Source: Owenia fusiformis (lineage: Eukaryota). Taken from it: a stretch of DNA of 64,000 nt. This document shows, piece by piece, positions 1-64,000 of this stretch (the first letter of the stretch is position 1; every line of letters starts with the position of its first letter). Made by a program: the position numbers and the translations under genes. Under the pieces are notes generated by a model, which was not told the DNA's origin, did no database searches, and saw only the letters and a program-made list of their open reading frames with translations. The stretch covers positions 22,816,001 through 22,880,000 of the forward strand of contig CAIIXF020000001.1 of assembly GCA_903813345.2 (NCBI GenBank). Direction: 5' to 3'.

Positions 1-372
1 CATTTATCAAAAATTACCTATATTTTGACAATATTAAGCCATAACCTATAGCGGGAGATTGAAAGAATCTGTCTGTCACTATAAGTGTCACTATAAATAA
101 GGTATGAATCCAATGTATGAACATGTGTTAAACTCTTATGAAATAATAAAGGGAATAGTGTTATTTCACTGTTCCCATACTTATTTTGAAATTAAATCAA
201 CCCAAGAATATGTTTTCAGGTAATTCCAAGAGTGTACCATTTCTTTGCCAAAATTGTGTACTTTTCTTGTAATTATCATTTTTCTGAGGTTTAAGAATAT
301 ATTCACATTCAATATTCTAACAAAACACACTTACCAAATCAAATATGTGTTGGTTTATTGTTCAAGCCTAGC

Positions 373-2105
373 CATCGATAACGTACAGTGACAAAATATA
401 CCGTCGTACACTTTAGATGAACTGTGTCACCATTAACTGATTTGAAACAAAAACTTTGATAAAGGTTTGTTGTACGTCTTAAAAATATAATATAAGGAAT
501 ATATAAAGGATTTCATTTTTAATTTCTTGTGTATTTGCGACCTTTATCTTTCTGATTATGTTTAAAGATTCTCTTTTTTCGTTACTTAAATCTACTCACA
601 AAATATATCGGTTGGAAAAGGTTGGTTTTTTCACATTACCTTCCCCTGACGCATTGAGTCTTACTTAAGGTAAATGGTGCATGGTGTGTTCCTATTTTGG
701 GTAAAAAATCACTAGGAAAGAATATAAATTGCAAAAATAGATAATAAAGCCAAAGGTCATGATCACCCTTCGCACACGTCAATGGCAGCCATTTTTCAAA
801 ATGGCCGTCTACTTGCCAATATGTCAGAAGAGAGTGTGCTATACTTATGAGTATTCACGTATCAAATATGAACAAAATCGCCCTATTTCTTTTTGAGTTA
901 TAGTGAAAAAGGTAAAAAAACACACGTAAAAAATGGTGGTCATTTTTCAAAGTGGCCGCCTACTCCCAAAATGTAAATAGACAGTTAGCCATGCTTATTG
1001 TATTCACATATCAAATGTGAAAAAAAATTGTTCCACTAATTTTCGAGTGATAGTGAAAAACGTTAAAATGTCTACAAAAATTGTCTTTAGACAATCTACA
1101 TCGCTTAGAGTATTCACATACCAAATATGAAAAAATCACTCCACTACTTTTCAAGTTTCAGCAAGAATCATAAAATAGCGTATAAAGGCCGCCATTTTTC
1201 GAGATGGCTGCAATATGCTTCCTCGATATCTACATTTCTATTTTTATTAATATCCTTTATATTTAATTAATTTCTAAAACATATTGCTATTACAGTTTTA
1301 CATGTTGTGCCTAAATTACTGTAAAATCGGCACTAAAATGGCCGCCGTTTTAAATGAGCGGCCATTTTAAAAATTAGCTTTCGAGCAGAATTTCTACCCC
1401 CATATTGTATATGTGTACAAAATATCAACAAAATCGGGCCAACGGTATTTGGGTTATTGCACTTTAGATGTACGGTGTCACTATTAACTGATTTGAAGCA
1501 AATCCTATGATGTAGGTTTGATGTGCGTTTTAAGAATAATCTGAGGAAAACAAAAGGTTTTTATTTTTAATTTCGTGCGTATTCGCTTCGATAGACTTTT
1601 AGCTTGCTGATTACGTTGAAAGATTTTCGAGCAGTAATTTTTTTTCCGAGTAAATCTACCCAAAAAACCTATCGGTTAAAAAATGTTTGTTTTTCACATT
1701 TCCTTTGATAATTTTTTCCCGTGTCGCCTGAAAGTGTAGATTATTTTGATGAGAATATGTTTGTCTCAAATACAATTTTTAAAATCTAAATTAATTTATG
1801 TACTCATCTTAAAGGTGGAAATAAAGAACCATAAACATAAACATAAAACTACACAATTCAGGATGGTCGAAGATTTGATAAATATTATGTATCGGGTATA
1901 ATTAAAAAATCTGATATGTACGTTGTCTATCCCACTGTACGGTGTCAGTGTTATTGAAATTCATGAGATGTAATATTAAACAATGCAATAATTTTATTAT
2001 CCAATCGAAGTTCGGATGGATATAGGGAACGCCTCCGTACTTTCATCAAAGTTCTTTTTTTTCAAAGTGCACGACGGTATATTTTGTCACTTTACGTTAT
2101 CAATG
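373..2105. mobile_element. Putative non-autonomous TIR element (~42-bp TIRs), internally rearranged
   Basis: 373-414 (catcgataacgtacagtgacaaaatataccgtcgtacacttt) is matched in reverse complement at ~2065-2105 (aaagtgcacgacggtatattttgtcactttacgttatcaatg). There is an internal diverged direct duplication, ~410-640 vs ~1460-1700. No TSD identified. Confidence 0.6.
770..1460 (-). mobile_element. HINE/Pearl-like interspersed repeat body (AAAATGGCCGCC core repeats), inverted copy of the 13555-14130 family
   Basis: ~1000-1460 aligns by eye in reverse complement to ~13650-14130 (e.g. cggcactaaaatggccgc vs gcggccattttagtgccg; ccaacggtatttgggttattgc vs gcaataactcaaataccgttgg). Confidence 0.7.
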
Positions 2106-2189
2106 TTGTTGCGTGAATATTAAAGCTTAAAATAAAAGTCCGACCTTCCCAAAATAAAATTAAATGAAAAAATATAAAAAAGAAATGGG

Positions 2190-2281
2190 AAACCAAGGGG
2201 AGTCGAACAAGCGTTCTACTTCTTACTAGATTATAAATATCTGTTACTACCAAACGCTCTACTCAGTGAGCTATCATGGAT
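2190..2281 (-). pseudogene. tRNA-derived Pol III head (tRNA pseudogene or SINE head)
   Basis: The minus strand reads an A-box-like TAGCTCACTGAGTAGAGCG and a B-box GTTCGACTC, followed by T-rich tracts. Spacing is longer than a canonical tRNA and there is no clean cloverleaf. Confidence 0.5.
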
Positions 2282-2344
2282 GGCTGGTGAAACACGTTTT
2301 TCTTGGTATATTTATGTACAGACTAATTATATGATCAATATTGT

Positions 2345-2532
2345 AGCAGGAATCCAAGTCCGTCAGGAAAATACGTCCGTAGGAATTTTTCATATATATT
2401 ATAGCTTGGAATATATGTCCGACTAGGACAACGTATACTAGGAACGGAGGTCCGTAGGACCTCCGGTCCTAGGAACGTAGGTCCGAAGGAATGCAAGTAG
2501 GTCCTAGGAATGCAAGTCCTAGGAGGACTTGT
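2345..2532. repeat. Cluster of short GTCC(G)TAGGA repeats with a central hairpin
   Basis: About 10 copies of gtcc(g)taggaa-like units. A 16-bp stem (2438-2453/2457-2472, one mismatch) closes a GTA loop. Confidence 0.7.
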
Positions 2533-3526
2533 TTTCCAAAGGGACTTATACTCCTGTTACACCGGTTTTTTAAAATAATTTTCCAAATGATAGATAAAAA
2601 ATAATCGAATAATTGAACGGAGGGGGGGGGGGGAGTGAACGGAGGGGGGGGTGTGGAATAATATGTCTTTAAGGTGGAAGAAATTTCCACAAATTCGTGA
2701 ACTTGAAAAATGAACTCACTTACTCAGTAATTTGATGTTACAACTCTGAAAAGTGAAAAATGGGGACATATGGAGTTAATGGAAGTTTTCATATGTCTTA
2801 TAGACATATTACTCCCCCCTCCGTTCAATTTTAATAACGTTAGATTACTTTTTATATAACGTATGGTAACGTGTTTTACAAAACCAATGATGACAATAGT
2901 TTTGTGATAATTACTTCACTTACAAGTATTTATTACAGATCGTGTAGACCCCTGTTGGTTGATTTATAGCAAAAAATTGGCATTTGCACATTGTCGACGC
3001 TGCACTTTTTTAATAGATCTTTTATTTTAGAACTCCACAGTTCAAAAAAATCCAAGAAGACCTAACATATTCCACCGTCCACTGCGTCTATTCATTTAGC
3101 CATTCAATCGTAAACTTTCTCTTGAAAAAATAAATCTTCTAGATTTGTTGAATTTTCTACCAAAAATCAGCTAGATCTACCCCCCTCCGTTCATTTCTTC
3201 TGATCATCCGGCGTGATTCTTATTTGAGACTATATTTAACACCTCCTGTGAAAATTTGAATGAAACTTCTAAACTTACAGTATTGATTGACCTGGAATGT
3301 GAAACTAATTAGAGAGACTACTTTTCCATGTTTTTCCAACACGGTTACAGTAAGAGAGTTGGCACAATGGGGAATTTTAGGGTGCACTTTCTTCATAATT
3401 AGCCTTTTTAAATTCTAGATACCATATACCATATATTTTCTATTATACCATATTTTTTACAGCTCTTATACCATATACGATAAATTTTGCCCCCTCTTAT
3501 ACAATATACAATAAATTTTCAGCCAA

Positions 3527-3628
3527 TTGCTCCGATCCATCGGCCGGCGCCGATGTTTTGTTCAATATTGTATTCAATTTTGAACAAAATACTCAATCGG
3601 CCGGGCGCCGTAGTGAAAATCGGAGCAA
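3527..3628. repeat. Small foldback (MITE-like remnant)
   Basis: Outer arms ttgctccgat...atcggagcaa and inner arms ttttgttcaa...ttgaacaaaa. Confidence 0.5.
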
Positions 3629-3972
3629 ATGTGACCAAGGCTAGTAAAGAAATGACCATCTGAATCGGCAACAATATCACAGACCAGTATCAATATAATA
3701 TCAATATATCATGACCGTTACCATATCATACATTTCCTTTTGTATTTTGATGCTTCTCTGGACATATTCTTTTCAAAAATAAAGTCTTGACTTGTTAAAT
3801 CAGAAGAAACCACGTGTTTCCTGCACTTAAAACTAATTTATCTGAAAGTTTGTATCCATAATATGAATCTTTTTTTGCATATATTATTGCAATGTTGTCC
3901 TTTGATTGCTTTTTTATTCAGGTTTGGCCGACCAACACTTTCACAGGTTCGCACTGTAGAGTCCCTCTTTAA

Positions 3973-4379
3973 GGTTCAGCTGGAAAATAACATTTTGGGA
4001 AAAAATTACTACACCTACAAATGTTATTTTCTGGTGCAAAAGTAAGTATGAAGGCATTTGTATTTTATTTCCTTGCTTTTTTCAGGAAAGTATCATTACA
4101 TTGTCTACTTTAATTTAGTAAACCTGGAAGCAGGTCAATGGTGGCTTCTATGTTGTGTGGAAACGTTAAAAGAAAATTTGGGAAAATAGAAAGCGTGAAA
4201 TATCAGAATTTCCTGGAGTTCCCATTGACCTGCTTTCAGATTTACTAAAAGTAGAAAATGTAATGATACTTTCCTGAAAAAAGCAAGGAAATACACACAT
4301 GCCTTCATACTTCTTTAGTACCAGAAAATAACATGTGCAGGTATAGCAATTTTCCAAAATGTTATTTTCCAACTGTACC
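3973..4379. mobile_element. Foldback MITE with TTAA target duplication, Kolobok-like
   Basis: TTAA at 3969-3972 and 4380-4383; termini GG...CC; ~165-bp inverted arms (3973-4141 vs ~4222-4379). A TTAA TSD with RR..YY ends is the Kolobok signature, whereas piggyBac has YY..RR ends. Confidence 0.75.
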
Positions 4380-4754
4380 TTAATATCTTGTTATCTTCCA
4401 CGAGGTAGTAGTATATACTACAGATATCGTGAAAGCTTTGTAGTCTATCGTAGTTTCCCAGTGTTGATAACCACTCATTGAGAACCACTGACCATTTACC
4501 GTGGTGCTTCAAAAAGTGCCAAATAACACCGAAATTGAAAATGATAATATAAGAAACAATATCTCTATCGGATTTCCATGTGTTATTTGCAGTTTTTAAG
4601 TCCAGCCCAAACTGCCTATAAACAGTGTCAACCTTTCATTTATACCACGTAAACAATTCAGAAATCACACACCAGTGAGCACATTCAACCACAACGTACT
4701 TGTACCCAGGGCCATTTAGAGCAGATCACGCTATGCCTCAAAGGGGCAATACTC

Positions 4755-5410
4755 GATCAATAGGATTTTTGTTCAACATCAATATAGAAAAACCCCCAAT
4801 GACCCCTAGTTCAAAAGCTCGCCTATTTTCAAAATGGCCGCCATTTATGTCTCGCGAAATTTACTTTTGGACCATTTGCTTTAAAACCTGTGTCGATAGG
4901 ATTCTCGTTTTAAGTTATTTTTGTTCAACATCGATACAGAAAACTCCTTTATGGCTCCTGGTTCAAAAGCTCGCCTAATTTCAAAATGGCCGCCATTTAT
5001 GTCTCGCGAAATTTACTTTTGGACCATTTGCTTTAAAACCTGTTCGATAGGATTCTCGTTTTAAGTTATTTTTGTTCAACATCGATACAGAAAACTCCCT
5101 TATGGCTCCTGGTCCAAAAGCTCGCCTATTTTCAAAATGGTTGCCATTTTTGTCTCGCAGAATTTACTTTTGGCCCATTTCCTAGCTTTACAAAAAATCG
5201 GCAAAAAAATTTATCCATTTTTGAAATCCACTTTTTGACCGTTTGCCTTAAAACCTCTGTCGATAGGATTCCCGTTTTAAGTTACTTTTGTTCAACATCA
5301 TTGTATAAAACTCCTCTATGATTCCTGGTTCAAAAGCTCGCCTATTTTCAAAATGTACCATTTTTGTCTTACGAAACTCACTTGTGGCCAATTTCCTAGC
5401 TTTACAAATA
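4755..5410. repeat. Tandem repeat, ~152-bp unit, ~4 copies
   Basis: The AAAATG core recurs at 4831, 4983, 5134 and 5350 (last unit expanded). Units share caaaagctcgcctattttcaaaatggccgccattt. Confidence 0.9.
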
Positions 5411-6220
5411 ATGTCAGGTGTCCTGCATTGTAAAAAGCCATGTCACTGTAAAGATTAGTTATATGAAATACTTTTGTTACAAAAAATAGGCAAAAATTAC
5501 ATCCATTTTTTTTATTTTCTGCCATTTTAGCAGAAAAGTTTTGAATAACACCATGTTAGCCCAGTACCCATAGTACTATTTTTTTATTTTTTGTGTAGAA
5601 AGTAGCACGATTGTCACCATTGCTTGTGACCAATAGAGCGATATCCTATTCGGAGCTGTATAACGAAGGTCAATGAAAGATATCATTCTATTGAGGATTT
5701 TTTGTAGAAAATCAAACTTAAACACATTTAACGCACTACATGCATGCATACTTTATTTTTTGATAAAATACAATAGTTATAGGTATATCAAGTTACACCT
5801 TCGTATAGTTTTTTTTAATAACCAATGTTTCAAGTAATTCCTCTTTTTTAACTTACATTTCCAATCTTTTGATAATTTAATTTGTAATATTCACACCATT
5901 CCAAATCACCCCATTAACAAAGGATGAACCCAATATAATAGTGATCTTTTTTCCATGATCAGCTGTCCACTAGGATTTAAGCACCAGACTTAATAGTTTG
6001 TTTGTGATATATTTCCCAACTTAATGATTGCTTGCTTTGAACCAAGACCAAATGTAGATGTTTATAGCTAGAATACAATTAATGATTCACGTAAAGCACA
6101 AACAAAGCACCCATGTCATAGACTATCACACATTGCAAAACAGTTCCATAAAACGAAATAGAATTAATCATGGCCTCCTATTATTTGCTTCTTTCTAGTT
6201 GAAGACAGAAAGATGTAATT

Positions 6221-6727
6221 CACTGGTGATCCGCTCGATTACGCTGGTTACCGAAACGGTTCGTTTTGGTAACAAAATGTCGGAACGTCGAAGGTACGAT
6301 TTTTCTTTTTTCCTTATTTCACGCGTTGTAGGCAGAATCCCCACGACGTTTTTTCTCACAAACGTATATCAGTATCATATGTTTTAGAAAAGCTCAGATG
6401 ACAACACAATCGTCGATTTAATTCCTCACTTAAGTTGCATAAACGGTTTGGGTTAAAAGTGCAGATCTTAGCTGTTTTTCGAAATACCGTTTATGTAACT
6501 TTTAAGTGAGGAATTAAATCGACGATTCCGTTGTCTTCTGAACTATTTGTTCGCAAATATGTACATTTTCTTAAACATATGATACCGATATACGTTTGTG
6601 ATAAAAAATGTCGTGGGAATTCTGCCTACAACGTGTGAAATAAGGAAAAAAGAAAAATCGTACCTTCGATGTTCCGACATTTTGTTAACCGTTTCGGTAA
6701 CCAGCGTAATCGAGTGGATCACCAGTG
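6221..6727. mobile_element. Long foldback MITE, CACTGGTG termini, 5-bp TSD (TAATT); Transib/CMC-like
   Basis: Arms 6221-~6448 and ~6486-6727 are near-perfect reverse complements. TAATT flanks both ends (6216-6220, 6728-6732). Confidence 0.85.
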
Positions 6728-8554
6728 TAATTGAGTATTAGAATTGTAATCTGTACATCTGGCCAATTTCCAGCCGTTTTCTAGATGAGTATTCCAAAGT
6801 GCCAAAACGTCATTAATTCGCAAGTATTGACAAAATACGTGTATGAATAGTAAGTTTTGATTTTACAATGACATTGAAGATGTTGTCTATTTATCGAAGA
6901 AGTGCGCAACAGATGGTCCCTTTAAAATAAATAAATAGTTGTTCCACTCATTTTCGACACGCTCATGGTTGGCTTCGGGTATAAATTACAAAGATTTATT
7001 CTTTGTACTGCTGTGACTTTTTGCGACCCATGATTAGGAACTGAGGTCAATGTCAATGCTTATGGGTCAAGGTCATCTCAAGGTCAAAGTTTAATATATT
7101 TTGCGTTTTAAGGCACTCAAGGATACTGTGACCCTCGGCGATTCATAATTAGGTGGCCTGAGGTAAAAGTCAATGTTTGTGAGGCAAGCTCATCTCAAGG
7201 TCATATCTAGGTATTTGACGTTGTAAGACTTTTGGAAAAATTCTAAATCCAAGATTCGGTCAAGGTCAACGGATCAATATACGGATATTAGCATTTTATG
7301 GGGGCTGCTGCCATGTTGAGGCTGTTGTGACCTTTGGTGACCAATTCGAACGGGAAAATTGCAAGTACATGAAACATGCAAATGTAAAATATAACAAATA
7401 GCAACAATTGGAGTATTTTTTTTTATTATTGTCCAAATGTGGATAAGTATGCCAGCAGCCATCGAACTCAATGAGCATAATCAGTTTCACTAAATCCAGG
7501 TCAAGGCCAAAACAAACAATTCATTTGTTTTAAAATATAGAATTTCTTTAACGTTATGATAAGCTGTAATGTAATATATCATGTCCAGGTCTCTGTGTCA
7601 ATCAAAATCAAAATGAAAAATGAAAAAATAATGAATGTCTCTATCAACAACAAGCTGCTAGAGTAAAGTCCATTTAAGGCAAGATACGGGTTTAAAACAA
7701 TCATGTTTACATAATCTTTCATCAAGGCAGAATCAAATCTATGGAGGCAGCAAAATTACAAGTAACATGCATAATTGGCCTACCAATCCATTCTTTACAA
7801 TCTCAAATACAACATCTCCCAAAAGAATCACAATATGCTATAAATTGGTAAAGTTTTTAATGATTCAGAGTGCAAAGATGGGTGAAAATGTTTAAATTCT
7901 CCCAAATAATAAGAATGGTAACCATTCTTATAGAAATATATTGTAAAAATCTTTAGGTTTCCTGGAATAAACTACATGTATGCACTTTTGTGATTTTTAG
8001 AAAATTGACATGACAAGGAATAACACGAGCCAAAAATATTCTAAAATAGAAATAATTTTTGTTTAGCATGCTTGCTATATCTGATTCTCTCTTTAATTTA
8101 TACACCTATAGTCACCTAGTATCATAGTTATCATGGTAACAATGTAACCGAATGTAATTTGAAGAACGTAAGTTTCTTATTTTCTCTTATTGTAATTTTT
8201 TATTGTTGGATGTACGTTTGGCCCTATTCGATTTGATTAGGGCATCATAAATCCTATTCTATATGGTAAATATCTCATATCTTCGTTAAAATATAGATGT
8301 CAGTATGTTTAAGAGGAGGGAAAGCCCCAGAGTTTAAAGATGACAGGCATAATTACCTCTCTTGCTTACCACCTTCGTTCGTTCGAATTTTCATCGGCTA
8401 GTTATCAAATACTTCACTTCGATGGGATGTTTTAATTGGTATAGGCATATTCCGTACACCTTTCTTTATCTTGATGTGAAATGAGAAGCTATGATATTGA
8501 TTAACACTCCAGAAATGAACGTAATATTATTCGAAGCCTATTTCGAAAATTTTG

Positions 8555-8605
8555 AAACCGCCATTGATGACGTAATTTGTTTGTCGACTTTTGACCAATC
8601 AGCGA
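8555..8605 (+). promoter_or_regulatory. Candidate promoter of the SDR gene (YY1-like CCGCCATT, CRE-like TGACGTAA, CCAAT box)
   Basis: Three standard metazoan promoter motifs lie within 50 bp, ~200 bp upstream of a strong splice donor AAG|GTAAG at 8809/8810. Assignment to this gene is inference. Confidence 0.4.
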
Positions 8606-9640
8606 CGATGTCATCTCAATACAGATTTACATTAATAAGCGTATGTCATCTTTGAACCCTGGTGTTTCTCCCCCTCTGAGTATGTTTCATGGCCTCAATA
8701 ATCCGATGAGGTGATTATATTTGTTGTGTATACATGCGGTCCGTTAGTTTCACCGCCACGTTAAAATTTGCCTCGTTTTGACATTAATATGGTGGCTTGT
8801 CGCTACAAGGTAAGAACGGGCTAAAACTAGTCAGTTTGAGTGAATCTAACCATGCACATCGTATCAAATGTGTACCCGGGTAAAAACCGTTACATTGTGC
8901 GGCTATATGCGGATAGCCTTGCTTGACTTCACGTGTAGCAGAAAATAATGGAGATGTAAACAAGACGTTGTGAAAGTAAATGCAACTCGGTGTTTGAATG
9001 TAAATTCTACATGTACTGACATCTATTTTTTTAACTCAAACTTTTTCTATTTCAATCGATTATGATCAATTTACAAAAATGGACTGAACTTTACAACTGT
9101 CATTTATTGATCATAAGCTTCTAAAGTGTCGTATACGTAACTAGCCCACTACTTAAAAACCAAAATGGGCATTCCACAATGGACGGTTATATAGATAAAA
9201 AGCTCTGAATTTTATGAATATTAGTGGGTGATTAACTTTTATATACACATAAGATCGAGGGCTAGCGTAGTATAAAGAAAAGCATACAAAAGCATATGAC
9301 CTCTCCATATATCCCAAACACGCAGGGATTGTATTTCACATTTTTAGCGTCTTTGTGAGTTTCCCTACCATTACTTGTGGGATTGTGATAACAAGCATCA
9401 CGGCACAGCCGCTGAGATATCTTCAACTCCGATTTGGTACATTTTTAGATAAGGAGTACCTAATACCTATTTACTTTGTTAATGACCTTCATTGTTATCA
9501 TTGTAGGACAACTTTAGAGACACATGACTTGAGAGTACAATTGAAGTTACAACTATACTAAACAGGCCTTTGCATCATTATTTTTACTCCAAAGTAAATA
9601 ATTTGTGCGTGGATAGCATTTGTGCCTACAATTCTTCATC

Positions 9641-10675
9641 ATGAGTCTTAAGGTTGTTATCTTAGGAGCTGGTGGCCTAGTGGGGACGCGTTTGTGTCTA
9701 AAGATCGTGCAGCTACAGGAGATGCATATCAACCCTAGAGAGAGTCTACCATTGAAGAAAATCGTAATGTTCGATGCGATGGAGTTGAAAACAATCCCCG
9801 ATAGCATCAAGGGTGACGCTAGAGTCTCAGTAATGATTGGTGACTTGTGCGACAAGACGATCATAGCTAAAGCGGTAGAGCCGGACGGTTGTACGAGAGT
9901 GACTGTAATTCACCTCGCTGCTGTCCTCAGTGGTTACGCTGAAGAGAACTTCGACCTTGGTATGAAGGTGAACTTGCATGGCACGCTGAACGTTATGGAG
10001 TGCATGAGAGGTTTGGTTACGGAGCTGGGTCAACCTCAGATTTATGTCTACGTAAGCACAGATTACGTTTGCTGTTTCAACGACTATAATAAGAACCACC
10101 CAGTGAACGAAGAATCATTCCGTCTTTCACCCGTGTCATATGGTATCCAGAAGTCATGTATAGAACTGTTGATGTGCGATTACACCCGGAAGGGATTCTT
10201 AGATGGTCGAGTAGCTCGTCTCTCAGCCGTGATCGGACGTCCAGGATGGTCCAACTCAATCTCTTACCCATATACAGGTATTTTCACACAGCCACTTGAG
10301 GGGAAGGATTACGTGGTTCCTCTACCAATGGACGTCCCCTTCCCATGTTCTAGTCTTAATAACAACATAAATTGCCTGTTGTTTACCGCTAGCAACCTAG
10401 ATGGAACCAAACTTGGGCACAATCGTGTGATTCAACTTCCAGCAAAAGGTTGGACACTAAATGATATTTGGGCAGCTACCAAAGAAGTTGCATCTGAGAA
10501 AAGTGTCCAACTTGGTAAGATTACCAACCAAACAGATGGAGGTGATACCACAATTAAGGAGATCAATGTGTGTCCATATGTAGACTGTGGAAAAGCCGAA
10601 CGGCTTGGTTATCCCATGGATGTCGATCTAAAGGACATTATAAGAGACTACATCAATGTATATATAAAGAAATAG
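9641..10675 (+). CDS. Extended SDR NAD-dependent epimerase/dehydratase, D-erythronate dehydrogenase (DenD)-like, 344 aa, intronless CDS
   Basis: Intact ORF from ATG 9641 (atcATGa). Rossmann GAGGLVG; HLAAVLSGYAEENFDLGMKVN; catalytic YGIQK (YxxxK); DYTRKGFLDGR..RL...GRPG. These blocks are characteristic of the DenD/Gne-like SDR subgroup. AATAAA at ~10757. Confidence 0.93.
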   Translation: MSLKVVILGAGGLVGTRLCLKIVQLQEMHINPRESLPLKKIVMFDAMELKTIPDSIKGDARVSVMIGDLCDKTIIAKAVEPDGCTRVTVIHLAAVLSGYAEENFDLGMKVNLHGTLNVMECMRGLVTELGQPQIYVYVSTDYVCCFNDYNKNHPVNEESFRLSPVSYGIQKSCIELLMCDYTRKGFLDGRVARLSAVIGRPGWSNSISYPYTGIFTQPLEGKDYVVPLPMDVPFPCSSLNNNINCLLFTASNLDGTKLGHNRVIQLPAKGWTLNDIWAATKEVASEKSVQLGKITNQTDGGDTTIKEINVCPYVDCGKAERLGYPMDVDLKDIIRDYINVYIKK

Positions 10676-10797
10676 AATCAGTCGAGGACCAGATGTAAAA
10701 AATATGATAACAATGTATGATATTAATTGAAAGCATTAATTGTTATTCACATCATCAATAAAAAAGCATTTGGGAAGCAATTGTATTTCTTCAACCA

Positions 10798-11280
10798 AAC
10801 GACATTGACTTTGTGTATCAACGACATCGGCATTGTATATTTTCAAACGAACGACATTGGCCTTCTACCAAATGACATTGGCATTGAACAACTTCAACCG
10901 AACGACATCTGGCATTTTATATCTTCTACGAAAGACATTGGCATTGTATATCTTCAAACGAACGACATCGGCATTGTACAACTTCAACCGAACGACATGG
11001 GCATTGTATATCTTCTACGAACGACATTGGTATTGTATATCTTCAAACGAACGACATTGGCATTGTATATCTTCTACGAACGACATTGGTATTGTATATC
11101 TTCAAACGAACGACATCGGCATTGTACAACTTCAGCCGAACGGCAATGGCATTGTATATCTTCTACCGAACGACATTGGCATTGTATAATTTCAACTGAA
11201 TGGCCCTGGCATTGAATAACTCTTATCGAACGACATTGACCTTGACATTGTCTCACTTTAACTGAACAACATTGGCCTTG
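10798..11280. repeat. Minisatellite, 29-30-bp unit (aacgacattggcattgtatatcttcaaacg), ~16 copies
   Basis: Directly visible. It explains the spurious ORFs 10727-11215, 10833-11189 and 11074-11286. Confidence 0.95.
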
Positions 11281-11564
11281 AAACACTGACCTTGTTCGAC
11301 CTCAATAGAACGTTTGGCCTAGTTTTACATTGCAGTTCGACCAATACAAGTATTGGCAGCCATAGTCATGTATTATCAATTGGAAAACTTACAACGTAGT
11401 GCTCAAAAATAAAGTGAATTGAATGTCCTTTGTCGTATGATTCGTCATATGAATTATTCACATGCACGTGACATCCATCTCCATGTACACGCTGACAAAA
11501 AATGTTCCCCTTTAAAGGAATACTAACTTTCTCAATTTTGATACAATCTTTCGTATATGATATA

Positions 11565-12658
11565 CAGGGTGGTCCAAAAAAAATTGGAACATTTGATAAT
11601 TGAACTCAAAATCGTTATTTTTTCTCTAAAATGCACCAAAATTTTACTGAATATTGTTCAATCACTTATTTATCTGATGTAAAGTTTATAGGTGCAAACA
11701 ACAAAGTTAATGCATTAAACTAGAGAATGTTTGATATGACCCCTTTTCTCCTGAATTACAAGTTGAAGCCTGGGACTCAGTTTTGAAATGATTCATTCAC
11801 TTTACTGTTCGTTTGATTTTATCCAAGCCATCTTGATAAAAAATTCAGCTTGAACAAACTACTATATGTTTGCCTTGGAAGATCAAATACATGAACATAT
11901 TCAACAAATTTTTTACCCAAATTGATGGGTATCAATCATATTTTGATGTCTATTGTTGGATATATTACTGATTGGATATTCTCCAGAAAGAGGCCAGGGC
12001 AGTCTGTTTTGTCTGGTAAATGAACCCCCTCGTCTTTCTTGTTCTAATATGAATAATATTCATTGAATATATATGTATATCAATATCATAAAGGAATTTC
12101 CCAGAATACAAATGATATATTATATTATGTGTGCTTAGAAGTGGTCTTTAATAAAGCCTTGTAAATAACTAGTCAGTTTCCCCTCTACTGAAAAGTGGAA
12201 ACAATGATTTTGTCAGTTTGGTAGCTGTATGGGTTATGCAATCACTCACCTCTGACATGTTCTTTCTTTCCTACTCTTAAATAAAAGTAATGATTTTGGG
12301 TATTCTTAAGTTTACAATAACACAATAGTTTTCCAGTAAAACATAAATGTTAAAACCCCATTTCAACTAAATATGATTTTATAAAATGTGTATAGCAATC
12401 AACATGTTCATTAAAGCTTTGAAATAAAGAATACTTGAAAATGTAGCTGCGAAATTGACAAGTGCATATTTAAGAAAATGGGGTCATATCAAACATTGAC
12501 TAGTTTAATGCATTAACTTTGTGGTTTGCACCTATAAACTTTACATCAGAGAGATAAATGACTGAACTATGCTCAGTGAAATTTTGGTGCATTTTAGAGG
12601 AAAAATAACGGTTTTGTGTTCAATTAACCAATGTTCCAATTTTTTTTGGACCACCCTG
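11565..12658. mobile_element. Non-autonomous Tc1/mariner element, ~185-bp TIRs, TA TSD
   Basis: TA|CAGGGTGGTCCAAAAA...TTTTTGGACCACCCTG|TA. Arms ~11565-11750 and ~12470-12658. No intact transposase. Confidence 0.92.
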
Positions 12659-13554
12659 TAGTGATAAATGAATTGACAAATATTTGAAAATTACCTTCTG
12701 TTCAAGTTCCAATCATTTTTATAGATTATATTGATAGATTTAATATCACTGAATATGGTATTGCTTGTTGAGGATCACACAACATTACCGTTTATCGTTT
12801 ATTTGAGATTTAAGCAGGGGTCCATTTTTTCAAGAAATAATCATTTTAAAAGATTTCTTGTAAATAGATAATAAATAAGTACAAAAAGCATGATTTATTA
12901 TATATAAAAAGCATAATGTAAAATTTCAACTGAAAAATTAGATCAAAATGGAATCCATGTTCACAGTGGGGGGTATAACTCATCAAACACTGGATAATTT
13001 TTTTAAAGCTTATTGATACAGCCTAATATTTTTAATTTGCATTCTTTTAGTTAGGATTATAGCATTGACTATTTATGAATTTTTGAGCACCATACAAAGT
13101 TACAGAACTTCATTTATGAACGATTTCAGCAGGGGTCTATTTTACAAATATTAAATATTTTTCCGGATAGTTCTTAGATGAAAAGCTAGTACATTGTTAC
13201 GATAAAATTACATCATTGAGGTGTATAAATTATGAAAACAGGTTTCATCCTGATGTCTTCAACGTAATTCGTATAACGCCATGTCACAAATGGGGGGGGG
13301 GACATTGACCTCCACTTGGGGATCTTTATTGCTTATATGATTTCAATATTACAGTAATGTCGGTATCATTATAAACAGGCATTAAATAAGTGTAGACTAT
13401 TATAAATACGTTGACAGCAAGAAAATGTATACAATTTAAACTGTAAAATGAGATAACAATGGGCTCTTAAATCACAATGATTGGTGTAACTAATCAAATT
13501 TTTACTTTATAAGCTTAGTATCATGTCCTAAAAATTTAAATTAATTTTAAGTAG

Positions 13555-14130
13555 TTATCCCATTGAACAAAGTTCGGAGGGATATAGGTAACGGGCCTCT
13601 ATTCATCCATCCGTCCGTCCGTCTGTCCGTTTGTACGTACGTCCGTTCGGGCAATAACTCAAATACCGTTGGTCAGATTTTGTTCATATTTCGTACACAT
13701 GTACCCTATGGGTCGATTTTCAAAATGGCCGCTCATTTAAAAATAGCGGCCATTTTAGTGCCGATTTTATAGCAATTTAGGTACAATATGTAAAACTGTA
13801 ATACCAATAACTTTTAAATGAAAAAAAATTATATAGGACATTAATAAAGCTAGAAATGTAGATATTAAAGAAACACATGGCAGCCATCTTGAAAAATGGT
13901 TGCCTTTACTTGTTATTTTACGATTTTTGCTGCAACTTGAAAAGTAGTTGAGTGATTTCGTTCATATTTGGTATGTAAATACTATAAGCATGGCACACTG
14001 TCTGATGACACTTTTGGTAGAAGGCGGCAATTTTAAACATAGCCGCCATTTTACGTATTTTACTATAACTCGAAAAGTTGTGGAGCGATTTTGATCATCT
14101 CTGGTATGTGAATACTATTAACATGGCACA
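13555..14130 (+). mobile_element. HINE/Pearl(DINE-1)-like element
   Basis: Starts with TTATCCC...GGGATA (short inverted repeat), then a (GTCC/GTCT/GTAC)n microsatellite at ~13603-13648, then AAAATGGCCGC core repeats. This is the established architecture of Helentron-associated elements. Confidence 0.75.
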
Positions 14131-14744
14131 CTGAATATTTTGAATATCTTAAAGTGGTTCAGATTTTCATTTATTGAAGATTTAATTCAAGATTAATTCA
14201 AAAAGATGAATATTTTTGTGGATAGTTCTCCGGCGGATCAATTACTATTATTACCACCTTGTCTTAGGGGTATTAGTGCTAGTTTAGGTGGCATTTATGT
14301 TACTATATCGACCTGAGCAATAATTCTAATAACATCATTTCTGCGGGCAATATTAAACAAATACTGGATGATCAGGAGCTGGATATGGCAGAGTACCATT
14401 GGAGAAAAAATATTGCGCGAGATGGTATTAATTAATATCAATAGAAAGTTCTAGCATTGCCTCATGGGACAGTCTATTTTCTACTAAATAAAATAATCAG
14501 GGTAAACGCTTTTCTATTACTAAAGTTATTTGCTTGTAGAGATGCTTGTAGAGCCGGCTTCGCAAAAATCATATATCCTTTCACCCCACATCATATCAAA
14601 TGCTTTATTGATGTTAAGTCCATTTTATAAATAGTGGGAATAAATTCCTAACTCATCTTAGATTATGATTTAAATGCAATATTATATGCGATCAAATGCT
14701 TTTTCCAAGGTTTTAAAATGTAAACAGTGCCCAGTTTCAGTGCT

Positions 14745-15660
14745 CAACAGGTGAAAACGTATGTAGGAATATAGGCAGAAACAATTTGCAGATCAACGAA
14801 AACAAGATTGTGTTCAAAGAAAGTGAACTAAATGGAACTATTATTTTTAATCATGTTGAATGCAAAATATAGTCAGACAAGATCGTGTTCAAAGAAAGTG
14901 AACTAAATGGAACTATTGTTTTTAATCATGTTGAATGCAAAATATAGTCAGACAGAAGATATTATTTTCAATTAAACAGATAAAATGTTTTTCATTATTA
15001 TGGACCTCTGTTAAACCCCTCAATGAGAAGTAAACGGTAATGTTGACAGGTCCGCCACGGGATGAAAACGTATGTAGGAATATATGTTTTATCATTTAAC
15101 CATATCATTAACAATTGGTGGATCAACGAAAAACAAGATGATGTTAATATGGCATACTAATATTAATAACCTTTCCAAAAAAAAAATTCAAAAATATCAA
15201 AATCTTATATTTTTTATATTTTTGTGAACCCCTGTTAAACCCCTCAATAATTAATAAATAAGTTTATTGGTCTCTTGAACATCTAATATACATCGAGATA
15301 AAATCAATATGTTATACTAGTAAACTTTCCAAAATCCGATTAATGACTAGATAATCTGTTGTAAACTTCAAAACTATCAAAATCTAATATTTTTGTTGAC
15401 CCCTCCCTGTTAAACCCCTTAATAATAAGTAAACGGTAAAGTCCTCAACAGGTGAAAATGTATGTGATAATATACGTTTTATCAGTCACACATATCATTT
15501 AACAATTGGCGGATCAACAAAAACAAGATGATGTTAAAAGAAAGTGAACAAAATGGAACAATTATTTCTAATCATTTTGAATGCAAAATATAATCAGACA
15601 GACGATCTTATTTTCAATTAAACAGATAAAATCAATAGGTCATGCTAATAACCTTCTCAA
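14745..15660. repeat. Degenerate modular tandem repeat, including a near-exact 75-bp duplication
   Basis: The gaaaacgtatgtaggaatata module occurs at ~14753, 15063 and 15453; ctgttaaacccctcaat at ~15008, 15232 and 15407; the 75-bp duplication is 14811 vs 14886. Confidence 0.8.
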
Positions 15661-17487
15661 AACCAATTCATGAGTAGATAATTCCATTATCACTAATAGC
15701 ATAGGGACTGACCTAAACCTAAATTGCCCAATTTATGAGGGAGACAAATTTTGGGCCCTAAATCAGTTTTTAGGTCCCTTTGCTTTTCCACAGAATGTTT
15801 TGTGCAACCTATTCGCCGAAAGATGTCAGTCAGATATTGTCATTAAATTCACGCACTTTGTACACCGATTTACCGATTCTTCAAAACTGCACACTAGGCA
15901 TCGATCAAGCTTCATCAAGCCACGAAAGATCGTTAAGCTAAATAATTACATGTATTTTACAATGTCATCAAAATTGCTTTTTAATCCCTCTTCTTAATTG
16001 AAGTATTACTTGTGGCAAATCATAAGAAATGTGCGCCCTTTAGTAATTAAATATTGCACCTTTCAGCTCATTAGCTGTAATTGTTTTAACACTAGCGGAG
16101 GTGACTCACATCGACAAAAAATGATGTGCCAAGTTCATCCGTCAGTTTCTGCTACGCTGATTTATGTCAGGGGGTAATGAGACAGAGTTTGTGGAGGCAG
16201 TCTAGGGAACTACTCTCGGGGAACAGTGTAACTATATATTGTTGTTCATACGTGTACTTGTTCTATTCTGGTGTCCCCAATCAAGTCATAAAAATGTTGA
16301 ATTCTAAAAATACTGAAATCGACTTTTCCCATCCGCCATGTGCGATGCGATGCGAAGGTGACGGCCGTTACCTTCGATTGATACTGACCAATGAATCATA
16401 TAGCAACTTACGAAATGACTTATTTTTGTCTACAAAAACAAGAACTTATTATAGATTAGTTGGAGAACTTTGAAGCTCGTTTTACATGATTTATTACATA
16501 CTTGGACAATTCGTGTGCAAACAATACGAGGCACTATGACAAATAAATATACATAAATACATTATATAACAGGGGACCTATTCTCAGGGCTGATTATCAT
16601 TTACTTTTACCGGACCAGGTTACACTTGACATTAGGTCACTTTTTGAAAAGTAGGTCCCTTCTCCATAATCCCCGCCATGATCAATTGTCCTTCCGTTGA
16701 CATTCTGTTCGTTATTTAGATTATATTCACTATTGCATTACCTAGCATTACCAGGGTCCTTTCTAGACAATTATTGGCTCAAATGTAATTATAATGAATA
16801 GTTCATGGCCAGAATAGTTCCAATATATTCCACAATAGTCCCATTAGCAATGTAGGTAAGGGTATATGAGCTAAAATACAATCTTCAATATACACACCTG
16901 ACCTTTCGGGAACAGGAACATGGACATTACATTTCATATTGACCACCCATGGCCTAGGCATGACTTGAATAAAGCTACACTAGAGAAAAGAGTCTCTGAT
17001 AGTATATGAATTTGACCTTTAGAAACGTCTTGACCTTTAAACCTTATTTCACCTTGACCTACCATGGCTCCATGTTTCAATCTGTGATATTACTCATTTA
17101 ATCTGCGTCCTATAGCGGACAGTCGACTACCATGGTGAAGAAGCCTTAATTGGCCATTCGGGTGCTGGACCTAAAATTTAAACTTCAGATCTTCAGCATT
17201 TATCTTATACGACGATGATGATGAGGTTTCAATGCGTCAAATTACCGAACGATTTCATAATCTTTGACATTTGGTACTATCACTCCAAGAATGCAAAGCA
17301 GGTACACACAATGTGGCTATTGTACAGGTATTAATCAATGTGTTACTAAATTGCAGTTTTCATTAATAATTCAACATTATTGTTCATTTAGAATATATCA
17401 AATCAATGTTTTATGATATTTTGCTTAGTTGAATTTGATCTTGTCAGACTATGCAATCGACATCCGGAAAGTCTGTTTATTTACATG

Positions 17488-17700
17488 TACGAGTTCACAA
17501 AGAGGATTGGATCCCAGGCTTCCATCTCGATATTCTGCCATATATGGAGATGTCATAATTACAAAATTTAAATTTAAACAGCCGCCATTTTGTTCACTTC
17601 AGAATTTGAATCGCGAGTTTTGGTCTTATTTACAAACAAAAAATCCAGAACACACAAGAAGTGATCGCAGGTATTGGTTCGAATCTTTTGGACAGATGAT
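17488..17700 (-). mobile_element. Diverged partial copy of the 43439-43743 MITE family
   Basis: Reverse-complement match to ~43545-43743 (aaacagccgccattttgttcacttca vs tgaagtgaacaaaatggcggctgttt; ttggttcgaatcttttg vs caaaagattcgaaccaa). Confidence 0.75.
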
Positions 17701-20077
17701 TGTGATTTTTTTAGTCAGATATAATGCTAGAAAAACAGAAAAACAGCACTTTCAATATTGATATCGATCAAGGTCAAGGTCGAATATCGAGTTGCGTCTC
17801 ATCCGCAGTCAGGTCCTAAGTGAGATTAACCATTATAATATTCCTTTTTAACCAGTACCTGGGTACCACATATTTTGCAGCATGCTTCTAACTGATAAGT
17901 TACCAGAGTGCGTTACCACAAATAAAAAGGATTGGATAGGCCCAAAGCATCATTGGACAGTGGTCACTCTACTTCTACTCCATATGGAATCTGACAAATG
18001 CGAAACTTAATTGAAGGATTAGTCCTTCATCAAATACCTCATCTTGTTTGCCATGTCTAATTCCCTGACCGGTTAGAGCATCTATTGAAAGTCCATGGTT
18101 AGAGATAGAAGGTTAATATGGTAAGAGTACTGTTGGATGATAGAGTCAAGGAAATTATGTAACATTGCTGTTTTATTTTAGTATTTATTGTACACGCGCT
18201 TTTCTGTGAAACAAGACAAACCACTGACCATGTGACGTAATATGTCAAAGTAAATGTCACATGGGTTATTAATAATTAAAGAAGGATGCTAGATTTGATA
18301 TTTAACAAAATTTGATACCTGCTATAATTAAATGTTTTCAAGGTCAGATATCACAATTTTAAGGTCAAGATCATGGCTTAGGACAGGCATTTTTTTTATT
18401 TCACACGCCAGCTGTTTTTAGAAAACTTGCCAACTGTTTGTTTTATACATACTTGTCACTTGTTTGTTTATGTTTTCTCTTGTTAATGTTTTTTGTTAGT
18501 TTGTAAGTTTGCCAATTGTTTACTTGTTGTTTTAACTTAAGTTTTCAAGTGACATGTGAAATTGATTTGTCTCCAAAATAATAAGGAAATGTCTAATTAC
18601 ACGGTGGTAATCATGATAATGAACCAATTGGAACAAATGATACGCCTAATAGTGATTATGTAAAACCTAAATAGAGAATTATCTGTAATTCGACTAAATT
18701 AGGAATTATTTTCTTTTGAGATTCCCTAGCGCCAAACGTCATTATGTTCATTTACTGGTGCATTCACGATAGTAATCAGCTTTTCAGAATGTTGAACACT
18801 TATTTGTGATCAAACTTATGATTTAACTACCCCTATTTACAGGACTTTGTTAATGTCGGAGAATTTTATCGAGAACTACTGTCGCCAATAATCCAATGTA
18901 AGTTAATTGTAAAACTGTAATTCAACATAAAATAGGATATAACTTTTCGAGCGAAATAATGCTGAAACCTTTGGAATTTTTAAAAAATCCATTCAACTTT
19001 ATTGTGACTTTGAATCGGCTTAGCGTATGTGTGTTGATCCAATGGTTTACCGCTAGCAGCCAAAAGTCCTAATTCATAGTACCAACAGTAACTGAAAAGG
19101 TTTTTGCGTACAGCCTTAAAAATATTTTGTATTCGATTATTGCCGATTCTGACAGCTGAAATCGGACCTTTCGGTCGAAAGTCACGAAGCTTTTGAAGAA
19201 GTATGCTGTAAGGTACACACCGTGGATACATTAGGATTCGAGAACACGGTTCTGAAATCTGATCCCCCAGCCGAAAGGATCGATAGCCGTAGACTCATCA
19301 GGGATTTGGAGGAGACAAATTAGGGAGTTCCACCGACTGAGTATCCCCTGGAAAAGCCACTGATCATCGGCTCGTTATCCCAACATTGGCCACTGTTTTC
19401 CCTCAGTTTGCCAGGGTGATTAACTCCGCGCCTCTATACTCATCTCTGTCAGAGATACTTTATAAAAGCACCAGATGAGCAAACGCAGATTTGACAATAA
19501 GAAACAAATTGATACTTCAGATTGTTTGGGAAACGGTCAGCTGCCAGGGACTTTGTCTTCGCGTTAAGAAGCTATTAGAGAAGGTATGGGAAGTTTTTAA
19601 CCCGAGGCAAGAATATTTCTAAATTTTAATTCAGTGTGGTTCTATAAAGTTCTCTTAATAAACTTGAAGTACAATTGATCTACACGTGCAGGTTCCATAT
19701 ATCTCTCTCTGAGGATAACTGTATGTGCTATTCTCTATTGGAGGTTCTCCCGGTCTCCATCTGCGCCTGAATGAAAGCAGCGAAGTGAAAACCAATACGG
19801 ATATAGTGAACTGGTTACCTCTATATCAGCTTCATTATTGATAGGGAGTTTAAGCAGAGAACATGGCACGTTATTCAGCCCGAGAAAAAGATAGGAAATG
19901 GCAGTGAATACGATAATTTTGGATTATATTCTGGATTAACAGTTAAGGATAGTACAAGTTAAAGAGAACGTTGACAGATAGAAACAAAGTAGTTAGAAAA
20001 ACGTCAACTTTGGAGTACAAACTTTCTGACGTTTACAAATAAACAAAAACAACTTGATATATTACAAAGTTAACACG

Positions 20078-20132
20078 ATGGAGTTTAATACAGCAAAACT
20101 GCTCATGTTGGTGACATTGGCATATTACGCAG
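20078..20132 (+). CDS. Candidate first coding exon encoding a signal peptide (MEFNTAKLLMLVTLAYYA), phase-1 donor
   Basis: ATG in acgATGg context, a basic-then-hydrophobic N-terminus ending A-Y-Y-A, followed by the consensus donor CAG|GTAAGG. Downstream exons not established. Confidence 0.4.
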
Positions 20133-23100
20133 GTAAGGGTGACATTTGAGTTTAATCAACATCTTATAATGTTAATGTTAGGTATCCATTATTTAAGTAA
20201 AATCACCTGTGGCTATGTACTAATGAATACTAAGTATGCAAACCTTTTTAGAAATGACAGTTTACCGTTGTATACTGTCACGGAATAAGAAATATGTCGA
20301 AACAATATCGGGATATTTGCATGATATTTGCATGATCGAGAAGTATTTTATTTTTGCTGAAGAAACTTTGACATTTGTAGTGTTTTTAATCTTTTAATGA
20401 AAAAAATGAGAATGCGGACTACAAAAGGGGTTATGATTAAGTCATTCCATCCTTTTATCGTTCCCCAACCTTTTAGAGGTATATGTCAGAGATCTCATTT
20501 TTTCTACGATAGACTTTAAATCTTTGTCTATGGTATATCTTTGTGTTGGGTTTGGCAGAAGGGAGTGAGAGAAGGGGCGAGGAAAGGGCGTCGAGAAGGG
20601 CGTGGGAGAAGGACGCCAAGGTTACAGAAGAGTTTGATGCAAGTCTAGCAAAGGACGAGCAATGTAAGGCTGCATATGATCTTTTTCTCACGACTAATGA
20701 TGCGACTATAAAATCTAGTTCTCATCGTGTATCCTATTGAGCTTTGCCATCGAGGGACACAAGAGATGGTTTCCTTGAGCTGTAATTTTATATATGATTA
20801 ATTAATCCCATGTAAAACAGAGGCATTTTACATTAGGTGAGGTATTCTATTTCAAATTGATAAAATGATATGCGGATTACACCGGCTTAGCAATAGTGTG
20901 GCCAGAAAATAGTGTTATTGTGCAGAAGATATGCTAGCTTTGTGGCAGATATTGACAGGCGAGCTTTAATTAAAACCACCGTCTGAAGAAATCTTCGGCA
21001 TAGGGTCTGATAAGTACGTGAAGATATAGAAACATTTCCTAGTTTCATCAATAATAGATAGCCACTCGGGAAGGGAGTATAACATGTTAATTATAAGTGA
21101 ACGTTGTGTATCAAACATAGTTTTTCTTTTCAGCACGACTTCATAATCTCTCATCTCCCTTTTCATATTTGCTCTTACCTGATCCCAAAAAGTGTCAATG
21201 AGATTGATAAATTTTGTAAATTCTTTGAAATATTTTTACTGGTTTGTCATGCCTGCAGCTGAACGTTGATCAGAGTATTTAATAGGTTTCAAGCAATGTT
21301 GGTCAATCATCAATATTGGTTTTCGTTTACGCTAAACACATCTCGGGACATTGTTTTAGTTTTGATTTGATTACAATTCTGACTTGTGGCAACACAAGCC
21401 CAAACTTCTTACGCATTGGCATTGTTTCAGGCAAAGATAAGCTCTCCTAATATTGCTAGAAACGGCTAGGTCGTTAGGAATGTGTCTGTCAGAAAAGATC
21501 TCCAATCCAATATTTTGACATAGTTGATGGGACAGTGACAGGTCTCTCAGTAGTAAGTAAATCAAAACAAATTGTGAACATAGCAAATGTTGCTCTCGTT
21601 GGCTCTGTTGATGTATATTGTTCTCAGATGTAAACTGAAGGTGGAAGCTTTGATGTGTCTGGACAGTGGATACTAGTATCCTGTAGAATACCTCTTTCAT
21701 TCTTTGTAAGAGAGCTTTAACAATAATTTCTACAAGAGTCTTGACCCTTGGGTATCTGAAGCCGCCAAAAGCACAAATAAATTTTCTACTTCGGGTATGA
21801 TAACAGAGTTTATACTAAGTTATATTAAAAAGGATTAGCCGAGCCTTTTTATTTCTAATATGATAATTTACTGCTTTTCAATATTACATTCATTAAATTT
21901 ATCTGCCGGGAACTAATGTCCTGGGTCTGGTAAGGTCATCGGGACCGTCTCCCCATAACTGCCAGAACTATCAAAATTAAAGATAACACATAGTTTAATG
22001 CATTCCTAATCTTGATAGCATGATAACCTTCAACATCATAAAGAAAGCGTGCTGTTTCCTCCCATCCTTTGGAAATTAGGCGATAAATACCTATCTGAAA
22101 TACTTTCAGAGATTGGCTCTTTGTAATTGCGTGGTGATAATTTGTGTGATCGGACCACATGAAAGTAGCACACTTTCATCATGGAATCTACTATTTTTAC
22201 AGATGGTCTAATTGGTGTTCTGAAAAACCCAGAAGTAACATATAATCAGCTAACTGGAAACATGCAACTTCCCCATGGTGTTCCTAATTATCAATCAAAC
22301 AAAATTTCTTCTTAACTTCTCGGAGATTCATTTAGAATTTCCGCTATTCACAATATCTTGACCTTTTGTGACACAGAAATTTTCTACGATATTCTGGAAC
22401 AGTTGATTTGCTTATGCTGCCAAATTTTTGCTTTCGTGTTAGTAGTCCAAAACTCATCAAATGGTCAGTTGTTTAATTTGTTGTAGTCAAATTAACCAAA
22501 TGTTGATTTCTGTGTGAGGTACCCCGCCGGGGGACTGCATGGTCACGTCATATCCCAGAGAGCAGTTCATCAAGTGGCCACCAGCAATGTCCACAAGAGA
22601 CAAGTTGACCACAGACTACACTAGCACGCTATATCTTGATAAATAATTAATTACTACAATTCGCTTAAAAGAAAAACACAATTTGCAACTTAAGTTCTGT
22701 ATGTCGGCATAATGGAATAATTAGGTTTTTGTTTTCTTCACCATTATTATCTTTAAATGTTTCATTATCAGTTACACCTTGCGTGATACCTTGAAGTGGA
22801 GAGTTATCTTGAAATGTTTCGGTAATTAGTAAAAACAAGTAGCCTTTTTGTGGAGACAAGTATCTTGTCAGTTTCACCAGCTTTAATCTTTGGTCTGTTT
22901 TGTCAGGTTCTTCATCAACAGTTTACTTCAGTTAAATCGTTAACGCTCTGTCTTTACTGTCTGACCCCCTCCCATCTTATTTCCTCTGGCGAATATACAA
23001 TTAGTTCGGGAATTTATGTAATAGGTGCAACGTGACTTTTCAAAGGGAGTGAGAGCTCAGTAAATATTATATATTAGGCCTATGTCATCTTTTCTCAGCA

Positions 23101-24217
23101 GTGTTTTGCATTTTGGTTTGTTTAACTTTATTAAATCCCAAGCATTAAAAATGGACCCTACAAGCTTGTCAAATATGATGCGAAACAAATTGGAAGGGGA
23201 ATTTGCGGCAAATACGTTCCAGTTTATTTAATATGAGAAAAAGTGATTATGTAACGTTTCATGGCAGAAATCGATGATAATTCGTACAACTTACAACACA
23301 ATGTTAAAATACAGAATAACGTATGAGTAGATGCATAGTAGAGTATTTGATACAATCATTCAGGGAAATCAAAAACATTGACATATAAAACAATAATAGT
23401 AGAAATTGGAATTAGAATTCAGAGACAATACTCGATATCCGATTATTTATTCCCTAAAAGCGCAACGTTCATCACTATTCTGACTGGGCTGGTCGTTAAT
23501 GACAAGTCAAATCCAATCTACCACAGACATAAATCAACGGAGCCTGAAGTCCAATTATTATGGAATCAAAATGGCATTTTCTCAATCAACCCTCATCACA
23601 CGAGCATCTCTGTTTTCCTGAATCACCTTCGTTTGCTCCCAGACATCATTCATAGCTCCTTCGTTCCTAACCTTGGATTCAACCCCGCGTTTGGGGAATT
23701 TAAGGGGAACCCCACCAGTGTTATTGTGTACGCATCGAGTGTCAGAGCAAAGTAATTAGATAAAGCTCTCTTTTAAGCAACATTATTTAACCATTCGAAG
23801 GGATTTCGTCTACAAATTGCCCAGAAAACGTTAATATCAGATTTTCAAAATAGCATTTCTTATATAATCATTCATGATATTTCAATAGCCTTATACTCCC
23901 TGACCGGTGGCAGGTGACGGGCTCAGTAAAAACTCATTGTGTTTCTTCAATCATTTCTGTACTATTCAAAACCATATTGTTGAAGTTATAATGAAATTTT
24001 CCACCCGAGATGTAATAACAGTGGTCAGGGTCCATAAATTCAAAATGGTTTATTTAATAGATCCAAGTGACCGATAACTTGCTAGACATGATCATAATGA
24101 TCATTCATGATTGTCTAGATAAACGGAACACGGCACACACGAATATAACCACCGTTTCCAAAAGTTTTAATTTTGCTACTTAAAAGAGAGCTTCGTCTAC
24201 ACTTACTGTACTAGGCT

Positions 24218-24546
24218 CACTGGCGGATTAGGGGGGGGGGCCTGGGGGCCCGGGCCCCCCCCCCTTGGGTGGGCCCAGAAAAAAAAAATTGGCCCCAAAA
24301 AAATTTTGGGCCAAAAAAGGCCTTAAGGCCCCAAAAAAACGGCCTTTTTGGTCATTACTGGGCCTTTTAAGGCCTTATTTTTTAAATTCAGGCCAAATTT
24401 TGAAGAAAATGGGCCTCAAAATTCCAAAATGTTGGCCCACTTTTGCGTTTTAAGGGCCCAAAATTTTTTTCCGCGCAAGCGCAGACTTTTTATTCTCTGA
24501 CCTGAAATTTGCCCCCCCCCCTTGTTGGTTCCCAGATCCGCCCCTG
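24218..24546. mobile_element. GC-homopolymer-rich MITE (CA.TGGCGGAT...ATCCGCCCCTG termini)
   Basis: Imperfect ~12-bp TIRs, subterminal G/C runs, AGGCT directly repeated on both flanks. Superfamily uncertain (hAT/Harbinger-like). Confidence 0.75.
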
Positions 24547-27500
24547 AGGCTCCATTGCTCAAGGTAAAAGATGACCAATCTGCAGATCTCAATCTGCGAT
24601 AGCTCTAACAACATTCACAGGGAGTATGACACAACGCGATGACACTCTGACATTAAACAGATGCCGCTTGAGCATCCCCGCTCAATGAATATCAATTAAA
24701 AATTCATCTAGTGTGACATAGCGGAATAACAATCAGTTTAGGCAGCCGGGTCAATTCTCCGGGGGTATAATGTATTATCCCAGAACAAGTCTATATTGCT
24801 TGATAATGCAATAAGCACTGGTTTTGCATCTGCTTTAGGTAAACTGATTGACCTAAAATAACAGTTGATTTTACTCATAAGTGGTTCAATGAAGCGAGGG
24901 ACCACCGATGAATCGCTAATGTATACAAACATGTATGCAATCAAATGTTATGTCATTTTAAATAAAAGGTATATTACTCATAATGTACCTGCGGACAACT
25001 GATGTTTTGAGTAAACAAATGAGCAATTTACAAAACAATCTGTCAAGTTTTTTGCATCAATGCCGTAACCCGTTCCTTCTCGGGTTAGAAAGAGAAAATA
25101 AGGAGAACGCCTTCTTAAAAAGGAACAACTTAAAGGAACAACCAGTCATCGACTTGTACATGTATTGATCCTGCAGTTTTCCCCTTGTGTGTTTATTGCT
25201 ATTATAATGAAATCAAAAACTACACACAGATGTAATGTAAATAGATTACTAAGTAGTTTGTCGACTGATTGTTGGCATAGAGTATTGTGTCATAAAAGGT
25301 AAAAATGACATGAATGCTGCCAGAGCTGTTGCTTAATATAATCACAATGTGTCGTAACTGAAGATTGGACGGATTGATTTGAATACAATTCAGGAGAAAC
25401 TTCTGCCAAATACAACGTTCGCTTCAATAACCAATATAAACAATAATTTGAAAATATCAATCACCCTGACAGCACTGACCAGAGAGATAATAGTGATTCA
25501 GATTTCTGGTTAAATAGTCATATCCTATATTTTTATAAATTATGAAATTAAAATCAACATTATAATGTCATAGTTGAACTGAATGACATTAATGACCATT
25601 GAATAGTTATTAAAAATGCTGAAATATAGAATGCATTCGTAATTTCCTCTGGATATAACTTGCATGATATGATCTCGATCGATTTTGCAAGCTTTCAGAT
25701 ATCAGATATAAACAGATACGTTATTAAACAACAATTTTTTATGCTAATACAAAGTAGGGTTTGTGCTCATCTCCAATAAATCACACTCACGTACCCATTT
25801 GGTCATCTCTTATCAATGACAGGAATCAGGCACTAAACACAGTAATATTTTACTCGTAATGAGCTTTAATTAATAGGCTTCTCGCCGAGAGAGACACTTT
25901 TTATATCCAGCCTTTTTTAAAGGCGAAATTCAAAAAATCACTCCCTCGGTGTTGATTCCAAAGTGTCCCGAATGTTTAGAATGTAGATTGATAAATGGGA
26001 AGAGATTCCCACAATCCCCTGACTTGTTTAAATGAACCAATCAGGTGTCTTCATTTTACGATTAAATTAATACTTTAGACTAGCGTGCATTGGGATTACT
26101 TAGGTTTCTCCAGTTTGATGACAGAACAGGTGAAATGACATTTAAAAAGAGCTATTCATTCTCCACTGTCGGCGCATCAAAAATGGTAATAAAGATAAAC
26201 AGGTTGAAGAGCATGATGTACTTGATAAACTAAACCATACTTGAAATATGTTTTTCAATATAATGTCATATTATATATATGGCAGGTAAAACAATATGGC
26301 GTGACAAATGTGATGTCTTCTTTGAATCGTGTGTCAGTTTTGTGACTATCATCTTTAGAGTTGTTTAGTTGACATCGGCCGAACAGTGGCTGATCTTATC
26401 TCACAGCATGAACTGTCATCGCATTTTTGTAGTTTTTCTCGTTTTTCTAATGTTGCGCATCTGGATGACTTGTATATCTATCTACATGAATAACTATTAG
26501 ACTGCATCCGGCTAGTCAAGCTATTCACTAACAGACGTACAATATTGGGCAGTGGTAGGTCCCCATCCCCCATGGCACATAATGTGATAGAAAATAAGGG
26601 CCGACATCCAGCGTTACAACATTGTCCATTTTCGCTATATACCATTTGCATCTCTAAAGAACATAGTTATGCTATCGTCATCCTTCAAGGATGGCTAGCG
26701 TCTGTACTTCGGGATTTCATCTACATCACCTGTAAGACCCCAAAGCTAGTCTTGTGGGGAGATGTGTAGTTGGGGGGGGAGTACTGACGGATGCATAAGC
26801 TAACAAGGGGGCGGGGGCACATTCCAAAACATAAAAAATATCCACTAATTGTAGCTAGACTAGTGCAAAGCAAAATGATCCACATTTAAATTTATGAAAT
26901 ACAAGGATACAAGACAAAGTATCAAAGGTCTGAGGCCTGATGCATCACGTCTGATGAAAGGCATTTAATGTAATTCTTTGATCTGCTTCTGGATACCATG
27001 TCTTGGTTGAGTTTCTACAAACGCAATAGTGAAACAGCACATGGTATGCAATAGAGTGAGAAACGATCAGATAAACGGTTCTCAATTAAGCTGTTTGATG
27101 CTAAGTGAGTCCAGCGGGAATTCTTTGAGATGATGAACCATGCAATATGAACATAATCTAAATCCAACACAACAAGTAGAGAGAGTTTTGGATTATCTAT
27201 TGAATACTGAACACATGCAGAATTGATAATTTCTGAGTGTACGTGTAGGTTATTTTTATTTTGTACACCCTGATTGTCTACCTTGAACATAGGGGCTAGC
27301 TAGAAGATGAAGCTCTCTTTTAAGATAGTTTGAAATCTGAAAGATGTGATGAGTGTTAGAATGTTTCTTCTCAAAGTTAGTGGTATATATTCATGGGTTT
27401 TGAAAGGAACTGGCCTGATTTAGAGGCTGGTATCCTAAGATCCTGCGACAGCTCCATCATTTAAAACAAATGCGTGTTAGAACTCAATTTTTTCTGAAAT

Positions 27501-30500
27501 TCTTGATTCTTTAGTTAATTTCGAAAAATCAAGACTTAATTTGTAAGGCCTCTTGTGACCATCGGGCATTATTTCCTCTCTATCATTTGTGTCTGCAGTC
27601 ATCAACAAGAGTCCCTTGACTTTCATTATATGTCACTCGAATATTTTAATGAATAATGAACAGAACACACGAGTTCCAAATTTTTAGCTTGGTTGCCTAC
27701 TTATGGTTCATATTTCACATTACTCTCTTTGATATATGCAGAGTTTCTGCTTTATTTAATTTGATCGCTTTTGACAGAATTTGCCTTATTAGATTCTTTG
27801 TTTATGGGTATATGGTCTTTCCATGCTCTGTTTTGAAGTCTGCCACTTCATTAGCTGTGAAATTCTTGCTTTGAGGGGTACCCAACTGGATGTTTTGCCC
27901 CCTTATGTGCTTTTTCAAATTTTAAATTGATCTAAAGATTCTGTTTTAAATTTCAAAACGTTCTCACATGCTGCTGATACAACGGTTGTACTGTTCTCTT
28001 TTTCAAAATTTAATTAACTTAATAAGATTCTAGTGTCTGCTTGGACAAATGGTGGTGACTTTAACGAACATTTCGTGACTGCATTGATGATTGAACACGA
28101 AATGTGCATATGATACGTAGGGTGGAGACAAGGGTGTTACAGGGCCAATAGGTCATAGTGATAAAGACAATCAGTTTCTCATTAAGTTTTACTTGGTCAA
28201 ATCAAGGAATCGATAAAAGTTCATTGTTATAATTCTCCCGTGGACTCCTTCCACGATTGTATCTAAAATATTATTCTTTTGGGACTGGTGCTTTGGGTTA
28301 TCTCCTGTGAAACAATAGCATGTTAAATTATATCAGGGCAGTCATGTCTCACATTGCTCGTTAGCCCATCCATCCTTGAACGGTTCCGTCTTGGGACTTA
28401 TTCGGAGAGTCATCCTGAATTCCCATTCCACTATGAATTTTACTTCAAAGCCTATCATATTGAGCCCATTGGCAATTAAATGATCGATAATGATTAATGA
28501 AGTTGGATTATGACTTCCATTGTATCAAACGCCTTAGGAGAGTCTATTCTAAAGTATATACAAAAATATGATTTCGGAATCAAGAAACATATTATGTCAA
28601 TTCTTGAATTTGAAATTCGGAATATTAGTCGCCTATTACTTCATTTATACCAGCAGAGCCAAATAGCTATCAATCGAATAATCCCTTCTCTAAACATACT
28701 TTGGGGTTTGAGGTTTCATTGGAGTTTACCCAAAGCATTCCGCTGATCAAATGTAATAACTAATTCGTATGTACACACATTGTACTGTAACAGTGAAGGG
28801 CTTTGGTATTACCAGCATTACGAATGGGTAACAAGCAGTCTGAAGCACTCTGCATTCTGTTATTCTTCAAGTCAATTAAAAGTTATTAGAGTTCTATTTC
28901 GGAGTTTCAATGGATAAACATGCCCCCGGTGATTTTACACTTTGCTAAATAAACCCCATCATATTCTCCTTTGATACAATTCCCTTGATATGTTCCCCCA
29001 TTAGAACCTGCCAATTATTTCGGGCAAAGTTTATATGTTGTGCCACGAGATATTGCAGGACAGATGGGTGAACAATAGGCTTCAGGGGTCATAACATCAC
29101 CCTTTTTATCTCATTCCCCATTGTGATATTGACGGGCGTTCTACTTCAGCGACTACTGTAGGACGGTGGTGGCTCGATAATTGTCTCCTTGTCTTTCTAT
29201 TACCTGATATATTATTGTGGCATCAAACGAGAAAATTGCCATATTTTGATTTATTACCTTGTGGTGAACCAGCATAAGAGTAAATATTTTAAGTATCAGT
29301 TATGTTTTGATAAGCCTTTAAAAAGTTTTTTACTTCAATATAGTCGACTATTCAAGCTTATGTTGATATTTTGAATGGAAAATCTATTTTGTCAAAACAC
29401 AATTTGAGTAAACTGAACAATCGTGTATACGTAGCACTACAATATTTGCTTTCTTCAAATATAATTAATTTTTGTTATATTTCTATCAGCCCATGTTGAA
29501 GCTTAAAGGTAAATTCACGTTACTCCTAGAGTAGTATTTGTCCTAGGGTTTACGTTATTGTAACTATACAAAAATGAACAAATACGCTTTTTGTTCGTTG
29601 TATTCTAAAAGTATAAATCTGTTTTCTTTTTCAAAGTATAATGATCTAAGTATGTCAGCATATTGACAGATCGTGAATGTTTAGAAACATTTTCAATGGT
29701 CAATTGAAACGATATATTTCTCATTTATTGTCCCATCACAAACCACCATTAATGTAAATATATAGCTCTGTTTATTTCTCAATTAATAAGACCCAATCCC
29801 CGAGGAGTAATATATTGTCCGATCTTAACAATGGCTATAGTCCCCCGGGAAATAACCCTTTCTCGAGAAACAATCCCTGACCATATGTGCAAGTAATGTG
29901 TACTTACTCAGTTAAGTCACTACAATAATGACATTTACAATACTGAAAATAGCCAAGGGATTAATTGATTGTGTTATGGAGTTATTCCCTTTAATTGCGG
30001 CACAATAATCGGATTATGTAATCTCAATCGCAATCGGCTCTGCTTGGAAGCAACAATGGGTTAATAGACTCATGCAATGATGATCAATGGTTACGATGAT
30101 TCGATAGACTGTTGCTCTGGTATAATTTGCCATTCAGTCGTAATAGCATCTAACTTAGCATGGTATTTGACAATAGGCTACATAATTATGTTACCATAAT
30201 ATTTATCTTTAATTCCACTTGAGTGGGCACTTGATTTGCATTTGATTTGAGCTGCATGTTCCTCCTCTATTGTCTTGCTCGTTGTCGCAGCTATATTCAA
30301 ATCCGGGAAATGATTCCATGGTATGGTTGGTCTAAAGCCTCCAAATTTCCAAATTCATGTGATGTCTAAACATCCAATTCGCAAATATCTACAATATGTA
30401 ATGTATATTTGAGATTCAATAGTTCATACTTCGAAGTCCGAACGTAGGACTCCAGTCATCATTAACTGTTCCTGGAAGATGGAAGGAACGGAGTTTATGA

Positions 30501-31214
30501 TGTCCGGAGGAATTATATGCTCGGGGGATGCAGCAGTCAACTAACTCGACATTAGCCCAAATCTGAAGATTGAACTTGTTCATTTTTATTTGTGCATTTC
30601 TTGAAATCTCATGAGTCTTATTACCGAGGAGCTTACGTTTCTGTATTATGTCATTCACAAATGGATTCTAAAATACTCAAGGGGCGAGGAGGAAAATTCT
30701 CAATAAATGGTGTATAGTTGGTTTGGCAGTATTTTCGGTTAGGGGAGAGTCTTGGATGAAACTTCCACCTAGGTGATAGCTTCACAGAGTGGTAGGAAGT
30801 TCTTTTTTTTGAGGAGTTAGCCCCCCACCCCCCAAAAACACCCCACCCTGGGGAAAAAAATTGTTCACAGTAAATAACCTTAGATATTTTGATGTTTGTA
30901 AGTGACATACATAGATATTATATATATGAATCATTTGCAGTATAATTGATGCTGATTGCTCCTAAGGAAATTGAATATTAGTACAAAGTGTGTACCCCAG
31001 GGGGCAAATTCGTGACTCATTTTCTTACTATTTTGATCCTAACTTTTCAATTAGACACTGTAAGAGGTTGAAAAAATTCATGGGAAGTGCCCAATAGCAG
31101 GGTTAGTAAACCTGAAAGATGCAAAACCATTGAAAAGGTAGGAGCTGAGAAAAAAATTGTTGATTTTTCGAAAAAGTTTTTGACATTTTTGACAGTTGGA
31201 TTTTGTGTATGACT

Positions 31215-31895
31215 ATAACTGACCCCTATAGTTTCTAGATCCATCCCTCTATAATGATATTTATGGTTTTATAGTGTGAAACTACGATGTAAAACATAAT
31301 TTAGATGGGTTTTAAGGAAGTTTAAGGTTTTAAACAAGTCCAAAATTTGAAAAATTGTAAATATAAGGTTTCAAATTTACATATTCCAGGTATAGCCATG
31401 GCTGACCCCTATAGTTTCTAGATCCATCCCTCTATGATGATATTTATGGTTTTGCCATGTGGAACTAATATGTAAAACACAATTTAGATGGGTTTTAAGA
31501 AAGTTTAAGGTTTTAAACAAGTCCAAAATTTGAAAAATTGTGAATATAAGGTTTTAAATTTACGAATTTCAGGTATAGCCACGGTTGACCCTTATGGTTT
31601 TTACATCCATACCTCTATGATTAAATATACAGTTTTAGAGTGTGGGACTAAGATTAAACATATCCAAAATGAATTTTAAGGAAGTTTAAGGTTTTAAACA
31701 AGTCAGAAATTTGAAAAATTGTAAATGTTAGGTTTCAAAATTTATGAATTTCAGGTATAGCCAAAGATGACCCTTATGGTTTTTACATCTATACCTCAGG
31801 GATGAAAGGTTTTAAACGAGTGCAAAATTTGAAAAATTGATCTCAAAATTGGTCTCAAATTCACATTATTCAGGTACAGCCTTGAATGAGCCCTG
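31215..31895. repeat. 183-bp tandem units in left Academ TIR (~3.5 copies)
   Basis: gaccc recurs at 31221, 31404, 31587 and ~31769. Confidence 0.9.
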
Positions 31896-32021
31896 ATAAT
31901 TGAAGGTTATGAGCATAATAGTATCAACTATGATATCATAGCTTAGAGACCAGGTGTAGAATATATACCTGTTGCAGCAGTTAGTCTGCTGCATATAGAT
32001 GGAGTGAAAAGTCGTGAACTA

Positions 32022-32518
32022 CAGTAAAATCTCTCTAATCTGAATGCAACCGGTATTTGGACCAACTAAAAGCATTCTAATTAGGAGTGTTTGAATTTTG
32101 AGGTTTTTACATCTACAATACAAGTTCTGGATTTTGAAGAAATATGAATGCATTCTCAATGAAAAATATTAATAATACTGACCACATAAAAAGCTTAATA
32201 GCATTCCAAAATCCAATTCAAAAGTTTTGATATCAAAACAATTCAGTGTTAAACTGACAATATTTGTGCAATTTTGTAAGAAATATGTGATATTTGGTAA
32301 AAAAGAGTTCAAGTTAGACAGGTTAATTTTTCAAATATGAGTGTTCACTGTTCGAAGTAAGAGGTATTCAGATTTCAATTTTTAAACATAGGAGTCAATG
32401 GGAGGGAAAATTGGACTGGGAAAAGTGTTCAGATTGGTTGGTGTTCAGATTAGTCAGGTGTTGGGATGATTGGTAGGTATTCACAATAGTCAGATGTTGG
32501 GATATACAGGTTTCACTG
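32022..32518. mobile_element. Tigger/pogo-like MITE nested in the Academ element
   Basis: TA|CAGTAAAATCTCT...AGGTTTCACTG, with subterminal ggtgttcagatt repeats. Right TSD degraded. Confidence 0.6.
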
Positions 32519-32599
32519 ATAATATATCATTTATACAAGATGATGAACTAGAACTACTGTACTAGGTGCATTTGATAATTTTTACCAGAATGTTAATAC

Positions 32600-33560
32600 T
32601 ATGTCATGAAAAGAAAGCATCCATGGCACTTTGCTTGTACAACTTGAAAATCAACAACACTAAGATTTGATAAAGGTGTCTACCAAATGAGTAATCCACA
32701 TAAATTCAAATACAAGCACTTGGCATGCTATTCCCTATGATCCTATTTATAGATTTTTAGTCAATGTTATTGATCAGCTTATTGGTTTAATTACTTTCTC
32801 TAGAATCTAAAATTGACCTTGGGTTTATGAGAGTAGTAAATTGGAATGCAGTTATATGGAGTATTGAATAAACTATGATCTTATATGGATACAAACAGTT
32901 CGTTTGACAATGATCATCTATCTTATCTGTAAAATCAGAACTTAAAAAGGGGTTTGAAATGGAGATCGATGAAACCATACCACAAATTGATAAAACTTTC
33001 GTGATCGATGCAATGGCTATGACAAAAGGAAAATTAAGATTAACTTATATGTTGAAATTTGGAGAGTTTTGGAAAGCTATACTGTATTTGACTACTCCAT
33101 CAAATCTAGTAAAGGAGCCCAAAGAATAGATTTCATATTAGACTCCATCAGTAAAGGATTCTGAAAGAATGCGAAGAATGGATGCTTCCCCTACTGAACT
33201 TTAATTCAAAGAAGAAATTACACCATTATCTAAAAATATGAATACCCTTAGGCCAAGTCATATAAAACAAATTTTCAAAGATTACAAAGAAATTCAATAA
33301 AGCAGCATTCTATTAAAAAGTGTGCCAAATGTCAAGGTTGTTTTAAGTGGAACTATTGGAGAGAACTCAAATATCTGTGAAAATGATAACTGAAATCCCC
33401 TGTTAAATTCCACTCTTGAAGAGGCTGATTTTAAACTTATTCACTCTGTTTTACATTCAGCAGGAGAACATGTGGGACTGCAGTAATTTGCATCAAATGA
33501 CACTGATTTTCTAATTTTATGACTATCATTTAAAAATTCTTCTACTGCTAGAAAATGTCA
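32600..33560 (+). pseudogene. Academ transposase remnant (XPG/PIN-like nuclease region)
   Basis: Ordered motifs VIDAMAM (33001), SVKDSERMRR (33148), TLEEADFKLIH (33412) and ASNDTDFLIL (33490), separated by stops and frameshifts. Confidence 0.8.
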
Positions 33561-34270
33561 TCTGCAAAGTCAGTATGTAAACATTTTATACAATGTCTGT
33601 TTGTTTGAAACATATTGATCATATATATCACCATATACTTTTTGATCTACATGAAGATTTTAGTGTGACAAGACCCTTTTATCCTGGAGTTCCTAATCTC
33701 ATTGCACTAACGGGAGTTTCTAGGCCCAGCGGGGTATGATCCTTATAATCCTTATTTTCCCAAATAATTACTGTTGCCTGATGACAGTGATTATAATTTG
33801 ATAATTTATAATAATATTTTGTATTAGGAGATGATCATTGCTTAATAACAGTATGGGCATAACAAAATATAGAGAAATCATGTTTCTTTTAATTAACCAT
33901 GTCTTTATGTATTTTGACAATGTAGAACATTACATCGAACATTTTGATGTGAAAAAGTAAAAATGCTATATCACATAATAAATATCATCAAATAATAATT
34001 AATTAGTTATAATCCATTTAATCAATCAATTACTACACTGTATACGATATCCCTAAGAGCAGTTACACTTTAGGGGGGGGGGGGGGGATTTATCAACCTC
34101 TCACCCCCTTAGGAACTCTAGGGTAAGGTCCTCAACTCTAATGATTTTTCTTTTAACAATACTTGTAACATGGATCAAACCTGACCACAATATTTTCAAC
34201 ATCTAATTTCTAAGCTAAAAAGTCATATATTCAAAAAGAGACACATCCAAGGCAACACCTGAAATCGTAA

Positions 34271-34898
34271 AGGAGGACTGAAAGTATCGCACCAGATTTA
34301 GGACAGTCACATGTTGGATTTTTGCTATTTTCTGAGGATTTGAAGAGGTGCATATGTTAGGCCAGTGCATTTCCTCCAGGAAAAGCACTCATAGAGATGA
34401 TAAACAACCCACCCACATGCATCAATATGTTGTGTTTTGACACACAGTTAACCCCTTTATAGAAATAATGCATTCCATCAGGGGTTTAAAAGATATCAAA
34501 TATGGGTGACCAAAATTAAGCTGAAAGTAATGGAGCACATGAGTTTTTCCCTATGGGAAAATAACAGGAAAATATTGTTTTCTACTTTATCTAAAAGAAA
34601 TTTATTATTCCTTTTTATGGGTTAACTATGTCTCAAAACGCAACATATTGATGCAACAAAAATTGAAAAAGCAGGGGTAAAAGGGCTTGAAAATCAGGAC
34701 AACATTTCCGAAAAAACACGTGGGTGGATTGTTTGCACCTTCGCTGTCTCAAAGTCCAAACTATTTTATCATCTCTAAGAGTTCTTTTCCAGTAGGTAAT
34801 GCAATGGCCTATCATATGCACCTGCTTAAATCCTCAGGAAACAGACAAAATCTAACATATGACTGTCTGAAATATGTTGCGATACTTTCCGTGCTCCT
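34271..34898. mobile_element. Diverged foldback MITE (AGG...CCT ends, degenerate TTAA flanks), Kolobok-like, nested in Academ
   Basis: 34271-~34420 is an inverted copy of ~34715-34898 (aggaggactgaaagtatcgca vs tgcgatactttccgtgctcct). Flanks are GTAA and TTGA. Confidence 0.65.
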
Positions 34899-34904
34899 TT
34901 GAGA

Positions 34905-35885
34905 CCTTATATTTCTCAATTTTTCAAACATTCTTAAACTTCCTTAAAATTCATCTTCAGTATGTTTTACTTCTTAGTTTCACACTCTAAAAATATATGT
35001 TTCATCATAGAGGTATGGATGATTTTGGACTTGTTTAAAATCTTTTTAACTTCCTTAAAACCCATCTAAATTATGTTCTACATCTTTAGTTCCATACTAC
35101 AAAACCATAAATATCACCAAAGAGGGATGGATTTAGAAACTATAGGGGTCAGCCATGGCTATACCTGGAATTCGTAAATTTGAAACCTTATATTTACAAT
35201 TTTTCAAATTTTGGACTTGTTTTAAACCTTTAACTTCCTTAAAACCCATCTTAACTATGTTTTACATCTTAGTTCCACACTATAAAACCATAAATATCAT
35301 CATAGAGGGATGGATCTAGAACCTATAGGAGTCAGCCATGGTTATACCTGGAATTCGTAAATTTGAAACCTTATATTTACAATTTTTCAAATTTTGGACT
35401 TGTTTAAAACCTTTAACTTCCTTAAAACCCATCTAAATTATGTTTTACATCTTAGTTCCACACTATAAAACCATAAATATCATCATAGAGGGATGGATCT
35501 AGAACCTATAGGGGTCAGCCATGGTTATAACTGGAAGTCGTAAATTTGAAACCTTATATTTACAATTTTTCAAATTTTGGACATGTTTAAAACCTTTAAC
35601 TTCCTTAAAACCCATCTAAATTATGTTTTACATCTTAGTTCCACACTATAAAACCATAAATATCATCATAGAGGGATGGATCTAGAAACTATAGGGGTCA
35701 GCCATGGCTATACCTGGAATTCGTAAATTTGAAACCTTATATTTTCAATTTTTCAAATTTTGGACTTGTTTAAAACCTTTAACTTCCTTAAAACCCATCT
35801 AAATTATGTTTTACATCTTAGTTTCACACTATAAAACCATAAATATCATTATAGAGGGATGGATCTAGAAATTATAATGGTCATC
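34905..35885. repeat. 183-bp tandem units in right Academ TIR (~5.5 copies)
   Basis: ggatct recurs at 35312, 35495, 35678 and 35861; inverted relative to the left array. Confidence 0.92.
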
Positions 35886-38800
35886 TATAGTCATACACAA
35901 AATCCAGCTGTCAAAAATGTCAAATTTTTCGAAAAATCAACAATTTTTTTCTCAGCTCCTACCTCTTCCATGGCTTTGCATCTTTCAGGGTTACTAACCC
36001 TGCTATTGGGCACTTCACATGAATTTTTCCAACCTCTTACAGTGTCTAATTGAAAAGTTAGAATCAAAATAGTAAGAAAATGAGTCACGAATTTGCCCCC
36101 TAGGGTACATACTTTGTACTAATTTTCAAATTCTTTAGGAGTTATCAGCATCAATTATACTGCAAGTGATTCATATATATAATATCTATGTATGTCACTT
36201 ACAAACATCAAAATATCTAAGGTTATTTAGTGTGAACAATTTTTTCCCCAGGGTGGGGTGTTTTTGGGGGGTGGGGGGCTAACTCCTCAAAAAAAGAACT
36301 TCCTACCACTCTGTGAAGCTATCACCTAGGTGGAAGTTTCATCCAAGACTCTCCCCTAACAGAAAATGCTGCCAAACCAACTATACACCATTTATTGAGA
36401 ATTTTCCTCCCCGCCCCTAGAGTAAAAATTGGAAATGTCAATTACGTTATTGATATTTCATTCATCCCTCAATGATTCTACCTGTCCATCCAAAGTATTT
36501 CAACCCATTCCGCTGTAATTATTCAATCTAGATAGGTATTTCTAAATAATGCGAAGACTCTGGGGACCTATAGACCAAGGATAACTCCTCTTCTATAGAT
36601 TCAATGTGGGCTGAGCTGAATGGATCTTAACGTAACCACGGACGTAGTCAAGCATGAGACAGGCGACTTGCCTCGTCAAAATCTTACAAAATTTTCAAAT
36701 CAATTTCAATTGAACCTTTACTTCTACATCCTTATCATGCCCTTGGTGACAAAACTGAAATCCCTGGGATTCATGAATTGTTCCCGCTGAATAGAGTAAA
36801 TGTATGAAGTAAACAAGTGAAACTGAAATATGTTACAACTGTCAATTAATATGACAGACACTTGGCATCAAAGTAACTAATATAAAGCAATTTCTTTAAT
36901 TCATGAAAACCATATTTGAACAGTTTGTCTAATTATTTGAACTCATTGAATTTGAATAATATTCGAACAAAGTGGTTACATTTGTGAAATGTATTATGGG
37001 ATACGAAAACACGACACCTGCCAGAATTCTATCTCATGTTGATCCCTCATTTTGCCTTAAACGGATAGAATGTTTATTCATGTCACTCATTTAGATTGAC
37101 ATTTCTATTTTTGTGTCAAGAAACTTTAAATTACTACAAATATGCAAACACAATACCTGTCGCAGATTTCAAGAATATTATAATTTTCACATAATATATT
37201 TTTATTTCTAAATCGTGAGAAAATTGATAAATGCGTTGCCTTCTGTTACTTGCGAATGTAACAAATGAATAAAAGAAAATGAAAAGATAATGTCTCTTAG
37301 ACATCTCGACGGCTTATGATAGCGCCTGGACATTCATAAACTGGACATAATATACATTTTGCAAGATGTTTTAATGATTCAACTGAACTTGCTATGACAG
37401 ATAATGCTACACGCATATGCTACAAAATACGACAAAGGCAGTTAATTAATATTCCAACATGTAAAAGGTTGCACTAAGAGCAATAACAGAATCGCATTTC
37501 CAATAGAATCAGAAATTTACAGAGTTGTCTAAGACGTGCAGATGCTAACAGGCCAAACATATCAATAACGGCTGATCTCCTCTATCCCCAGTGCTCATAA
37601 TTTCTGGTATAACCACACATTTGGATTAGCCACGATTGTTGTATTGAAAGAAGAGATTCAGAATGTTGACTTTAATTAAATTCATCGCCAAATTAATCCT
37701 AATTATTCCTATGACTAAGCACATGAACGAGAAGATGAATACGAACTACAGCATCCTAAGAACCCTTCTCGAATGCTCTGATTCGATTAAAGAAGTCACG
37801 ATCTTTCATTCTTTGGCACCTTCTATTACAGCTAATCTGATGAAATGGAATTCTAAGTAGATAAAGGTGTCGGGTTTCTCTTATTTCCTCATACATTGTT
37901 TCATTTGACCAAAATGATATAATAATACTAATATCTTTTGAAATACCTCTAAACTCGAATTAACTGGATCAAAGACCAATCTTGCATGGTAAGACTGAGT
38001 GACTTTGTATGATTACCCAACGCTGGAAATATTTGAACGCTCTATCAACATGTTTATAATCTTGTTGGGCAATGTGTACCGACGAATCAATAGTTTGATT
38101 TTAATAAATACTGCACAGCGTTTGATGTAATTTGCGAGATTTGTCAGAAGAATGGTTAGGTACCACAAGGCACGTTCTGATGTTTGATCTTATTGTTAGC
38201 AAATTATATAGGAACTACACGTCCACATATTGTCTCAACCTATATCACACATGGACATTTCCGAACAAGTATGGGTGGGCGTGTAACTACCCTTTCTAAC
38301 AGTTCACTTCTGGCCTCTGAGACTCGAGGTAGTGTCTATAATGATACATACATCACCTTGATTCTTTGATGAAATACTGGCTGAAAATAACTAGAAATCA
38401 TTACTAATCGATAGTTATAAGAACTTCTTGATAGTTCTTTTGTGGGTTTGATACTTTGTGACGTTTCTGTTATCTATTAGCCTTGCCCAAGTCGGTATTT
38501 TTTTTACTTATGAGCATATCGGAAATATGATCGAATAGATATTAGAAACCCATACATCAACTATATGCTTCGTGCAGCGTGCAGTGTCGGATGACATGAG
38601 GTTTTTAGAAAGCCCATGATGCCACTAATGAAAAGGCACTTTGTGTTGATTTTGTCTTTAGCGTTTTTATTAATTCAGACCGGTAATACTTTGTGTCACT
38701 CCACCCTAATAAGACATAAAAGCTACCTGGTGAATTTGTAATCCCTGATATATAAGATCTAACGCTGATTAATGATGTCACTCGTTGCCAATATTGCTAA

Positions 38801-41254
38801 TGAGACCGAATTGATGGAATACCTTTTTGACGTCCTTTATAAGATTTGATCTTTTTTGTTAATTACTCTACATCATTGTCGTTTCTCAGATTAAGAAGAG
38901 ACATAACAAACAAGACGAAGTGATTTAAGGCATGCTAAAATAATACTGGCTCCGAGACAATTGTCCTTTCTCGGCACTGTCATCACGTATTATAGCACGG
39001 TGACAATAGCGTCTCATCTCTAATCACCCTGTGACTCAGAAACTATTAATTTTTTTACCATCATACGTAAAACCCATTAGGCATTACAACGAATTAATCT
39101 TGATGCTATATCAATACGTTTTCTCAAATTCTTCATTTCTGCGAGGCAATAATTTAGAATTTTATTGCTCGTATCACATTCATGTGGGTTGCCATAGTAA
39201 CGGATTAATATCTGTTTTCCATTTTGTCAGGTTGATGGGGCAGTGAAGGTGTTTTGAATGGAGTCCATCAACTTGGACGCCATCAATCATTCACCATTTT
39301 TATCTATTTGCAGATCTCACATCAGCTATTGATACTTATTCCAAAATCTGGTCACTGATGGTTTCATTTTGATTGTTCTCTTTGAATATTTTAAACTATA
39401 TTTGTCTCTATTGATGGGACGTCAAAATATCTAGGTGGTCTGCTAGATTCTTCAAATACTAACCGAACGATCTTTTCAAGGCAATGTTGACAAATGTTTA
39501 CGTTCGTTAATTGCATGCATATTCAGCACTGATTACACTATGTCAATAAATATTAATTTACAGGGAAGGAGTATCTTTATGTAGAAGATTCAAGATATTT
39601 ACGTCTTACTCAGCTACAAACACGTGTCTAATTGAAATTATGTAAGTCAAACGTTTGAAATGCGCCAGTATTCTCTTGATAAATGGTAATACCCTGGAAA
39701 ACATAATCATATTATGTCAGAAGATTAATTCAGGTTATGCATGACATGGAAAATACAAACCTGATTCATATCGCACATGTTCATAAAAAACTAGTCGATT
39801 AGGTTATTAGTTATTTTTTAGATAAACTAATCATGCATGGAACTGTATTGCGAGGCTTAATAATGAATTAATGTCGTATTCGATGAATAACTGTTACCAT
39901 CAATCGAACATTTCTGAATTATACACGTTTTACCATATTTACCTCATTCAACAGTTTGATTTTGTTCGTTTAAAAGAGCGCTTCACCGACACACACAAAT
40001 ACCCTTTCCAATCATATGACTTTGATGCTTGAAGAGAGGATCGTCTAACTGCTACACAGGAAAATTACCCTGCGCCCAGAGTCTAGTTATAAACGAAGCT
40101 CTCTTTTGAGAAGCAAAGTCGAACGAATGCAAAGGGTACGGGAAAATGCACTTAGTTAATACCGGGCTCCATGCCTTGGGTGTACACGTTCACAGGAATA
40201 AAGTTGCCACGTTTTTTGGTTTCGCCTGCATCATTTACATTTATGCAAATTTCCAGTAATAGTTATTGGTTGTTCTTGTCATTGTAAACTTGGCATATGT
40301 CATTCATCTATGGAAATGCTTGGAATACCAGTCTTGTAAAACTAAACAAAGTAGTTAATTGATTATTATTTCTACTGATTGATATCGTCCAGTGCATTGA
40401 AAACTCATTGCATCATTTCAATGACTCCTTTGCATGACAATAACCGGGGATTAATGGATTGAGAACTCCGGAAGATTTATATATTTAATTTATTTTCAAC
40501 ATGGACGAAGATGTTAACTGCAATTTAAGTAGACGTTATTAGCTGTTTAAGCCTCTACATTGTTAATTCTTAGACATTCTTACCACATCAAATATTTTAA
40601 ACCATGTTTGTACTTTTTTCAATAGACAGATTGTTCAAGTAGAAAAATTCCCAAGGTTTATACAATGACGAGGAATGATATTGAATCATGTTATATCCGA
40701 TAGATACTTTCATTTGTTATTCACTTGCTTAATACTTTCAAGGTTTTTAAATAGATAAATCATAATAACCGAAAAATCAATAAATAAATACAAATTATCG
40801 ATCACAGATTGAAACAGCACACATCTTATACCACAGTGCTAACGATTTTGACAAAATGTTAATTAACATGGAAGCGATATATGGTGTAGCTACTGACAAG
40901 TTGTGATTAGAGCATCCTGTTTTTGAATCACTGGGTACTGTTTTGTCAGCTGGTGACAATCGTGTCCAGCGGAATGATAACCATATTGACCATGATATTT
41001 CTAAAGTAACATTCAAATAAGTTATTTGTAAGATTAGTTTACCTGAATATGCATATGGCCTATGGGTGCAGATCATCTCAATACCTACACATCTTTATAT
41101 TCATTCTATACCTGTATACAGCAAACTAAAAGGGCAAGAGGTCTTGTAGTACTATTGTCCAATGTTCCATAATCTACCCAATGCCAGCGTTTGGGTTTCA
41201 CCTGATTACTATTTCTCCCCGGGCCTCAGGGTAGCTCGAAGTCAGAGGTGAGTA

Positions 41255-41442
41255 CAGTAAAACCTGTGTATATTGAACACTTTTTGCCGAGAAAAAACGT
41301 CCATTGTTGGGAGGTGTTTTCACAGAGAGGGTTATTTATTAATTTATGCGGAATTCAATAGAGTATGTCGTGCGGAGGAAGGGTGTTCACGAAAGAGAGG
41401 TGTTTACTGAGACAGATGTTCACGAAAGAGAAAGGTTTACTG
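41255..41442. mobile_element. Short Tigger/pogo-like MITE, TA TSD
   Basis: TA|CAGTAAAACC...GGTTTACTG|TA, with subterminal tgttcacgaaagaga repeats. Confidence 0.8.
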
Positions 41443-43076
41443 TATATACCAATCATAGTTATTTTTACTTTCAAAGAACACATTATGTACATACTGTACA
41501 TCCAATATCATGACTTAATCGACACCCCCTACCATCACTGGTTGCCTCAGGAAAGGGGGTTTGTGGCCAATACACAGCCAATATTTGATGGGTTAATGAG
41601 GTAAATTAGATTTAGCTCTTTGATTTCTCAATTAGGTTGCTTGGCTGTAAACCAACAACAATGAAGAACCTTATAGAAGCAAACTTATAAAAGTAAAAAT
41701 CAAGATTTCTCTGATTATTGCTATTCAAATATTGTGATTCAATTATTCATAAGATGATCGAGTTCCATGACTGGCGAAGGTTTATTTTCGTTGCTTGACA
41801 AACAATCAAACATAACCGTTTCATTTGCATGGAAATCGTTCACTAGAGACACATCTTAAAGAAAAATAGACAATATTGCTTCCAAACGTGTGCACGTGAT
41901 TGCATTTTCCTGAAATTAACAGTTAAGAGCTGTATATGGTGTGAATCGCGAATTCCTTCGAAATCTTAGCCTGTTATATGCGACACTGTCAATTTGTATG
42001 GGTGAAATTTTGCTGGTGCTAATCAGAGATTGATAGCCTCGGCTTATGGAATGACTGACTCATCGACATTTATCGTCTCAGTCGTATCTCTCGTCTTCAT
42101 AGAAGAGACACCACCAATATTGCTTGGTATCAGCATTATGTACACAGCACGCATATCATCCGGCCATATTTCAAGCATATCTGACTCTCATGTAATCATG
42201 ATTAATACAGACTCAGATTTTATCCTCTATTTGATGGAGGGATTCTGCTTTTTTATCCCAATGGCAACCTTCCATCCCTCTAGTGAGTCGATAGTTTATG
42301 TTTGAAATGACACTAATAAATGAAAGCTTTGAGTTCAACAAAATGCAGGTGGAATTTGGATTAATGGGATGGCTGAACCTCTCAAAGATCATATAGATTT
42401 TTCATAGTTTCCTCAGAAGCTCAAATGGGATTAACTCATTAATGAGATAAAAACCAAGCTTTAATTTGGGATAATTGAGATTTATGACAGAAAACAACGA
42501 TGCAAATTGCATCTCCTATGTCCCCTTGTGCATCGGTGTGACTTTCTTCAGATTCCACTTTCTCGAATCTGGACAATGATATCCCACGAGGGAAATTATA
42601 AAAGCCTTATTAATCTTAAAATGCAGTTAATCCAAACGCGTACACCGACGGCTAGTGCTGTTGTTTAAACACTGACATTTTTAGCCATAAGAAGAGAGTA
42701 CTTGATCCAACAAAGTCCACCAGAATGATGCATGGATTCCCAAGATCCTCGTTTCTAAATCCCAGTCCATTTTGAATTCCCCTCTTAATTTCACGTAAGA
42801 TAAGTTTTAAGGTCACTTTGGGCTGTATTAGAGGATGCTACACGATGATGGTATCAAGCTAATGGGCCTCGTAGTATTCTCTAGCCGGCCATTCGACTGA
42901 TGAACCGTATCGTTTTCCGATCATTCAGAAACAATTACTATTTCTCTTTCTATATCTCTATTCACATTATTCTCTCAAATGTTCTTACAATCTTCTTCTG
43001 TAGCTCGATCAATTTATTTATCATCTTGATTCACACATCCTCCTAAGCAGGTATCCAGAATCCGTACCTCCTTCTT

Positions 43077-43233
43077 CCCCCTGCTATAACCAATTTGGAA
43101 GCGCCCGATTAAACTGAATCACGTGACCTAATTATGCGCAATGACTTATACATGATTTCTGTCGCAGTGTTGCGACAGCCAATCAGATTGCGAGTTCTTA
43201 ATCGGGGAAATGCTAACTGCTTATAGCAGGGGG
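43077..43233. promoter_or_regulatory. Symmetric divergent promoter-like element
   Basis: TTAATCGGG-N14-TTATAGCAGGGGG points outward on both strands (43112->43077 and 43198->43233). The core contains TCACGTGA and GCCAATCAG. Confidence 0.45.
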
Positions 43234-43438
43234 TAAAAAGAAAGAATATATTCTGGATTTTGAAGCCCTGTGATCGGAGGTTGGATTCACAGTGTTTCAG
43301 TTGTTCGAAACTCATTTTGAAATCTTGATATATCTTTAACATTTACAATAGACGACCGAGTCGAGTGAATAGATATTTCAAAATAAATAGAAATATCTCA
43401 ATAAAAATCAACAAAAGTGTTATTTTTCAAACGACTTA

Positions 43439-43743
43439 CAAGGAGGATTGGCTCCCAGGATCGAAACTCGATATTTTCCAACAATGAAAACGTCGAAATG
43501 TCGTTATTTTCTGAAATTAAAACCGACTATAAATTCAAAATAAACAGTTCAAAAGATTCGAACCAATATCTCGATCATTTCTTGTGAGTTTTGGAATTTT
43601 TCGTTTGGAAATAAGACCAAAATTCACGATTTAAATGTTGAAGTGAACAAAATGGCGGCTGTTTGAATTCGAATTTTGTATTACGACATACCCATATATG
43701 GGACAGAATATCGGTGGTGCACTCTGGGAGCCAATCCTCCTTG
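43439..43743. mobile_element. MITE with 20-bp perfect TIR and 9-bp TSD (Mutator-like)
   Basis: AACGACTTA|CAAGGAGGATTGGCTCCCAG...CTGGGAGCCAATCCTCCTTG|AACGACTTA. Confidence 0.88.
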
Positions 43744-45156
43744 AACGACTTATCAACATGGCGTTTGAGACACCATGGTGGACTGGCAACCGATTCTTTT
43801 TATCATTCAGCAAATCTACAATCTCTGTTTTGCCAAATACTTCAAAAGCTTAGAGTTATTCTAGCAACTTCAACAGTACATATAGACCCTTCCACTTCAT
43901 TTAAAACATACTTTGTGATCCTACTCCTTCTATCGAGTAAAACAAATATAGAGACGCTGGTAGGAGAGGTTTAAATATCTCTTTCGATACTAATTGATAG
44001 GGATTCTTTTTCGTAAAATAAACAAGTATCCCGAGCCTCGAACACCGTCAAAACACAAGGGTGAGAACAAAGTTCACGATGACCTCATGTCGAGCTGGAT
44101 ATTTTCCGGCCAAATTACTCCCAGCAGTCATATTATATCAAAACATACGACACCTTAGATTCTAGTTTCTGGAAATTCAATATTAAAAGTTTGACCGAAG
44201 AAATAAACAATAAATTCTCCATTTATCGCAATGTTGTTCAGCTGCTGTCTGCCTAATGAAAACAACGGAAACATACACCAATCTAGTCTTTATATGGATC
44301 CCGAACAGGCAAATGTAAATGGCATTCGTGAGTATAGCCCATAGCGGTCAAATAATCTGATAAAAATCACTGGAAAACTAATGAAATTATTCCCAAAGAT
44401 AGGGTTATTTGGCAAAATCTGTTTAGCTCCATTTCTGAGTAATGGCACATTTCCACTTAGCATTAACCCCAACAAAGCCAGGGGCAAAATCTGGGGTCAA
44501 CGTAGAATAATTAGGAAAAGATCTGACATGTTGCATCGAATATCAAGGTGCAAGAAATATTGAGTACCTGCTCTGTCTACAGAATCAGAGCTCTTGATGC
44601 AGATATTATCCCCGCCTAATGATTCATCAATTTGTCCACCTTTCAGGATATCATGTAATGAGTCGTACATCATACAATTTAGCGAAAACCCGCAAACAAA
44701 TCCAGGTAAACTTACAAATTGTTTATAGGGCTTTGATGGTTTGATGGGATGCATATTTGATTACCCCAAGAACAATTATCCGTTGTAGTGCTAGTGAACA
44801 AGTAATGAAGAAACAGTTAATTGAGCAATATCAAGTATGAATCTCGGGAACAGCGACATATTATAATTCCATCGACAGACAAAGAAATCTAATTAGGATG
44901 CCGCTGGGTTTTCATTTTTCACTTTGAGTTTCCTGTTTCAGTAATCTCATGTACTGAGGGGGAAACACCTCCGGGAACAACCTTACTAACATCCCTCAAT
45001 TCACTTTTCAAAACTGAAAGTTTATGAATATATCCTCATAATCATTTATATTAAAACCTTATTTTTGAGTATTATATGAAGCGATGGCATAAGTTTTATG
45101 AACAAGCCTTGATGCCTTCTCCGGGGCCCATACCTAGCAGAACAACAATGGCGGTT

Positions 45157-46386
45157 GAATCTCTCTCGTACAAAGACGCGAAATCTTAAAATAGTGCAAT
45201 GGCATGACTTGGCGGATGAATCTCTCTCGTACAAAGACGCGAAATCTTAAAATAGTGCAATGGCATGACTTGGCGGATGAATCTCTCTCGTACAAAGACG
45301 CGAAATCTTAAAAATAGTGCAATGGCATGACTTGGCGGATGAATCTCTCTCGTACATAGACGTGAAATCTTAAAAATAGTGCAATTGTATGACTTGGCGG
45401 ATGAATCTCTCTCGTACAAAGACGCGAAATCTTAAAAATAGTGCAATGGCATGCCTTGGCGGATGAATCTCTCTCGTACATAGACGTGAAATCTTAAAAA
45501 TAGTGCAACGGCATGACTTGGCGGATGAATCTCTCTCGTACATAGACGCGAAATCTTAAAAAACTGCAATGGCATGACTTGGCTGATGAATCTCTCTCGT
45601 ACAAAGACGCGAAATCTTAAAATAGTGCAATGGCATGACTTGGCGGATGAATCTCTCTCGTACATAGACGCGAAATCTTAAAAATAGTGCAATGGCATGA
45701 CTTGGCGGATGAATCTCTCTCGGGCATAGACGCGAGATCTTAAAAATAGTGTAATGGCATGACTTGGCGGATGAATCTCTCTCGTACATAGACGCGAAAT
45801 CTTAAAAATAGTGCAATGGCATGACTCGGCGGATGAATCGCTCTCGTACATAGACGCGAGATCTTAAAAATAGTGCAATGGCATGACTTGGCGGATGAAT
45901 CTTTCTCGTACATAGACGCGAAATCTTTAAAATAGTGCAATGGCATGACTTGGCTGATGAATCTCTCTCGTACATAGACGCGAAATCTTAAAAATAGTGC
46001 AAGAGCATGACTTGGCGGATGAATCACTCTCGTACATAGACGCGAGATCTTAAAAATAGTGTAATGGCATGACTTGGCGGATGAATCTCTCTCGGGCATA
46101 GACGCGAAATCTTAAAAATAGTGTAATGGCATGACTTGGCGGATGAATCTCTCTCGTACATAGACGCGAAATCTTAAAAATAGTGCAATGGCATGACTTG
46201 GCGGATGCATCTCTCTCGTACATAGACGCGGAATCTTAAAAATAGTGCAATGGCATGACTTGGCGGATGCATCTCTCTCGTACATAGACGCGAAATCTTA
46301 AAAATAGTGTAATGGCATGACTTGGCGGATGAATCTCTCTCGTACATAGACGCGAAATCTTAAAAATAGTGTAATGGCATGACTTG
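45157..46386. repeat. Homogeneous 61-62-bp tandem array, ~20 copies
   Basis: The unit gaatctctctcgtacatagacgcgaaatcttaaaaatagtgcaatggcatgacttggcggat repeats head-to-tail with few substitutions and no spacers. Confidence 0.97.
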
Positions 46387-47269
46387 TTCAGGTGAATGTT
46401 ATCTGCATCATCAGATGCATTTTTGCAATATGATGCCTCTATGATGCATATCTTCCCGCAGTAATAACCTTTCATACACCTGTGGCATGTTACATAGCAA
46501 TAATCCCTTGATACATCCTTGTAGTTCTCTTGTATATTGCGATGTACGAGATACATTGTCTGTTCTATGACAAGGTTTTGTTCAGGAATTACAAAGGTAT
46601 TTTTATTACACGGTGGCATGAAGAGATTCTATCATACTTCAAAGTACTTTTTTCATTTCCTATTATCAGCTCTGTTGCTATAAATTAATTATACAATTCC
46701 GACGTTCAACACCCAGCTACAATGTTATATTATTTTTGAATCTATAATATTACAATGTTGAATCACAAGTAGAAATTGAAATATTATTGTGAGCATGTCT
46801 AATTACAATAATACGTGTTATGGGATTAAGAATTGAAAATATGACTTATACTTAGTGAAATTGCTTCAATCTTTCAAACGTATGGCAATGGTAGAACGAG
46901 TTGGAATAATAAGTCCCCACATTATCCTAAAAATGTTGTCATTTTAAGTTGCAGCATGTGTCTATTAGACAATATGGTTGCAATATTAGCTTTACAATAT
47001 TTACATGATTGCTTCAGTTCTCTTGTTTCGTTGTTGCAAGACTCGGTCGTTTACGAAAGTACGTTTTCATCATATCATGATGTATATCTATTGAAAACTA
47101 TTACCATCGAGTTTTGTCTTTGTTAAGCTTGGGAAAATAACACTCCAAATATCTAGTTTCGCGACGTGGTTTTAGTTTCATTTTTAATTTCGCTCGGTTC
47201 AATTGAATTCATGATCTTCTTGCATCGTAGACCTAATCGGGTGAAATGACACAGCCATTATTTCATTTC

Positions 47270-47660
47270 ATTACACGCCCATTTGGAAAATCCATACGCC
47301 AATGTTTGAACATCAGTCATACGCTAATTTTTTTATATCATTCATTCGCTCGTTTATCAACAGGTCAGTTACAAGTACCCAATGTTGCAAGGACAATTTT
47401 GCAACATCATTCATACACCAATTTCTTGATATCAGTTATGCGCCCATTTTTCAACATTAGATACAAGCCAATTTCTCAACACCAGTCGTAAGCCAATTTT
47501 TTCAACATCAGTAATACGCCCGTCGTCAGTCATACGCTAATTTTTCGATATCAGTCATACGCCCAAATTTCATCAGCAGCCATAAGCCAATTTCGCAGCA
47601 TCAGTCATACGCCGTTTATCAACACATTAAGCCCTGCTTAATTTTTCAACACCAATCACC
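47270..47660. repeat. Degenerate ~25-bp minisatellite (tttcaacatcagtcatacgccaa)
   Basis: About 14 diverged units are visible. Confidence 0.8.
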
Positions 47661-48427
47661 ATTTCAATGATTGTTGCGGCATTTATTTATTTGAAATCTG
47701 ATATTGTGATTTTGCATGATGCAGCTTTGATTATTTTAAGACTATTTTCTCAGGCCATACTTATGTCACGTTCGAAATTGCAGTAATAGGCGACTGCCTT
47801 ATTAAGAGTGGCCTATATGGGCAGCATGCAAGAAAACAATGCAACTGTCACTTTGATGGATGGCTTGGATTCTAAGAATTACCTCATAGCAAAAGCTAAC
47901 TCTTTTGGGATTGGGTTTGAAATAATCAAAAGATGAATAACCACAGTAACCCATTGAAGCTTAACAATGGGATTCGTAAAACAGTCCCGATAATTCTTTC
48001 AATCTCGACTAGCTCATTACAGCAAAACACAAAACCTATGAATTTATAGGAGGCCCACAGGCGAATCTTCTATTTGGTTCCATACATCATTACTTACCTA
48101 TATCAGTATGTTGACTTCATTACTATAGAACATGAATCTGACAACTCTCCCTCGTTTTACATGCGGAAAAAGTAATTAAGACACGCAATACATGCTAGTG
48201 TGATGGCTACATACCTTAGACCACACATACCTTGAACTGTTATGGTTTGCTTTAATAAGTTGTCTAAATATATTCAAGGCTTTTTGATTAAACATTAAAC
48301 GTCAAATTCAAAATCAATATCAGAATTGAAAATAAGTGAATAAGGCAAGAATCCAGTTTACCTTTGTGAAATTTAAAACACTAAATAAAGAGCTTGAATT
48401 CGCATCTTTGAGAGAAAGCCTAATCTA

Positions 48428-48773
48428 CAGGATGGCCAGAAAATGTTACTGTCTAATTTTGGAATAACTTTCTCAAATATGATGGGATCTTTGTTGAAGA
48501 TAATAGTGAACTTATATTGCACCTATCATTTTAAGACTTTAGGCATTATTGGAGTCGGAATTGACTTGTTTATGAGGTAAATTTTAAGAAAGACAGATTT
48601 CCTAACTTACATGTTTGAGTGGTTAAGAGTCAGAACATGTCTCCATGGAAACCTGTATGATATCTCTGAATCTATACAACTGTTTCAGACATTGGACACA
48701 AAAAAATCATGAAGATGTCTTCAGAATTGAGAGTTATTCAAAAACTAGAGAGTAACGTTTTTGGGTCACTCTG
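48428..48773. mobile_element. Tc1/mariner-type MITE, TA TSD
   Basis: TA|CAGGATGGCCAGAAAATGTTACT...AGTAACGTTTTTGGGTCACTCTG|TA; imperfect ~40-bp TIR. Confidence 0.75.
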
Positions 48774-51700
48774 TATATCAATTTCGTCAGGGTACCTTTT
48801 GAGTGAGTATATAAGCGGTAATACTAGATTGATGGGATTGGCTCTGTCTAGCTTAGCTTATATATGACACCGATATTGCGTTTTAATATCAAATTCATCA
48901 ACCGTGTACTAATAGTGCTTGGACCCTACATGATTTTGATTACTTTACGACCAAAAGCTCATATCATAAATATGCATCAAAACACTATTCTATTCCCTTG
49001 TGTCAAGATTGCGCTACTGTATGTCTGTATTTACTGAATTAATCACGATCACTTTTATCATACAATTTTCTTTCTACGTGGCTCTATATGCTGCATGTCA
49101 TACTAAATTAATAGCTTCATAACTTTCCCGAACGCCTTTTACGGACGAAATTAACATGTTTTTATCCAGCTATTTGTTGTTTGTAACGCATCGTGGGTTT
49201 TAACCAAAGGCATTGGTCTTTTAGTGAAAGTACTCTCTTTAAATAACTCAATGAAAATATTTCAATGATGAATTTTTACGACAAACTTAGCGTGTTATCA
49301 CCATAATTATAGGAGCAATTTACGAAAACAGAGCTAGTAATTTTGATTTCAACTCAAGTGAACTTAACTATATTTCTTTACAATTTTGGGTCAATTAATA
49401 TGTTTTTTTGTACAAACTCAGTGCACGATATTTCAAAGAACGTTATCATTTCACTCTTGACTCTCGTCAGCTACTGTGTTTCTTTCTACCCAAATTGATC
49501 TATCGGGAGACCTTTCTAGGGACCTGTCGTCTTCTAATAATGAATTATTGAAAACTGTCGTACATTTAATATACCCCTGATTTTGCACGTATATTCTACT
49601 ACATTCTATTTGATGGAAAATGAATGAATGAAAATCTTCCCAGAAAACAGGCTTGATCATATGCATGTACAACAATTCATTCTCTCATTGCTTTATCATG
49701 TTTTGCATAAGGCGCCATCAAACGACAATGCAATGCGATTGTATATGTTGTTTTTATCAACGTATTTAGCTGGTAGAACTAATCGTAACTTATGACAAGT
49801 ATGATATGTAACAACACAACAAAAAGTTGTACGTTTCTAAACGTCTTTATCGACAGGGGCAATCCGAGAATACACAGAAGATCCGTTGGTGAAGTATTTT
49901 TCACATACTGCACCAGTAACTTGTCACTTGTTTAATAACAAAGGTATTTCGCGGCATCATATTGAAATACCGTTACGATATAGAATGCTTTGGTAATTTT
50001 TTGATCCATAGATCATAGGTAACTGCTGCAAAATGTTATGTGGTGTATAGTTTCAGATGTTATATTAGTGGGTGTTTTAACCTTCTTTTGAACTGTGTTG
50101 GCTTACTCTGATGACCAGAACTGTGATGCAAGGAATGTCGGTAGTTGTTTCAGTTGAACAACACCAGTTTTAATGGTTTGATTTAACTGCGTTAAACGTT
50201 GGATCTCAGAATATATTTGCAACTTACATAATAGAGTCTTGCAAACAAGAAATGTTATTTTGCAAGAATGGATGACCTTGTCTCACAGATAATCGAATAG
50301 CCAACCAGCAAATAGTGCCTGCTCTTGACGATTGATATCGACCTTCAAGGTCGGGCTTCACTGCTGTAGCAGCCTCTGGAAAGAATTGAAATACCCTTGG
50401 ACCAAGGATGGTGGATTGATATGATAGTTAAAATGTTTTCCTCTAGGGGTACCCCTTGTCCGTTGTAGCTATATGCGAGATCAAACTTAAGATCACGGAA
50501 ATGGCACAATCGATTGTACGAAGATTCTGAATTGAATGTACAATTGTAATAAAACATCGTCGAATAAATAGCAATTAATAGTCTAGACATGCCATCTCTC
50601 ATGATCAGCTGGTTTGTCTGTATCAGATCAGAGTTTACAAAAATATTGATGTTTTACAAAACAGAACCCTCATTCTATAAACACGCATTTACATACTTTA
50701 TATGACCTCGTGTCTACTGTATATGTTTTCTTTACTGTTTATGTTATTCTAGTGTATACTGAGGGTAGTGATGAATGCGTGTTCGTAAATTACATAAGAT
50801 CACGTAGCCCTTTAAGGACTATCAATATAAATGGAGATCCTGACATAATATTAATTCACACCACTATGGAAATTGTTTTTAAAATAATTATTCATCAAAG
50901 CAGATTAATCATTATTAGAAAACATAGCACATGTTATCTCTAAAAGCTTCTAATACTTTGTCTATTAAAGAGTATACATTACAGCAATATTTCACCATCA
51001 ATAGCTTATACCTGAAGCCAATGTAACTTATCACATTTTTCCATTAGTTGTATTAACCTGTCATTTGCTGTGCTATATGGATGATCTACAAAACATCGTA
51101 AGTCACTTATCCAGCACCATCATGTCGTAAATCCACACAAGAGTCAATTAAAATAACGATGGGTTCATAATCTTGATAAACCGGCCATTCTACTTCATAT
51201 TATTGGATTTTGATCACCGTGTTCTCTACAAAACCCCATAAAATCCAGAATAACGGCAAAACAATACAGCACGATGACAATGCTGGATAATGAATTTTGT
51301 TGATTTTTTCAGTGTTCGATAACATCGAATTGATAACTAGAACCATCGCATCAATTGTGCTGTTGATATAAAAGTATCTACTAATTAACGTAATGAGACG
51401 AATATTGCTTGAAATGAGGCCACAAAAAGTACATAAATGTTGCACTAACGACTAAGCACAAAATGCTATATATGTGTTACCCATCTATTGTCTGCCATTA
51501 TGTGTGATCTATGAGCCAATAACAGTCTTATTTTACAGTATGAAGTCCTGCTACAAAGTCACCAAAGTGCCTGTATCACACAATGTATTGCTTTGTTTTA
51601 TCCGAAAAAAGCCTACATTGTTCAGTCGTTATAATTAAAACCAATTACGAGAGGTTTACTACAGAAAGAATGTAGTTAGTTGAGATTTACTGTTATAATA

Positions 51701-54700
51701 GCATCTTATTGGACACTTCCACATTGAACGTTATCCTCAGCGTCCCAACGTTATCCTTATGAACTGCACACACTTGATTTGGAATCATTTTTAAAGGGCG
51801 TGGTAATATCGTATATGGTCCATTTATGTTATATACAAGTTTATCATATATTAGTAGTTTCGTTGATTTTACTAAAATCCATTTGAGATTGATCTGACCT
51901 GTGGATCATGTGGTTTAAATCGCCGTGTACTAAGATTTGTCTTTCTCCTGGATTGCCATATTTACCATGCCATAGGACTGAATATTTTCACTTAGTTTTG
52001 TTCTACGGTTTGTTTTTAGCGTTCTTCGAATGTTGCCCTTTGTACGATGTCGTTTTGATAAACAAGACCTCCTATTCAGGAAAGTTCAAATATCGGAAAG
52101 TGAGAAGTTATTCAGAGTTTTGGAATAATAGACATAATATTAAGTTAAATAACACCCTTGAAGTTACAGCTTCTTCCGTTTGCAATGGTACATACCGAAC
52201 ATCGCATTATGAGGAGACCCTTGACAGACGAAACAATCAACGTGTCAATATCAGCATATCTGAAATAATACAACAAATAATCCTGTTCTATTGGATATAA
52301 AAGTTATATGCATTTGACACATAGCAGAAATTTGTAACCAAAGATGAGGCATATTAGAAATCATAACTCTATCATAATATGTGGAAATCTAATTCGCGGA
52401 ATAACTTGACGAGCAGTATAGCAGACTTAACTGCGAGTTATTGACTTACTGTATCTAATCATCGTGTTATCGTTGTTCAATCATCTTGTATATTCTCTAT
52501 TGTACATGCTTCAGTGAACCCAGATCAACAAATGTATGTTTTATATGCCCCTTTAACACTATTCTCCTAAGAGATGGGCACTAAATCATTTACTGACTCA
52601 TAGAACTTTCATAATGTCTAAATGTTTTCCCAAGCCGGCAATAGCAATTCCGACCTTTATCAGAGTGAAATATATTCAGAAATGGTTGAATCGGTTATAC
52701 TACAACTTCAGAATGATAAACGTATAGTTATTACCCAACATAAATCAAAACCAAACATGTGGCCAGGATACCAACAGTTCGGTATGAGTTTAATTTCTTT
52801 GAAAAAACTCTTCCCAAGAGGAAAAAGTTAATAAAGTTTTCATAAAATCTTGCCTGGAAATACGTGGAGTATCTAATCAAAATAATAGTTGAATAAAAAG
52901 GTGAAAGCTGCCTTTAATTGTAATAGCATTTATCCCAGGGTACAAGGTTGAGATACCCTCTGAATTCAGGTACTGATTCATCCTCACTTATCCAACGCCC
53001 TTTTCTAATAGGCATAAGAGCTCATAGACCACGTGTTGCTCAAACTTTAGCATGGTTGCTCTGGTTCAAGTATGTATGGAGTGAAATAAAAATGAATGAC
53101 AGGAGAGGTACACCAGCCTCCGAACGCATGGCTCCACATCATCCACGATGTTCCTTCTCTACTTCTTGGAGACCTGTGTTCGGAGGAATTGAGGTACATA
53201 TGAATGATGCTAGACTAATACAAGGATTTTTGATTCTAACATAGGATGAAACCTAGTTATTCAAAGAGGAAATAGAATTGTCTCATTATTCTCCTTCTCC
53301 AGTTACTGACAGGGAATGTCAATTAAGACAGAAGGAGACAAGTTTAGTTGAAATAGCATTCTACTGCTTTCCCCTAATGAGCCCTGTTGATTCGGTAAGT
53401 TCTAATAATAGAGCCAGTCCTGTCAAAGGTGATGAGAGCAAAAGATCAGTTTGGGATAAATATACACTTATTTGTACAATATACCCATTACCAAGCCAGC
53501 ATAGTCAATCCAGTTCATATACTGTTGTCCATCCTCCATGTTTGTTTATTACAACATCATTTTCGCATTCCGATTCATCAGAGTCTCTCTAAAATACTAG
53601 TAGCTTGTGAGAGACCATCTCTCTTTTCAAGGGATAGTAGAGACTGAAGATCCCACAATGCTATTTTCGTATGAAAGGTTCTAAAAACGTTGATCATATG
53701 TACTTCTAGATGCTACGTGTACCTTCCCCGAGAGTTGGCGAGGCCGATGGCGAATGCATACACAAGTAGTGGATATCACAGAGGAATCGTGGACGGTGGC
53801 GTCTGAGCTGGAAGCAACATGCTTGGAGCAGAAAAACTCATATTATCTACTGAAGGAGGAACGAGAGTGAGTATAATAATGAGGCCAAAGAGCACAAGGG
53901 GAAACACTTAAAAACGTTTTCAATTTCCCTGTTTACTGTCTTTTATGAAAGAAATGCAATTTTGGACAAGGAGTTGTAGGCCACTTCAGGGAAAAGGCTA
54001 TTTGAACACACTGTGATGTGACTGTCTTGGAAAGCAACAAAAAAGGGAAAAGCCCAATAAACCATATCTAACCAAAAAATGCAACTTTTAAACATAGTTC
54101 TCTGAATTATTAGAATAGTATCGCATTGCCTCATAAAGGTAGATTATTTGACTCTCCTCAATCTACGATGCTATGAAGTGCAGCTAATATCTAGATACGG
54201 AGGCTATTTGTATCCTATTGAAGAGCTCTAGATGGTAATTTTATCGCACAGTGGTTGTTTTAGTCGTGTTTTTGTTGCAGTAAATACCCCCTTTACTGAT
54301 ATCCAGTTTGTTGTTGTCTTAAACGATCATTAACATTTCATCTGGCAGCTCAAAACGATCGTAAAACAACCTCTTTGACCAAACTTGTGCAATCGTATAA
54401 AGAATCGAGGTTCTGGTCGAAAAAGTTGATATACTAATGTAAAGTAAACAGTTATTATTATCTGTATGTATAAGGATCCAATTGTAAATGAAAAAAGTTA
54501 CTTAATGTGCCATTTGATATACTTTAATATCAGGTATGATACTTTAATGCAACGAAATCATGTTTCTAGATACATATTATTGAATTCGCGGGTCTCAGGT
54601 ATCTGGGTTCTGGAATGCATTATTGATGCAATATTGCTATTACATCAGATATGAAATTCGCCATCACGATCTTGCCAAAATATTTTGATTTGTTCCACTT

Positions 54701-55651
54701 TCATGTTGAAGTATACACAAATAGCCAAAAATTATCTATGCAGGATTATCGATAATCCTAATCCCTTGGAACCCTGGAATGTTAAAGTTAAGTATAGTCT
54801 AACGTCATTGGCAATAGTTATTGAAGTAACTTGACCCAATCTTATCCTTTACGGGCGTTTTACAGATCTAGATAACTTACCAAACATAAAAATGTAAATG
54901 GGCAACTGATTAACGGCCTATTAGAGTTAACCGGCGGATTTACACGTTGAATACTTGATTATCAGTCTTACGCGTAAAAAGGAACTCCATTTAGCAAACA
55001 AAAAACAGTTTGCATGCATGGTCAATTTATATTGAGCCACTTGTGCAAATATTCCTAGTCTAGGGTTATGAAATTTAGCGATGCAATTGCGATGACAAAG
55101 AGCCTTCTTTGGCTATTTAGTCACGCTTGAGGATTTTTCGAAAATATCTACGCTGTCCTTTATTCTGGCCAGCGTCTTGTTTGAGGAAGATTTATGTTAG
55201 AGTACTTGATCAACACGGATCGCCTTTAATCACACAGCTACATTAGAAAGCCATTACCTAAGGGTTAATTACAGAAATAACAAAACTAATGAATAACCAA
55301 ATACCTATCTCCTCGAATGACATTATTTTTTAAGAATTGATTTTCCTTATCATTGAACAAAACTCTCTTTCTTGATTACAATCCGATTCTCGAGGCATTT
55401 CCTAAAAGGTAGTGTAGGAAATAAGAAACGCATTGTGCATATTAATTCACTGTCTAGATGGAAATATCCTTTAGCTTCGTGTCTCTTGTGCCATTAGACG
55501 CAATTGGGGTTCTGGTAATAACAACTTCACATACGATCAAGTGAAGCAGTTTTCTTTAGAATACATGAATATCAGAGATGTTTGATCAATTCTCTATAGT
55601 AGATCACAATCAAAACTTTTTAAGTAAGCGTGACAAAATATTTGACATCTA

Positions 55652-56403
55652 CAGGGTGACCCAAAAACCGCTCCAAAAATGAAATAATTTCTTAAACACA
55701 TATGCAATCATGTTCATTTTTCATGAACAGAAACTATAATGACAATGTGAGACCAAATGTGCCCACTTTTGAAAGAAAAGAAAATGAAAGATTTTCATGT
55801 CAACCAAAAGGTTACACATCGTTTGTTCAAACACATCACATTCTTTTAGCTTCCTGTTAAGCTGCATGTTGGGAGTATAGAGGGTGAGGTCATTAATGAG
55901 GAAGTCTCTAACAACCTTTAAGTCATCTTTAGGTGTGGTTGCAGCGATATTTTGGAACTACGTTCAATGCAATCACACATCATTCTGCTGTCTTGATGAT
56001 TTCTTAAGAATTTAACCGATGGATGAGCGTTTGGGGTGTTCTTGCTCAGAGGCCAGGAATTTCAGCCATCTGATCTTTTACTAGGTGTTTTACCATTGCT
56101 TATTTTTCATTTTTCAATTAAGATATTGAACGAGACTTTCATTTCATGTATTCCTTGGAATTTCCTTCTGAATTTCTCAAAAAATCTCAAGAAATGATTT
56201 TGTCTCAGTGTTGACTCTTTCCTAAAATTGGACACATTCTAAGATCATCCATCATATCACAAATAATCGAATTCGTGTAACAAACTTGATGTCAAATTAT
56301 CGTCCATAGATTCTAGTTTATGCACATAAAAACTGGGTTGATAGGAAAGGTATTTAAGAAATTTTTACACTTTTAGAGTGTTCTGTTTTTTGGGGTCACC
56401 CTG
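55652..56403. mobile_element. Diverged non-autonomous Tc1/mariner element
   Basis: TA|CAGGGTGACCCAAAAA...TTTTTGGGGTCACCCTG. Right TSD not preserved. Confidence 0.7.
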
Positions 56404-59400
56404 GAGAATTCATTTCGTTTAGCTTATAAATCGTATAGATTTATCGACATCGAACTAATTTTGTCCAACTATGTACCAGTTTGAATCAACTTAATCACAC
56501 GCTGGTAATATTTGACTTTTTCAAAACGTGCATCACATTTAGGAATTTTAGGTATTTTGCAAAAAAGCATTTAAAGTCTCCCAAGTCATTATTCTTCAAG
56601 CAACTTGCAAGTTGGTGAAGGCGCAGTGTAAAAAAATCTTAGCAACAATACCTATTTAGATTCTTATTCGTCACACCAGGTTACAAAAGCAAAATGTTTT
56701 TGGCTACTGCTTATATTTTATTCTTTGATTTAACTCATGAGTGCAAACCACATCTAAATCTGGGCCGGCCCCGTTGGGTCTTCGCTCTTGAGCGAACTAG
56801 TCGGGCCTCGGCCGTGGTTTGGCAACGCTATGCAGATCTCTGGGCAGGGGCTGTGTGGTTACGAGTAAGATTAGGCCTGTTCACTAAGCGATGTTACGGT
56901 ACCTCCGTGAATTGCTGAAATTGCATTAATGGGATTGTTACGATCACAATTTCGAGATTTCATTTGATAATTAAGTTAATGTCCATTAACACTATGGGCT
57001 TCAGCCGGGTCTTTATTGGATTTTTCAGCTCCTTTGACAACGAACATATATCTTGCTTATCTCTGGGGACGTCTATGCGCTCACCAAGCAGGCCTGATCA
57101 ATTATTTAGTCGGTCCTCTCTATACTTTACATACAGCGATTGCGGTGCCATGATATCAAGTACAGATCTGTCCTTAGACCCATGGGTGTAATATTTATTT
57201 GTAATAGGCAATAAAGGCAATACGGTGATTCCAATAAAAGAAAAGTATATACCCTGAATTAGTCCCAGACGGTTTTGTTACTGCGAAAGATATGTTTATT
57301 TTTTACCTTAAAGTGTTTCATTTTTTCCATCTGGCAATATATACACTGCAATAAAGAAAATGAAAGATGAATAATTAAAAATAATATCCAACCCAAAGCA
57401 ACAATTGGTATGTCTCTAATTAAGGGAGGCGTGTCGAATTAAGAAAGAACATAAGACTTTCTGAAAACAATTACTTAGCAAACACATTTGGTTTATTAAG
57501 GAAAATTACGGAAACACATTCTTGTAAGGTAATCAATATTTCTTTTGATATTGATGAATGAGACTGTCAGCTTAGTAATCATTCTCCTGAACAGGTTTAC
57601 AAATAAGTTGTTAGACACAAGATCTGATCACTACTTGAAGTTAAGGCATCTTATATGTATGTGGATCACATGACATCACGTCATATCTGATATGATTGTA
57701 TTGTCTCTGAATATTATATGAGACGGGTAAGTATGATGGATTCGAAACAGCTGGAGAATGGGAACATAATTACACTTTTCAATTTGAAAAAAAAAAATTC
57801 TTCAAGCAGGAAATCAAAGAATTGAGGCCAATTGGATTTGATTTTTTGTTTTCTAGTAGTTTGTTCAAATTTGGCCTTCACAATGTTGGTCAAAAACTCT
57901 CAACTGGTAAAACAAATACAAAAATCGTTACCTTAAAGGTATCAGATCAATTCCAATCTGTCTCCCCTTTGCTACAAGGGGTCGTATCAATTGACCAATG
58001 AAAATTGGGAACTTGGATTATTTCACATGTTTGACATATTCCCTCCAGGGATACCCAGGGGTTCCTTTATCAAAACTGGAAAGACTTAAATATGAACATT
58101 TGTTTTTGAGCGCACTTATGTCACTTCCAGTAATAGGTTTTCTGTAGTTAAGCAGTGTTTCATTTTACAAAACGCTCTTTTCATTTTGAAGATAATACTC
58201 GCATCTGTATCTGTTAGAGATGTCGATCTACGTATGTACAGGTCACCATGGTGATTACTGTATAAGCAATAATGAATCCTCAACTTCCTAGCTTATTACA
58301 AAAACATAAATTCAGATCATGTCCCGACAATTATCATTTACATTCATTGCAAGTTTAATTAAATTTTTGACGGAGTGTCACTTCCATGGGAACACCAACA
58401 TTCCCATTTGTTTTGTCTATTCAATCCATAAATTACTTCCATGGAGATTGTTAATAAAGAACTGATTTCCTACAATTATCTTTACTGTTATAATTCCAAT
58501 GCAAATGACACATTTATGGAGCATTTCTTTAAAATAAACACACAAAGGCCAAAAATAAGGTTTATGGTTCAAACACACAATGGATGATGATTCCTATTTA
58601 GTGACTCTTGGACCACCTACCAATTAGAAAAATATCCACCTTCTTTTCAATATTTCTCTTCGGACCATTAAGTATCGGTTCTGAAAGGTGTGGTCTCACT
58701 TCTTGAATCTAAAGTCGATAAAACATCCGTGAAAAAAACACATTTAGAAGGTCTCATTCTGTCCAGTGTGACAATCAGGAGGGATTCCAGGAACACAAAA
58801 TGTTTTACAAACACAAGATTTTTAAGGACTCATTCGTGTGATTAGAGAACGTGAAACAATACCTGTCTTTTAATCCTAATGTATCTTTTAGCTGGTGGCG
58901 GTTCCGGCTCTTCTAAAAAAAACTGTTTGACAACTACAAGAAGCAATGCAATATGTTACCGACTCTAAAAACACCTCTGGGTACACTTGCTATAACCTTA
59001 AGTATCGTATCAGCCAGTTGTGTGTAAATTGAACGTGTCCATCAACAGCCTCTCGAGATAGCCGAGTGGCTAAGGGGGCACTTGTCCAGACTTGGCAATA
59101 AAAGGCATTAACGTCTCAAATACATGCAGACAACTTTGTTATCGTCCAAGCTTCAAAGTTGTCTACAATTTCTCTAATGATAAAATATGATTGCTCAAGT
59201 GGGGGACTTTATATGCAAACTTCCATCCCTGATCGAAACAGTACTACCACTGTATCGTTCCCTTCACGCCCATGACCATGCACCTGTTATCAAACAAAAT
59301 TTAATTTTTAACTAAATTTAGGTTTTCTTGCTTTGAAGTAGCGGATATATTGTTTACATAAACGCAAACATGTCAAGTACTACAAGTCACAAATGTGCTT

Positions 59401-62400
59401 TTTTTCTTCCATAATTATTTTCGATCTAATATCTGTATATTATCCAGCAGTCTGCGAAATATCAGACAGGATTAGCCCTAAGCAACAATTAACCATATTT
59501 TGCATTAAGCCATCCTAAAGAGAAGAATAATGGTTTCTTAGTTTATTCTGAAAGGTTGGAAAATCTCCGAGGAAATACTTTGTTCACTTATGTGAAATTA
59601 CTTAGTATGTACATTAATAAAACTGTATACAAAAACATTGCCACAGATTGAGCAGTATCAGGTATATCACATTTGAAAATATTCTATTACTCCATCAGAT
59701 ACGGACAACATATGTGAGCAATTTGGTTCGATGTTTACAAATATGGAGTATATTTCCTCCTTGTATGATAACACATCGAGAAGATTATTAGGATAACGTT
59801 TGTTTGTTTTTGACGTTCCGTATTGGTTTAACGCGTTCATATGATTTATAGAGGGTGTGAATTGGTATGTTTCTTAAATGTTGTTAAATAAGTGTTAAAA
59901 AACGCTTGTCATCTTTCTCGATAACCGTTGTCTTGGCATTCGATGGCGTAAACTATTTGCTTTCCAACGGGACATTTTAAAATGCTACAGCTAAATACCG
60001 AACACATGCTTTTTGTTTTGAAAAACAATGAGTGACATTTGTCTGTTTTTCCACGCGGTATGCTTCGATCACAAACACTGTTGTTATGGTGTCATCCTCT
60101 AGTAACTCTCGAAACAACACATTCACTCGAGTCTAATTGGAAGCCATGGATATAACCGTTATTTTTCCTTCATAATGGGTAATAACATAGGCAATAAAAT
60201 AAAATGCCATCCCGGTGTCATATCATGATGAGGTTATACATATATTAATTCGTTCGGTGAAAGGACAACAAAACACAAACGCAAAATGAACTAAGGAGAC
60301 ACACATTCCAAATAACGAGTAAACTGTTTATTTGAATAAAATAAAAACATAATTATCTTGCAAAACATTCAAAACAAAAGATGCTTTTTGGCAATGAACA
60401 ACATTCTTTACATGACTATAACATTTTATTAATTGGGTAGACTCTAGTAGCTACTCTGTGAGACTTCCTGACTGTGTCATTGTTGAATTTCTGTTTTTCC
60501 TTATATTTCATATTTTGGCGAATATGACTTCTAGAAATCACTCACTAATGTCTTTGGTTCAGAACAAAACAAGAGAATACGTGAATTATTTCCTTCTGAC
60601 GCCCATCCTATATTTTAAATGTTTTTTTAACCCGTCATACAATGATCATTGATGTTGCAACTACAGTCATACTTATTAATTAGCTTTGGTGAATATTGTT
60701 TTGTGAGTGTAGACGGCCCGGAGGCGGCATCATACGGAGATGTTAAGGAACACTAAGGAACGCTAATTAATTATATTCTGAAAATACAAATTCTCCTCTT
60801 TGATGCATCATTTTTCACCTATGCTTCCCAGGTAGTAATTAAGACAGGTGTGTATTTTACCTGTAATTTTCCTTTGGTGTAACGCAATCTTTGAGCTAAC
60901 CTTACCGTAATGGAAAACACGAAGATTAGCTGGCATTGGAGCAGATGCGTCAGATAATGGAAACATTTTCTTGAAATGTAACTCCTAGTTGCGACTTCAT
61001 TATCTTTGCAAAACAATCATACGTATTAGATGCCAGAAGGTTATGATTTTATGGATATCGTTTGCATTATTAATACAAATTTCAGTCATCGTCTATACTT
61101 AACAACAGTGTTCATATATTGAGAATTGAACAATTTCATATTCTTGAAGAAATATATGGACTGGAACAATTAATTTAAAAGCAGAAAAGCATAAAATAAA
61201 AATATATGACAGCTTAATGTGCGCATATGGACTGGGAATTCTCTGTATAAACCTACAAACCAACCCTCACATATGCTCTACTCCGGCGGTACTGTACCGT
61301 TGCCATGGTTACCCTTGGATACGAAGATACTGACCACCCCGTTGAAGGTCATACATCCATTAACAATAACTCATCTCTGTATCAGCAAAGATATTTATAA
61401 TCAAATTAGAGATATTCCATTACCGTATGTTAAGAATCATACAGAATAATGGGAGACGTCCATTTACGTTACTAGGCAACACCTATTGCATAGCAACAAT
61501 TAATTTCCGTCTTATTTTCGTATATCAGGTTTAAGACAAAATGTATTATACTTTTCCAGACCGTCAATTTCATGCAGATATCATCAGAGATACAATTAAC
61601 GGATTATTTTTTCATCGTTTTCCGCATGTCATGACTTGCTGAGAAAGCACATTATAATACATTTCGTACAATCTGTTGTGCTCGGAGGATGGACGTCACA
61701 ACCTGTAGATGGATATGAACAATGGCGACGACGTGTGCAGACGTGTGCGAAAACAAGCAGAAAATTGAATCGTAAATTGTTAATTGGTTCCGGGATTATC
61801 TCTTGCTCGTTTCAGAATTTATATTGATTTCACTTTTGCATAGAAACATTACTTCATCTGAAAATTGGGCACAACGGCCAACTCTAATTTGCAATGTCTT
61901 ACGTTGATATTGTGCGGTTGCAAGCTGGTATGAATCGTAAAGCGTAAAATTTTAAAAGAAAATTATTAAATTAGTTTGTCGCTTCCATGGTTTCATGACA
62001 CGAGAAAATATGAATTTTGGAAAAAGCAAGTTGACATCGTATTCTATTAAGAAAAAATGTAGACAATTACGGTGATTAGGCTGAAATGAATGATTCATAA
62101 TGGATTTTATTTAGTATCTTTATTAATATCAAAGGGTTTAAGGCATGTCTAAAAGCCCATATACCTAATGGAAAATCATATTGTCGATTTATGTCTCACT
62201 CTTTATAAACTAACACACTCTATATGAGAAAACGAAAAGTGTAAAAATGTTAATTATCTCATTCATTTAGTTCTTAGTCATATGCCACATTTTAACCCCT
62301 AGGAATACATTGGTATGTCAAAGCCAAGATAATTCCTTAAATTATGGTACTTGTATATAAATATGAAAGGCTTTTGTAGGAGAATCAATTACATCATTCA

Positions 62401-64000
62401 GGTTAAATACTTTTAAATATGATTTATTGTTTCCCGATGTTGATTAATATTGCGGCGTGTAATTACCTATCCGGATTCATCATCATTGTCTATCAGAATC
62501 GTGATTATAAAAACATATTTACTGAGTGAAAACATTTGTTGTAAAGTTTCGATGCACATCAATAACGAACAGTCTGATTTTTCGCTCTTACTTGTTTAAA
62601 AGGGCAATCAACCTTTATTTATATTCACATTTTCAAATCTCAGTCGATGTCGCCACCTGGCCGTGTAACTAATAACTACATGTACATGCACCGTCCGGGA
62701 CCATCGCCATGCTCGCAGCATGGCGATCGCCGCATGATCGATAAACGACCTCACTAGATCGCCTGTATCTTCTAGATACGTTAACTGACAGACACAGAAA
62801 TTGATAAAGAATGGTACATCAAGCATCAATTAGGGAACGAGGAGCTTTTACGATGGTACAATGGTACAATAATTGCAATATTAGATCACTGCCTTTAATT
62901 GTATCTGATAAGAGCTTCTTGTTTTGTTACTGGTTCGTGAGTAGCTTGGGTTATATGTTGAGGACTATCAGATAGCATCTGTGGGAACTCATAATATCAA
63001 ACATATCCTTTCATGTAAAATAACGGTTCATTTTATGAAGAAAATAAAAAGAAAAAAGTTCTCGTATACTTTGAAGAGGTGACAGACCAAAGGGCAACAT
63101 TTACAATCTCGAAAAAGAATAGGACATTTATTTTGGATAGTTATTTAAGTATGGATTGCGAGTTGCGACTCAGCCCATTACTATTTAAATGCTACATGCA
63201 CACACAGGTTGTAAGACCACACATATCATGTGAACACTAAATAGTATTATTTATCACGTTATTAGATAATAATGGTTTTTGAGGTCAGGCAAGCTTGTAT
63301 TGCAATACTCAGAAAAAAATAAACCAAACGTACACCTTTAAGAACATTTTTCATCTCCGAGGAATGAATTTGTCAGTATCCACTGAAATCCTTGAATATA
63401 TTCCATTAAAAGAGCTTAATCTTTAATGGAAATTCTTGGAATAACATTCTTGATTTGGAATTTTAGCTTTAAAACTTTTTTATTCGCCATAATAAAGAAA
63501 GTGTGATGATTTTTGTCAATTGCCTGGAGTATTCCAGATATATGAGCAGCGGTGTATGTGGAACCTACACAATAGAAAATCTTCCATATGTTAATATAAC
63601 AGTCCACGTAGATAGCCTAGCATGGTAATTACAGCCTCTTTTAGATTATTTACAACTCTCTGTGAGCAAATTAACGGGGTAAAATATTGGAGGAAACAAA
63701 ATCATATTTATTTGTGCAGAGGCGAGTGTTTTCCAATAAAGAAGAACTCTAATTCTTCTTTACGAGAATCATGTGGGAATCCTAATAAAGGGTCTGTAAA
63801 GCTATGTCACTTTTTGATTAACTTTATAACCTAAGTTGTTGATAGGGCGCTGGTCAATATGGGCATTTACGACGGTTTATGAGGAGAAACGGATTATTGT
63901 TTCTTTGTTCTACGAATTAAATCGACTTTGTCATTTCATAGAATTTGACCAAGCAAGGCGTCTTGTTTTCAAAGTTATCTATTGAAACATATTTATAAAA

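Follow-up and report, generated by a model that had tools for sequence, protein, structure and literature searches.

An intronless DenD-like SDR gene of the annelid Owenia fusiformis within a eukaryote-only sister group of bacterial DenD

The gene and its transcript

The window analysed here is a stretch of 64 kb of Owenia fusiformis DNA. According to its ORF listing, an open reading frame of 344 aa runs from ATG to stop on the + strand at 9641-10675 (Table 1). In a six-frame, stop-to-stop scan, the only other frame of at least 150 aa was one of 162 aa (10727-11215), most of which lies inside a 30-nt tandem array. None of 20,000 shuffles of the ORF was free of stop codons, its product is collinear from end to end with homologues of 340-350 aa without any internal break, and no read joint among those listed falls within it. 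An earlier note, made from the sequence of this window, had described an intact and intronless ORF, the sole long one in 64 kb, and this description is borne out by the scan and by the end-to-end alignment with homologues. The variants visible in the reads consist, in the stretch shown, of V232I, V263I, and two silent changes, a number too small for a dN/dS estimate.

The gene is weakly transcribed from the sense strand, and the coverage is confined to it. Expression was followed in three stranded RNA-seq runs, taken as raw reads, of which 6-12% each was read. Over 9540-10797, the depth in these runs was 0.4-4.6 for pairs whose first mate maps to the - strand, as compared with 0-1.0 for those whose first mate maps to the + strand. 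RNA depth is close to zero at 8820-9539, apart from some 2 reads in X22 and a single X21 bin at about 0.6, and transcription probably starts near 9540-9640.

Table 1. Coordinates of the gene, its coding landmarks, and the neighbouring repeats in the window
Feature	Position	Strand	Details and basis
Further high-copy repeats upstream	5400-5579, 6120-6839, 7740-8099		X1 depth
High-copy repeat upstream of gene	8280-8819		X1 summed contig depth 6978-24052
Probable 5' UTR	9540-9640	+	One-strand RNA depth rises from bin 9540-9719 onward
Single-exon CDS, extended SDR of DenD-like eukaryotic clade	9641-10675	+	344 codons and TAG stop
GxxGxxG dinucleotide-binding motif (G9-A-G-G12-L-V-G15)	9665-9685	+	G9, G12 and G15 invariant in 43 sequences
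Codons spanning S139 and Y167-G-I-Q-K171 (Tyr-x-x-x-Lys)	10055-10153	+	S139, Y167 and K171 invariant in 43 sequences
Probable 3' UTR	10676-10790	+	AATAAA at 10757-10762; RNA depth drops in bin 10620-10797
30-nt tandem array just downstream, outside the gene	10820-11238		14.3 copies; Tandem Repeats Finder; D1, D2
Element of about 1.1 kb downstream of gene	11563-12660		185-nt inverted ends, 91% complementary (I2)

Genomic surroundings and composition

The ORF is a functional gene of the host annelid genome. Its product is identical in 332 of 344 positions (97%) to an uncharacterised protein of O. fusiformis (P0001, which clusters 2 sequences from a single contig) encoded on a contig of 62.2 Mb, which supports the view of the earlier note that the genome is of animal type. 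Contigs of data set X1 link the start of the ORF to its upstream flank (record 9367-9681), and the gene and the unique flank are covered to a similar depth in X1 (13-31 for the gene), in contrast to the 5800-29000 found over the flanking high-copy repeats. Moreover, 20 of the 24 runs listed, which come from 7 studies and bear one organism label, hold part of the interval 9000-11000; no RNA run is listed among these holders, and expression is seen in the three raw-read RNA runs only.

The same note had placed the gene among animal-type transposons, a claim that could not be upheld. None of the 118 other stop-to-stop ORFs of at least 62 aa in the window scored above the Pfam gathering score. The 25 of them with at least 90 aa had no Pfam match at E≤0.001, while the remaining 93 yielded three weak matches (E 0.002-0.01), none to a transposon family. 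The flanks show instead high-copy repeats, small inverted-end elements, and tandem arrays. No Pfam domain was found in the ORFs of the 1.1-kb element downstream of the gene. The high-copy repeats carry RNA reads that lie on both strands and have loose ends, and the 30-nt tandem array also appears as the direct repeat families D1 and D2. The gene is also bracketed by inverted repeats at 1071-1354 and 13737-14021, whose arms are 80-82% complementary. These were considered as the ends of a large carrier element, an interpretation that was not adopted because arms of such similarity may simply reflect a dispersed repeat that is present twice.

Regarding composition, the GC content of the ORF is 0.45 versus 0.35 in the window, which is ordinary for a coding region, and the observed/expected CpG ratios are 0.78 and 0.76, respectively. 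The GC3 of the ORF (0.47) falls between that of the GC-rich genomic relative L006 (0.69-0.87) and that of the AT-rich relative L001 (0.19), so that composition is uninformative as a signal of foreign origin.

Family assignment and predicted structure

The protein is recognised as an extended SDR by the Pfam family PF01370 (Epimerase), with 45 bits against a gathering score of 20.9 (E 1.2e-11). The best family is NCBIfam NF043036 (D-erythronate dehydrogenase), which is matched over positions 1-318 of a profile of 321 (E 4.6e-56). The designation as DenD-like proposed in the earlier note therefore holds over the full length, albeit under the curated cutoff, since the score is 190.3 bits and this equivalog family requires 325. 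Eight other members of the same eukaryotic clade also remain below that cutoff (162-188 bits). It is exceeded by all four bacterial-type proteins taken from metagenome loci (372-470 bits) and by 6 of 11 distant relatives.

All 17 columns that are invariant across 43 aligned sequences are kept in the Owenia protein. They include the GxxGxxG motif, which comes after the first strand (E3-8) of the AlphaFold model, as well as S139, Y167, and K171, which we take to be the catalytic triad residues of SDRs. Two further blocks, noticed earlier as HLAA.LSG.AE..FDLGM.VN and DYTRKGF.DGR..RL, are indeed present and conserved with bacterial DenD; they correspond to residues 90-111 (IHLAAVLSGYAEENFDLGMKVN) and 180-194 (DYTRKGFLDGRVARL) and contain the residues S97, E101, N111, D180, R183, G189, R190, and R193, which are invariant in the 43 sequences. 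With respect to the other 32 members of its clade, the Owenia protein keeps 27 of the 28 invariant columns and 110 of the 114 columns conserved in at least 90%. This retention of conserved positions suggests that the protein is under constraint.

The AlphaFold model (mean pLDDT 94.8, pTM 0.93) exhibits the two-domain fold of extended SDRs, a Rossmann domain followed by a C-terminal substrate domain, with TM 0.70-0.84 to solved members. Among solved structures, the model most resembles 2hrz (TM 0.84), with L-threonine dehydrogenases and UDP-sugar 4-epimerases ranking next. No fused form was detected among proteins of 603-2000 aa at E≤1e-30, which is rated as weak evidence.

Relatives and phylogeny

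Among the 120 matches listed, the closest relatives after the Owenia protein itself are those of choanoflagellates, arcellinid amoebae, and diplonemids (58-70% identity; 62-70% for the choanoflagellates and arcellinids), and no match falls between 70% and 97% identity. Proteins that pass the DenD cutoff are just 29-34% identical. No fungal sequence is named among these 120 matches, and the only animals among the named proteins matched are Owenia and Macrostomum. The patchy distribution in animals that the earlier note had suspected holds among these matches, with one other named animal instead of orthologs spread broadly across Metazoa.

In the tree, the Owenia protein lies within a eukaryote-only clade of 40 rows with support of 100/100, with a stem of 1.64 changes per column between this clade and DenD. 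The protein thus belongs to a sister group of bacterial DenD that is made up of eukaryotes only and is uncharacterised. At its base, this clade forms a star that spans very distant groups of eukaryotes, and Owenia is a separate lineage there, outside the choanoflagellate (92/90), arcellinid (95/86), and diplonemid (100/99) clades, with a stem (0.26-0.35) of the same order as the stems of those clades. Owenia and Macrostomum stand apart in the unconstrained trees; Macrostomum groups with a prokinetoplastid at 89/83, both being long-branched. Trees constrained to hold Owenia and Macrostomum as one clade (AU test, p 0.401) or animals and choanoflagellates as one clade (p 0.202) are not rejected. 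Choanoflagellates are among the best named matches of both animal proteins, and the C-terminal end -YIKK is common to the Owenia protein and most choanoflagellates. In the ESM Atlas the nearest feature-based clusters are bacterial, a result that is uninformative on the eukaryotic range because this resource covers only clusters of at least 50 members.

Origin of the gene

The Owenia gene shows no interruption in its coding sequence, whereas the genomic relative L006 (56-73% identical) has at least 5 within residues 52-314. The reading ranked first, narrowly and with less than even confidence, is that the gene is a relic kept by vertical descent, whose introns were lost via retroposition. According to this proposal, the common ancestor of animals and choanoflagellates would have possessed the family, which was afterwards lost from nearly all animal lineages but kept in the slowly evolving Owenia lineage and, in a strongly diverged form, in Macrostomum. 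The complete loss of introns from the Owenia copy would be explained most simply if a processed transcript had been reinserted and had taken the place of the parent gene. Such descent is consistent with the position of Owenia outside the three protist clades on a stem of similar order, with the AU tests, with the choanoflagellate matches and the -YIKK end mentioned above, and with the report that O. fusiformis has lost fewer genes than any other annelid sampled (PMC9977687). The retention of an old family, an option already contemplated in the earlier note, is therefore not rejected. However, it demands many independent losses, since Owenia and Macrostomum are the only animals among the named proteins matched; the free trees keep these two apart; the star-like base is equally compatible with lateral spread among protists; and introns would be expected in an animal gene of such age. 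As for the retroposition step, no poly(A) remnant was seen flanking the transcript when the sequence was read directly, and the only candidate target-site duplications are direct repeats of 10-15 nt in AT-rich sequence, taken as chance. Both vertical descent and retroposition are inferred.

About equally likely is a transfer from a protist (choanoflagellate-like, arcellinid-like, or unsampled) to an ancestor of Owenia, in which the gene then became resident and expressed; we regard this as a serious contender, if somewhat short of an even chance. The donor may have been poor in introns, or the gene may have arrived as a processed transcript. With a similar, tentative degree of confidence, it can be envisaged that a DenD-like gene spreading laterally among phagotrophic protists of marine and freshwater habitats reached Owenia in an intron-free form, gained a promoter, came under purifying selection, and conferred a C4 sugar-acid catabolism that other animals lack. 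The phagotrophic protists named in this scenario as carriers of the sugar-acid dehydrogenase are choanoflagellates, arcellinids, and diplonemids. A protist source would agree with the lack of introns as compared with L006, with a gene standing alone among repeats with no other recognisable coding sequence in 64 kb, with the extreme patchiness in animals, and with the failure of Owenia and Macrostomum to join in free trees. Furthermore, the 58-70% identity to protists of three supergroups and the star-like base suggest lateral spread in this family generally, and a precedent exists in the denD-like genes of ditrysian Lepidoptera, although their reported source is bacterial (PMC12477841). Against this origin, Owenia is nested in no sampled protist clade, the vertical topologies are not rejected, composition gives no foreign signal (GC3 of 0.47, CpG ratio as in the window), and no copy at 70-97% identity marks a donor among the matches listed. 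Its branch is as long as whole protist lineages, so that a transfer of this kind would have to be ancient, with a donor lineage outside those sampled. Among the literature matches listed for horizontal gene transfer in O. fusiformis, none deals with this gene, judging by title and abstract.

Other explanations fare considerably worse. A young retrocopy, whose intron-bearing parent gene still exists elsewhere in the Owenia genome, would account for the single exon, the compact transcript, and the repeat-rich surroundings, but it is improbable: the sole Owenia protein among the 120 listed is the counterpart of this ORF, with no diverged parent of the kind that the earlier note had asked about, tblastn found no second copy in the 64-kb window, and neither a poly(A) tail nor a target-site duplication accompanies the gene. 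Direct horizontal transfer of a bacterial denD into the annelid is more doubtful still, despite the fact that DenD is the best curated family, that an Agrobacterium protein is the best solved structure by sequence, that the gene lacks introns, and that the nearest Atlas clusters are bacterial, in a resource blind to small eukaryotic clades. The score of 190 bits lies far from those of bacterial DenD proteins (372-470), the identity to DenD-grade proteins is 29-34% as compared with 58-70% to protists, and the gene falls inside the eukaryote-only clade, at the end of a long stem. A bacterial donor is hence contradicted by the tree, in which the Owenia protein is not nested among bacterial sequences. 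Of the horizontal transfer suggested in the earlier note, the bacterial or fungal source is thus not supported, while transfer as such is possible, the donor then being a protist. Finally, it is barely credible that the gene represents contaminant protist DNA or an assembly artefact. Its closest relatives outside Owenia are protists that could live on or in a marine worm; however, the same gene resides on the 62 Mb contig of an independent NCBI assembly, contigs of another data set tie it to flanks holding high-copy repeats of that organism, its depth equals that of unique flanking DNA in addition to its presence in runs of 7 studies, and its GC content is that of an ordinary coding region.

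Implications

Bacterial genes flagged in animal genomes are often over-read. In this case, a bacterial-looking annotation resolves to an uncharacterised eukaryotic sister family of DenD, which occurs in two spiralian animals as well as in choanoflagellates and several groups of protists. As a relic, the gene would add to those pre-animal genes that persist only in slowly evolving lineages like Owenia, and would exemplify the loss of every intron from a gene of this kind. As an acquisition from a protist, it would represent a rarely documented eukaryote-to-animal transfer. Erythronate and threonate arise from ascorbate breakdown and from side reactions of the pentose-phosphate pathway, and the activity predicted for the clade bears on whether some eukaryotes, including an animal, catabolise these C4 sugar acids. 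L-threonate in plants is the subject of PMC12540250, according to its abstract.

Predicted function and comparison with known systems

The Owenia protein is predicted to be an NAD-binding extended SDR, probably located in the cytosol. Judging from DenD, its most likely reaction is the conversion of a small sugar acid, such as D-erythronate or a threonate, to the keto acid by oxidation of the hydroxyl beside the carboxylate, which would use NAD+ and the Ser139/Tyr167/Lys171 triad. The substrate may differ from D-erythronate, because the protein fails the DenD cutoff and differs in the loop at residues 201-235. No tetronate kinase gene adjoins denD in four bacterial-type metagenome loci, and a search for literature joining erythronate and choanoflagellates found none.

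The closest functional reference is the bacterial D-erythronate 2-dehydrogenase DenD (NF043036, KEGG K22025), which converts D-erythronate to 2-oxo-tetronate, feeding DHAP, according to PMC10580937 and PMC12994016. Both proteins are collinear over their full length and have the same extended-SDR fold, the GxxGxxG motif, the Ser, and the YxxxK. They also share the blocks HLAAxxSGxAExxFDLGMxVN and DYTRKGFxDGRxxRL, as well as four conserved arginines, of which R183, R190, and R193 are invariant and R200 is present in at least 90%. In contrast, two segments are specific to the eukaryotic clade, namely the loop of residues 201-235 (GWSNSISYPYTGIFTQPLEGKDY) and a TTxKEINVCP block in the C-terminal part, and the Owenia protein is separated from DenD by its low identity (29-34%), its score (190 bits against the cutoff of 325), and the 100/100 support of its own clade.

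The eukaryotic DenD-like proteins, such as MONBRDRAFT_34110 from Monosiga brevicollis and those of Salpingoeca rosetta, arcellinids, and diplonemids, have the same length and the same clade motifs, with 58-70% identity over the full length. The Owenia protein differs from them in that its host is an animal and its gene is intronless, unlike the interrupted L006. In addition, some protist members end in -SKL or -AKL, presumably peroxisomal signals, and the Owenia protein has no such end.

Among solved structures, the best relative by sequence is PDB 2HRZ from Agrobacterium tumefaciens (E 4.7e-29, residues 3-338), a 'nucleoside-diphosphate-sugar epimerase' that is also the best fold match of the Owenia model (TM 0.84, rmsd 2.9) at 28% identity. 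This is a structural-genomics entry whose title states no function, and the only other PDB sequence match is an artificial TDH (E 2.5e-07).

Another DenD-family gene resident in animal genomes is the denD-like gene of ditrysian Lepidoptera, reported in PMC12477841 as acquired from bacteria and with bacterial sisters; it is of bacterial type, whereas that of Owenia belongs to a eukaryote-only clade, and no lepidopteran denD-like gene is found among the 120 matches listed. Finally, the usual extended SDRs of animals, namely the GalE-like L-threonine 3-dehydrogenases and UDP-sugar 4-epimerases, share the fold class with the Owenia protein (TM 0.70-0.78) but only 17-21% identity.

Gene structure and genomic surroundings

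The gene under study encodes an extended SDR resembling the bacterial D-erythronate 2-dehydrogenase DenD. In a six-frame stop-to-stop scan of the whole window, it is the only frame of at least 150 aa bar one, a 162-aa frame (10727-11215) lying mostly inside a 30-nt tandem array, which produces it spuriously. None of 20,000 shuffles of the ORF remained open. The ORF has a GC content of 0.447 (GC3 0.47) in an AT-rich window (0.35), and resembles the window in its ratio of observed to expected CpG (0.78 against 0.76). No second copy was found in the 64 kb searched. The earlier note had described an intact, intronless DenD-like gene, the sole long ORF of the stretch, surrounded by animal-type transposons. 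This observation was for the most part right; a protein-level check of the 118 other frames of at least 62 aa gave no confirmation of the transposons. None of these reached the Pfam gathering score, the 25 of at least 90 aa gave no Pfam match at E ≤ 0.001, and the remaining 93 gave three weak, unrelated matches (E 0.002-0.01).

Features of the gene and its surroundings (window coordinates)
Feature	Position	Strand	Remark
Coding frame, 344 codons, ATG to TAG	9641-10675	+	ORF listing
AATAAA, putative poly(A) signal	10757-10762	+	82 nt past stop
30-nt tandem array, 14.3 copies, 75% matches	10820-11238		~60 nt past putative poly(A) signal
Small element, inverted ends 6270-6391/6566-6687	6270-6687		ends 94% complementary
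Small element, inverted ends 11563-11747/12476-12660	11563-12660		ends 91% complementary
Inverted arms of ~280 nt, 80-82% complementary	1071-1354 and 13737-14021		inverted-repeat search

Four upstream blocks (5400-5579, 6120-6839, 7740-8099, and 8280-8819) show depths of 5800-29000 in the sequencing run X1, which identifies them as high-copy repeats of that organism. The upstream small element sits in one such block, from which the RNA runs show transcripts of both strands. Over the stretch, RNA-seq depth peaks in the repeat 8280-8819, at up to 406 per bin, and many reads there have loose ends at 8311, 8594, and 8677-8683, suggesting that a multi-copy element is expressed and that its copies diverge past these points. 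The long inverted arms enclose 12.4 kb including the gene; they may terminate a large composite element or simply be two copies of a dispersed repeat. Tandem arrays also occur in the flanks.

Host genome and expression

The top database match is an unnamed Owenia fusiformis protein from a 62.2 Mb contig, identical at 332 of 344 positions without gaps, so that the window stems from another haplotype, another individual, or a very close species. Part of 9000-11000 is present in 20 of the 24 public runs listed (seven studies, one organism label). Run X1 yields contigs at 8952-9681 and 9866-10467 (depth 13-31), with coverage that is even across the gene and its flanks and looks like DNA, and the differences V232I and V263I from the NCBI protein recur as variants in the run data. 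Contamination as the source of the ORF is, on the evidence of this contig match, these multi-study runs, the X1 coverage and repeats, and the recurring variants, very unlikely, more so than any other origin considered here.

Expression was assessed over 5400-10797 in the raw reads of three stranded RNA-seq runs, of which about 6, 6, and 12% was read. Across 9540-10797, first-mate depth is 0.4-4.6 on the minus strand and 0-1.0 on the plus strand, which under the usual stranded protocol indicates low-level sense transcription of the ORF. Depth is close to zero across 8820-9539, apart from about 2 reads in run X22 and a depth of about 0.6 in a single bin of run X21; transcription probably begins no more than about 100 nt from the ATG. 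Among the read joints listed for the three runs, none lies inside the ORF.

Protein family, fold, and conservation

In Pfam, the protein scores 45 bits against PF01370, the NAD-dependent epimerase/dehydratase family (cutoff 20.9). The best-scoring NCBIfam family by far is the D-erythronate dehydrogenase NF043036 (E 4.6e-56); the alignment spans positions 1-318 of the 321-position profile and scores 190.3 bits, below the curated cutoff of 325. Eight other members of its close clade score 162-188 bits on this model; 325 bits is exceeded by 6 of 11 distant relatives and by all four bacterial-type metagenome loci. Both sequence blocks quoted in the earlier note as typical of DenD are found in the protein and are conserved with the bacterial enzymes. 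AlphaFold, given an alignment of 43 sequences, produced a confident model (mean pLDDT 94.8, pTM 0.93). The model's top solved match is 2HRZ from Agrobacterium tumefaciens (TM 0.84), also the sole natural PDB relative by sequence (E 4.7e-29), followed by GalE-like L-threonine dehydrogenases and UDP-sugar 4-epimerases at 17-21% identity. Residues G9/G12/G15, S139, Y167, and K171 are invariant across the alignment; by textbook SDR patterns, we take them to be the predicted nucleotide-binding motif and catalytic triad.

In 32 other clade members (both Owenia sequences omitted), 28 columns are invariant and 114 are conserved in at least 90%; the window protein agrees at 27 and 110 of them, respectively. 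Together with the open frame and the transcription, this conservation points to a working enzyme.

Distribution and phylogeny

The searches covered the best 120 of 643 matches to the window protein and the best 120 of 143 to that of Macrostomum lignano. Among the matches listed, the next relative below the Owenia NCBI protein stands at 70% identity. Named relatives at 58-70% comprise 12 choanoflagellates (Monosiga, Salpingoeca, Acanthoeca, and others), two arcellinid amoebae (Difflugia and Pyxidicula), two diplonemids, and one prokinetoplastid, followed by M. lignano (48-49%), two chlorarachniophytes (42-44%), and one euglenid (42%); the same identity range also holds many contigs of about 1.1 kb. 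All other relatives, at 36% or less, are bacteria annotated as D-erythronate dehydrogenase and some algae and dinoflagellates. The only animals among the named best matches of both searches are Owenia and Macrostomum. A search for longer, fused forms (603-2000 aa, E ≤ 1e-30) found none, which is weak evidence. Six distant DenD-type proteins of 627-720 aa carry an extra C-terminal dehydrogenase module: a classical SDR (PF00106) in P0134, P0155, and P0160, and a module of the beta-hydroxyacid dehydrogenase type (PF03446) in P0127, P0132, and P0179, two of which also have PF14833. As L-threonate 2-dehydrogenase is presumably of the PF03446 type, the latter three would be two-enzyme tetronate fusions.

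In a quick tree of 76 rows, Owenia, choanoflagellates, arcellinids, and environmental rows together make up a group of 29 rows (SH-aLRT 94), with no resolved order within. In a careful tree of 48 rows (LG+C20+F+G4 by PMSF; bootstrap not fully settled), a eukaryote-only clade of 40 rows is supported at 100/100 and sits on a stem 1.64 changes per column long. Its base is a polytomy, in which the two Owenia sequences form a separate lineage (stem 0.26). Eleven of the 12 named choanoflagellates form a 92/90 clade that excludes Owenia, arcellinids group with environmental rows (95/86), the diplonemids with each other (100/99), and Macrostomum with the prokinetoplastid (89/83, long branches on both).

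Origin of the gene

The placement in the eukaryote-only clade leaves the bacterial transfer implied by the earlier note without support, and a direct transfer of this kind is highly improbable. The leading, still tentative reading, short of an even chance, is that an old gene was kept in Owenia and lost by nearly all other animals, in line with the patchy retention that the earlier note had offered as its alternative. The gene is present in choanoflagellates, the sister group of animals, and the Owenia branch equals the protist lineages in depth. Neither vertical grouping was rejected by AU tests: forcing Owenia together with Macrostomum lowered the log-likelihood by 4.8 units (p-AU 0.401), and uniting the two animals with every choanoflagellate (18 rows) lowered it by 16.3 units (p-AU 0.202). 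This result is weakened by the groupings having been named only after the first tree was seen. Of the annelids sampled, O. fusiformis is also reported to have lost the fewest genes (PMC9977687), which favors retention. Such a history would require, besides the losses in other animals, total intron loss.

Transfer from a protist is nearly as likely, favored by the lack of introns, the isolation of the gene amid repeats, its extremely patchy occurrence, and the star-like pattern in which near-identical proteins are spread over very distant eukaryote groups; no donor clade was identified in the 48-row tree and the two AU tests. A retrocopy with a surviving parent gene is improbable; neither a poly(A) remnant nor a credible target-site duplication was found in the flanks or by direct-repeat search. 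Intron-rich genes are possible in the clade: L006, a contig of 1601 nt (GC 0.62, GC3 0.69-0.87), matches residues 52-314 in six separate pieces (56-73% identity) with a 22-codon in-frame insert, which implies at least five interruptions, whereas the Owenia gene has none.

Proposed activity and comparison with known systems

The C-terminus is -YIKK in the Owenia protein and most choanoflagellate members. In contrast, -SKL, -AKL, or -PKL, presumably peroxisomal signals, end P0003, P0002, P0012, P0047, P0049, and P0077, from arcellinids, diplonemids, the prokinetoplastid, and some environmental rows; from these endings, a cytosolic Owenia protein may be guessed.

DenD has been described to oxidize D-erythronate to 2-oxo-tetronate, which is converted to DHAP by an isomerase, a kinase, and a decarboxylase (PMC10580937, PMC12994016). 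The Owenia clade has the same catalytic residues and shares four conserved arginines (R183, R190, and R193 invariant; R200 at least 90%) that could hold the substrate carboxylate, but has its own strongly conserved loop (201-235) and C-terminal block. By this analogy, the protein is probably an NAD+-dependent 2-dehydrogenase of a small sugar acid; as exact substrate, D-erythronate or a threonate would be doubtful first candidates.

Since NCBI lists the Owenia protein, as an unnamed product, the gene itself was already annotated; what is new is that it falls in an uncharacterized eukaryotic clade, sister to DenD, and that its distribution is odd. A full-text literature search found no paper joining erythronate with choanoflagellate, and the gene is absent from the titles and abstracts of the matches listed on O. 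fusiformis and horizontal gene transfer. Ditrysian Lepidoptera are reported to have acquired a denD-like gene from bacteria (PMC12477841). That gene belongs to a bacterial-type branch separate from the Owenia clade. The Owenia gene exemplifies a bacterial-looking animal gene that proves to be eukaryotic.
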